Positions 1 through 64,000 of a DNA stretch of 64,000 bases are shown piece by piece. The notes under the pieces were generated by a model. That model was given only the letters and a program-made list of their open reading frames with translations, made no database searches and was not told the DNA's origin. Within the stretch, counting starts at the first letter, position 1. Each line of letters opens with the position of its first letter. This DNA comes from Giardia intestinalis (taxonomy: Eukaryota), in assembly GCA_000002435.2 (NCBI GenBank), contig CM018792.1; one strand, written 5' to 3'. A program made the translations under genes and the position numbers.

Positions 1-9684: not shown

Positions 9685-11211
9685 ATGTTAGGGTCTGAGC
9701 TAGGGAGCAGATACTCCATCGAAACGGTCCTGTCCGAGAACTCGATTAAGACGGAGCTCCTTCTGGCAGCGGTGGATGGTGATGACCGAGTTGCCGTCCA
9801 CGCCTTCAAACTTGGTTCCCTCCAGGACGCCATTATGACCGAGATCCGAAGAACAGCCCAAGATCTGTCTGGCGTCTCTCTGGAGGGCTTTCTGCCCATC
9901 AGTGAGATTGTCTGGGATGAGTCCTCTTCCCAGCTCTACATTCTGCAGAACATTAATAAGCTGGTCCCCCTCTCTGTTCTTGTCGAGGCGTCTGAAAAGC
10001 TCCCCGAAGATTATCTCTGGGCGGTTGTATCTCAGGTGGTCCAGGCGATAAAGACCCTCTCGCGCCAACAAGAGGCGCTAGGAGCACACATGAGCATTTC
10101 AATCACAAACATCTTCGTGACAGACACAAGAGGCACAGACGATCCTTCTGCCGAGTTCCTCGTCTTCCTTGGGCTTCCGTGCTTAGACCAAGCTCTTCAT
10201 CCCTGCATGCTCTCGGGCGACGTCTTCCAAAAGAGCATGTGTGCTCCAGAGCTGTTTGATAGTTTTATCCCTGACGTGCGATCAGACTTGTACTCACTTG
10301 GCGTTGTTATCTATACTTTGGTGATGCTGCGGAAGCCGTTTTCCCTCCACACGGCTGAGAATCTTCTTCAATCTATGAAGGTCCGTGAATACACTCCCAT
10401 TTGCGGTGTATCTGAGGAGCTGACTACCCTCATCGAGGATCTCCTGAATCCGCAGATAGATGAACGCCCCTCCTTAGACTATCTACTGTCTCTCCCACAA
10501 GTCCAAAAGAGTAAGACAAGGCATGGGATACCTAACGCTTCGCATGAGCCCCAGGTCGTCAACCAGGAAAGTGGAGGCGCTCCCGATCAAAGATCGCAGT
10601 CTCCGCGCCAGACAGATCTTTCTGTGGAGCCAGACAAGGACGGAAACACGACTCTCATGCGGCATGTCAAGCGCAACAATTGGTACGTTGCCAAACGCTT
10701 TGTGGAGACCCAGGCCAGATCTTACAATAACGAGGGAGTAACAGCGTTGATGCTTGCTGCGAGGCTGGGCTTCGTTAACATCGTGAAGGAGCTTGCTCCC
10801 TACGAGGCAGGCATGCAGAGCGTCTCTCCTGATTTCGAAGGGTATACCGCGATGATGTTTGCTGTTCAGCGGAACAGCCCCGAGTGTGTCAGATTACTGA
10901 TGGACGCTGAATCTGGCCTTGTAACCAAAGTTGGGCGCACAGCTCTCATGCTAGCAGCGGCAAACAGTCATCTGGAGTGCATAAAGCTCCTACTGGCGCG
11001 TGAAGGTGGACTCCAGGACATCGAGGGCTGGACGTCTCTTATGAATGCCGTCATCGTTTGCAGCCTAGATGCTATAGACGTCTTGGGAAACAAGGAGCGT
11101 GGGCTCAGAACAAAGCACAACAACACGGCTCTGGACCTTATGGACAACTTCGTTCGCGAAGAAGACAGAAACGAAGTCAAAAACCACCTGAGTGTCTTCG
11201 AGGCTAAATAG
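9685..11211 (+). CDS. NEK-like pseudokinase with C-terminal ankyrin repeats (Giardia NEK/21.1 family)
   Basis: Kinase-fold remnants (DLYSLGVVIYTLVMLRKPF, APE-like motif) but no GxGxxG or HRD. Ankyrin units read TTLMRHV.., TALMLAARLGFVNIVKEL, TALMLAAANSHLECIKLLL. The ATG at 9685 avoids overlap with Rpn11. Confidence 0.7.
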   Translation: MLGSELGSRYSIETVLSENSIKTELLLAAVDGDDRVAVHAFKLGSLQDAIMTEIRRTAQDLSGVSLEGFLPISEIVWDESSSQLYILQNINKLVPLSVLVEASEKLPEDYLWAVVSQVVQAIKTLSRQQEALGAHMSISITNIFVTDTRGTDDPSAEFLVFLGLPCLDQALHPCMLSGDVFQKSMCAPELFDSFIPDVRSDLYSLGVVIYTLVMLRKPFSLHTAENLLQSMKVREYTPICGVSEELTTLIEDLLNPQIDERPSLDYLLSLPQVQKSKTRHGIPNASHEPQVVNQESGGAPDQRSQSPRQTDLSVEPDKDGNTTLMRHVKRNNWYVAKRFVETQARSYNNEGVTALMLAARLGFVNIVKELAPYEAGMQSVSPDFEGYTAMMFAVQRNSPECVRLLMDAESGLVTKVGRTALMLAAANSHLECIKLLLAREGGLQDIEGWTSLMNAVIVCSLDAIDVLGNKERGLRTKHNNTALDLMDNFVREEDRNEVKNHLSVFEAK

Positions 11212-11246
11212 TCAGGCGGGTGTAAATCAATCAGATTATTTACAAG

Positions 11247-13718
11247 TTACTTCATGTAGGTCTTTATTAGCGCCTTGACGTCGTTGTTGATCGTGTTTGC
11301 GCGAGCAGCCTTTCCGAACGCCTTGCCCTCACGAGGCCCCAACAAGCGGATGCTATCGACTCCGTTGCAGCGGGCTGCCATTGTAAGCGCGCTGGTGGAG
11401 GCGTTCACGCTCATCCCAGCCTCCTTCTCGAGCAATATCTCGACACACCTAAAGTAGTTCTTACTAGCTGCGGCCATGAGCGCGGTGCTCTTTGAGTTGT
11501 TGGCCATCCCGCCCTCCCTTGGAAGAAGGATGCGGCAGACCTCTTCGTGGCCACAATGAGCAGCAGCCATTAGCGCGGTGCACCCGGAGTTGTCCTTCAG
11601 GCCGGCCTCCTCCTGGACAAGGAGATTGCAGACATTCGCGCTTCCCTTGAAGGCAGCGATCATAAGGGCCGTGACGTTAGTGTACTCCCAGTTGGAGCAG
11701 GAATAAGATTTGCAGCGCATTGTGGCCTCCTTGCTGAGAAGAAGCTTTGCAACATCCACCGCGTCCATTTCTGCGGCCTTCATGAGCGCGGTGCGCCCAT
11801 CCGAGGACGTCAGTCCGGCTTCTCTATCCACGACGAGCATTGCGACATCGATATTGTTGCGTTCTGCAGCCACCATGAGAGCAGTTCTCCCGAACACGTC
11901 ATTGCGCCCAACCTCGGCGGAAAGGCACAGCTTCGCGATCTCGACACTTCCATTCCAAGCCGCATACATGAGCGTACTGATCCCGTTCACGTCATAGATT
12001 CCAATCTCCTCCTGGAGAACGGCAGCCGCCTCATGGTGGCCCCGTATGGTGGCCCACGACAGAGCGCTGAACCCGACACCCCAGTATCCGCTCTTCATCG
12101 TGATCTTGAGCTCCTTCTCCTTGAGCTGCAGAACGCAGTCGACGTGATTACGCTCCGCAGCCATCATGAGGGCTGTGCGTCCATCGATGTCGCAAAGCTT
12201 GGCCTCGTGTTCTATGAGGAGAGCCGCACACGCAGGCTGATTCCACCACGAAGTATACATGAGAGCCGTGACATTGCGCTCTGTGACCAGCTGAGCCTCT
12301 GCCGGGATGAGGATCCTCACGCAGTCTACGTGTCCATTCATCGCAGCCCAAGAGAGAGCACTAAACCCGAAGTCCCACTTGGTTGTGCGCATCCGGATCC
12401 CCTTCTCATACTCGAGAAGAAGCTTGACACACTCGAGGTGGCCATTTGCTGCTGCTGCCATGAGCGCGGTGAGCCCGGCCCTATTGTGTTTCGTCACTTG
12501 ACTCAGGTTTTGCTTGCAGCCGTTGAGGTCGCCTGCGCGCGCCGCCGCAATTAGTGGTGTGTCACCCTCTTGCGAGAGTTCTATCTTCTTTTGATCTACA
12601 GAAGGAGGCACAAAGATGGCGGAGTCTGTGACGGGCTTCTCAGCCTTGCGAGTGAGAAGTGCGTCAAGGAACCTATCCTTTGGCGGATCCAGCTCGTCCT
12701 GGAGTCTTTCCACGCTCTCCTCCTCTGAGACCATGTTCTTGATGGACAGAAGAATCGTGTCGGGTTTCTCATCGTGTCTTTCCTCGTGGGTGTCGAAAGT
12801 TGGAAGGGACGCTGTTAAGAACGACATGAACCTCTCTGTAGCTTTATCGATCTTCGGATGGGTGAGAAGAGAAGCTGCTGTGGGGCGGTTTGCGGGCGAC
12901 AAGTCCATCATCCGTGCCACGACATTCTGCAGATCGGTCGAGTAATTGATGATAGGTAAATAGGTGCCAGTGCAGATCTTCTTGATGGTGTCGTCCTTGG
13001 TAGGAGCTACAAAGGGCGCGCGCAACATGGCAACAGAGTAGATAATCGCACCAAGAGACCAGATGTCCGAGGCGGGGCTGTACTCGGGACGCGAACCGTC
13101 GCTATCGAAGAGCTCCGGAGCCATGTACTGGACACTTTGGTGGCTTGCCTTGTCCATGAAAAGCTGGCTGATTGCCTTGTTGATGGAGAAATCGCCGAGC
13201 TTGACGACGCCTGTCTCGCTGATCATAACGTTCGAAGGCTTGAGATTCCCGTGGCAGACCTCGCGGTACTTGAGCTCGCGGCCGTCCTTGAAGACGATTC
13301 TCTTCTCCGCCGTATGCAGGTAGTCAAGCGCCTTAAGAGCCTGCTCCAGAAGGCTCCAGATGCGCTCCTCTGCAAGGAAGCGGTTCTCCTTGATGTGTGT
13401 GCTAATAAGAAGCTGCAGGTTCGAGACGCAGACCTCGGAGATCAAGTAGTAAAGACGGTGGCGCGAATCATGAATCACCGACTCGAGGTGGGTCAGGTAC
13501 GGAGACGAGAGTTGCGAAAGCGCCTCTACATCGTCCAAAATTGCCTGCGTGTCATTCAGCCGGATCCCTAGATAGCTAACCTTCTTCACAATGACTGGGG
13601 CCTGGGTCTCAGAGTTGTGAGCTCTGTACACGGTGCCTACCACGCCAGTGGCGACGCGCTTGTCGACCACATAAGGGTCTGGAAGCGTCGCGGGCCGAAC
13701 CAAAGGACTGCTGATCAT
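11247..13718 (-). CDS. NEK-family kinase-like protein with a long ankyrin-repeat tail. The catalytic Asp is replaced (HGNLKPSN; DFS for DFG), so it is a predicted pseudokinase.
   Basis: GTVYRAH..VIVKKV (VAIK-like), HGNLKPSNVMI, KLGDFS, APE (YMAPELF), followed by more than 12 ankyrin repeats (TALMAAAANGHLECVKLLL etc.). Confidence 0.8.
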   Translation of the reverse strand: MISSPLVRPATLPDPYVVDKRVATGVVGTVYRAHNSETQAPVIVKKVSYLGIRLNDTQAILDDVEALSQLSSPYLTHLESVIHDSRHRLYYLISEVCVSNLQLLISTHIKENRFLAEERIWSLLEQALKALDYLHTAEKRIVFKDGRELKYREVCHGNLKPSNVMISETGVVKLGDFSINKAISQLFMDKASHQSVQYMAPELFDSDGSRPEYSPASDIWSLGAIIYSVAMLRAPFVAPTKDDTIKKICTGTYLPIINYSTDLQNVVARMMDLSPANRPTAASLLTHPKIDKATERFMSFLTASLPTFDTHEERHDEKPDTILLSIKNMVSEEESVERLQDELDPPKDRFLDALLTRKAEKPVTDSAIFVPPSVDQKKIELSQEGDTPLIAAARAGDLNGCKQNLSQVTKHNRAGLTALMAAAANGHLECVKLLLEYEKGIRMRTTKWDFGFSALSWAAMNGHVDCVRILIPAEAQLVTERNVTALMYTSWWNQPACAALLIEHEAKLCDIDGRTALMMAAERNHVDCVLQLKEKELKITMKSGYWGVGFSALSWATIRGHHEAAAVLQEEIGIYDVNGISTLMYAAWNGSVEIAKLCLSAEVGRNDVFGRTALMVAAERNNIDVAMLVVDREAGLTSSDGRTALMKAAEMDAVDVAKLLLSKEATMRCKSYSCSNWEYTNVTALMIAAFKGSANVCNLLVQEEAGLKDNSGCTALMAAAHCGHEEVCRILLPREGGMANNSKSTALMAAASKNYFRCVEILLEKEAGMSVNASTSALTMAARCNGVDSIRLLGPREGKAFGKAARANTINNDVKALIKTYMK

Positions 13719-13769
13719 CGGGCAGATTATTTTAATTTCGCTTTTCGGGTTTTGGCGCCGGGTCTGTGG

Positions 13770-15263
13770 ATGGCTGTTGACACAACAGGGGGCCGCGTCA
13801 GGCGCAAGTCTCTGGTTTCCTGCGACTTCTTTGAGAAGGTTTATGCAGCTACTGATGACCAGAGGCGCGATCTTCTCATACGGGAGGTGGACTTCTCTAG
13901 CATGCCTAAGTCTGGCGCTCAGCGCATCTTGGCCGCCTATTCTCTGCTTTCCAAGCTCTCAAGCCCTGGCCTGGTTGGGTGCACCATTGTCAAGACTACT
14001 CCCAGCTCGCTTGTTGCAGAGCTTGATATCACGGGCGCCACTACTCTTGCGTCCTATATCCGCCACAGGACTGTCTTGGGTGACCGTCTTCCAGAAGAGC
14101 AGATTTTACGCATCACTTACCAAATTGCCGCCGTTCTTTCCTTCCTCAGCTCCGGTCTGATCTCCATCGGAAACGCTCCCGTACGCTTGGCCTGCCTCTC
14201 TCTTAGCCCACAGACTATTTACATCCATGGCGGGTCCACTATCATGCTTGGCGACTTCTCCTCATCGTCAATCCACGGCTCACGCATCAGTGGTCCCCTT
14301 CCCCCTGAGCGTTGCTATCTTTCCCCTGAAGTTTGGGCAGATCGCATCTCTAGCCCATGCGTTGACATGTGGTCGTTGGGATGTATCGTTTACGAGCTCT
14401 GCACAGGAGTGCCGCCCCCGCTGCTCTCTGTAGAGAGTGCTGGCCTCAACGCTGCGATCAAGCAATACACGGCCTCCATTCTGGCGGACATCAGCAAAAC
14501 CCCCTACAGCAAGGGGATCAGCGCTCTTGTGGAAGGCCTCCTCGCCCCAGCCTCTGCCCGTCTTTCAGCCAGCGCGGTGATGGAGCATGAAGCCATGCGT
14601 GCCATCCACCAAAGCAAAGAATACGCGCATCTATCTCATAGAAGCCCTCTTCAACTCCCAAACTCTGGCGCGTTGGCGTCTACTTATTCATCTCCAGTTC
14701 CTGTTCTTTTGTGTATGCGGCAGACGACCGCGCCCACCACTTCAGCTACCTCCTCGCAGAAGATAAGCGTCAAGATTTCCGCACCATCCTCGAGGGCCCC
14801 GTCTGAGCTGCAGTCACCCAAGAAGACTAGGCACGCTGCCAGGAGCGTTCCTCCTCGTGATAGCCCTGTGAAGTCTTCGCAGGCACTGTCAAATTGGGGC
14901 TATGGGAAGGCCCTCTCTAATCTCATGCAGGCTGCGAAGCGTGGTGACTGCGATGCTGCGCGCGCCCATCTGCAAGACATCAGGCGGACCTCGACGACAG
15001 GTACCACCGCGCTGATGATCGCAGCCTTCAAGGGCCATCTTCCGGTTGTTACGCTTTTGCTGAACCACGAGAAGGGAATGCGGGATGCACGAGGACGGAA
15101 TGCGCTCCAATACGCGGTTCGTGCGGGGCAGCCAGAGTGTGTCAAGGCACTGCTCGAGGCCGAGTTCGACGAGCTCGACGTGGGTATGCTGCACGCGGCG
15201 ATGCAGGCCAGCGGGGCTCCGGCCGTCGTCGCGCTGATCCAGGCGGCGTGCCGGAGGAAGTAA
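13770..15263 (+). CDS. NEK-like pseudokinase with C-terminal ankyrin repeats
   Basis: Degenerate kinase core (MLGDFSSSSIH, SPEVW, DMWSLGCIVYEL) and a C-terminal TALMIAAFKGHLPVVTLLL ankyrin block. The ATG at 13770 lies 50 bp from the divergent NEK gene, separated by an AT-rich initiator (attattttaatttcgc). Confidence 0.65.
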   Translation: MAVDTTGGRVRRKSLVSCDFFEKVYAATDDQRRDLLIREVDFSSMPKSGAQRILAAYSLLSKLSSPGLVGCTIVKTTPSSLVAELDITGATTLASYIRHRTVLGDRLPEEQILRITYQIAAVLSFLSSGLISIGNAPVRLACLSLSPQTIYIHGGSTIMLGDFSSSSIHGSRISGPLPPERCYLSPEVWADRISSPCVDMWSLGCIVYELCTGVPPPLLSVESAGLNAAIKQYTASILADISKTPYSKGISALVEGLLAPASARLSASAVMEHEAMRAIHQSKEYAHLSHRSPLQLPNSGALASTYSSPVPVLLCMRQTTAPTTSATSSQKISVKISAPSSRAPSELQSPKKTRHAARSVPPRDSPVKSSQALSNWGYGKALSNLMQAAKRGDCDAARAHLQDIRRTSTTGTTALMIAAFKGHLPVVTLLLNHEKGMRDARGRNALQYAVRAGQPECVKALLEAEFDELDVGMLHAAMQASGAPAVVALIQAACRRK

Positions 15264-15340
15264 AGGAGCGGCGCTCACCCGTTTGCAGGGGGAGTCGCAG
15301 GGCTCTCTCACGCCCATCGCGTCCTCCTCCGCGCCGGCAC

Positions 15341-15413
15341 GCCCCCGTGGCGCAATGGATAGCGCGCTTGACTCCTAATCAAGAGGTTGCGAGTTCGAAT
15401 CTCGCCGGGGGTG
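15341..15413 (+). tRNA. tRNA-Arg (anticodon CCT)
   Basis: GCCCCCG/TG/GCGC-AATGGATA-GCGC/G/CTTGA-CTCCTAA-TCAAG/AGGTT/GCGAG-TTCGAAT-CTCGC/CGGGGGT/G folds as a cloverleaf with a 7-bp acceptor stem and GTTCGAAT T-loop. Anticodon positions 34-36 are CCT. A TTTT Pol III terminator follows. Confidence 0.9.
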
Positions 15414-15514
15414 CTTTTCCCGGCCGGTCCGGGACCCGGGGGGAGGCCGAGCGGTGCGTGCACGGGCACGGCCCCGCCTGCTCAAGGACGCCCTCATTTA
15501 AATCGTTACAAAAA

Positions 15515-16489
15515 ATGGCCCTGGGCGAGCACGAGCTTCTTGCAGCAGACGGCCCTCGGCTCCGCGCAGCGCTTCAGGGGCTTTCCAGCCAGATGGATGA
15601 TGTCTGCAAGGCAGTCGGGGTCCTCCAATCCAAGCTCAAGGAGGAGACCCGCACAGTTGGAGGCCTCCCTGTTCTGGCTGCAAAAAACATCATTCTTGCC
15701 AAGTACCTTCATGCACTGGCCGCATTTACCGAGGAAAAGGTCTCCGGGACGCTTTTACTCGACAAGATCTCTCCCTGTGTCGCGGAAGCTATAGAAACAA
15801 GAGTCCTGTATGACAAAGCGCTTATTCTCGAGAAGAGGCTCAGTCGCCAGATAGCCTCCATGCTACAGAACGTTGTCAACGACATGGCTGCCACGGTGCA
15901 CAGGGCCCCCATAGAGAGGGAGGCGGCCATCGACGACCTACTATCAGACTCGGACCGAAGCAACAGCCACGAGGAGCCACTTGATGAAATGGTGGAGCGT
16001 AAGCAGCGGCAATCTCAGGAAGAGAAAGAAGCGGTCTCCAACTCGAAGTTCCGCAAGAAGCGTGACATGGACGCAGGACCAGATGGCCCGTCTGCGCAAC
16101 AGCTGCGAGACGCCGCCATCTCAACTCGCAGACTGGTCAAGCAAGGAGTTGTTTTGGATCTTCTTGACTACTACGAGGGAAGGCCCTCCGAGGAGCGAGC
16201 CGGACATGGCCGGACCACCATTGATCGTGAATTAGACGAGTATGAGATGGAGAACTACAGGCGTGTCTCAAGTGGAAAACGGCGTGAGCTAGAGAAGAAG
16301 GCCCGGGCAGCCGAGGACGCTACTGAGAATTTACTAGACAGCACGCTTGCTAACGACGTGATACGAATGGGAAAGCACCTAGACTATGCCCGCTCCAATA
16401 TTGAGGATACGCAGAGCAAGCTAGATAAGCTGGTGGACTCGACCACCAGGAAGGCAGACCGTGATTCCAAACGAAAGAGAAAAGCCTAA
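15515..16489 (+). CDS. Hypothetical coiled-coil nuclear protein with a basic C-terminus (..DSKRKRKA). It is possibly a Sas10/Utp3-Lcp5/neuroguidin family member.
   Basis: The ATG at 15515 lies behind cattttaaatcgttacaaaaa. The 450-aa ORF in the track is an artefact that reads through the tRNA. The N-terminal heptad pattern weakly resembles the neuroguidin Sas10 domain. Its stop codon overlaps the stop of the convergent gene. Confidence 0.55.
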   Translation: MALGEHELLAADGPRLRAALQGLSSQMDDVCKAVGVLQSKLKEETRTVGGLPVLAAKNIILAKYLHALAAFTEEKVSGTLLLDKISPCVAEAIETRVLYDKALILEKRLSRQIASMLQNVVNDMAATVHRAPIEREAAIDDLLSDSDRSNSHEEPLDEMVERKQRQSQEEKEAVSNSKFRKKRDMDAGPDGPSAQQLRDAAISTRRLVKQGVVLDLLDYYEGRPSEERAGHGRTTIDRELDEYEMENYRRVSSGKRRELEKKARAAEDATENLLDSTLANDVIRMGKHLDYARSNIEDTQSKLDKLVDSTTRKADRDSKRKRKA

Positions 16490-17595
16490 TGCGACATCTG
16501 GGTGATCTCTTCTCGATAGTCAACAAACTTCATTGAAAGGAGCGTCGTGAATATTTCCCTCCAAGAGAGATAGTCCATCTTATCACTGTCCTCCCCGATG
16601 CAACACTTCCTGAGGACATAGAGTATATCTTCGCGAAGAGGGATCGCGTACTGACATCGAGGGTCGACAACTGCTTTCCTGCTCAGGCCGCTAGGGGTCC
16701 GGAGTCGCGGCGGTGTTCTGGGGCGAGTAGGGTCTGGAGCTGTCCGTACATTGCTCACAACTTTCTTTACCTCTCGCCCTTCTGTCTTGGCTTTAATTCT
16801 CTCAAGCTGTGTGTTCTTGTCTGTCAAGTATTCACAAATGCTTTGAAAGTCCTTGGCCTCTTCTAGCTGGGTCTCGATGTCGCGGTAAGCAGATATAAGT
16901 AAATCGGCCACTTTTTCTATTGGCACAGTATCCTTAATGGAAGCTGCGCCCAGCATCTTGAAGGACTCCAGAGCAAAGTCTTTGTCGTCTGAGGGCCCGA
17001 CACGGTAGCTCATGATCTCGCTGACTTGCGCGGGTGTCAAACAAGTCCGTTTGCCCAGAGCCCCTGCACCTCCCTGGTCCCCCCGCGTCTGTCCTCCCAC
17101 GGCCCTGCCATTAATGCTACCAGTGAAGGGTGCCCGGAGCAAGTGTTCGCACCCATGGAGAGACAGCTCGCAGATGGGCTGCATACGCTTCTGGAAAAGG
17201 TCTGGGGTTACTACATTGAACTGATTTGTATAACCGTGCTGGTGGGAGAAGTAGCTCAGTCCGTATGCTATCTCATCCTTCGTCAGTTGCATTTGCGGCT
17301 GAAGCTTACTGGCCTGTTCTTCTTCCATGGCTTCTGTTACATCATCAATTGCGCCAGAGATGCTTCCAGAACCACTAGCAGCTTCTGGTGGCTCGCCGCT
17401 CTCTGCAACGGTCTCAGGGCCCTGAGCCTCGTCGTCGGGCTGAGGCTCTGCTGACTGCTCGTGCTCTGACTGTGGGTCAGTAGACTGAGGCTCGCACGTC
17501 TCACCAGCAGCCTCCGAGTGACTCTGTTCCTCTGCAGGGGCTAAGGAGCTTTGGGTTACTTCAGATGCAACGGGGTTAGAATCCAGTTCACTCAT
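16486..17595 (-). CDS. Hypothetical acidic protein, 369 aa
   Basis: Long ORF starting MSELDSNPV. This ATG overlaps the upstream PLPBP stop as GATGAGTGA. I recognise no homolog. Confidence 0.5.
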   Translation of the reverse strand: MSELDSNPVASEVTQSSLAPAEEQSHSEAAGETCEPQSTDPQSEHEQSAEPQPDDEAQGPETVAESGEPPEAASGSGSISGAIDDVTEAMEEEQASKLQPQMQLTKDEIAYGLSYFSHQHGYTNQFNVVTPDLFQKRMQPICELSLHGCEHLLRAPFTGSINGRAVGGQTRGDQGGAGALGKRTCLTPAQVSEIMSYRVGPSDDKDFALESFKMLGAASIKDTVPIEKVADLLISAYRDIETQLEEAKDFQSICEYLTDKNTQLERIKAKTEGREVKKVVSNVRTAPDPTRPRTPPRLRTPSGLSRKAVVDPRCQYAIPLREDILYVLRKCCIGEDSDKMDYLSWREIFTTLLSMKFVDYREEITQMSH

Positions 17596-18280
17596 CCGAA
17601 TTTTGAAGTTGACCCTTCTGTTGTGAATAAGTGCGCTCGCCAAAGATGGCAGATCCAACTCGGACGTAGTCAGCGCCCATCTTCACCGCCAATTGATAGT
17701 CGGAACTCATCCCCATGGAGAGCTCAAGCTTCTCCTCAAGCTTGACGGCTTGCTCGATGACATTGCGGGCGTCCACAAGTGCTCTGAAGGAGTATTCCGA
17801 GGCATCTGGGGCTCCTATGGTCATGAGTCCAATAAGTCTAAGTCGAGGAAGGGCACTAATCAACTGAGCCAATTCAATTGCATCTTCGACGGTGCACCCG
17901 CTTTTTGTGAGCTCACCGCTAATGTTAATCTGTATCATCACCCGTAACGGACCCAGCTCATCTGGTCGCAATTCGCTCAATCGCCTGGCAAGCCTATCAG
18001 AATCCACTGTCTGGACAACACAATTTGGAATGAAGGCGACGTCTCGTGCTTTATTAGTTTGTAGGTGGCCAATAAAGTGCCACTCAATATCGCTTGCCAC
18101 GCCCTGCACGGCCTCAGCCTTTTTCACTAGTTCCTGGACATAGTTCTCTCCAAACAGACGCTGGCCGGCCGCATACGCCTCGAGAATTGCCTCTACTGGC
18201 TTTGTCTTTGAGACAGCAATGAGCTTTGCGTGTCCTAATCCTGCCCTAATATCTCTGAGAGCGCCGGCAACGGTAGACAT
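17588..18280 (-). CDS. PLPBP: Pyridoxal-phosphate homeostasis protein PLPBP/YggS (PROSC) family
   Basis: IAVSKTKP...AGQRLFGENYVQE...WHFIGHLQTNK is the YggS/PLPBP signature, with the PLP lysine in SKTKP. The ATG at 18280 lies behind an AT-rich initiator. Confidence 0.85.
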   Translation of the reverse strand: MSTVAGALRDIRAGLGHAKLIAVSKTKPVEAILEAYAAGQRLFGENYVQELVKKAEAVQGVASDIEWHFIGHLQTNKARDVAFIPNCVVQTVDSDRLARRLSELRPDELGPLRVMIQINISGELTKSGCTVEDAIELAQLISALPRLRLIGLMTIGAPDASEYSFRALVDARNVIEQAVKLEEKLELSMGMSSDYQLAVKMGADYVRVGSAIFGERTYSQQKGQLQNSDE

Positions 18281-18290
18281 TTTAAGAAGC

Positions 18291-19592
18291 CTACCTTTGA
18301 CCCGCGTCTCTGCCGCAATAAGAAATGTGAACTGTCTTATCGTAGACAAACGCGAAAATTGGCTCTGTTGGGTGGCCGCTGCAGTGCGATAGGTTGAACT
18401 TGGTGTCTAGGATCGTTGCCGGTCCTGGTCTGCTGAGGAAGCACCCGACGGCCTTTGGACGCTGTTCGGCATTAAGCCCAACAATGATGGTGTCATTCCA
18501 CATGGTCGTTGCGCATTGCCTAATATCTGGGAACACACAGACCGGCCGAGATGCGTCTCTGATGTCATACAGCTCACATGGATCGTCCGAAGAAAGTAGG
18601 TAGCGATACCCGTCCCCGAGGAAGTGTGCGGATACGTTTCGCCTCGACCCCTTAAAGGATACCCCCTGGGCTGCTGCTCTGCCGCCGCCATGGAGGTCTG
18701 CAAGGGTCTTTCCACTCCGTATGTCATAGAACACTATACCTCCCCCATAGGTCGCCCACATGAGGCTTGCAGAGACCAGTTGGCTGTTGAATCCGACGGC
18801 CGAAATGGAGGACGCGCCAGATATCGGGTTCGTGATAGGTATTCCTGCGCCTCGCTCATACTTGTTGATGTCAAGGAGACGTATCTGAGAATCGTTTCCC
18901 GATGATGCTGCAAGGATTGTTCCACAGGGATTCCAAGCTACTGATGTCAAACTGGTGGCCAGGTCGAATGTTTCTAGCATGTCTCTGGGGACGACGTCCT
19001 TTGGCTGCGTTGAGTATAGTCTGATAGTCGAATCTTTGCTGCATGAAGCGACAACGTGGGCGTAAGGATGGAAAGATGCGTCGGTCACTGTTCCGAAGTG
19101 ACCGTAATATGTGCGGCGGTACTTTTCCTTAAGTGCTTGCCCAGAAAGAACTGCAATGCCAACGTTAACCAGCTTGAGGCACGCGTCTGCAGCCCCGCTG
19201 ATCAGGTACTTCCCATCTCCTGAAAACTTGCTGAAAGTGGCCTTGTCTTGGTACTTACCTTCGTGCCGCACAGAGAAGTGGTGAAGCATACTTGGATCGT
19301 AAAACCCAGGGGCCTGAGAGGCGCCTGTACGAGACCCGGCTAAGCCGCTGTCTAGAGAGTGCTGACGCGTGTCTGCAATGGATGTGACGCTACCAAGGAG
19401 TCCTTGAACCTCGCTTACACCCCTGGTGCTTCCGAGAGAATGATTCACGAGCTGCAGGAGAGACGGGGACTCTGCGGGCAAATGAGGGAATGGGGTGGCC
19501 GTGGAACGCTGGAAGAGGACACTAGCAAGGTAGTTGCCATCGTCGTGCAACTGCCTCGCCATAAGCTGGTAGAGGTGGGCACGGTTAATCAT
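18291..19592 (-). CDS. WD40-repeat protein, likely cleavage stimulation factor 50-kDa subunit (CstF-50/CSTF1) homolog
   Basis: The N-terminus HLYQLMARQLHDDGNYLASVLF resembles the CstF-50 dimerisation segment ([23 protein letters not shown]). WD blocks KATFSKFSGDGKYLISGAADACLKLVNV and YYGHFGTVTDASFHPYAHVVASCSKDSTIRLYS are collinear with human CSTF1. The ATG at 19592 avoids overlap with the upstream gene. Confidence 0.6.
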   Translation of the reverse strand: MINRAHLYQLMARQLHDDGNYLASVLFQRSTATPFPHLPAESPSLLQLVNHSLGSTRGVSEVQGLLGSVTSIADTRQHSLDSGLAGSRTGASQAPGFYDPSMLHHFSVRHEGKYQDKATFSKFSGDGKYLISGAADACLKLVNVGIAVLSGQALKEKYRRTYYGHFGTVTDASFHPYAHVVASCSKDSTIRLYSTQPKDVVPRDMLETFDLATSLTSVAWNPCGTILAASSGNDSQIRLLDINKYERGAGIPITNPISGASSISAVGFNSQLVSASLMWATYGGGIVFYDIRSGKTLADLHGGGRAAAQGVSFKGSRRNVSAHFLGDGYRYLLSSDDPCELYDIRDASRPVCVFPDIRQCATTMWNDTIIVGLNAEQRPKAVGCFLSRPGPATILDTKFNLSHCSGHPTEPIFAFVYDKTVHISYCGRDAGQR

Positions 19593-19615
19593 AGACAAAA
19601 TGAATTTATAGATAC

Positions 19616-21268
19616 TCAGACGATGATTTGGTAGACCGTCCGGCCGAAAGCTACCAGGCAGGATCCTCCTAATGCAGTCGCGCACGCAGAGTCGACCCCG
19701 TCGCAAATCTGTTCCCCGAGGGGAGGAAGAACGACTCCAGTCAGAAACGTTTTGAGACCAGCACCTGTGTACTCAACCTTCGTGGACAACACGAGGAGCG
19801 AACAGTCTATGGTTCCCGAAAGGTCCTTGGCGTTGGCACAAGCAACAACTAGTTGGTCGTTGTGCCAATCAAGGCCCGTGATGCATCCTCCTGCCGCTCG
19901 TCCGTCACTAACCTCGTATGGCGCAGCAGAAAATGTACCCATGTGCTGCAGACGGATAGTAGGAGTCATTGCTGCCCCATCGAAGCTTCCAGCGGAGTAG
20001 AAGTACATTAGCGGAGATCGCGCACAGCTAAAGACAAGGGTTTCCGAAAGTCCAAAGCAAAGTGTGGGACTGTACTCGAAGGTTTGCTCGTTCTCTAGGA
20101 AGGTACTACCTGCCGACCCATTTGAAGACTCTAATATCGTATGCTTGGCAGTGGACGTATTGAGAGTATTGTCCTCCAGGTCCAGCCCGGAATTATATAG
20201 CTCATTGATGAGGTCCTCTCCACCCAGCATCACATTATCTCCTCCCCTGGCTATTTGCATGGCTGTGATGCAAGCAGCATTAGAGGACCGGATGTGCTTC
20301 GCAAAGGAGATTGCATTGGGAGGAGAAGGAAGGTTTTGGACCGTGCATGAGCGATTGGTAAGAAAGTCGTAAATCAAAAGCTCTCCCATGCTTGTTCCTA
20401 CAGCCAGACAGAAGCCACGCTGCGACATCGCTATGGCTGTGCACTGGCCGCTGATGACAAAGCTTGTGATGGGGCTAAGTTTGGTAAGGGAGACAAGAAC
20501 AATGCGCGAGGAGAGATGACTTCCGACAGCGAGGTACCTCCCGCAGGAGCTGGCAGTCATAAACGATGGCAGATATTGCCGATAGAAGAGACGCATAGGC
20601 GCTCTCCCTGTACTTACCTTCTGAGTCTGCGCAACAACTGGATACACGGGAGCATGGGATCTCCTGTGGTTGCTGTCTACGTCATTCTCTAAGATATTGC
20701 TCTTCAGAGAGACAACGTGGACAACGGTGGCCGACAGCTTGTGTGCTCTCCGCTTAATGGTGATTCTCAGAATGACAACACAGTCACAGAGGCCTACTGC
20801 CAGTGTCCGCATGCCAGAAAATGCCATTGACAGGATCATGACGCTTCCCATAGGAGCCAGACGGTCATGAAGATTGACATCCAGATATATGGCAGTCTGC
20901 GACGACGATCTGCCCAACGTTAATCGAATAGTACTTCCTCCGTAGGACGCCACAGCTGCAATGACATCACTGCAGACAAGAATTGCCGGGGGCGGAGTAA
21001 AGTTTAAACGGGGAGATGGAAGGAGCCGTAAAAGCGTTCCAGGGAGATTTCTGTAGAGGCCTTCAGTTAGTAGCGGTCGCAGTCCTACCATACTCTTGAG
21101 CCAGCTCATGAGGGAGAGCGTGGGCTCTCTTGCTTCGGGAAGCGTATCTAAATGAAGTATTTGGTCTGAACAAGGCCCTAGTAGGTCAAAGTTCGACAAA
21201 ATTAGGGGCACACGAGGATCCAGGTTCTCGTATCGACGCATCGTTTCGAGTAAAACGGGGTGCTGCAT
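19616..21268 (-). CDS. Hypothetical beta-propeller-like protein, about 550 aa
   Basis: Long ORF. The first real ATG is at 21268 (MQHPVLLETMRRYENL); the 'M' at 21292 is a TTG. It shares a 39-bp AT-rich divergent promoter with the CHP gene. Confidence 0.55.
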   Translation of the reverse strand: MQHPVLLETMRRYENLDPRVPLILSNFDLLGPCSDQILHLDTLPEAREPTLSLMSWLKSMVGLRPLLTEGLYRNLPGTLLRLLPSPRLNFTPPPAILVCSDVIAAVASYGGSTIRLTLGRSSSQTAIYLDVNLHDRLAPMGSVMILSMAFSGMRTLAVGLCDCVVILRITIKRRAHKLSATVVHVVSLKSNILENDVDSNHRRSHAPVYPVVAQTQKVSTGRAPMRLFYRQYLPSFMTASSCGRYLAVGSHLSSRIVLVSLTKLSPITSFVISGQCTAIAMSQRGFCLAVGTSMGELLIYDFLTNRSCTVQNLPSPPNAISFAKHIRSSNAACITAMQIARGGDNVMLGGEDLINELYNSGLDLEDNTLNTSTAKHTILESSNGSAGSTFLENEQTFEYSPTLCFGLSETLVFSCARSPLMYFYSAGSFDGAAMTPTIRLQHMGTFSAAPYEVSDGRAAGGCITGLDWHNDQLVVACANAKDLSGTIDCSLLVLSTKVEYTGAGLKTFLTGVVLPPLGEQICDGVDSACATALGGSCLVAFGRTVYQIIV

Positions 21269-21307
21269 GACAAAAAACAATAAAGGAAACAATAAAGGAA
21301 AGGGAAA

Positions 21308-21880
21308 ATGGGGGCCGCGTGGAGCAACGAGACATTCGACGAGGACTTCCGGGGGATTACCTCGTCACTGATGCTTCGGGAGAAGAAGCGGCTCTATAGG
21401 CGGTTCATGCGACTCTCTAAGGGGCAGAAATACATTGAGCGCCAGACGCTTTTGGACATTCCGGAGATAAGCACAAACCCACTCAAGGACAGGGTGACCC
21501 TACAGTTCATCGATATGAACAGAGATCGGATCAGCCTGAAAAGCTTCATAGAAAACATCGAGGTCTTCTCTGGGGGGACGAGTCTCGAAAAGAAGGCCAC
21601 GTTCATCTTTAATGTGTACGATGTGGACAGGAACGCCATCATCGACGAGGCAGACATGACCCAGATCCTGACGAGTGTCCTGGGTGTGGCGGATAACAGC
21701 GACGGCAAGGGGCCTTCTCTTGCCTCTCTAAAGTCTATCGCACGGAACACCATAGACGGCATGTTTGCCATCATCGAAAAAGACCCCGAGGAGTTCGAGC
21801 GTCGGATAGACCTGCGGACATTCACTCTTCTATTAGACCGTATGGAGGGCGCCTCTCTTAAGCTGACTCTTTCAATGTGA
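21308..21880 (+). CDS. Calcineurin B-homologous / CHP-like EF-hand protein, N-myristoylation consensus (MGAAWS)
   Basis: Canonical EF-hand loop DVDRNAIIDEADM. The size and layout match calcineurin-B/CHP. An AGTAAAT poly(A) signal lies 20 nt after the stop. Confidence 0.75.
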   Translation: MGAAWSNETFDEDFRGITSSLMLREKKRLYRRFMRLSKGQKYIERQTLLDIPEISTNPLKDRVTLQFIDMNRDRISLKSFIENIEVFSGGTSLEKKATFIFNVYDVDRNAIIDEADMTQILTSVLGVADNSDGKGPSLASLKSIARNTIDGMFAIIEKDPEEFERRIDLRTFTLLLDRMEGASLKLTLSM

Positions 21881-21929
21881 GCAGCGCACGCCGAGTAAAT
21901 GCTAGATTTAAAAGAAAGGATTTGCTCAA

Positions 21930-22520
21930 ATGAGTCAACAGCTCATAGTCAAGATAGCGCTTCTGGGGAACGCAGAGGCGGGAAAGACCTCCCTTATGGT
22001 GCGGTACGTGGAGGGCGAGTTCAACCACAACTATATCCAGTCTCTAGGGGTCAACTTCATGGAGCGTACAATTACCCTACACGACAACCCCGTCCTCCTG
22101 TCCATCTGGGACCTCGGCGGAGAATCTGAATTTAAGAACATGCTCCCGTTGGTGTGCGATGGGTCCATGGTCTTTCTTTATATATTCGACCTCACTTCCA
22201 AAACAAGCCTTGCTAGCATAAAGGAGTGGTATCGGCAGGCAAAGGCCCTCAACCGCTCTGCCTTTCCTGTTCTCGTGGGAGCCAAGTATGATCGGTTCCG
22301 CGAGCTCCGGGAAGACAAGAAAAGGGAAATCATAGAGCATGCGCGCCGCTACAGCAAGGCGATGAAGAACTGCCCTTTAGTGTTCACGTCTGCAGAGCTT
22401 GGAGTGAACATAAACCGCCTCTTCAAGCTCGTTGTCTGCCTCGTCTTCGGGCTGAACCCGGGAATAGAGCAAATAGAAGCAGATGATCAACCTATCTTCG
22501 AGTACACGCTCATTCAGTAG
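21930..22520 (+). CDS. Tem1/Spg1-type small GTPase (mitotic-exit / septation-initiation family)
   Basis: P-loop LLGNAEAGKTSL, LGVNFMERTI, WDLGGESEF, SIKEWYRQAKALNRSAFPVLVGAKYD are collinear with S. pombe Spg1 (VGDAQVGKTSL..LGVNFLKR..MDLGGQREF..IKEWYRQA..VGTKYD). Confidence 0.8.
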   Translation: MSQQLIVKIALLGNAEAGKTSLMVRYVEGEFNHNYIQSLGVNFMERTITLHDNPVLLSIWDLGGESEFKNMLPLVCDGSMVFLYIFDLTSKTSLASIKEWYRQAKALNRSAFPVLVGAKYDRFRELREDKKREIIEHARRYSKAMKNCPLVFTSAELGVNINRLFKLVVCLVFGLNPGIEQIEADDQPIFEYTLIQ

Positions 22521-22662
22521 GCGGTGTAGCCCTTATAAATGTTTATATGAACTTTTGCGGACCACCCTCACTTTAGATGCGAAGGTAAATTAATGAAACT
22601 TTCCCCTTTGGTGTTTTATCGTTTTATCGTTTAACGTTTAGCGTTTTTCAAAAAAGTCGAGG

Positions 22663-23595
22663 ATGCAGAACGCCAACTTTCCCACCGACGCCGACGGACG
22701 AGTCTACCACCTCTTCATCCGTCCCGGGGAGGCTGCGAACCGCGTCCTAACCGTCGGAGACGTCCCTCGCGCGGTTGCGATAGCCAAGACGCCCGGGTTC
22801 GAGGTCAAGTTCATTCGCCGCGCCCCCCGCCTCTTCACTACGATCACGGGGCTTTACAAGGGGGTCCCGGTGACCATTATCACGAGCCTGATGGGCATTC
22901 CCAACGCCGACTTCACCTTCCGCGAGCTCAGGCACTGCATCCAGGGGCCCTTTGCCATTGTCCGTATCGGCACTTGCGGAACACCCCTCGAGGATGCAAA
23001 GGTGGGCGACATTATCGTTCCGGACGTCTATCACACCGTTCTCCGCAACCCGGATGCCTTTGGTCCGGGGAAGAGCCTCCCCATCGAGCAGCGCTACCTG
23101 GTCTCGGGAGAGATGCATCCTGACCGTGATCTGACGTCCATCGTTCGCAAGCACGTCTCGACACTTTCATACAAGATGCACGCAGGCGCCTGTCTGTCCT
23201 GCTGCTCTTTCTATTCGTCACAGGGCCGTCAGGACCAGAACTTCCAGGACCAGAACGTGGAGCTCGTCGACCACTACATCAAGACAGTTCCTGGGTTCTC
23301 CATGATGGAGATGGAGAGTGCGCACTTCTGCGACCTTGCGCGCTGCGTCAACTCGAGCGTGTGCGGGGCTGTCTACATGTCTGCGGCGCATATCGCCCTT
23401 GCTCAGCGCAAAAGCAACGACTTTCTGTCCAATGAGAAGAAGCACCAGATTGAGCTTGGTCTCGGGAAGGCCATCTTGGATTCCCTTGTGGAGTTCAAGA
23501 TCCCCGGAGAGGTGACCACTGTGGCAAACAGTGTCTGGACCCACACGGGCGAGCCCCTCGGCGATTGGACTGATTTCAAATCCGAGTTTGAGTGA
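22663..23595 (+). CDS. Uridine phosphorylase (PNP/UDP phosphorylase family 1)
   Basis: RVLTVGDVPRA, ITSLMGIPNA, RIGTCGT..VGDIIVP and EMESAHF are the family-1 nucleoside phosphorylase motifs. An AGTGAAT poly(A) signal overlaps the stop. Confidence 0.8.
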   Translation: MQNANFPTDADGRVYHLFIRPGEAANRVLTVGDVPRAVAIAKTPGFEVKFIRRAPRLFTTITGLYKGVPVTIITSLMGIPNADFTFRELRHCIQGPFAIVRIGTCGTPLEDAKVGDIIVPDVYHTVLRNPDAFGPGKSLPIEQRYLVSGEMHPDRDLTSIVRKHVSTLSYKMHAGACLSCCSFYSSQGRQDQNFQDQNVELVDHYIKTVPGFSMMEMESAHFCDLARCVNSSVCGAVYMSAAHIALAQRKSNDFLSNEKKHQIELGLGKAILDSLVEFKIPGEVTTVANSVWTHTGEPLGDWTDFKSEFE

Positions 23596-23622
23596 ATCAA
23601 TTAATTAAAAAGATTAGACGAG

Positions 23623-24372
23623 ATGCTGCTCTCTTTGCTCGCACTGGTTCTTGCTGCGCCCGTGGGGCCTGGGAAGACCGCAGGGAAGGGGCGAGCAGCG
23701 TTTGATGTTAAGGACCTTGTGGCTGGAGAATACAATGCGACGCTCCGTGTGGGTTTTGGTGATGTCCAGAAGACATATCAAGGAGCCCTGGAGTTGACCA
23801 ATGGGACGTCCTCTGGGCTCCTGAAGGAAGTCCTCATCACTGGCGAAGGCGACAATGTGACCACTGAAGTCTTGCATAGTTACAAGCTTGATATTGAAGT
23901 TCTCAACAAGACCGCTGTTGATGTGAAGTTGGAGGGGTCCCCCGCCGTGACGCTTGTATTTGAGGTAGATCAGAATACAGGGAGCATCGAGGCCCGTGAA
24001 AAGACTGTCGCTGGAGACGCCATTACTGCCTCAATTGTCAATGGAAATTACTTTACACTCAGCGTCTTACGCAAGGATGCACAGCTGTTCACCTACTCCA
24101 TCTCTAAGAAGAAGGTCGCTGCAAAGGTGCCTGTCTGGCAGCGATTGATAAGCCCTGCTATGATGCTTGTCTCCATGTTTGTTTCTCAGCGCATGAAGAA
24201 GATGCAGATGGCGACAGCGCCCACAAACCCAGAGCCCCACGGCGTTGAGTACCCTGTTGACACCGCGAGCGATGCTGCTTCTGCCGCCGCAGAGGTGGAG
24301 CCAAAACAGACGGAGAATCACGACGAACAAGATGGCAATGCCGAAGGCACCGAGGAGCCGGAGGTTGAGTAA
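23623..24372 (+). CDS. Hypothetical secreted/type-I membrane protein with N-glycosylation sites and an acidic C-terminus
   Basis: Signal peptide MLLSLLALVLAAP, a hydrophobic stretch LISPAMMLVSMFV near the C-terminus, and AGTAAAT after the stop. Confidence 0.55.
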   Translation: MLLSLLALVLAAPVGPGKTAGKGRAAFDVKDLVAGEYNATLRVGFGDVQKTYQGALELTNGTSSGLLKEVLITGEGDNVTTEVLHSYKLDIEVLNKTAVDVKLEGSPAVTLVFEVDQNTGSIEAREKTVAGDAITASIVNGNYFTLSVLRKDAQLFTYSISKKKVAAKVPVWQRLISPAMMLVSMFVSQRMKKMQMATAPTNPEPHGVEYPVDTASDAASAAAEVEPKQTENHDEQDGNAEGTEEPEVE

Positions 24373-24382
24373 ATATTCACTT

Positions 24383-25150
24383 CTAGGACTCGCGGCGGAC
24401 GGGTTTCTGGGCCTTTCGGTCCCTGGCTGTCTCAACTCTGCCTCCAAGCTTCCGGATGGTGGAGTGTCTAATGCGGAGCTCTCCATCCGCATACCTTCCT
24501 AGAAGTCCATCTATGCTGCGAGACCCGTCCCACATTGAAGGCCTCCCGCGGTGGTCAGAAAGCTTACGGTGTCTCTTTGCAGCCTCAGGATGCACCTTCT
24601 CCCACGTCAGATCCATAATATTCTCCATGGTGCCCATTGCTGGAGTATACTTCCTGCCGGTCTTACTTATACCGTAGAGCCCCGTCTCTCTGGTTTCGTC
24701 CTGACACTGCCTATTGTAGGCACGCTCTGCCTGGCGGAGCTTCTTGAGCTCTGGTAGCGGGAGAGGCCTACGCTTGGGGGTGTTAGCACCGTGCTCCAAC
24801 ATACGGCGCCGCTTAAGGGCTGCAAAATCGGCCTGCTCGCCCCGTGAAAGTGTAAGCTTCTTTTCCTGCATGAGATCCGTGAGGAGATCGACCATGGACA
24901 TAGAGTTCACGCGCTTCATGACTTCATCACGCTTCTTAAGCTTATCCTCTTCGGTCATGTTTTCCGTGCGTTCGACCTGATTGCGAGGCTTCCGCCTAAA
25001 TGCTAGGACTGCTCTCTCGCGACGTTCGTGAGCCTGTCTGTACGGCTCAACATCACTCGCCAAGGCTGCGACAGATGGCTCGTCATACCTGACCTTCTCA
25101 GACTCCCGCAGGAAGGCCTTGAATGCCGCCTCATTGACAAAGACCTCCAT
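24383..25150 (-). CDS. Hypothetical basic/charged protein, possibly a nuclear or spliceosomal-type coiled-coil protein
   Basis: A 255-aa ORF with an AT-rich initiator (ggtaaaaaATG) upstream. I recognise no homolog. Confidence 0.5.
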   Translation of the reverse strand: MEVFVNEAAFKAFLRESEKVRYDEPSVAALASDVEPYRQAHERRERAVLAFRRKPRNQVERTENMTEEDKLKKRDEVMKRVNSMSMVDLLTDLMQEKKLTLSRGEQADFAALKRRRMLEHGANTPKRRPLPLPELKKLRQAERAYNRQCQDETRETGLYGISKTGRKYTPAMGTMENIMDLTWEKVHPEAAKRHRKLSDHRGRPSMWDGSRSIDGLLGRYADGELRIRHSTIRKLGGRVETARDRKAQKPVRRES

Positions 25151-25165
25151 TTTTTACCGTGGTAT

Positions 25166-25915
25166 TTACTGCGAGCCCACCGTGGCATAGGACATCTTGC
25201 AATCATCGCCCCTCATTGTGTAATAGGCGGTGGTTCTGCATATGTTGATAATTAGAAAGGCGTCAGACCCTGCAGGCATGACAGAGACATGCCAGCCAAG
25301 GGTCTGCGCCGCCGTTAAAGCTGCATCGGAGGCTTCTTGTTCGACAGTCTTGGCGTCGCAGCTCGTGTTGTGGCGGATGGTTGCAGAGACTCTAATTAAG
25401 AAGGGCCGCTCTTCTGTACACATGCCCTTAATGGATGAGTCTGCACTCTCAAGTGCACCAAGGTAGGCAGTCACTGCTCTGGTGGTGCCGCGGTGTATCT
25501 CTGCTGTCCTAAACCCTGATGTAGCCAGCACGGGGTAGATTCGACTGATCTGATAGAACGACCTTTCCTCTGTCAGCGCTTTTCTAAGGCAGTCCACAAC
25601 AGCGTTTGCATCTGGACACATGGGATCGCGTGTCCAGCCGACAAAGACGAACCCGCGTACACCCGTGGGTATCGTAAGCAGACGGTCCTTGCCCTGAGCC
25701 AAAGCAGCAAGCTCGTCCTCTAGAGTAGCGCACTCGTCATGCAACAACGAGAAGGCAGAAACGTAGTCGTGCAGGATCCGGACGGCGCTTTTTGCGACCG
25801 TTCGGGGGTCCAAGCACGCCGATGTAACAAGAATGCCATCGCATCCATCAGGAACCTTTTCGGAAGACACTGCTCCCTGCATCCGCCGCCCATCGCGGAC
25901 CCACCGCTTGCCCAT
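25166..25915 (-). CDS. Hypothetical protein
   Basis: The first ATG is at 25915; the 'M' at 25942 in the ORF track is a TTG. It shares an AT-rich divergent region (25943-25990) with RPL26. Confidence 0.45.
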   Translation of the reverse strand: MGKRWVRDGRRMQGAVSSEKVPDGCDGILVTSACLDPRTVAKSAVRILHDYVSAFSLLHDECATLEDELAALAQGKDRLLTIPTGVRGFVFVGWTRDPMCPDANAVVDCLRKALTEERSFYQISRIYPVLATSGFRTAEIHRGTTRAVTAYLGALESADSSIKGMCTEERPFLIRVSATIRHNTSCDAKTVEQEASDAALTAAQTLGWHVSVMPAGSDAFLIINICRTTAYYTMRGDDCKMSYATVGSQ

Positions 25916-26004
25916 AAAGGTTGAGCCGGCGACAGACCCCAAAAAAATAATTCGATTTGAAATGGAAATTGGCCCATTTTTTGAATCACCCGGCGAAGCC
26001 TGGA

Positions 26005-26412
26005 ATGAAGCTCAACTCCGCCGTCACCGCGTCCCGTCGCAAGTGCCGCAAGGCTTACTTCACAGCTAACGCAGAGACCAGGGCCAAGATGATGTCCTCG
26101 CGCTTGTCCAAGGAGCTTCGCGCAGAGCACAAGATCAAGACCATGCCCATCCGCAGGGGAGACATCGTCGAGATTTTCACGGGTGGCCACAAGGGAACCG
26201 GGAAGGTTGTCGAGGTGCGCCGCAGGGACTACAAGATCTGCGTGGAGGGCATCAACCAGAAGGCCCGCAACCCGGAGGCGAAGCCCGTTCCGTATCCCAT
26301 CCATCCCTCCAACTGCATAATAAAGGAGCTGTACATGAACGGGAGCCGTTACAGAGCCATCAAGCGTCGCCAGGAGCGCAACGCTGAGCGCCTTGCGAGG
26401 ATTGGTAAGTAA
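26005..26412 (+). CDS. RPL26: 60S ribosomal protein L26 (uL24, KOW domain)
   Basis: MKLNSAVTASRRKCRKAYF..MSSRLSKELR..MPIRRGDIVEIFTGGHKGTGKVVEV is collinear with eukaryotic L26 (MKFNPFVTSDRSKNRKRHF..MSSPLSKELR..MPIRKDDEVQVVRGHYKG). AGTAAAT overlaps the stop. Confidence 0.9.
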   Translation: MKLNSAVTASRRKCRKAYFTANAETRAKMMSSRLSKELRAEHKIKTMPIRRGDIVEIFTGGHKGTGKVVEVRRRDYKICVEGINQKARNPEAKPVPYPIHPSNCIIKELYMNGSRYRAIKRRQERNAERLARIGK

Positions 26413-26424
26413 ATTTGCTCTGCG

Positions 26425-27720
26425 ATGACCATTTTCCGCGGGTATCTACCTGCGCTTGCGGGGCGGCCGTCCTGCTTGCTTGCTGCAATATACCGGGCCG
26501 TGCTTATGGCTGTCAAACAGGAAGGGTTGACGCTGGATATCCGGGATGTGATCACCGAGAAGGAACGGGCAGAGCGCGACCCGGCTGTTATCTACTGGCA
26601 CAAGGCGTTGCTTGATGGTATGACTTTGCGAACGGTGGACTTGACAGATCTCCAGCAATGCTTTTTAGAGAAACCCGTCAGATCAGGGGCCGGAGTTGCC
26701 TCTTACATTAAGGACATATATGGCAAGCTGCCCTCTATGCTTATAAGCAGGCTTTTCAAGCAATCTATCAAGTGCACCTGTGGAGCCCAGGCGAGCACGA
26801 CGTTTCCCATCTGCGTTCCTACACCGTCAGCTGGGCCTCGCCTCACTGAGTTCCTTGAAGAAGCAGCGACAGTATGTCCACTCTGCCGAAGAAAAGATAC
26901 CGTACTATCCAGCAGCATCCCTGTCCTTATATTCTTAGTCAGCCAAGAAGGGTGTCTCAGAACAGGCAACGAGTCAAACAGAGCCTTTGTGTTTGAAGGT
27001 TTAGAATACCTAACAATCGGGGTTATCTTTGCAGCGCAAAGTAATGGCCCCTCTGAGACTCTATCTCTGCGCGCTGGAGTTGTAAGCCCTCTGTCTGGTG
27101 AGGTAGAAATGTTTGCAGCAGACGGAAAAGTTAGTCAGCATGATACGGAGCAGTTCAGACTATGGCTTGACGGTGCGCAAGGAGAGATAGAGGGCCTTAT
27201 CTGCATAGGGCTTGTTCTTCTCAACAAGAGACCTGAAGGTACAAGATACGTACAGAAAAGAAAGAGCAAGAGGAAACCAGCTCGACGTAAAAGCCGTATT
27301 GATGCACTTCCTCACACCCAGAGCACTTCAAAGCATAGTAGCTACACTGAGGACTCAGGCTATCAATACTCATATAGTGATTTCAGCAGCCGGAGTAGTG
27401 TATCATCTGATCGAGGACTCAGAAGAAGTTCTAGAGGAGAACAAAAAGATCGGAAGGCAATGGTCAAAGACGACAACCGGAGCAGACTTGCGGCTCGCAG
27501 TGGAAGCTCACCGTCTGAGACTACAGAAGGCTATCAAGTCGCAGCTGTTCGAGTCAATAGAGACGACGGGCTTTACTATCCATCCCGAGCATCTCCACAA
27601 AAATGCACATGCTGTGGCCCCGCTACAATAACGGCTCTTTGGATTGTGATAACTGTTACTGGATGCGTAACGCTGATTAATCTTATCTTAGTGTGCATTC
27701 TCTTCAGCCAGTTGCGCTAG
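26425..27720 (+). CDS. Hypothetical tail-anchored membrane protein with a Ser/Arg/Lys-rich region and a C-terminal TM (ALWIVITVTGCVTLINLILVCILF)
   Basis: The ORF starts at a genuine ATG 13 nt after the L26 stop. I recognise no homolog. Confidence 0.5.
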   Translation: MTIFRGYLPALAGRPSCLLAAIYRAVLMAVKQEGLTLDIRDVITEKERAERDPAVIYWHKALLDGMTLRTVDLTDLQQCFLEKPVRSGAGVASYIKDIYGKLPSMLISRLFKQSIKCTCGAQASTTFPICVPTPSAGPRLTEFLEEAATVCPLCRRKDTVLSSSIPVLIFLVSQEGCLRTGNESNRAFVFEGLEYLTIGVIFAAQSNGPSETLSLRAGVVSPLSGEVEMFAADGKVSQHDTEQFRLWLDGAQGEIEGLICIGLVLLNKRPEGTRYVQKRKSKRKPARRKSRIDALPHTQSTSKHSSYTEDSGYQYSYSDFSSRSSVSSDRGLRRSSRGEQKDRKAMVKDDNRSRLAARSGSSPSETTEGYQVAAVRVNRDDGLYYPSRASPQKCTCCGPATITALWIVITVTGCVTLINLILVCILFSQLR

Positions 27721-27779
27721 CCACCCCAAGTAAATTGCCCCAAGTAAATTTGCTTTTCCTTTGTCGTGCGAAAAACCCA

Positions 27780-30617
27780 ATGCTCAAGACCCAATCTTTG
27801 ATGCGGGTACGACCAGCCATCGCTAACGAGCTTCTGCAGCCGCATATGCTCCAGCTGGGCACTGATGACCGCACGATCACTGTGGCAGGGCCCCGGGAGT
27901 TTACTCTCACATGTGACCGTGTACTGAGCGCAGGCTTTACTCAGCAATTGGTTTTCAACTCTATTGTTCAGTCTATGATAGATGATTCTCTTCTAGAGGA
28001 CCGTGTGCCGGTGCTTTTTGTTTGTGGACCTCTTCACAGCGGAAAAAGCTACACGGTCGAAGGGAGTCAGAGTGACAGCGCGCTCGCAGGGATCCTGTAC
28101 AACAGTATCTCATATCTGTTTGCAAATGATGCCTCCGAAGTCTATGTCTCTTCTCTCGGCTTTGGCCCCATGGAGCGTATAAAGAACCTCCTGACACCAA
28201 GTGAGCAACCTCAGGACGTTACGCCTCTTTTCAACCAACGGGCGTATCCCTCGGTAACGTACCCGTGCTGTGCCTATCCTCTAGCCCAGGCCGCAGACGT
28301 TGTTGACCTTGTCCGTCTTTCGCGAAGACATGCCATGCGCACAGAGCAAACGGATTGGATGCACAAAATGTGGGTTCTAGATTATCAAATTCAGGGCCAA
28401 TATGGCCGACTTGTGACCGTTGAGCTAGCTATATTTCCATCTCCTCGTGGCAGTGACCTTCTATTGCAATCTCTCTTGGTTAGGGTACTTACTGATATCA
28501 GACATAATCGCTTAGAAAGCCTTCCCATTCGGGAGCACAGACTCTTGAGCTGCCTGCGTGACTCTTTTCATCCACAGTTTGGAAGCATTACCTTCCTCCT
28601 ATGCGTGTCGCAGGTTGTTCGGCAAGAAGATCTGGAGTCGAACGCCGCCCTGCTCTACGCTCTCTTTCCGTACCCAAAAGATTCCGTGCCGACCAATAAA
28701 TCGTTGGGAGAGATGCTAAACTCCAAAGTTAATGCCCAGCGTGCATCCCCGCAGATCTCCCAGATGGTTTCCTCTAGTTTGGAGATGGTCAATGCGCACG
28801 ATAGCGATGCTCTCCCAGCTCCCGGAACAACTGAGTATTATTCCTCTGTTGGCCAACGTTACAAGGACTCTTGCAAAAATGTATCTCTGAACTACGTCAA
28901 GGAGCAGCTTAAAGCATCAAATCGTATTCTTCAATCCATTATTGACGAAGGGAAGAGTCCTCATGGGGCGTTACAGCCCAATAACGAGCAGCATTACTCC
29001 ACGAGAAACAACCCCACTCATACGCTGCGTGACTCCTTGTCTGTCCCAGCAGTGACTCACACATCTATTACTGCAACTCCTCAAATTTTAAGACATGATC
29101 GAGTACTTGCACCCGCCCCTTCCAGCGTTAATCCAAATTATCAGGCCCCAGTAGAAAGCACTTCTCAGCATCTAGATCTACGTTCCTCTCTAGGCTCAGA
29201 GACTCCTGCTGCAGTCATCTCTTCTAGTGAAGTCATCCGGGAGAGAGCCCGCGGGGCTACGCTTACTGGTAGTCTGGAAAATAGACCACTTGACCCCAAG
29301 CTTGCCTGTGCGCCAGCCTTGCCAGATCATGATACCTCTATGTTTGATGACTCCCTAGTTCCGCAGACAGTGGCCCATCACATTCGCTCGTCGTCCGCAC
29401 AAGTTCTTAGACGTACACCTATGATAGATCAGCAAGCAAGCAGACCAGTGACTCCGATCCGCCAGCACCTTCCAGCAACCCCCAGCTCGGCAATACACTT
29501 GGGAAAGGTTGTCACAGGGTCCGGTGTAGCGGCGCAGTCAATAAACTTCGACCGTGATCAGCAGCTCGAGAGACTCCGTCGTCGCGAAGAAGATTCTACA
29601 AGCCGCATTCATGCTCTTGAGCTGGACATAAGCAAGAAAAGCTCTCAACTGAAGCAGATGGAGGTTTTACTAAAAGATGCTCTGCAACAAAACGAGTCCC
29701 ACATCGCCAAGATGGAATCAATGGGCAGGCTTATAGAGGAGCTTCGCAGCAGGCCACAGGTTACTGTCAAACATCTTTCACCGCAAGAGCGTGAAGAATA
29801 TGAGGCTCGGATTGCCACTTTAAGCAATTCCGTGATTCAGCGAGACAACGAAATTCATTCCCTCCATCAACAAGCAGACCAGCTTCGCGGTTTACTGAAC
29901 CAAACAACTAAGTTTCAGGCTTATGCAGATTCCTTGGGTACAACATCAGAGCCCTCCCAGCAGCTTCTTGATGGACGCATTGACGCAATGCTCGTTGACC
30001 TAGCTACTAAGGATAGACAGATAGGAGACCTCGCGCGAGAAAACGATGAGTTGCAACAGCTTCTGCACAAAATGAGGGGAGACCTTGCTGACCACGAGCG
30101 CCTTTTAGGGGACCTAGGATACTATAAGGGTCTTGTTACAGAGGCAAGCAACGCCAGAGGCACACTGAGCGCCGAACTAGAGCAACTCAAGGCGGAGAAT
30201 GAAGTTTTTAGACTCGAAAACCAGCGTCTCCACGACGAAATCAAAAGATTGCGAGAGGATTGGGAGCAGGCCCGTGCCCAAGCATCACGTGCAGAAGAAG
30301 CAACTGGAGAAATTGCGCACATTTCACAACGGTACATAGAGCTGGAGAAAAAGTATGAAGACGCGCTACGCGACGGACAGAACGTCCGCGCAGAGGTGGC
30401 ATCAAAGGACGCAACCATTGAGTCTTTGTCTCGACAAATCGGGTACCTGAAAGGCATAGAGAAGACCCTGACACACATATCTGGTGCCATGACCCAGGTC
30501 CCCATGGATGCCACTGTTCGTGTCCCAACCGCGAGTAGCACCTTCAACCCGGGACCTCAACCCTGCGAATTAGATTTCATAAACAATAACATTAGTGGGA
30601 TCAGCGGGAGAGACTAG
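27780..30617 (+). CDS. Divergent kinesin-like protein (degenerate motor domain plus a long coiled-coil tail)
   Basis: The N-terminus MRVRPAIANE matches kinesin RVxVRxRP. The P-loop region VLFVCGPLHSGKSYTVEGS aligns to VFAYGQTGSGKTYTMEG. Switch-I is degenerate (LSRRHAMR for SSRSH). The C-terminal 350 aa is a heptad-rich coiled coil. Confidence 0.6.
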   Translation: MLKTQSLMRVRPAIANELLQPHMLQLGTDDRTITVAGPREFTLTCDRVLSAGFTQQLVFNSIVQSMIDDSLLEDRVPVLFVCGPLHSGKSYTVEGSQSDSALAGILYNSISYLFANDASEVYVSSLGFGPMERIKNLLTPSEQPQDVTPLFNQRAYPSVTYPCCAYPLAQAADVVDLVRLSRRHAMRTEQTDWMHKMWVLDYQIQGQYGRLVTVELAIFPSPRGSDLLLQSLLVRVLTDIRHNRLESLPIREHRLLSCLRDSFHPQFGSITFLLCVSQVVRQEDLESNAALLYALFPYPKDSVPTNKSLGEMLNSKVNAQRASPQISQMVSSSLEMVNAHDSDALPAPGTTEYYSSVGQRYKDSCKNVSLNYVKEQLKASNRILQSIIDEGKSPHGALQPNNEQHYSTRNNPTHTLRDSLSVPAVTHTSITATPQILRHDRVLAPAPSSVNPNYQAPVESTSQHLDLRSSLGSETPAAVISSSEVIRERARGATLTGSLENRPLDPKLACAPALPDHDTSMFDDSLVPQTVAHHIRSSSAQVLRRTPMIDQQASRPVTPIRQHLPATPSSAIHLGKVVTGSGVAAQSINFDRDQQLERLRRREEDSTSRIHALELDISKKSSQLKQMEVLLKDALQQNESHIAKMESMGRLIEELRSRPQVTVKHLSPQEREEYEARIATLSNSVIQRDNEIHSLHQQADQLRGLLNQTTKFQAYADSLGTTSEPSQQLLDGRIDAMLVDLATKDRQIGDLARENDELQQLLHKMRGDLADHERLLGDLGYYKGLVTEASNARGTLSAELEQLKAENEVFRLENQRLHDEIKRLREDWEQARAQASRAEEATGEIAHISQRYIELEKKYEDALRDGQNVRAEVASKDATIESLSRQIGYLKGIEKTLTHISGAMTQVPMDATVRVPTASSTFNPGPQPCELDFINNNISGISGRD

Positions 30618-30643
30618 TAGTGGTGTAAGATTTACAACGAGGA

Positions 30644-31999
30644 TTACTCGGCAACTGATCTAGTGGTGGCGAAGCGCTCAAGCTCTTTCTGTAAGGCTTC
30701 ATGAGCAGTCTTCCTATCCGACTGGCGCTGCTCGTATGGATCTAGGATGACCTTCTCGGGGTGCTTCATGCGGTACTCGTCCAGTTTGGCCATATAGGAC
30801 GCATTTTTTATGCCATACACCCACAGAAAGATCACCGCCGCAATCATGACTAAAGAAAAGATAACCGACGCCCAGTTTGTCGGCGGAGGCGGATCTGCAC
30901 AAGCAACAGTCTGCTTGGCTGCGTCCTTAATCGAGACACAGGATTGCAGGACAACCTTATTATGGGCTCCATCACCGGAGATGGCAGTCAGAAATGGGGT
31001 AAGAGACGTTCTGAACGGAAATACCCGTAATGTATTATAAAAATCTGGGAAGCTATCACTCGCCTGGGATAGACTTGTTTCCTGTGCGCCCTCTAACTGA
31101 GTAATCCGGAAGTCTGAGCGCAGAGGGTGCGTAACATTGTACGGTTGAGCGGTCTGGACAAGATGCCATTTCTGTGTGGCACTTGTAAGTGTTCTGTGGG
31201 TGGTTCCATTCGAAAACACAATTCTCCCTTCATACCGCGAAGAACCAGTAAATGCTATCATGAATGGGTATCGATACCGATATGTGAAATCAGTCATGTA
31301 GATTGACGGGAGCTGTATGCTATTGCTGAATAAATACTCAGCCAGAGAGGTCTGAGGAAGGACAAAACCGCTGCCCAGACTGAGGGCAAGCTCTTTGACG
31401 GTGTTATGAAGAACTATCTCGCTTGAAAATGAGCCCGGGACGCCTGACTCCTGATCGTGTAGGGTTGTTACAGAGTAGCCGTAGGCTGCCTGGCGAGCAA
31501 TAAGGAACCCGGGAAGCCCCGGTAAAGACACGGCGTCAAAGGAGTCAGAGACAATGTGGCGAGCCGTGGTCCTTAGGAATTTATAAATTCTGTCGGCAGA
31601 ACCGACAGAATCTTTAACTGTCAAGCTATACCCGAGATTTGTCCCCGTTGCGCTAGATGCCATGGAAACAATGGTGTCAGTGACCACATTGAGGAAGGCG
31701 TTGTAAAGAAAGTAGTCAACGCGGGAGGCAGTTGGAATTAACTCCTCGAAAAGAAGAGCGTACTGATCGGTCGATGTTTCCAACTCAGCAGATAGGCTAT
31801 GGTACAATTCAGGTGAAAAGACCTCTGTCTTGAGCATGTGGACAAACTCGTCGACGTGGTGCGTAAAGATCTTCAAGAGGGAAACATACACCTCGGAAAT
31901 GCTCGAGCAGCTACCGTGGCCACACCTGAGTGTGGGCATATCAGCCGGGAAGGAGGATGCCCTCCCCAGAGTTAGAACTAGCGCAAGGACCAGAATCAT
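30644..31999 (-). CDS. Hypothetical type-I membrane glycoprotein (signal peptide plus a C-terminal TM)
   Basis: N-terminus MILVLALVLTLGRASS. A TM helix ASVIFSLVMIAAVIFLWVYGI lies about 60 aa from the C-terminus, with several NxT/S sites. Confidence 0.55.
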   Translation of the reverse strand: MILVLALVLTLGRASSFPADMPTLRCGHGSCSSISEVYVSLLKIFTHHVDEFVHMLKTEVFSPELYHSLSAELETSTDQYALLFEELIPTASRVDYFLYNAFLNVVTDTIVSMASSATGTNLGYSLTVKDSVGSADRIYKFLRTTARHIVSDSFDAVSLPGLPGFLIARQAAYGYSVTTLHDQESGVPGSFSSEIVLHNTVKELALSLGSGFVLPQTSLAEYLFSNSIQLPSIYMTDFTYRYRYPFMIAFTGSSRYEGRIVFSNGTTHRTLTSATQKWHLVQTAQPYNVTHPLRSDFRITQLEGAQETSLSQASDSFPDFYNTLRVFPFRTSLTPFLTAISGDGAHNKVVLQSCVSIKDAAKQTVACADPPPPTNWASVIFSLVMIAAVIFLWVYGIKNASYMAKLDEYRMKHPEKVILDPYEQRQSDRKTAHEALQKELERFATTRSVAE

Positions 32000-32091
32000 A
32001 GGGCCTGTGGAGTTAAATTAAGTGGGAAATTTACACAAGTAATTAATAAAAGCGCACAAATTCACACAAAACGCAAACACAAAAAGCTGCT

Positions 32092-35000
32092 ATGTCAGCA
32101 CCCGACCAGCGACAGCAGGATTCTGCAGAGATGCTTCGAGCCCGTCTTTACGCAACAGCGCTCAATAAACAGGCACTCTACGAAACGAATGTTTCTACCG
32201 AAGCGAATCCAAACTCTGTCGGCAGTGTCGCTATCCCCCCGCCCCCGAACACAAATCTTCCGCGCCGTGTGCGCACTCAGAAGGGCTGGCAGTTTACAAA
32301 CATGAGCCAGCCCGGAGCAGACCATTACTCCCAGCTTAGCACAATTCCTACCCTGACTACTGCTATTGAGAAGGCCATGAAGCCAGGGGCATCAATTATA
32401 CAAAAGAAGACCATGACACGACCGATGGTGACAGATATAGTCCACCCCTCCGAGTCAGCGAAGATTCTCGCAGAGGCGCCTCCTGGTAGCTTCTTCTACA
32501 TGTCTCGCTTTACACAAATCCAGTTTCCACCAGGCTATGCACTCAGTTCTGATGCAGATTTCCACGAGTGGGACATTTTGGTTTGTCCCTACGAGTGGAT
32601 CTCAAAGTCGGACTACTATACGATATCTGCAAAGGGTGTTACACACTTCGTTAACGGAATGTCGCAATTTTCGGATCTCAATGAATGGTTGCATGATTTG
32701 GTAATGCTACAAACTCTCCGTAAAATCCCAATCTTTGCTAACTTTAGATTGTGGAAGCCACTGCGATTGCTCAAGAAGGCCGTTCTTAAAAACAGGCGGA
32801 CCCGCGCCTACGGGAGCTTAGACGCAAATCTCTTCTACCTCAATCCACTTCTTCGGCAGGCTCTCTATGGGGTTTATGATAACTGCATCAACATTAAGTC
32901 TTTCGTTCTAATTCTCACCGATGAGGAGTTGGAGGCCCTCAAGAAGCGGCTTAAAATAGCTCAGCATGACGATGGAATGGCCAGATACTCTGATGATGAG
33001 GGTACCTATAATGATGAACATAATGAGCAGGCAGGCTCCGGTGACGGAGCATCTCCCCGGCCCGTTTCTCCGGGGGGAGCAGGCTCTAGTTCGAGACCTG
33101 CGCGCCACGTGCTCGGGTCCTTAGCCAATACTCAGACACATAACTTCCCCTTTTCCTTAGAAGAGTTTGAGAGGATGTGCATCACCCGCTGCAGAGATAT
33201 GGCTGTTAATCTCGACGAGATTGTTACACACGTTGCATTGGGCATCCGTAAGTCCATCTCTGGAGTGATTCTGGCTGCCATCGGAAGCGATACTAATGCC
33301 AGTGAGAATAGCGCTGATGATACCTCAGCTGTTCGTAAGCTAGACTTTGAGGAGTTTGACAACTACAGGGGTACTATCAAAAAGGCCGCGACAATGACAG
33401 CAATTGAGTCCAATGCTGCTCAGGCCCACAAGGAGGGGAAAATCACGTACACAGAGAGGGCGACTCGCCTCAATCTTTGCAAGCGAATGGTGAGCTTTCT
33501 ACGTTTGGCAGACTTTATGATTATGGACAGTCTCTATGACCTGGCCTATCTAACTCTGAACACGTTCTTTACTCGTCTTCGCGAAGCTAGCAAGATAGTC
33601 TTCCCAACATATGAGCAGGTTGTTCCATCGATGGAGGTCTTGCGCAATCTGGAGCGCATAGGCGTGATAAACTTTAATCCAGTAGAAGAGGATGAGATGG
33701 CCGGCTTCGATGGTCCTGGTGGAGATTCGCTCACCAACGTCAAGGGTATGGATATCACCGAAGAGGAGGCCATGCCTAAGCTTGTTGGTGATGGATCGTA
33801 CGTCGTATTTCTTGGGCGTGTCGTGTGCATGCTATCCACGATGCCTCCTGCTGCAGGAACCACGGCGCTAAATGCTTATGGGTATCGAGGAGGATACCGT
33901 AATCTAATGAACCTCAGTGACCCCTCTACACCAGGGGATGCCATCAGACCGGGCTCAGTGGCGGACATTTCGGTCACCCCATCATTCGAAGATTTCTATA
34001 GAGCAATCGAGACAATGATTGAGAACATTCTCTCTGTAGAGACTGCTGTGCGCCGTCTTGTCACCCACGAAGACTTCTCAGATGTCACTAGCCCATTCAG
34101 CTCTGGTGGCGTCCTGGCAAATGCCACCGGCGGAGATGCCAGTGGGGACGTGGGGATGTCTGAAATCCAGGCTCCTGACATCTCCCTGCTCTTCTCCACA
34201 AACCCGGCCTTCCACGTTGTCATCTCTGACATCTCAACTACAGTCAGGAGCACGTATGACGCAGCAGTCAACTGGATGGTCAACCTCCAGAGCTATTTTG
34301 ACTCATTCAATGACGTGATTTCCCTTGACATCGAGGCGCTTGAGAAGTCTCTTCTTGTTCTTCCTCCAGGTGTTGAGGACCTAATGAATGTAAGCATCCC
34401 AGACATCCTGATGAAGATTTTTGATTACGGCAAGGAGCTCCTCGGTCAAGATGCTCCTCAGGTAGCTGCAGTTCTTTCGCCTCTTGACGCTCTGGAGGCT
34501 GAGGTTGACTTCGATTCCCAAAAGAAGGAAAAGCCTGACGACCCAGTATACAGATTTGATGTAAGGGCCGCGGTTCTTCAACTGCCCGACCTCTCTGTTT
34601 CAGGTAGAAGGGACATTCCACTGACTAGCTATCAAGGCCTGACACGGGCCGTTTTGCTGGAGCATCTGTACCCCATTGACCGCATTGTTGAGCTTGTAAC
34701 CCAGTTGGAAGAGTATCGGCTCCTCACATACGCTATGCCGACACGGATTAACTTGGGCGCCTTTGCGTTTGATCTGACAGAGCTGAAGGACGCCTTCGTT
34801 CCTGCTCCCCAGCGGGTTTTGACGTTTCTCCAGACCTTGATTCCGCTGGCTTGTCATCGCAGGCTATCCATACTTATCCTAAACATGATGCAGATACAGG
34901 CCTTTCTCGTACGTCAGACTCAATCTGTCGACGAATTCATAATATTTAAAGAATGCTTGAGCTTGATAACGGAAGAAATAGTGGATACCATTCGGCTTTT

Positions 35001-38000
35001 CTCTGATAATATCTTCCAATTAGTTCATAGACTGACCAATAATCACGGGTTTGTGTTCCCGAATGAGTTCCTCCATCTTCAGAACATTTTCGCGCAGTAC
35101 TTCGAGCAACTTCGTAATACGATCCTGTCATCTGAACAGCTCGTTGATCAGCAGCTCAACAGCTGGATCATGAACCTCCACGAGCGTGCTCAAAAGATCA
35201 AGCAGGACCTGGCTCTGCTGACTCACAAGACCACGGATCCACTTCTCAACAAGAGCATCGAGCTTTGTACTCTCGAAGAAGTAACAGAGGTAGTATCTAA
35301 CTATATTCATGCATTTGAGCAAGATACCAGGTTGTTGGGCACGTCCCCCAATCCTGACACTTTAGTTTCAGGTCAGGAGGCAAACAGTACAGAGAAGCCT
35401 GTGGAACAGCCAAACGAGGAAGTCAGCGAGCCCTCGCGTTCTAGTGGCCCTCAAAAGGATGACGATGCGATACAGTCCGAAGAGTCTTCTAGCGAGAAGA
35501 AGGATGGAGACGAGCAACAATACGAGGGTGGCACGGGCCAGATGCAAACGGTTATTACTTTGGCTGATAAGCTCAACGCTCTGACTCTAGAATATATCTT
35601 GCAAGAAGCGGCAGAATCTACAGAGTACGATAGCTTCATAGAAAGCCAAACAGTTGCGAATGATGGCACCGCTGGAGCCACAATTGCTGCAGCAGAGGCC
35701 TCTCAAATGAGTGAGACAGGGCATAGCGCTGTCTCGGGTCCAGTGGAAGCAGAGACTTCCGACACCTCCAGGACACTCAGCAGAGAGCCAACAGCTCATG
35801 GTGCCTTTAATCTCTCTATGAACTTGCCTGGGGAGTTAGCGATTCTTTCTGCTAAGAAGAAGCTTGTGCTCACCTCCACTCAGATTAAGGATTGCTACAA
35901 TCAAACGCTCGCGCTTCGCGAAAAGCTGTCAGCGATAGAGTCTGCTATCCGTGTTAATCAGAGATACCAGACGTCTCTGGGCACGGATGTCACTGTGTTC
36001 ACCGACCTGGAGAGCACAAGCCAGACGGTGAAGCTCTACGATTCGCTGTGGGGGACATGCTTTGCGTGGCTTGAAAACATGGTTGTGTTTGCAAAGTCAT
36101 TCTTCTTTGGACAGTTGGACGTCGACTATATGACAAAGTTTGTGGCCGAGAGCGGAAAGATCGCCTTTCAGTGCGAAAGACAGCTTCCACAAGTGGATAT
36201 TGCTCTGGTGCTCAAGCTCCGTGTCAATGACTTCCGGCAACTCATACCCGTTGTCCAAAGCCTGGATAACCAGACGCTTAAGCCTCGCCACTGGGCAAGC
36301 GTAGGCCAGGCCCTTGGGGTGGAAATACCGAAGTTTGGAGACGATGCACGGAATCCCATCAAGATTGTCAGACGCAAGTTTCTTACTGAGAAGGAGCGGG
36401 AGCGAGCGGCACCCGAAGAACTACTCCCAGTTACTACCACTATTAAAGTTTCAGAGGACACGCCGAAGATCACCATTGCTTGGCTGATACAAAACGATGC
36501 CCTCAACTTCAAGGATGAGCTTTCCTCGGTCTCTAACACTGCAGCCAACGAAGCAAGTCTTGAAGTCAGCTTCCGAAAGCTCGAATCAGAATGGGCCAAC
36601 ATTGACATTTCTACCAACAATTACAAGGACTCGCTCGATATCTTTGTGATCACGGACGTTGTTGACCTCATTGCAAAACTTGACGACTCCATTCTTGTTC
36701 TGTCCGGGATAGTGTCCAGTAGATATGTCAAGCCAATCCAGGAGGAGGTGCAGAAACTCTATACACAGCTTACCAATCTATCTAGTACGATTGATGTTTG
36801 GTGTAGGGTCCAGAAGGGCTACCTATATCTCCTCAATATCTTCGGATCTGGAGACATTCAGCGCCAGCTGCCCAATGAGACGAAGATGTTTATGGATTTG
36901 GATGGCTTCTGGAAGAAGCTTCTATCAAAGACGCAGGATTATCCAAAGGCGGTGGAGGTGCCTCAGTTCAACATAATTGGTACTGCAGCCGTTGTTCCAA
37001 CCGGCAACACACCTCCGTTGGAGGCGATGCTTAAGCGATATGAGCAGGTTCTAGAATCCATACAGAAATCTCTTGACGAGTACCTGCAGAACAAGCGGAT
37101 GTCTTTTGCCCGTCTTTACTTTCTATCAGACGAAGAGCTGCTTGACATACTTTCTCAATCAAAGAATCCATATGCAATCCAAGCGCACATTCGCAAGATC
37201 TTCGACTCCATACAATCACTTGAATTCTCAGTCGGTCAATCCGGTGGCTTAGACATTGTTGCCATGCTTTCGGAAGAAGGTGAGCGTGTTGTGCTTAATG
37301 TGCCAATCAAGGCACGAGGCTCCATTACGGCCTGGCTTGGAAACCTGGAGCAACGCATGAAGCAGACGATTAATCGACACTGTCAGGTAGCGGTCCTCGA
37401 TTACTCTGTGGAGAAGCGTAACGCGTGGATTCTTTCCCATCCAGCACAATGCATCATTTGCGTCAGTCAGATTTATTGGTGTGAGGGAATTCATCTTGCT
37501 CTAGAAGGAAGCTCCTATGCTGGATACGGTGGTAAGCGCGCGAATGGCACAGACTGCACAGTTGACGAAGCAGAAAGCATGGCTCGGAGCGTGGTTCAAG
37601 ACACAGATGTGCACCACTCAAAGAAGTCAACAGAGAAGACGTCTCCCCTAGCAATCTACATTCAGAACTTTGAAAAAATGCTTCTAGACCTGATTAAACT
37701 GATCCAAGACACCTCTCTGACGAAGCTCCAGCGATGTATTGTCACTGCGCTGGCCACTATTGACGTCCACTCTAGGGATACTCTGTATGACCTCCTGCAT
37801 GAGAAGGTCACGTCTATCACCTCGTTTGAATTCCAAAAGCTCTTACGCTACTATTGGAACACGTCTGATAACCAGGTGCACATCCATCAATCGGCAGCAC
37901 ACTTTCTCTACAACTGCGAGTATCTTGGTGCATCTCCTCGCCTGGTTATTACCCCGCTCACAGATCTTTGTTATTTAACTCTGATGATTGCGCATCGCTT

Positions 38001-41000
38001 TTATCTTGGTGGAGCTCCGCAGGGGCCCGCTGGAACTGGGAAGACAGAGACCACCAAGGACTTGGCGAAAGCGCTTGCAATGCCTTGCATCGTCTTCAAT
38101 TGTTCAGAGTCTCTGGACTATCGTATCATGGGCCGCTTCTTCGCCGGTCTCTCCCAAGTTGGTGCCTGGATCTGCTTCGATGAGTTTAATCGAATTGACC
38201 TGGAGGTGCTTTCAGTCGTTGCGTCGCAGGTCATGTGTATTCAAAATGCAGTCAAAGCCGGGCAAGATCGTTTTATTTTCGAGGGCGTTGACATGCCTAT
38301 CAACAAGACGGTTGGAATCTTTATCACGATGAACCCAGGGTATGCGGGCCGTGTGGAATTACCCGATAATCTCAAGGCTTTGTTCCGCGCAGTTTCCATG
38401 GTTGTTCCAGACTATTCACTTATAGCAGAAATCATTCTCTTCTCGGAGGGCTTTACAACGGCCAAGGTCCTTAGCCGCAAGATGGTGCAGCTCTACAAGC
38501 TCAGCTCGGAGCAGCTATCGCAGCAGGACCACTATGACTTTGGCATGCGTGCGATCAAATCGGTCCTTGTCATGGCTGGCGGGCTGCGGCGCAAGTACGG
38601 GCATCTTACCGAAGATGTTGTTCTCATCCGTGCCATGCGTGACGCTAATTTGCCGAAGTTCACTGCAGCAGATATTGAGCTCTTCATGGGCATCATTCAG
38701 GATCTCTTCCCCGGCGTCCAGATTCCCTCTGTGGAGCACGGTGAATTGGCTCTTTGCATTGAGCAAGTACTAAAGAAAAATAATTACTACAACATTCCTC
38801 TTCAGGTCAATAAGATTGTTCAGCTTCACGAAACCATGCAGGTGCGTCATGGTGTGATGCAAGTAGGGGCAGCCAAGTCTGGAAAGACGGTGTGCATGCG
38901 GGTGCTTCAGGAGGCCCTCGGCATACTGAGAGACAAGGTGGACACAGAGTTCACACCAGAGCAGCGGAAGGTCTTCCTTCAGGCAAACCCAGACCATATC
39001 GTCAATCATGTGCAGGTCAACGTTCTCAACCCAAAGTCCATTGACATGACAGAGCTCTATGGAAACTATAACGACGTTTCTGGCGAATGGAAGGACGGGC
39101 TTGTTGGGGTCTTGATCCGGGATATGCTTGCAAAAACGGCTGCCGGTCTCAAGGATGAGCAAACAGGGCTGCCCATCCAACAGAAGAAGCAGTGGATTTG
39201 CTTCGATGGCCCGGTGGACACCCTTTGGATTGAGTCTCTCAACACGCTCCTCGACGATAATAAGCTTATTTGCTTTGCCAACTCCGAGCGTTTAAAGATC
39301 AACGAATATATAAGCATCGTTTTTGAGGTAGAGAACCTGAAGAATGCATCTCCAGCTACGGTTTCACGCGCAGGCATGGTCTATTTCAGTCAGCCTCAGG
39401 GCCTTGCCTATGCCCGAGACATGTCCGCTTGCATAGTACGTTGGGACGCATATGTTATCTGTTGGCTTAATGGCGAGTTTGATAAGCGTGTTAAGATGAT
39501 CTCCGGCCTGCGTGAAGTAGGGTACGGGAATTCATCTGAAGCTAGCGGCTCGGCGTCTTCTGTTCCAGTACCTCAGGGTTGTGACAAGACTCTGGAGGCG
39601 CTCATCTACGACCACTTTATGTTGCTGATTTTCAAACTGTTCGCTATTTTCATCCCCGTAGGGATGGAGTTTTACTCCAGGAACTGTAGCGACATGTTCA
39701 TTCCAACAAACGAGTTTTCAGTGATTCAGTCCATTACTCGGATATTCACGGCCATTCTCGTCTACAATCGGTCCATGATTGCACATGAGCGCATCCAGAA
39801 GCAGGAGGAACTTAATAGGGCCGCTGAAGAAAACGGTCTCACAGAGATACCCCAGGCAAAAGACAAGGCTGTCATGGATCTCATTGACATGACCCTGATG
39901 GTGCGGTTTTTGACACTACAATTTGTAGCTAACAACAATTCTCTCATGATCCAGTCGTCCCTATCAAACGCAGAGAAGCTTGTTAAGATTCATGAATATG
40001 TCTTAGCGAGCGACGAGTTTGTCACCTGCGAAAACATCATCAAGTCAGCGTTTCTGTATGCCTTTATCTGGAGCTTTGCAACCACGGCAATGCAGAATAC
40101 AAAGAAGCGAGAAGAATTCGACAATGCAATTCGCACTCTCATTGAGACGAATAACGAACAGTACATTGCATATAAGGCAACGGGCTCTCTCCCCGAAGAA
40201 ACAGAGCAGGCCAAGCAATTCCACCCCTTTGAGGGTTACTCCTTGCCACCGTGTATTTCCCTTCCGTCGATCCCTAACAGCGGGCTCATATTTGATTACT
40301 ACGTCGATTGGCAACCAGTTATAGATTACCAGCAGAAGATGCTCACAACCATGACCTTCATGTCGCCCTTCTACACAAGTCAGGCAGACGATCAGCATAC
40401 GTCTAAGCCGCTCGGAACCTATCAGCTAACAACAGATCTCTTTTCCGAAAAGGCTACGCACATCTCTGCGATCCTCTCCTCTAACGACGAAGCGGCAGCC
40501 TTTCTGACTGCAAAGATAGTCTCCCCGCAGACTGCTTGCACCTTTGCGCCATTTGGAAACGTCATGCCCAAGTTCAGCTACGACCCAAAGCTACCCTTTT
40601 TCCAGATTTACGTCAATACTCTTGACTCAGTGCGGTATAGTCACCTTATAGAGAGTCTGGTTAAGCAGCGAAAGCCAGTGCTAGTCACAGGGAATACAGG
40701 GAGCGGCAAGTCTGTTCTTGTCAACGATCTCCTTGCAACTCTAGATAAACGAGGATTGGCGCAGAACACTTTTATTAATTTCTCTGCTGCGTCCAACTCT
40801 CTCCGAACACAGGAGATGATAGAGAGCAGTCTTGAGAAGCGGAGAAAGACTATCCTAGGACCAGTGGTTGGAAAGATAGCATGTATTTTTGTTGACGATA
40901 TCAACATGATTGCGTACGATCTGTTTGGGTCACAACAGGCCGTCGAGTTCATCCGAGACATAGTCGACGCAGATGGATTTTATGATAGAAAGGAGTGGTT

Positions 41001-44000
41001 CTTCAAGAACCTAGCCGACACGACTGTTCTTGCTGCCTGTGCGCCTGCTGGAGGAGGGCGTAATGTCGTATCTATGCGGACTATCAGTCACTTCATTAAT
41101 TTTGCTCTTCCAGACGCCAGCGACGAGGTTCTGCATAGCATATTCAACAGCATTCTTCACGGCCACCTAACATATGTTGACATTAGCGACCCCCAGGCCC
41201 AAGGAAACAAGTTCCCAGTTGACGTTGCCAATATTAGTGCAAGTGCTATTCGTGCGCTTATTCAAATCTATCAAACGCTTTCGACGATTCTTCGTCCAAC
41301 CCCGTCGAAAATTCATTACACCTTTAATCTGCGCGACGTCAGCAAGGTTGTTCAAGGCGTCCTGCGTGCCACTACAGGGGTGATAAAGTCGGTAGAGGAC
41401 TTCTCCAGCTTATTTAGGCACGAGTGCCTGCGCGTGTTTGCAGACAGAACGATTGCCGACGAGGACAGAAACGCTGTATATGACACTATCATTGACATTT
41501 TCAGCACAACACCCGGGTTGGCGAACACTCCGTCAGCTAAAAAGCCACAAGAAGGAGACCCCGGAGTTGTTGACACCAGACCCGAGGATATATGGGGCAA
41601 CTATATGAAGCCTGGAACCCCAATCGACATGCGAGTCTACGAGAAGGGTGGATCCTTTAATGCCGTGCAGACGCTTCTAGAAAGTTACCTCAGCGAATAT
41701 AATACTGCCGGGAGCAAGCAAGCGATGAATCTTGTTCTTTTCAAAGATGCCGTTGAGCATGTCTCTAGGATTGCACGGTCAATCACAGCACCCCGCGGCT
41801 CCATGTTGCTTGTAGGATTTGGGGGTTCCGGGAGAAAGTCCTTGACCAGATTGGCCGCGTTCATTTGCGATTGTGACCTTGAAACCATTGAGCTGCGAAA
41901 GGGGTATGGGCTGAATGAGTTCAGGGACGATCTAAAGACCTTATTTCAAAAGGCTGGCGTTGAGAACAAAAATATCGTGTTCATGCTGGACGATAGCCAG
42001 ATCGTGGTGGAGTCACAACTAGAAGATATCAACAACATTCTAAACAGTGGAATTGTGCCAAACTTATTCGAGCAGGATGAGCTGGACAAGATTATGGCCG
42101 ACATACGGTCCATTATCAATAAAGAGGGGGTGCCAGTCGACGTAGGCAATAAGGACGCGGTGTTTCGCTTTTTCATCAATAGGGTACGCGATAACTTGCA
42201 CATCGTCCTCTGCTTGTCGCCCTCTGGAGACCAGTTCCGCGATAGGCTCCGCACCTTCCCTTCTCTTGTCACAAATCTCACCATAGACTGGTTTAAGAAC
42301 TGGCCTAAGGCCGCCCTGATGGATGTTGCAAATAGCGTTCTTCAACAGGAGCTCCGACGTGTCAATATGACAGAGTGTTATGACATCTCCAAGGGAAGCG
42401 AAATAGACATGGCTCTAGAAGAACAACGAGCAGAGTTCAACAAGAGTAAGGATGCTGGAGACTTTGACGAGCAATTCGAGCTAGCAAAGGTTCTTGCCAA
42501 GAGACTTACCAAGCGTCTAGCTCCCATCGCTACTGAAATACATGACTCTGTCGAGCGTATGTTGATGAGATACTATACAGACACGCGGCGGAAGCACTAC
42601 GTTCCCCCTGCATGCTATCTCGAGCTGCTTAGCCTATACTCTGAGCTCCTTGCCCAAAGGATTGCAGGGATTAATAAGCGATATTATCAGCTAACTACGG
42701 GTGTGCAAAAGCTCATAGAGTCCAAGGCGCAAGTTGAGACGCTACAGAAAGAACAAGAGGCGCTTGCACCGGAGCTCGAGGTGGCTGCTGCTAGTTCTGA
42801 GAAGCTTATCAAGGAGCTCACGAGCGAGAAGGCCGTAGTGGCAAAGATGAAAGAGGTTGCTATCTCCGAAGAGACCATCGTCAAGGCCCAGGCGCAAGAC
42901 ACGGAGATCATCGCTCAGGATGCACAAAAGGATTTGGACGCGGCCATGCCTCTACTAATCGCAGCCAACAAGGCACTGGACTCGCTGAACAGTTCAGATA
43001 TCACGGAAATAAAGTCTTTCAAGCAGCCGCCGCCCTTGGTGAAGATGGTTATGGAGGCGATCTGCATCTTAGTGGGCGCAAAGCCAGATTGGGATAGTGC
43101 CAAGAAGGTCCTCAGCGACACTGGATTTCTGAAGTCGCTGATATCATACGACAAAGACAATGTTCCGGACAGCATTCTCAAGAGCTTGAAGAAGTATACC
43201 ACCTCGTCCGATTTTGTTCCAGAAAAGGTAGAGAAGCAATCACTGGCTGCCAAGTCGCTCTGCTTCTGGGTTATTGCCATTGAGAAATATTCCTATACCA
43301 TCCGCGAGGTTGAGCCCAAGCGACAGCGCCTCGAAGCAGCAAAGGCCGATCTGAAGGAGAAAATGGATGCACTGGCTGTCAAGCAAGCTCAGCTCAAGGA
43401 GGTTGAAGATAAGCTTACCGTCCTGGAAGAAACCTTCGAAAAGCAGAATAACGAGAAAATCCGGCTGGAGCAAGCCATGGAGCTTACGAAGGCGCGACTG
43501 ATGCGTGCTGAGCAGCTTACTGGTGCGTTGTCGGACGAGCGTGAGCGCTGGATCTCGCAGAGTGCCGCTCTCAAGGAACAATTGAAACTGGTTCCAGGTG
43601 ACGTCTTCTTGGCCACCTGTGCCATTGCTTATCTTGGAGTTTTCAACCTCAAATACCGTGCAGAGCTCCTCGAGTTTTGGCACGGACTCCTTCTGGCCTA
43701 TAATGTAAGGTGCTCTCCCCTTGAAACTATTCTCCAGAACGGCATTTTCCCCTTGGTTTCATCAGACGACGTTCTTTTGGAATCGTGGCGCTCCCAGGGA
43801 CTCCCGTCAGACCTTACCTCTACTGACAACGCTGTGATGGTCACTACAACGCGCAGATTCCCTTTGATTCTAGATCCACAAAGTCAGGCTTTGACATGGA
43901 TTAAGGGGATGGAGAAGGCAAACAACTTGATGGTCTTGAAGCCTACTCAATCTGGACTGCTTCGTATCTTTGAGAACTGTGTGCGGTCGGGCACTCCTGT

Positions 44001-47000
44001 TATCTTGGATGGCGTCGGGGAGGTCATAGAGCCCAGCCTAAAGCCAGTAATTGAGCGAGAAATCATTATAAGTGCCGGAAGACAAATCATTATGCTGAAT
44101 GATAGCGAGGTAGAATGGCATCCCAATTTTAGGTTGTATTTGGTCACCAAACTGGCCAATCCGTCGTTTAGCCCGGAGGTGCATGCAAAGCTCACCATCA
44201 TTAATTTCACGATCAGCACAGACGCTCTTGAGGACCAACTTCTGCAAGCCGTCGTCAGTGCAGAGTACCCATCTCTTGAAAAGAAGCGCATAGAATTGAC
44301 GACCGAGTCGTCCAGAGACAGAAGGCACCTCGCTCAGCTGTCCAACCAGATCCTCCACGAGTTGACAAACTTTCAGGGCTCGGTTCTAGATAATGAAAAT
44401 CTGATTAGAGTGTTAGGGGAGAGTAAGTCCGTCTCGGCAGATATAGAGGCTAAAGAGAAGCAGGCGATAACGACGCGTGCTGAGATTGCTCGTTACTATA
44501 GCATTTACCGGCCCATTTCCATCAGGGGTGCGCTCATATACTTCATTGTTTCGGACATGTCATTGGTAGAGCCCATGTACCTCTTCGCCTTGAGCTACTA
44601 TATACGCCTCTTTGTCACTGCCATAAATTCCATTGCAGATTACAGAGGAGACCCAGAGAGCATGATTAAGAGAGTGGAAGTGCTGCTTGAAAAGGTGACA
44701 TACTTCATGTTCTCTAACATAAGCAGGGGGGTTTTTGAAAAGGATAAGCTTGTCTTTGCGTTCCTCCTGGCTACGCGAATTCTTCAGATCCAAGGTGACA
44801 TTGGGCTTGACGACTGGAGCATCTTATGCCGTGGCAACCTTTATGCCGACATTATTCTTTCTGACGAAAACAGATTATCCCGTGCATCCCCAGCAATGAA
44901 GGATACGTATAAAAGACTGGAGGAGCAAGGAGAGGCGCTATTTGGCGATGGCCCCATCGCATCCCTTGGTGCAGGGCGGCTACTTACCTTCCTAAAGGCC
45001 TTGTCTGTGATACCTACACAAGAACGACTTTGTTCATTCATAGAGCAGAACTTTGCTGCAATCGAACGGGAGTTTGCAGGCACAACTGACGGAGATGCCC
45101 TTTGCCGCGCTCTCTTGTTCTTTGATTCAAATAACCGCATTGTACAGATGATGATGGAGGCCGGATTACAAATCTCCAACGAGGGATTTAGGATTATATC
45201 TATTCTCCTCTTGATTAAGTTCTTCTCTGAGAGCTTTATGATTCTTGCCATTCCACTGTTCATTGAGGTGGTCCTAGGGCCTAAATACTCGAACATAGAG
45301 CCACCAAAGTTGTCCGAAATATACTGCGATAGCTCATCGACGATCCCAATCATCTTCCTTCTTACGGTCGGGGCTGATCCCCTTTCCCAGCTGCAGGCAC
45401 TGGCTCAACAGAACAACCAGCCTCTTTACCTGATATCCCTCGGCCAGGGACAAGCTCCCGTGGCCCGGAATGCGATAGAGAAAGCGTCCTCAACCGGCGG
45501 ATGGGTATTTTTACAGAACGGACACCTGGCGCGGTCATGGATGGCAGAGCTGGAGATGATCGTTGAGGCTCTGTCCCTCTGTGAGACCATGTCTCCTGAT
45601 GCGAAAAAAGATGCTGCAGCTACCCTGCCGTTCCTGAGTTTGCCTCCGAAGTCGTCATTTAGATTGTTTATATCATCAATGCCAGTGAAACACTTCCCAG
45701 CATCTGTGCTCCAGACCTCACTGAAGATCACCACCGAGCCGCCCACGGGGCTCCGCAACAACATCGTCCGGGCAGTGGGGACGTCCACTGTTGAAGCATG
45801 GGAGGCCGAGGAGATCATTTCTGAGCTGCGTTATGACGATATTATTCCCAAACCGGAAGAGGGTGAGGAGCCGTTAGTGGTTGATGAGAACGCCATGGCA
45901 CGCTTTTCTGAGATAGTTAACACAAAGGCAAAGGCCATGTGGAAAAGGCTCTTTTACGCCATTGTCTTTTTCCATGGAATTCTCCTTGAGCGCAGGAAGT
46001 TTGGACCCCAGGCCTTCAATGTGCGCTATGAGTTCAATGACTCAGACTTTTCTATCTGCGTGCAAAGCCTCCGCAGCTTCATGGTTGACAGCATAAACGA
46101 GTTTATTATGGCGCATGGATTTACCTCGGTAATGGATAATCGTGGAGAGGTTTCTTCTCCGAATGGCGTATCATTTAAGCTTCCTTGGGATGCAATCACC
46201 TTCATTTTTTCTAAGATACACTATGGTGGAAGAGTTACTGACTCCTGGGACCTTCGGACACTGAGCTGCATCCTAACAGGCATTATCAATGATAAAGTTA
46301 TCAGCGACTTCTCCAAACCGTACGACTTTATCGCAGCAAACAAAAAGTATACCATTGACTTCGATGCATACACCTCCTACGACATGGTCCGGAGCTTCGC
46401 CCAGAATCTGCCCATCCTGGACGGAACGGAGGTCTTCAACATGAGCGAAAACTCGCTCGTGGTCTTCAGGCAAAGCGAATCAAATAAGGTTATCGCACGC
46501 ATCCTCGATATTAGCGCAGACTGTTTGCCGAAGAATGAGAAGCTTTTTGCAACTGAGGAAACGGACAAGGAGCCCACGCCAGGTGATGAAACAAAGCAAA
46601 TTGCTGAGGCTGTGAGCACCACCGACGCGCTCCCGGACCCTCAGATTGTTGAGCAAGACCTTGCACGCCTGCGCCTCAAGCTCTATGGCGAGCCCTCAAA
46701 CGACCTAACAACCGACCAAATAGTCGATAGCATATCTGCAACTCTTTTGTCGAAGCTCCCCTCTTTGCTTGACATTGAGAAAGAGGCTGGTCCATCGACC
46801 TTTGTGACAGCATCGAATGGGATGATGCACTGTCTCTCTGTTGTTCTTTCGCAGGAGATTGAGCGCTTCAACAATCTCCTGCGGTTCCTGAAGACGTCTC
46901 TGGATAGCATCCGTCTCGCAATCAAAGGCTTGATCCTACTATCTGTTGATTTAGAGCAACAGTATAAGTCTTTAGCGCTAGGCCGCGTGCCAAGCAGCTG

Positions 47001-47583
47001 GACGAAGCTGGCATATCCAAGCCTCAAGCCACTGACCTCGTGGTTTGATGACCTAATTCAGCGCGTTGCATTCATGCGTCGTTGGCTCACAAACGGACAA
47101 CCAGCAACGTTCTGGATGTCTGGCCTATACTTCCCGCAAGGATTCATAACTGGTGTGCTCCAGATGCATGCACGTGAGTACAAGATCTCCGTGGACAGTC
47201 TGGTCTTTGACTTCCGCTACCTCACCACGTACGATGAGGAGAGCACGGCTTCCGCTGATCTCTGTGTGGAAACAGGGGTTCTGATTTATGGTTTGTATCT
47301 AGACTGCGGGTTTTTCGATCTCGACGGAGGCAAGCTGCTTCCTGCAAAGCCAGGGATCCTATATCCTCGCGTTCCGATTGTTCACTTTGCGCCAGTTAGC
47401 ATGGATTCAAAGGTAGTGAAAGGGTATAACGCACCAATTTACAAGACAAGTGAAAGAGCGGGGATACTGAGCTCTACGGGTCGGAGCACAAACCACATCA
47501 TGCCAATGGTGATTCCAACTGATGAGGACCCCAACTTCTTCATTCGACAGGGTTGTGCTGTTCTTTGCCAGCTGAACGATTGA
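32092..47583 (+). CDS. Dynein heavy chain (axonemal type), 5163 aa, single exon
   Basis: AAA1 P-loop [64 protein letters not shown] matches the axonemal DHC consensus. AAA2 reads [8 protein letters not shown], AAA3 reads [8 protein letters not shown], AAA4 reads [16 protein letters not shown]. A coiled-coil stalk and C-terminal domain follow. Confidence 0.97.
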   Translation: [5163 protein letters not shown]

Positions 47584-47592
47584 AAAAAAGCC

Positions 47593-48471
47593 ATGAATAA
47601 AAGTGAACGCAAGGTCTGGGCTATTGTATCTGGGGCGTGCGGTGGTGTTGGGCGAGAGCTCACAAAGCGCCTAAGTGCCATGGGAGTTTCCTTAATTCTA
47701 ACTGGGCGCGATGCTACTGTTCTCGATAGGCTCCGGCATTCTGTTGAAAGCCCTGCAGTATCGGTTAGGACATGTGTAGTCGACTTCGATTCCGAAACAT
47801 GGGAGCGTGATTGTAGGACGGTCCTTTCGGCAATTTCGGAAGAGAACCCGTCTATCCTTCTTTTCTTCAGCAATGCCGGATATGGGCTTTTTGAGCCATA
47901 TGAGGCGACGCCCTTTTCCGAAAAGACATCATTTATACAATGCAATGTTCAGCAACATGTGTACTTGACTGAGCTGCTCCTCTCATCACCCTTGAAAGAA
48001 AAATTAGTCTATGTCTGCTTTACTTCAAGCATTGCCTCCTTGATGCCTTTGCCATACTTTGGCCTCTACCATTCTGCAAAGGCATTTTTGAAAGCATACG
48101 CACAGGCCCTTGAAGAGACTGAAGAGGCAACGTGGAGTGAGACTTGCCCGTCCACTTCTATCAAGCAGTCTGTCTCTCAACTTATTGAGCCAACTGATAA
48201 GAAAATACGCACGCGATTCCATTACGTTATGCCTCACATTGTTAGTGGAACATCTTTCTACACAGCCCCGACCGTCAAGCGATCGAAATCAGCCCTCTTG
48301 TTTTCCCTTCTCCGAATTCCGCTCTTTAACACCACGCCTTCGAGAGTTGTAGATGCTATGCTCAACCCCACTGAGCGGCCCATAGTGGGCCTTGGTGGCA
48401 TACTGTGGGCGTGGGCCTACAGGGTTCTGCGGGCTGCCTTCCAGTTCAGTGCTCGCATGCGTTGCAAGTAA
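47593..48471 (+). CDS. Short-chain dehydrogenase/reductase (SDR) family oxidoreductase
   Basis: Rossmann motif AIVSGACGGVGRE (TGxxxGxG type), the NAG motif (FSNAG) and catalytic YxxxK (YHSAKAF). It starts 10 nt after the dynein stop. AGTAAAT overlaps its own stop. Confidence 0.8.
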   Translation: MNKSERKVWAIVSGACGGVGRELTKRLSAMGVSLILTGRDATVLDRLRHSVESPAVSVRTCVVDFDSETWERDCRTVLSAISEENPSILLFFSNAGYGLFEPYEATPFSEKTSFIQCNVQQHVYLTELLLSSPLKEKLVYVCFTSSIASLMPLPYFGLYHSAKAFLKAYAQALEETEEATWSETCPSTSIKQSVSQLIEPTDKKIRTRFHYVMPHIVSGTSFYTAPTVKRSKSALLFSLLRIPLFNTTPSRVVDAMLNPTERPIVGLGGILWAWAYRVLRAAFQFSARMRCK

Positions 48472-48632
48472 ATTGGACATGATCGTCTTTTGAACTGACT
48501 ACATCAATCCGGTGTGAAGTCTGTTGATTGAGAATGATGCTGTAGGATGACGGCTTTTGAGGTACATACCATTTATCACCAAGAGAGAAGCTTTGGACCT
48601 CGTCTCTTGCCCCCTGAAAAAACAACTAACTT

Positions 48633-50978
48633 ATGATTGCGCAGTGGTTCAATGCCATCTCCGCTGGCGACGTAGACTTCATAGAGAGAAACAGGCGGAT
48701 GATGGTCAAGACCCGTGACCGACAAAGACGGACTGCGTTGATGTGTGCCGTAGAAATGGACAACACCTCTATCGCACAACTTCTTTTGGACGACGAGGCA
48801 AACGAGTGCGATTCTCTGAATCACAATGTTCTGACAGCTATCCTTGCAAGGCCATCGTGTTTTGATGAGGCATTCAAGCTGCAAATGAAAGCTCAAAGAA
48901 CTCTGCCTTGCTCGTCCACGCCAAGTTACGAAATGATCAAGCTCCTAGCATCTCGTCTAGCAATGTGTCCTGACCTATCGGGGGTCCTGCCGATTGTGTA
49001 CGCCATTGAGAACAAACATATAGAATATCTCCCCGCGCTTATAGAGCCTACTCGTCGGTTCCTCATGAAACACAGCGAGCAGCTTAGTGTATTAGTACCA
49101 GGATACACGGGGCTTATGCTGGGCTGCATTCTTGGTGACATCAATCTCTGCAATCGGCATTGCCACCAAGTGCGATCTACTAACTTGGCCGGACAGACAG
49201 CCCTAATGATTAGTGCCATGCTTGGCTTCCATCAAGGTATAGGCTTTCTTTTACAGCATGAGATGAGAATGCGTGACAAGTATGGGTTCACTGCTCTGAT
49301 GTACTCCGCGATGATAGGGGATACAGACTCAATACGTACGCTTGGCCCACAGGAAGGTGATATCGTTTCCTCGACTGGATGCACAACGTCCATGATCGCC
49401 GCATATCACGGGCATGTCAGCGTTGTCTCTGGTCTGCGGAACATAGGGCAATATCAGCGACGCACGGATAACGAAGGTCGATCTCTGCTTATGTACGCTA
49501 TGTTTGGAGTGCCCCCGCAACATCTTTCTAACATCATCCAAGAATATTGTGGGATGCAGGATAACCAAGGGAAGACAGCCTTAATGTACGCTGCCGAGCG
49601 GGACTATGCTGAGCTTTGCCGTTTTCTTCTGCATTCAGAAGCTGACATTGTTGATACTACGGGGAGATGTGCTCTTTCTTATGCTCTTCGCACTCGCTCC
49701 TTCAACACTGCAAGGGTCATCCTCGGGTATAGGAATCGAGAAGTGGAGGTTGATGACTGGTCTCCTCTTATGCTTTGGGTGCTTAGAGGCAATAGAGGAG
49801 ATGTAGCACCTGATGATGCAGTACTCCAATGCCACCTAGGTAAAGCAACAGCCGAGGGGACCACTGCGCTAATGCTCGCTGCCATGTTTGGACATCTAGA
49901 GGCGGCAAAGCTCCTCCTGAGGGAAGCATGCATGCAGGAGAGTGCTGAGATTGGCGGGAGGTCTGCGCTCATGTATGCTATCCAATTTGGCCATGCAGAT
50001 GTAGCTGCTCTGTTGGTGAGTATAGAGCACTCACTCTTTGACTCGCATGGGCAGACAGCCCTCATGTATACTGTTAGATACAGCATGCCACAAGTGCTCC
50101 AACTCTTGCTGCCGCACGAGCTCCATGGAAGGGATAGCAATGGCATGACGGCACTCATTCATGCAGCAAAGGCAGGTGATCCAAATGCTGTTTCTCTTCT
50201 TCAGGATGAAGCAGGTGATGCCGACAATGAAGGGAGGACAGCACTGATGTACGCCCTTGCATACGATCATCAAGGATGCTACCAGTTCCTTTTTCCGGCC
50301 GAAGGAAATGTTGTTGACAAGTTAGGTCAATCTGCTCTAATTTATTTCAAAAACAAGCGCTTAGTACATTCCCAAATCCATATGATAACCCCTTCCTTCT
50401 CCTCGACTAGTCCTCCGCTTGACGTACATTCCACACCTCCCGTCTTTAAAACAGAGATACGGACCTTTAACAATAAGAAGGGCTCATTCTGTCACTTGAA
50501 TAGCCGTCCAGCTCCCATTTCCTTACCTAACATCGTTGTCCCTCCGATGAACTGCATAACTGATATCCTCAAGATGAACATTTTGGCGGAAACGGCGGAG
50601 CGAAACAGTTTTACGGAGTATCCATGGTCAGGAGCGCGGGCAATCCAGCTTCTATTGTTCCTCATGCAGCTGAAAAGCGTGGCTAATACCAAAGGCGAGG
50701 TTTCCAGTCAAACCCCCAATTCAGAGATGGAAGCAATCGCATCAGAAAATCTCTTTAGCGAGTCACTGACTCAATATCCTATCAAGTCGATAACTCCACA
50801 AGTTCGCCGAAAGAGCAACAAACTGCAGGTTGCGCAAAAGGAGCACGTCCCAAATATAGTGCTCTACCCATGCCAGCACTTTGTCTACACCCCAGTAAGC
50901 CCTGAGCTCCTGGATACACCACTACTTTGTCCAAAATGTCAGGCCCACGTTAAAAGCTACGATTGCTCTTCTAATTAG
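48633..50978 (+). CDS. Ankyrin-repeat protein (Giardia protein 21.1 family)
   Basis: More than 15 ankyrin units (TALMCAV.., TALMISAMLGFHQGIGFLL, TALMYAAERDYAELCRFLL, TALMLAAMFGHLEAAKLLL ...) and a C-terminal CPKCQAH..C segment. Confidence 0.8.
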   Translation: MIAQWFNAISAGDVDFIERNRRMMVKTRDRQRRTALMCAVEMDNTSIAQLLLDDEANECDSLNHNVLTAILARPSCFDEAFKLQMKAQRTLPCSSTPSYEMIKLLASRLAMCPDLSGVLPIVYAIENKHIEYLPALIEPTRRFLMKHSEQLSVLVPGYTGLMLGCILGDINLCNRHCHQVRSTNLAGQTALMISAMLGFHQGIGFLLQHEMRMRDKYGFTALMYSAMIGDTDSIRTLGPQEGDIVSSTGCTTSMIAAYHGHVSVVSGLRNIGQYQRRTDNEGRSLLMYAMFGVPPQHLSNIIQEYCGMQDNQGKTALMYAAERDYAELCRFLLHSEADIVDTTGRCALSYALRTRSFNTARVILGYRNREVEVDDWSPLMLWVLRGNRGDVAPDDAVLQCHLGKATAEGTTALMLAAMFGHLEAAKLLLREACMQESAEIGGRSALMYAIQFGHADVAALLVSIEHSLFDSHGQTALMYTVRYSMPQVLQLLLPHELHGRDSNGMTALIHAAKAGDPNAVSLLQDEAGDADNEGRTALMYALAYDHQGCYQFLFPAEGNVVDKLGQSALIYFKNKRLVHSQIHMITPSFSSTSPPLDVHSTPPVFKTEIRTFNNKKGSFCHLNSRPAPISLPNIVVPPMNCITDILKMNILAETAERNSFTEYPWSGARAIQLLLFLMQLKSVANTKGEVSSQTPNSEMEAIASENLFSESLTQYPIKSITPQVRRKSNKLQVAQKEHVPNIVLYPCQHFVYTPVSPELLDTPLLCPKCQAHVKSYDCSSN

Positions 50979-51022
50979 CCTGCACGAACAATCTAAGGTG
51001 AATAAAAAGATTCATAATTGTA

Positions 51023-52231
51023 ATGAAATCAGGTTCTGGCCTTCCTCCCTGTCCTTTATTCTTCCAGGATGGCCGCGTGGCAGGGAAATATCTGCGTTAT
51101 ACAGTAGCACCCATTATCCTTGTCGCGGGGGCTCCACTCGTTTTAGTCCGCCTTTTCTTAGCTATTCTGGGATCTATCGTCTTCGTCGCTTTAGCTTTCC
51201 TCGTCAACCTGGGGACTGATGCAGCCAAGCCTCTTCCTCGCGCACGAGACAAGTTCTGTGTTGGGCTCTTTCATTGGTATAGTCTTTACATTTCAGTTGT
51301 TACGGGTTACTTTTACACGGTGAAAAATGAGCAGCTGTCACACCACAAGGATGCACCGGTTGTTGTGGCCAACCATTCTTCGATAATGGACGCCTTCACC
51401 TTTTCGCTCAAATGCTTCGGGCATCCCGTTGGCAAGGAAGGGGTTCTAAACAACTGGGCCATACGGCAGATATTCCTCGCCGCTAGAGTTGTGATTGTTA
51501 GGCGTCCTCCGTCGGCCGAGATGCGTGAGCTACTCCAGCTCTATACGTCCCCGAGTGCCTCCGAAGCTGAGATCATATCCCTCAATCCGCAAGATGAGAA
51601 CATCCCTGCGCGTGATGCGGAGAAGATTGCAAAGTATCAGAAGCTGCTTGAGAGGCGCAAGGCGTTTGGAATCGCTGGTACATCTGAGATCCTGTGGAAC
51701 CGCGTCCACGATAGCGAGAACGAGTGGAAGCAAATCGTCCTATTTCCTGAAGGAACAGTCACTCCAGCCAGTTGTTTTACCAGGTTTAAAACAGGCGCCT
51801 TCCGCCTAAACGTCCCAGTTCAACCAGTGACGGTGCGGTACCGCAGCATCCTATCGACATGTTGGCTTTCAGACAGTGTTCTATTCAATCTGTATAAGAT
51901 TCTTGCCAATCCTGTGACACTCGTTGAAATGGAGTTTCACGAACCAATGTCGCGCGCAAGTGAGGAGACTCCGCGAGCTTTTGCAGATAGGGTTGGCAAA
52001 TATATGGCAGATGCGCTTGGAGCCGTTTATACCAACTATACAAACGATGACATGCTCTATTTCTATGGATACAAGAACATATCTGCATGCACAGAGGATT
52101 GGATCCGCGACTATGGGTGGATGCAACGTCTGACCGACTTTTCTGCACGCTTCGGCATCAACCCTAACTTCGGGATAGACCAGGAATTTGTTGATAAGTG
52201 CTACTTACAGCATCTTAAAGAGAAGAAGTAA
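51023..52231 (+). CDS. Lysophospholipid / 1-acylglycerol-3-phosphate acyltransferase family membrane protein
   Basis: Acyltransferase motif I VVANHSSIMDAF (HxxxxD) and motif III VLFPEGTVT (FPEGT). N-terminal TM helices are present. AGTAAAT overlaps the stop. Confidence 0.8.
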   Translation: MKSGSGLPPCPLFFQDGRVAGKYLRYTVAPIILVAGAPLVLVRLFLAILGSIVFVALAFLVNLGTDAAKPLPRARDKFCVGLFHWYSLYISVVTGYFYTVKNEQLSHHKDAPVVVANHSSIMDAFTFSLKCFGHPVGKEGVLNNWAIRQIFLAARVVIVRRPPSAEMRELLQLYTSPSASEAEIISLNPQDENIPARDAEKIAKYQKLLERRKAFGIAGTSEILWNRVHDSENEWKQIVLFPEGTVTPASCFTRFKTGAFRLNVPVQPVTVRYRSILSTCWLSDSVLFNLYKILANPVTLVEMEFHEPMSRASEETPRAFADRVGKYMADALGAVYTNYTNDDMLYFYGYKNISACTEDWIRDYGWMQRLTDFSARFGINPNFGIDQEFVDKCYLQHLKEKK

Positions 52232-52253
52232 ATTTACAACATATGGTATCTGC

Positions 52254-55067
52254 TCACTTCTTAACGACGCGTACCTGAGAGTTCTCCACAGCAGACGATC
52301 CCAGCTCAGGTGCATGGGCTGACACAGGGTAACGAGGGATAACGGTTTCACCCAGAAATGTAACTGTATCAAAGGACGCACGAATCTCTTGGCTAAGCAA
52401 GCCATAGACTGCAGGGCTTGGAATCTTGATGTCCACCTTCACGACCATCTGGTCCCAATCAAGGTCATCTCCGCCTCGCAGGTATGTAACATATCGTATG
52501 GTAGAGTAGTATTTCAAGGCAATCTTGCTGAGCTTTGCAAGGCTGCCATATGTGTCTGCCTGTCTGATCTCAACGCTGAGCATCCTCCCTAGAGCAATGA
52601 GTCCGTAGTTATAGATCTGTCTGACTCTAGTGAGGTCGATATTGCCACCACACAGAACGACAGCTATGTTCTCACGCTCAGCAAGGGTCAGCTTGTCATA
52701 CATCAGGGCCGCAATACCCATTGCTCCGGCGCCCTCGCAGAGCGTCCCTGTCGTGATAAGAGCATGAACAACCGCACTGGCGATCTCGTTCTCAGTCACC
52801 GAAATGAACTCGTCAACGTAGTTCTTGAGGACATCGTTGTGGATTCCTCCAAGAACCTTGACATTGCAGCCATCTGCTATTGTTCCAGCCGTTTTGTCAA
52901 CAGGGACAAGCTGGCCACTCTCTTTGTAGTTGCGGAGAGGAAACACCTTCTCTGCTTGGATCCCTGTGATCTTGATATTTGGATTGACTCTCTTAGCGTA
53001 AAGGGAGATTCCTGAAATCATACCGCCTCCTCCAATATTGACCAGGATGCGGTCAATGGAGGAAACGTGCCCTTGCCCGACCATCTTGTTCATCAGTTCG
53101 TGAGCAATTGTTCCTTGGCCCTCAATGACGTCGAACGAGTTATAGGGCGGGATAAACATCCAGCCGCGCTTCTCACAGAGTTCCTGGGAATACTTGCTTG
53201 CCTCATCGAAGACAGCACCGTGCTTAATCACTTCGGCGTTGTATCGCTTTGTGTTAACCAATTTGACAGTCGGAGCCGTCTCAGGGCAAACTATTGTGCA
53301 GCGAATACCCAACAAGTCACTTGTCTTGCTGACTCCCTGGGCGTGGTTTCCTGCAGAGCATGCCACAACCCCAGAGATCTCAGTATTATTGCTCTCGGCC
53401 CACTCCTTGCTCTTAATGAGCATATTGCTCGCCCCGCGGATCTTAAACGAGCCCGTCTGCTGAACATTTTCAAACTGGAGAATAACGGTGTGGTCAACGC
53501 CTGTCTTCTTCTGCAAAATATTGCTGTACGCCTTGGAGATGATGCAGGGGGTCTCGTGTATGGCTTTAGCTGCCTGAAGCTTGTTGTAAGCAAGCTCAAT
53601 AGTTGCCGGCGTTATCTCATCACACGACTTGATGGGGGAAACATATGTTCTGATGGGCTCGCCACTGGACGAAGCTCCCTCATTGAACTCCTCATAGGAG
53701 ACATCGCGCAGCCCCTCCTCCTTTATATTGTACTTAGGGATCGCCAACCCCAGGATGTTCTCATCACCGAAGACCTCGGACAACTCATTGTACAAAGAAA
53801 CTAAGTGCTGGTAGCCAGGGCCCGAGGCCTTGATAGAGACCTGCTGGTGTTGTATAGTCTTTACGTGAAAGCTAAGAATATTAATCGAGTGCTTGGAGAG
53901 GATATCTGTCAAACGGGTCATGAGATTCCCATCAAGTGTGTTGAGCTTGACAACGAAGTTCATGAGCTCTCCAGACTGGATTAGGGCATGCATCAAGGAG
54001 TATTCAATATTTGATGCAATGTCTATTTCCTCAAGAGAGGCAGAGACCGCCCCTGTGATGAAGCATAGTACGTTTGGTGTCGGGTTAAATCTTCTGAAAC
54101 CGGTCGTTCGCAGAAGCAGGGCTGTGAATGCCTCCACGTGGACATTTGTGCTGATGCAGTGAGTGGTAGACAGGAACTTGTAAAAACCTAGATGAACCAT
54201 GTCCTGGTCAACAAGCGCTGTGCTATATGGGAAGCCGCGAAGCTCTTCCTGGGACACGGAGTTGACGAGCTCGTTGTACTGATTCTCAATGAGTTTCTTG
54301 AAGTACTTAACCGTATCTATCTCATTGTAGAGGGCATCGAACGCGGCTTTGACAATAGGGTGCGTCTCACCAAAGATGCAATTGGCAAAGAACTGCTCGT
54401 GGGTAACACTGTCGCGCACAGTTTGGACCCATACGTGTGGATCCATTGCAGGGATGTGCTTAAGGTGCACGAGAGTGAGATCGCCACTGAATGCGATCTT
54501 CTTGTAATACTCAAGGCAGTACGTTGCAAAGTCGTTTCTGCGATAGAGCATGACGTTCTGAGGGATCACTACTTGGTGAACTATGTCTACCTCGTTGGCC
54601 ATCTGCGCATGCGTTGCATCAAGCATAAGCCATATGGCCTCACGGAAGTGGTCACTTATGTGAACAACCTTTTCCACCACGATATCTGCGACATAGTTGT
54701 CCAGATCAGCTCCGAGCTCGTGACATGCATAGGCGACAAACGCATATGCAAAGTTGGTGAGCAGGCCCGGGGCAAACTGAACACTTATTCTATAGTGAAG
54801 GCTGGCGGCTGCACCAACGAGCGGTATCAGCAAAGGAAAAGCCTTGTAGTTAGTCACCTTGAAACATATGCTCTTACTCTTGTCCCACCCTGTAATCTTT
54901 CCAATTGAGTATGCATAGCAACGATAAGCAATATCCATGTTGCTGCTCATATTCTCCATCTTTAGGTACACTTTGCAGCCCATGTCTCTATCCAGGAGCG
55001 GGAAGTTGTAAACAGGAGGCTCCCCCATGTTGAGGAAAGAGAGGAACTCCTGCATGGTGATAGTCAT
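52254..55067 (-). CDS. Threonine/serine dehydratase (PLP-dependent, fold type II) with a C-terminal ACT-like regulatory region and a roughly 480-aa N-terminal extension of unknown function
   Basis: Residues about 480-830 contain ..FENVQQTGSFKIRGA.. (PLP-Lys motif), SAGNHAQGV and the glycine-rich GGGGMISG loop of threonine dehydratase. The N-terminal half has no recognisable catalytic residues but carries a TD-like opening (GCKVYLKMEN). Confidence 0.85.
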   Translation of the reverse strand: MTITMQEFLSFLNMGEPPVYNFPLLDRDMGCKVYLKMENMSSNMDIAYRCYAYSIGKITGWDKSKSICFKVTNYKAFPLLIPLVGAAASLHYRISVQFAPGLLTNFAYAFVAYACHELGADLDNYVADIVVEKVVHISDHFREAIWLMLDATHAQMANEVDIVHQVVIPQNVMLYRRNDFATYCLEYYKKIAFSGDLTLVHLKHIPAMDPHVWVQTVRDSVTHEQFFANCIFGETHPIVKAAFDALYNEIDTVKYFKKLIENQYNELVNSVSQEELRGFPYSTALVDQDMVHLGFYKFLSTTHCISTNVHVEAFTALLLRTTGFRRFNPTPNVLCFITGAVSASLEEIDIASNIEYSLMHALIQSGELMNFVVKLNTLDGNLMTRLTDILSKHSINILSFHVKTIQHQQVSIKASGPGYQHLVSLYNELSEVFGDENILGLAIPKYNIKEEGLRDVSYEEFNEGASSSGEPIRTYVSPIKSCDEITPATIELAYNKLQAAKAIHETPCIISKAYSNILQKKTGVDHTVILQFENVQQTGSFKIRGASNMLIKSKEWAESNNTEISGVVACSAGNHAQGVSKTSDLLGIRCTIVCPETAPTVKLVNTKRYNAEVIKHGAVFDEASKYSQELCEKRGWMFIPPYNSFDVIEGQGTIAHELMNKMVGQGHVSSIDRILVNIGGGGMISGISLYAKRVNPNIKITGIQAEKVFPLRNYKESGQLVPVDKTAGTIADGCNVKVLGGIHNDVLKNYVDEFISVTENEIASAVVHALITTGTLCEGAGAMGIAALMYDKLTLAERENIAVVLCGGNIDLTRVRQIYNYGLIALGRMLSVEIRQADTYGSLAKLSKIALKYYSTIRYVTYLRGGDDLDWDQMVVKVDIKIPSPAVYGLLSQEIRASFDTVTFLGETVIPRYPVSAHAPELGSSAVENSQVRVVKK

Positions 55068-55343
55068 TAGTTTAAAAATAGCAATCTGAAAATTATTGAC
55101 TGCTTTTTTGAAAATAAGCGTCTAAAGGGCGAGCAGATCGGCGATACAAAGAGCGGTTAAAACACAGCGACGCAGCGACACAGAGAATCCTGTCAAGGAC
55201 AAGGCGGCTCTGCAAGAGCTGTGGAAACCTTCGAGTGCCCCTTCAAATGTATGGGAATAAGTCTGGAAATATGAAAAGTGAAAAGTTGGCCAAAAGCTAC
55301 TGAAAATCCAAAAATCTGCTGCATCTTCGCTGGGTAGAAGTGG

Positions 55344-57209
55344 ATGCAAACAAACCTTTCTCAGTCGTCGAGGGTTAGATTTGCAGAGCAGTACAACGAC
55401 GAGATTGAAGAGTGCAGAGAGGAGAAGCAAATAGAACAAAGTGAGGCCTCACGAGGAACGGAGTCCGAGTCGATCGCAGCTACATTTCGCATCACTGTAG
55501 GAAGAGACACCGAGCCACTGACAGATGACAAACCAGAGAAATCCGAAAACAGCGCGTATGGGAAGCTTTTACGCGCGCTTTGTGACAATGCCCCGCTCTC
55601 TGAGTCTGGACACAGCGCAACCGATCGTGAGTGTGTTTCAACTCTGATCGGTGGGATTATTCCCGAGATAGAAGGAATGGTGTTCGTCAGAACTCTCGAC
55701 GAATTCTTATCCCAGTTTTCGGTCATTGGAGACGCGACTAAGAAGGTGGCTGCGTTAGCATCAGAGATGGAATCTAAGCAAGTACTTATCCCACCTAGCC
55801 CGCTGGAGCTGTTGCACAACATGAATGTCAATTATGAGGAAAATAAGGTCTATGTGAAGCCCTCCAATCTCATGGAAAATTCAGTTATCAACCAGTCAAT
55901 TTCTGTGCTCAACAAGTCTGGCCTTATGGCCCCAAAATCGTCGTCTTCTAAGGGAGATCACGTGCCGAAAGTCAACTTCTTAGCCAGTGCAGATCTTTCC
56001 TGTTACACTAAGATTCTTGCGGACCTTGTCTCCAGGTACGGGTCTCAAACGGGATACAAGCCCATTCTTCCCCCGAGAATGAAGGCTGAGGCCGTTGTGG
56101 AGATGGCAGCCATGATAGAGAAGCTCATTCCCCGCGAAGCCATGGGGATGACCCTCCTGGTCACCGATGTTGAGAAGATGTTCACTACCCTACGCATATT
56201 ACCTCGATATGTTAAGCAAACAGATATCGCACCCCTCTTCAAGAAGGCCGTAGCAGTGCAGCAGAAGGTTCTTCTAGGCTATCCCATATATGCTCCAGAA
56301 AGCAAGATGTTTGCTCTGTACAAGGCCCAAAACATCTCTGAAGGAAGTGCCCGTATGCGCACAGCAATGAACATCACTAGGATATGCTATATAGGCTTTG
56401 TGTACCTACTATACTATCTGGCCGAGGACATATTCAACCGTACGCACAAGCTGAGTAACCGTGCGGACATTTTACAGGGGCAGCTATCGGCCCCGGGGAC
56501 CTATGATGTCCATGAGGCAGCAGAACAGCTTATGTCGAAGCAGCTGAAAGCGAAAAGAAAAGCAATGGCCACTCAGTCAAATGCACCTGACGAGCAAGAC
56601 GGAGCCGCGAGCTTTTCGCACTCTAATACTAGTGAGTTAACCAAGTCATCTCGGTGCGACGTAGAAGACATAGAACATCCCTACGAGCGGTTCAGAGCCC
56701 CAGACAACATTGTTGAGCTAGAGGTCTTTAGACCAGCGGCCTATCTTTGGCGCTGCATTTATATCTTCGCAAGTCTGCTGGACAGAGAGCTCTCCTCTCC
56801 AGATATTGGCTTTGGCCTGGCAATACCTCGTCCTCGCTTGACTCCAAACCTCCGCGAATATCCAGAGTGCATTCGCGTGATGACCCGGCACGTTCCCATC
56901 ATAAAGAAAGCATACACCAACTACTGTCTCAACAGCCCTGTTCTCAGCTGCCAAGGTCTCTTACAGCTTTTAAAGTGTGCCAAGATCAACCACATCATCA
57001 CTTATAAATTTGCGTTTGAAGTGGTGATGCGGAACTACTCCAAAATTGACAAAGAGACATATATCCCTGGCTTGACTATAGAGGAGTTCCTGGTTGCCCT
57101 TTTTGTCTGTGCGAACTATGCATACTCTAAAGAGCCTATTGTCCAGACTCTTCAGACTCCGGAAATGCGCGTGGAGCACCTTATCCTGCAACTCTCTGGG
57201 AAAAGCTAA
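55344..57209 (+). CDS. Hypothetical protein (621-aa ORF; the true start may be downstream)
   Basis: Long ORF with an AGTAAC poly(A) signal right after the stop. No AT-rich initiator sits immediately before the first ATG. I recognise no homolog. Confidence 0.5.
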   Translation: MQTNLSQSSRVRFAEQYNDEIEECREEKQIEQSEASRGTESESIAATFRITVGRDTEPLTDDKPEKSENSAYGKLLRALCDNAPLSESGHSATDRECVSTLIGGIIPEIEGMVFVRTLDEFLSQFSVIGDATKKVAALASEMESKQVLIPPSPLELLHNMNVNYEENKVYVKPSNLMENSVINQSISVLNKSGLMAPKSSSSKGDHVPKVNFLASADLSCYTKILADLVSRYGSQTGYKPILPPRMKAEAVVEMAAMIEKLIPREAMGMTLLVTDVEKMFTTLRILPRYVKQTDIAPLFKKAVAVQQKVLLGYPIYAPESKMFALYKAQNISEGSARMRTAMNITRICYIGFVYLLYYLAEDIFNRTHKLSNRADILQGQLSAPGTYDVHEAAEQLMSKQLKAKRKAMATQSNAPDEQDGAASFSHSNTSELTKSSRCDVEDIEHPYERFRAPDNIVELEVFRPAAYLWRCIYIFASLLDRELSSPDIGFGLAIPRPRLTPNLREYPECIRVMTRHVPIIKKAYTNYCLNSPVLSCQGLLQLLKCAKINHIITYKFAFEVVMRNYSKIDKETYIPGLTIEEFLVALFVCANYAYSKEPIVQTLQTPEMRVEHLILQLSGKS

Positions 57210-57752
57210 GTAACACACTGATAGTAAAGAGCCAAAGTTTATTAGTTCTGCTCCCTTCCCTCTTGTTATACTATGTCCAACAATTCACAGTGGTGAGGGA
57301 GCGGGCTCACTGCCACATACAATCTTGAACAATCTTTGACTAGCAAATTTGTTAAAATTATAAAAGCCTAAATTTAAAATGAGGGTAGAATACTCGATTA
57401 CCAACAAAGAACAGGCAGAGCTTTAACCAAGCATATGTTCAGAAGTTGGTTGCTCACCCTTCTGATTCTACTAAGAAAGAACTTCAGGAAAAGACTATTC
57501 TCATGTATCCAATGAAGGCAGATAATGGGGATATTGCTAATGTTCTTATGAATCAAGGAAAGGGACTGACAAGTAAGCATGGGAGAATCGTTCTTTAGAG
57601 TTACACAAGATTGCCTGATTGTACTGATCAGTCCAGACAAACCCTTGAAATACTGATTCTTATGTTAAAAGCTACGGAGCGAGGGACAGGGGCCCTTCAT
57701 CCGGGCAACAACGCGGTCCCGTGAGAGAAGCAATCCAGAAAGATTCACTCAC

Positions 57753-58961
57753 CTAGTGCCAAGTCTCCCCATCGATGGTTTTCCCATAGACCTGACCATT
57801 GTGGACGATGTCGGTCTCCTCGTTCCAGTACCAGACGTCCACAAGGAGCTTCTTGTCTTCCTCGTTGTCGAGGTCGAGCTTCGTGAACTCAAAGCTTGCC
57901 GACCCGCCGCACTCGGTGATCTCCGCTGGAACCGTGTCCAGAGGGAAGAGGAATACGCCAATGATGTTGATGCGCTTGTCATCGGTGCCCGTGACAAGGA
58001 CGTTGCCGAAGGTGTGTCTATCTGCCTTCTCGCCCCTGAGGCGCTGGAGCCAAACCGTGATGAGGTTCTTGACTTTCCAGTCCTCTTCCAACTTCGATGG
58101 ATCGTAGTACGTGCACTTCCAAAGACTATACTCCTTCGGGTCGTAGTGCTCGAAGAAGTACGGCTCCCACTTCTCCTTGTTGTCCCAGTCGAGGTTCTTG
58201 TAGTGCTTCTTCCAAGCATACATGTCGAACTTCAGAGCTGCATACGGGTCTTCTTTCTTCGGGGCAGCAGGGGCCTCCTGCGCATCCTCCTCCGACTTGG
58301 CTTTCTTGCCGGCATCGTGGCAGGACCCAGGAGGCGGGAGAGCCTTAGCTTCTTCGGGACTCTTCGGAATAGAATGGCTAGCGTGGTTGAGTTTTGGAAC
58401 GACTGACGAGACGCCAGAGAGGGCCTGCACGGTATTGAGCCACCTGGTCAGGTTGACAAATGCACTGACTTCTTCCTTGGTAAATACTGCCCCATAAACC
58501 GGGACGAGGGCTCCGAACATAGCAAAGTCTGCGATAGTCGGCCTTTCGGTGACTAGGAAAGTGCGGGTCAGGAAGTAATTATTGATGCATGTCAGGTTCT
58601 GCTTGACCATTTCGAGAGCCCTGGCATGTGCCTTGGCGTTGTAGCCGGGGATGTTTGAGGGACAATAGACCGTCGCCACCAGTCCGGCACAAAGGTACTG
58701 GATGCGGGCAGCCGCGGCCACGAACTGGTCGACGCGCGCTTCCTCCTCGGGTGTCACACCACAGAGGCTGGCGACCTTGCCGTACTTGCGAGCAAGATAC
58801 TTCAGCATACCAGCAATCTGCTTGACCTGGAAGTCCTTAGTGATGAGAGTAGGGACGTTACAGCCACAGGGGGTCTTCTCTGCGGTCTCAAACTTACAAC
58901 CGAGGTACGCCGCAAAGGCGCGGGGGCCGACCGTGCTGCACTGACTGCCTGTGATCTGCAT
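57753..58961 (-). CDS. EEF1G: Translation elongation factor 1-gamma (eEF1B-gamma): GST-like N-domain plus EF1G C-domain
   Basis: The C-domain DPYAALKFDMYAWKKHYKNLDW..EPYFFEHYDPKEYSLWKCTYYDPSKLEEDWKVKNLITVWLQRLRGEKADRHTFGNVLVTGTDD..IGVFLF is collinear with human EEF1G ([56 protein letters not shown]). Confidence 0.9.
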   Translation of the reverse strand: MQITGSQCSTVGPRAFAAYLGCKFETAEKTPCGCNVPTLITKDFQVKQIAGMLKYLARKYGKVASLCGVTPEEEARVDQFVAAAARIQYLCAGLVATVYCPSNIPGYNAKAHARALEMVKQNLTCINNYFLTRTFLVTERPTIADFAMFGALVPVYGAVFTKEEVSAFVNLTRWLNTVQALSGVSSVVPKLNHASHSIPKSPEEAKALPPPGSCHDAGKKAKSEEDAQEAPAAPKKEDPYAALKFDMYAWKKHYKNLDWDNKEKWEPYFFEHYDPKEYSLWKCTYYDPSKLEEDWKVKNLITVWLQRLRGEKADRHTFGNVLVTGTDDKRINIIGVFLFPLDTVPAEITECGGSASFEFTKLDLDNEEDKKLLVDVWYWNEETDIVHNGQVYGKTIDGETWH

Positions 58962-59031
58962 TTATTTGAGTTGTTTAAGATCATTGAAATCAGATTTAAA
59001 TTAGTTTCATAAAGCGTTGCTTGGGAAGGGG

Positions 59032-64000: not shown

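Follow-up and report, generated by a model that had tools for sequence, protein, structure and literature searches.

How much of the Giardia intestinalis threonine dehydratase (TD) is enzyme, and what is the rest of the chain? In the window, by which we mean the whole 64,000-nt stretch of contig CM018792.1 (assembly GCA_000002435.2) that was analysed, one gene encodes a protein of 937 aa, of which only the C-terminal half looks like a conventional TD. For the other half, the first-pass annotation of the locus had proposed either a degenerate tandem duplicate of the PLP-fold domain, acting as a regulatory pseudo-enzyme, or a fusion to a novel domain. The analysis reported here favours a tandem of a live TD and an eroded, dead TD in which the dead half would serve as a built-in pseudo-subunit, and we give this reading as a whole a probability of about 0.6. 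A literature search for a double or pseudo-enzyme TD found no earlier description.

Gene model and the C-terminal half

The program-made list of reading frames holds a single uninterrupted ORF with an ATG start, at the same coordinates and of the same length as annotated at first (Table 1). A chance origin of a 937-codon open frame at ~49% GC is excluded. The AT-rich TATTTTTAAACTA just before the ATG is presumably the usual Giardia-type initiator context. The codon usage of the N-terminal half resembles that of the neighbour genes in frame (RSCU r 0.61) with values of 0.00 and 0.20 in the two other frames, and the two halves of the gene correlate with each other (RSCU r 0.77).

Table 1. Features of the threonine dehydratase gene, in positions of the window; aa numbers refer to the 937-aa protein.
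Feature	Position	Strand	Basis
Complete CDS, predicted dead TD copy-linker-active TD, 937 aa + stop	52254..55067	-	ORF list; Pfam and NCBIfam scans; codon-usage coherence between halves
AT-rich stretch TATTTTTAAACTA immediately 5' of ATG, putative Giardia-type initiator	55068..55080	-	sequence read; function inferred
N-half pseudo-PLP domain (predicted fold-type-II-derived), aa 16-345, approximate limits	54033..55022	-	hhalign vs TD profiles; controls; BLASTP to L004 N-half
Codon Ala47, column of PLP Schiff-base lysine (TGSFKIRGA vs NMDIAYRCY)	54927..54929	-	alignments; translation
N-half ACT-like domain (predicted), aa 366-446	53730..53972	-	hhalign; AlphaFold2 secondary structure; Foldseek; Pfam ACT_AHAS_ss E 0.098
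Inter-half linker, aa 447-483, KYNIKEEGLRDVSYEEFNEGASSSGEPIRTYVSPIKS, without Met	53619..53729	-	lowest pLDDT and coil in AlphaFold2 model
C-half catalytic PLP domain (predicted), aa 484-822	52602..53618	-	Pfam PALP 502-807; NF005600 484-877; PDB TdcB 2gn0 E 2.5e-63
Codon Lys542, predicted PLP Schiff-base lysine of C-half	53442..53444	-	translation; invariant column, 41-sequence TD alignment
C-half ACT-like regulatory domain (predicted), aa 823-905	52353..52601	-	TIGR01127 ilvA_1Cterm alignment; ACT-bearing homologues in alignment A1
C-terminal tail, aa 906-937, past bacterial TD end	52257..52352	-	comparison with relatives

The first-pass annotation had also asked whether a missed stop, a frameshift or a fault in the assembly had fused two neighbouring genes. 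We found nothing in favour of this scenario beyond its being possible a priori. It is contradicted by the continuous frame and the same codon usage in both halves, as well as by an independent fused ORF of 1,103/1,104 aa on polyadenylated transcripts of another organism (see below). Moreover, the published SNP positions 12, 348 and 739 of GL50803_12108, whose numbering lies within one residue of our ORF, imply an annotated protein that runs across both halves. Finally, the frame lacks Met codons between aa 383 and 549 (in aa 384-548), so that the C-half could not start by itself upstream of K542, its predicted catalytic lysine. We therefore regard such an artefact as extremely improbable. Lacking a separate start codon, the live half would be produced solely as part of the fusion. 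What had been described as a 480-aa N-terminal domain is indeed an extra N-terminal part, made up not of a single domain but of ~446 aa of domains and a 37-aa linker (aa 447-483).

The C-half carries every motif quoted for it at first, and the view of it as a canonical TD catalytic domain with an ACT-like tail holds. Pfam PALP (PF00291) matched aa 502-807 with E 3.4e-67 (227.3 bits, gathering cut-off 35). The motifs are TGSFKIRGA (aa 538-546, with K542; nt 53430-53456), SAGNHAQG (571-578), GGGGMISG (679-686) and LCGGNIDL (805-812), and K542, SAGNHAQG, the tetraglycine loop and C/SGGN occupy columns that do not vary across the alignment of 41 TDs. In the NCBIfam scan NF005600 aligned to aa 484-877, starting at aa 484, and TIGR01127 (ilvA_1Cterm) spanned aa 513-892. 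The latter alignment covers model positions 4-368 of 380 and, since it reaches position 368, we take the ACT-like tail to be real; no Pfam ACT model scored above threshold on this tail in the Pfam scan. The C-half scored 305.5 bits, under the TIGR01127 equivalog cut-off of 378.75, and is a divergent eukaryotic member of the threonine ammonia-lyases. The sequence predicts that aa 484-905 form an entire single-ACT TD, with all PLP-binding signatures intact, that is most probably active; TD activity of the Giardia protein has been assumed from annotation (PMC5355454).

The nearest relatives of the C-half are eukaryote-like proteins (44-48% identity), followed by diverse bacteria (at most 42%), and no lateral-transfer donor was identifiable among the matches listed. 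C-terminal tails are present in the eukaryote-like relatives of the Giardia TD too. The single-ACT bacterial threonine ammonia-lyases (TIGR01127 ilvA_1Cterm; Bacillus subtilis IlvA type) share with the C-half the domain order, PLP followed by one ACT-like domain, and all PLP motifs, and many bacterial members of this type are 36-42% identical to it; the N-half is colinear with the same PLP plus ACT-like unit. These bacterial enzymes are ~400 aa long and have one unit per chain, whereas the Giardia chain has two, and among the 120 best relatives listed only the cluster holding P0122 is of double length.

Origin of the N-terminal half

Database searches with the Giardia N-half returned no family. 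There was no Pfam or NCBIfam match above threshold, the Pfam scan giving no match to PALP, and exhaustive phmmer with aa 1-470 gave 0 matches in 1.84 billion (1.84e9) proteins (representatives). The metagenome scan with the Giardia N-half and the prokaryote-genome scan with the N-half alignment gave no match either. The same was true of a word-indexed search, which is a weak negative since the index also missed P0001 (with its own first 129 aa as query) and P0121. The Giardia N-half has no single pairwise or Pfam match to TD at database-wide significance, and the case for homology combines P-values of single comparisons with their controls, with colinearity and with a transitive bridge.

For the hhalign comparisons we used a TD profile that includes ACT-bearing homologues and contains the linker overhang of P0001 (A1), a second TD profile of bacteria only, and a profile of three N-halves. 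Against A1, the N-half gave two colinear local matches, N16-66 (P 6.9e-4) and N298-446 (P 5.5e-4), and a global P of 5.4e-7. The second match covers the last part of the PLP domain of TD together with the ACT-like domain, and this fragment alone gave P 2.4e-4. With the three-sequence N-half profile and the bacteria-only profile, TD 21-396 aligned to N 16-430 in one alignment of 331 columns (P 3.7e-6; global P 4.6e-9). In 120 shuffles of the N-half the local score was 16.0 ± 2.9 (maximum 29.8) as compared to 37.0 observed, and the global score 2.8 ± 2.2 (maximum 14.7) as compared to 37.4 observed; the reversed N-half scored 14.5 locally and 8.7 globally. Shuffling in 20-aa blocks, which preserves local patterns and breaks their order, gave 6.0 ± 6.3 (maximum 26.8) against 30.6 observed. 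The motifs of the N-half follow the TD order (ETP..VYLKxEN.., ICFxVT, ..GG.ID.., ACT), identity to TDs is 16-18%, and the middle (~aa 130-300) aligns poorly and has insertions. A direct BLASTP comparison of the N-half with the C-half gave a sole match with E 0.006, which was out of register (N57-120 vs C-half 209-274) and which we took as chance.

The end of the N-half also has possible features of an ACT domain. Pfam ACT_AHAS_ss scored 13.3 bits on the N-half (E 0.098), under its cut-off of 27. AlphaFold2 provided no usable 3-D model for the full-length single sequence (pLDDT 33) or for the N-half with a three-sequence MSA (pLDDT 36), from which true TDs were kept out because including them would have been circular. 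From these models we took, with caution, no more than the order of the secondary-structure elements and the ACT-like piece. The predicted elements (E369-373, H380-392, E396-405, E407-415, H419-433, E440-442), at a pLDDT of just 50-62, give the order beta-alpha-beta-beta-alpha-beta at aa 366-446 in a low-confidence model. When this low-confidence N-half model was compared with the PDB by Foldseek, the top matches were all ACT-type domains (TM to target 0.5-0.69, E at least 0.011), with no match at E 0.001 or below; we take this comparison as support solely for the uniformity of its top matches.

A novel or unrelated domain fused to TD, the alternative put forward in the first-pass annotation, would agree with the missing Pfam and NCBIfam matches, the lack of homologues in the protein search and the lack of a confident AlphaFold2 fold. 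Sub-threshold Pfam matches to ADDT and aGPT-Pplase3 at aa 141-273 (E 0.03-0.1) could also be read in its favour; however, these are related families, far under their cut-offs and in the least conserved region, and we rejected them. The colinear profile alignment over almost the entire TD, above all controls, the TD-like order of motifs and the match of the homologous L004 N-half to PALP (see below) speak against a novel domain, which we consider very improbable. The N-half is very probably a degenerate duplicate of a whole TD, and the N-terminal unit (aa 16-446) reads as an ancient, heavily eroded TD copy with a PLP domain and an ACT-like domain. The duplicate proposed earlier is supported by the profile alignments with their controls and by the bridging homologue, but the duplicated unit is the whole enzyme, PLP plus ACT-like, and not the PLP-fold domain alone.

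The TD-like N-terminal string that had been noticed as lacking the PLP lysine and the glycine loop is DMGCKVYLKMENMSSNMDIAYRCY at aa 28-51, and the translation confirms the observation, with no lysine at that site and no Gly loop after it. The Schiff-base lysine column is occupied by Ala47, and the Gly-loop and SAGNH columns read VVIPQNVMLY and ICFKVTNYKAF. In the L004 clade the lysine is likewise replaced by Ala (LGDVAARGY), and neither lineage retains the Asn-His of SAGNH or the tetraglycine loop. Since the Schiff-base lysine and the glycine phosphate-binding loop are gone, PLP binding or catalysis by the N-unit is implausible. The active-site neighbours E38, N39 and R49 are still present, which would suit an N-half that remained an enzyme, either with different chemistry or with PLP bound via another lysine. 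However, given the losses common to both lineages and the lack of a match to any other family profile, an active N-half is highly improbable. By its sequence, the N-half is a pseudoenzyme, derived from an active paralogue and deprived of its catalytic residues.

The same architecture in another protist lineage

Two metatranscriptome proteins, P0121 (L004, 1,104 aa) and P0122 (L007/L008, 1,103 aa), have the dead-TD/linker/live-TD architecture, and their fused ORFs were found on polyadenylated transcripts in three samples, L007 with a poly(A) tail. The organisms are not Giardia, as indicated by the standard code, long AT-rich 5' UTRs and poly(A) tails together with the sequence divergence. These proteins share with the Giardia TD the dead-plus-live layout, Lys-to-Ala at the dead site and a C-terminal tail; identity is 47% in the live half as against ~20% in the dead half, which is ~100 aa longer than that of Giardia and has an EF-hand-like insertion. 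An alternative code (TAR = Gln) considered for the truncated P0004/P0005 was rejected, as the contigs simply end (L001) or hold a GT-AG intron (L003), and a resemblance of the L003 5' peptide to the L004 linker had no BLASTP support.

The L004 N-half matched Pfam PALP with E 8.5e-7 (29.0 bits, under the gathering score of 35) and scored 46.2 against the bacterial TD profile, as compared to 15.8 ± 2.4 in shuffles; the bacteria-only profile was used here because A1 was confounded by the P0001 linker overhang. BLASTP linked the Giardia N-half to the L004 N-half (E 3e-7), with 35% identity to the L004 clade in the best segment. An active TD aligns directly to the P0122 N-half (E 7e-5), and the L004 N-half aligns to its own C-half in two colinear HSPs. 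The N-half segment most conserved between the lineages is the strand-loop-helix of the former active site, in which 22 of 62 residues are identical. Judged from these alignments, at least one further lineage of eukaryotes has the two-half dead-plus-live TD architecture. As a lineage just 47% identical in the active half has both the Lys-to-Ala change and the architecture, the dead half has been kept over a very long time.

Between L004 and L007, dN/dS was 0.10 in the dead N-half and 0.09 in the active C-half; dS is ~1, near saturation, so these ratios are approximate. In this sister clade, purifying selection acts on the dead half as strongly as on the live half. The N-half could also be a functionless relic in neutral drift, kept just for the start codon and promoter, and its extreme decay (low identity to TDs and, in the best segment, to the L004 clade) and low AlphaFold2 confidence would be in line with this. 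Such a relic is nevertheless improbable, given ~480 codons that are still open, the Lys-to-Ala change and architecture shared with a distant lineage, the dN/dS of the dead half in the sister lineage, and the former active site as the best conserved segment.

Possible role and significance

We lean towards the dead half being functional, as a regulatory or structural partner. Of the regulatory pseudo-enzyme suggested at first, the dead TD copy has held up; the regulatory role is something we infer, with purifying selection seen in the sister clade only. Fold-type-II TDs act as dimers or tetramers, and single-ACT TDs need ACT domains paired between chains for effector sites. The dead half of the Giardia TD may be a built-in pseudo-subunit, with the two halves folded back together as an intramolecular pseudo-dimer. 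The N-ACT would then pair with the C-ACT, possibly with the pocket of the former active site, as a regulatory module gating the single active site, and the live site would make 2-oxobutyrate from threonine, feeding PFOR-2 and the formation of propionate and ATP. A more far-reaching version, which we hold only tentatively and consider rather unlikely, makes the dead half an allosteric receptor: its pocket and the paired ACTs would act as a metabolite sensor that gates threonine catabolism and, through it, the supply of 2-oxobutyrate to PFOR-2, and the EF-hand pair of the sister lineage would add Ca2+ control. If true, the Giardia TD would be the first enzyme/pseudoenzyme tandem to be described for the fold-type-II PLP superfamily, and also a shared derived character by which to trace eukaryote-to-eukaryote transfer of the TD gene.

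Among known systems, the biosynthetic IlvA of E. coli, which has two ACT-like subdomains (1tdj, E 2e-41), and the catabolic TdcB (2gn0, E 2.5e-63) have catalytic domains homologous to the Giardia C-half. TD regulation in E. coli IlvA goes through paired ACT-like modules. IlvA duplicates the regulatory module only and TdcB has none, whereas in Giardia the whole enzyme appears duplicated, with one catalytic domain dead. Mammalian hexokinase I and eukaryotic phosphofructokinase-1 (PFK-1) are duplication-fusion enzymes with one regulatory half. The Giardia TD would follow the same logic, one half of a fused duplicate having turned regulatory, and it shares with them tandem duplication, fusion and loss of catalysis in one retained half; their folds and chemistry are unrelated, and the regulatory role in Giardia is putative. 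In parasites, the trypanosomatid AdoMetDC prozyme and deoxyhypusine synthase paralogue are pseudoenzyme partners of active paralogues. Here too a dead paralogue is retained beside an active enzyme in a parasitic protist, but the trypanosomatid partners are separate polypeptides that form heteromers, while the Giardia halves are covalently fused.

Expression of the Giardia TD gene is documented for RNA as well as protein; in lines resistant to metronidazole it is repeatedly reduced and the gene repeatedly mutated, two of the three SNPs, N12D and D348H, falling in the N-half (PMC5355454, PMC8866875). The enzyme supplies 2-oxobutyrate to Giardia PFOR-2, an electron source implicated in metronidazole activation, and recognition of the dead copy puts the N12D and D348H mutations in context. 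It also leads one to expect that each 105-kDa chain binds a single PLP and forms an intramolecular pseudo-dimer, and the dead half may offer a parasite-specific regulatory surface and a possible drug handle. For the fold-type-II PLP superfamily, the Giardia TD would add a clear duplication-fusion pseudoenzyme. The architecture common to another protist lineage would be a rare-genomic-change marker and could help to trace a laterally mobile TD gene among anaerobic eukaryotes.

Gene context and integrity of the reading frame

The threonine dehydratase (TD) gene is a single ORF whose ATG is immediately preceded by the AT-rich TATTTTTAAACTA. The window resembles a Giardia chromosome, and the neighbouring ankyrin-repeat and acyltransferase genes are packed within 22-45 bp. 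Gene packing is extreme at the convergent ends, where the acyltransferase and TD stops are so close that the 3ʹ ends must overlap, as must the polyadenylation signals. The ankyrin-repeat protein is of a kind typical for Giardia's large ankyrin-repeat ('21.1') family; in the divergent neighbour no Pfam domain was matched at E 0.001 or lower. The long antisense ORFs are probably a by-product of coding-strand composition. The gene corresponds to GL50803_12108, 'threonine dehydratase' in the literature. Among its published substitutions (12, 348 and 739), L739 agreed exactly with our ORF, and the N and D were found at 13 and 349, off by one; these positions imply that the annotated model spans both halves.

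Features of the TD locus (window positions) and of related contigs (nt of the contig)
Feature	Coordinates	Strand	Remarks
Ankyrin-repeat protein, 781 aa	48633-50978	+	Pfam Ank_2, E 3e-64; C-terminal tail with Cys
Acyltransferase	51023-52231	+	Pfam PF01553; convergent with TD gene
Gap between acyltransferase and TD stops	52232-52253		22 bp
TD, 937 aa	52254-55067	-	ATG start; ORF listing
Antisense ORF, 245 aa	53067-53804	+	within TD gene; ORF listing
Antisense ORF, 238 aa	54192-54908	+	within TD gene; ORF listing
Divergent neighbour, 621 aa	55344-57209	+	276-bp intergenic region common to TD gene
L003, intron	160-228		canonical GT...AG, in TD N-terminus
L004, EF-hand-like loop	~1025-1099		aa 288-312 of the 1,104-aa ORF; same place in P0122
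L005, live TD half	59-1483		85% identical to P0001

The first-pass annotation had confined the TD catalytic domain and ACT-like tail to the C-terminal half, and our searches agreed. At E 3.4e-67, Pfam PALP, the fold-type-II PLP-enzyme domain, was matched on aa 502-807, aa 513-892 aligned with NCBIfam TIGR01127 (threonine ammonia-lyase, one C-terminal regulatory domain), and the catalytic signatures were intact (K542 within TGSFKIRGA, SAGNHAQG, GGGGMISG and LCGGNIDL). The best PDB relatives of the 937-aa protein were TdcB and IlvA. Judged by its motifs, all of which are present, the C-half appears to be a divergent single-ACT threonine ammonia-lyase scoring below the NCBIfam equivalog cut-off. 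Among the matches listed, those nearest to it were eukaryote-like fragments from metagenomes and metatranscriptomes, at 44-48% identity; bacterial single-ACT TDs of diverse origin came next, at no more than 42%.

The N-half could in principle belong to a separate upstream gene, joined to the TD by a missed stop or a frameshift. The frame, however, runs without interruption across both halves, whose codon usage is similar (RSCU r 0.77) and also like that of neighbouring genes, with the coding signal confined to the true frame. From aa 383 to 549 there is no Met codon; a C-half with a start of its own would thus lack the catalytic lysine, K542, and could not work as an enzyme. The same fused architecture also occurs on polyadenylated transcripts of another organism, from the L004 clade described below. 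On these grounds an artefactual fusion was rejected.

Remote homology of the N-terminal half

The first 490 aa gave no significant Pfam or NCBIfam match. No match to the N-half was found in a word-indexed protein search, none at E 0.001 or better when phmmer was run exhaustively against 1.84 billion cluster representatives, and no relatives in a scan of prokaryotic genomes. The word-indexed negatives should be weighted lightly, since that search missed P0121 (the protein of contig L004) among the C-half matches, and missed the database protein P0001 with P0001's own first 129 aa as query. Self-alignment of the halves, the check proposed earlier, produced nothing in register by simple BLASTP.

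When a 41-sequence TD profile was compared with the N-half by hhalign, two separate local matches colinear with TD were obtained: N16-66 with the strand-loop-helix 'ETP...G..VYLKxEN.Q.TGSFKIRGA' (P 6.9e-4), and N298-446 with the ACT-like domain and, ahead of it, the final helix and strand of the PLP domain (P 5.5e-4). Aligned globally, profile and N-half gave P 5.4e-7. Empirical controls were run through the same pipeline. The local score of 37.0 compared with 16.0 +/- 2.9 (max 29.8) for 120 residue shuffles and 14.5 for the reversed sequence, and the global score of 37.4 with 2.8 +/- 2.2 (max 14.7) and 8.7, respectively. With a bacteria-only profile, the global score was 30.6 versus 6.0 +/- 6.3 (max 26.8) for 100 shuffles of 20-aa blocks, which destroy order and retain local patterns. 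A profile of three N-halves aligned with the bacteria-only profile in one continuous local alignment, TD 21-396 (of 402) to Giardia 16-430, over 331 columns (local P 3.7e-6, global P 4.6e-9).

AlphaFold2 gave no confident model, either for the full-length single sequence (mean pLDDT 33) or for the N-half with a three-sequence MSA lacking true TDs (mean pLDDT 36). The order of the low-confidence elements (strand 33-37, helix 45-58, strand 66-71, helix 74-89, strand 93-98, helix 104-117) matches that of TD, consistent with the alignments. Residues 369-442 were modelled, also at low confidence, as a beta-alpha-beta-beta-alpha-beta unit (pLDDT 50-62). Foldseek of the N-half model against the PDB returned no match at E 0.001 or better, and its top matches were all ACT-type regulatory domains (prephenate dehydratase, TPH2, IlvN, RelA and aspartokinase), which together with the secondary structure hints at an ACT-like assignment.

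A sister clade with the same architecture

The P0001 fragment starts at a contig edge with ~85 aa ahead of its TD. A metagenome scan with P0001 led to L004, which carries a complete 1,104-aa ORF with an N-terminal extension of ~610 aa, and a cluster look-up led to P0122 (1,103 aa) on L007 and L008, contigs from two further samples. The poly(A) run at the end of L007 marks it as a mature mRNA. Among the best 120 C-half relatives listed, no double-length protein was found outside the cluster holding P0122.

The L004 N-half matched Pfam PALP at aa 27-165 (E 8.5e-7, 29 bits, below the gathering score of 35 bits) and aligned with the bacteria-only TD profile at P 2.7e-5, with 343 columns covered and a score of 46.2 (15.8 +/- 2.4, max 22.3, for shuffles). 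Two weak, colinear HSPs connected it to its own C-half, and the active TD of a third lineage (L003) aligned directly with the L004-clade N-half (E 7e-5). Giardia N-half aa 16-77 in turn aligned in register with L004 28-100 (E 3e-7). Through these alignments the L004 N-half links the Giardia N-half to true TDs. The profile comparisons and this bridge bear out the earlier proposal of a degenerate tandem duplicate, and extend it: the copy appears to comprise not the PLP fold alone but a whole single-ACT TD (aa 16-446), a reading to which we assign a probability of about 0.9.

Other relatives were also noted. L005 (ENA UOJE01013642, human gut metagenome, 3,321 nt) is a GC-rich (63%) eukaryotic contig, perhaps, as a guess, from a Blastocystis-like organism; its live TD half is flanked by methyltransferase-like and kinase-like genes, and the contig edge falls where the dead half would begin. 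Upstream of the intron in L003, of the eukaryote-like P0005 clade, no stop interrupts the frame before the contig edge, and an upstream half may therefore be present in this clade too; BLASTP gave no support for a resemblance of its upstream peptide to the linker.

Loss of the active site and possible role of the dead half

The absence of the PLP lysine and glycine loop from the N-half, noted in the first-pass annotation, was borne out by the multiple alignment. The Schiff-base column holds Lys in all active units and Ala in the Giardia and L004-clade N-halves, with TGSFKIRGA aligned to NMDIAYRCY and LGDVAARGY, respectively. SAGNHAQ is replaced by ICFKVTNY (Giardia) and ICFAVTRG (L004), and the tetraglycine loop by VVIPQNVM and VLPSEAAS. 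The Glu-Asn and Arg flanking the Schiff-base column are retained in both dead halves, and the ex-active-site element is the best-kept segment between them (22/62 identical versus 8-20% elsewhere). Without the features that define a working PALP enzyme, the N-half is most aptly termed a pseudoenzyme module derived from TD. That both dead halves have the Lys-to-Ala change favours one inactivation event, which we infer preceded the divergence of the two lineages.

The dead half is constrained in the sister clade: between L004 and L007, dN/dS was 0.10 for the N-half (pN 0.12, pS 0.62) and 0.09 for the C-half, ratios that are approximate because dS is ~1. A loop that looks like a canonical EF hand also lies in the L004-clade dead half (DADSNGVLTASE in L004, DTDSNGQLTASE in P0122), with Pfam EF-hand_6 below threshold (E 0.009-0.013) and faint PDB matches to CDPK calmodulin-like domains. 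This insertion suggests that the half in question has a regulatory function. In Giardia, the segment aligned with the loop, FGETHPIVKAAF, is without Ca-ligand residues.

Giardia TD supplies 2-oxobutyrate to PFOR-2 (PMC5355454) and is down-regulated in most metronidazole-resistant lines (PMC5355454, PMC8866875); two of the three resistance-line substitutions fall in the N-half, which is anecdotal (PMC5355454, PMC8866875). According to the G. muris genome paper, which simply gives the gene as a lateral transfer, it occurs in G. intestinalis, Spironucleus and Trepomonas but not in G. muris. Our literature search for a duplicated or pseudo-enzyme TD found no description.

TDs work as dimers or tetramers, and their allostery depends on ACT-like modules that pair. 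Each chain of E. coli IlvA has two such modules, and in single-ACT TDs the pairing has to be made between chains. A dead and a live unit on one chain could form an intramolecular pseudo-dimer with a single active site, in which the N-ACT would pair with the C-ACT as a regulatory module and the ex-active-site pocket might act as an extra ligand site. Hexokinase I and PFK-1 follow the same logic, and trypanosomatid AdoMetDC and DHS, each with a dead paralogue as partner, offer a similar case. The concept of duplication-fusion with one half turned pseudoenzyme has precedents; the finding itself is solid, and in a fold-type-II PLP enzyme it is apparently undescribed. On balance, we lean slightly towards the dead half being a functional regulatory or structural partner of the live enzyme.
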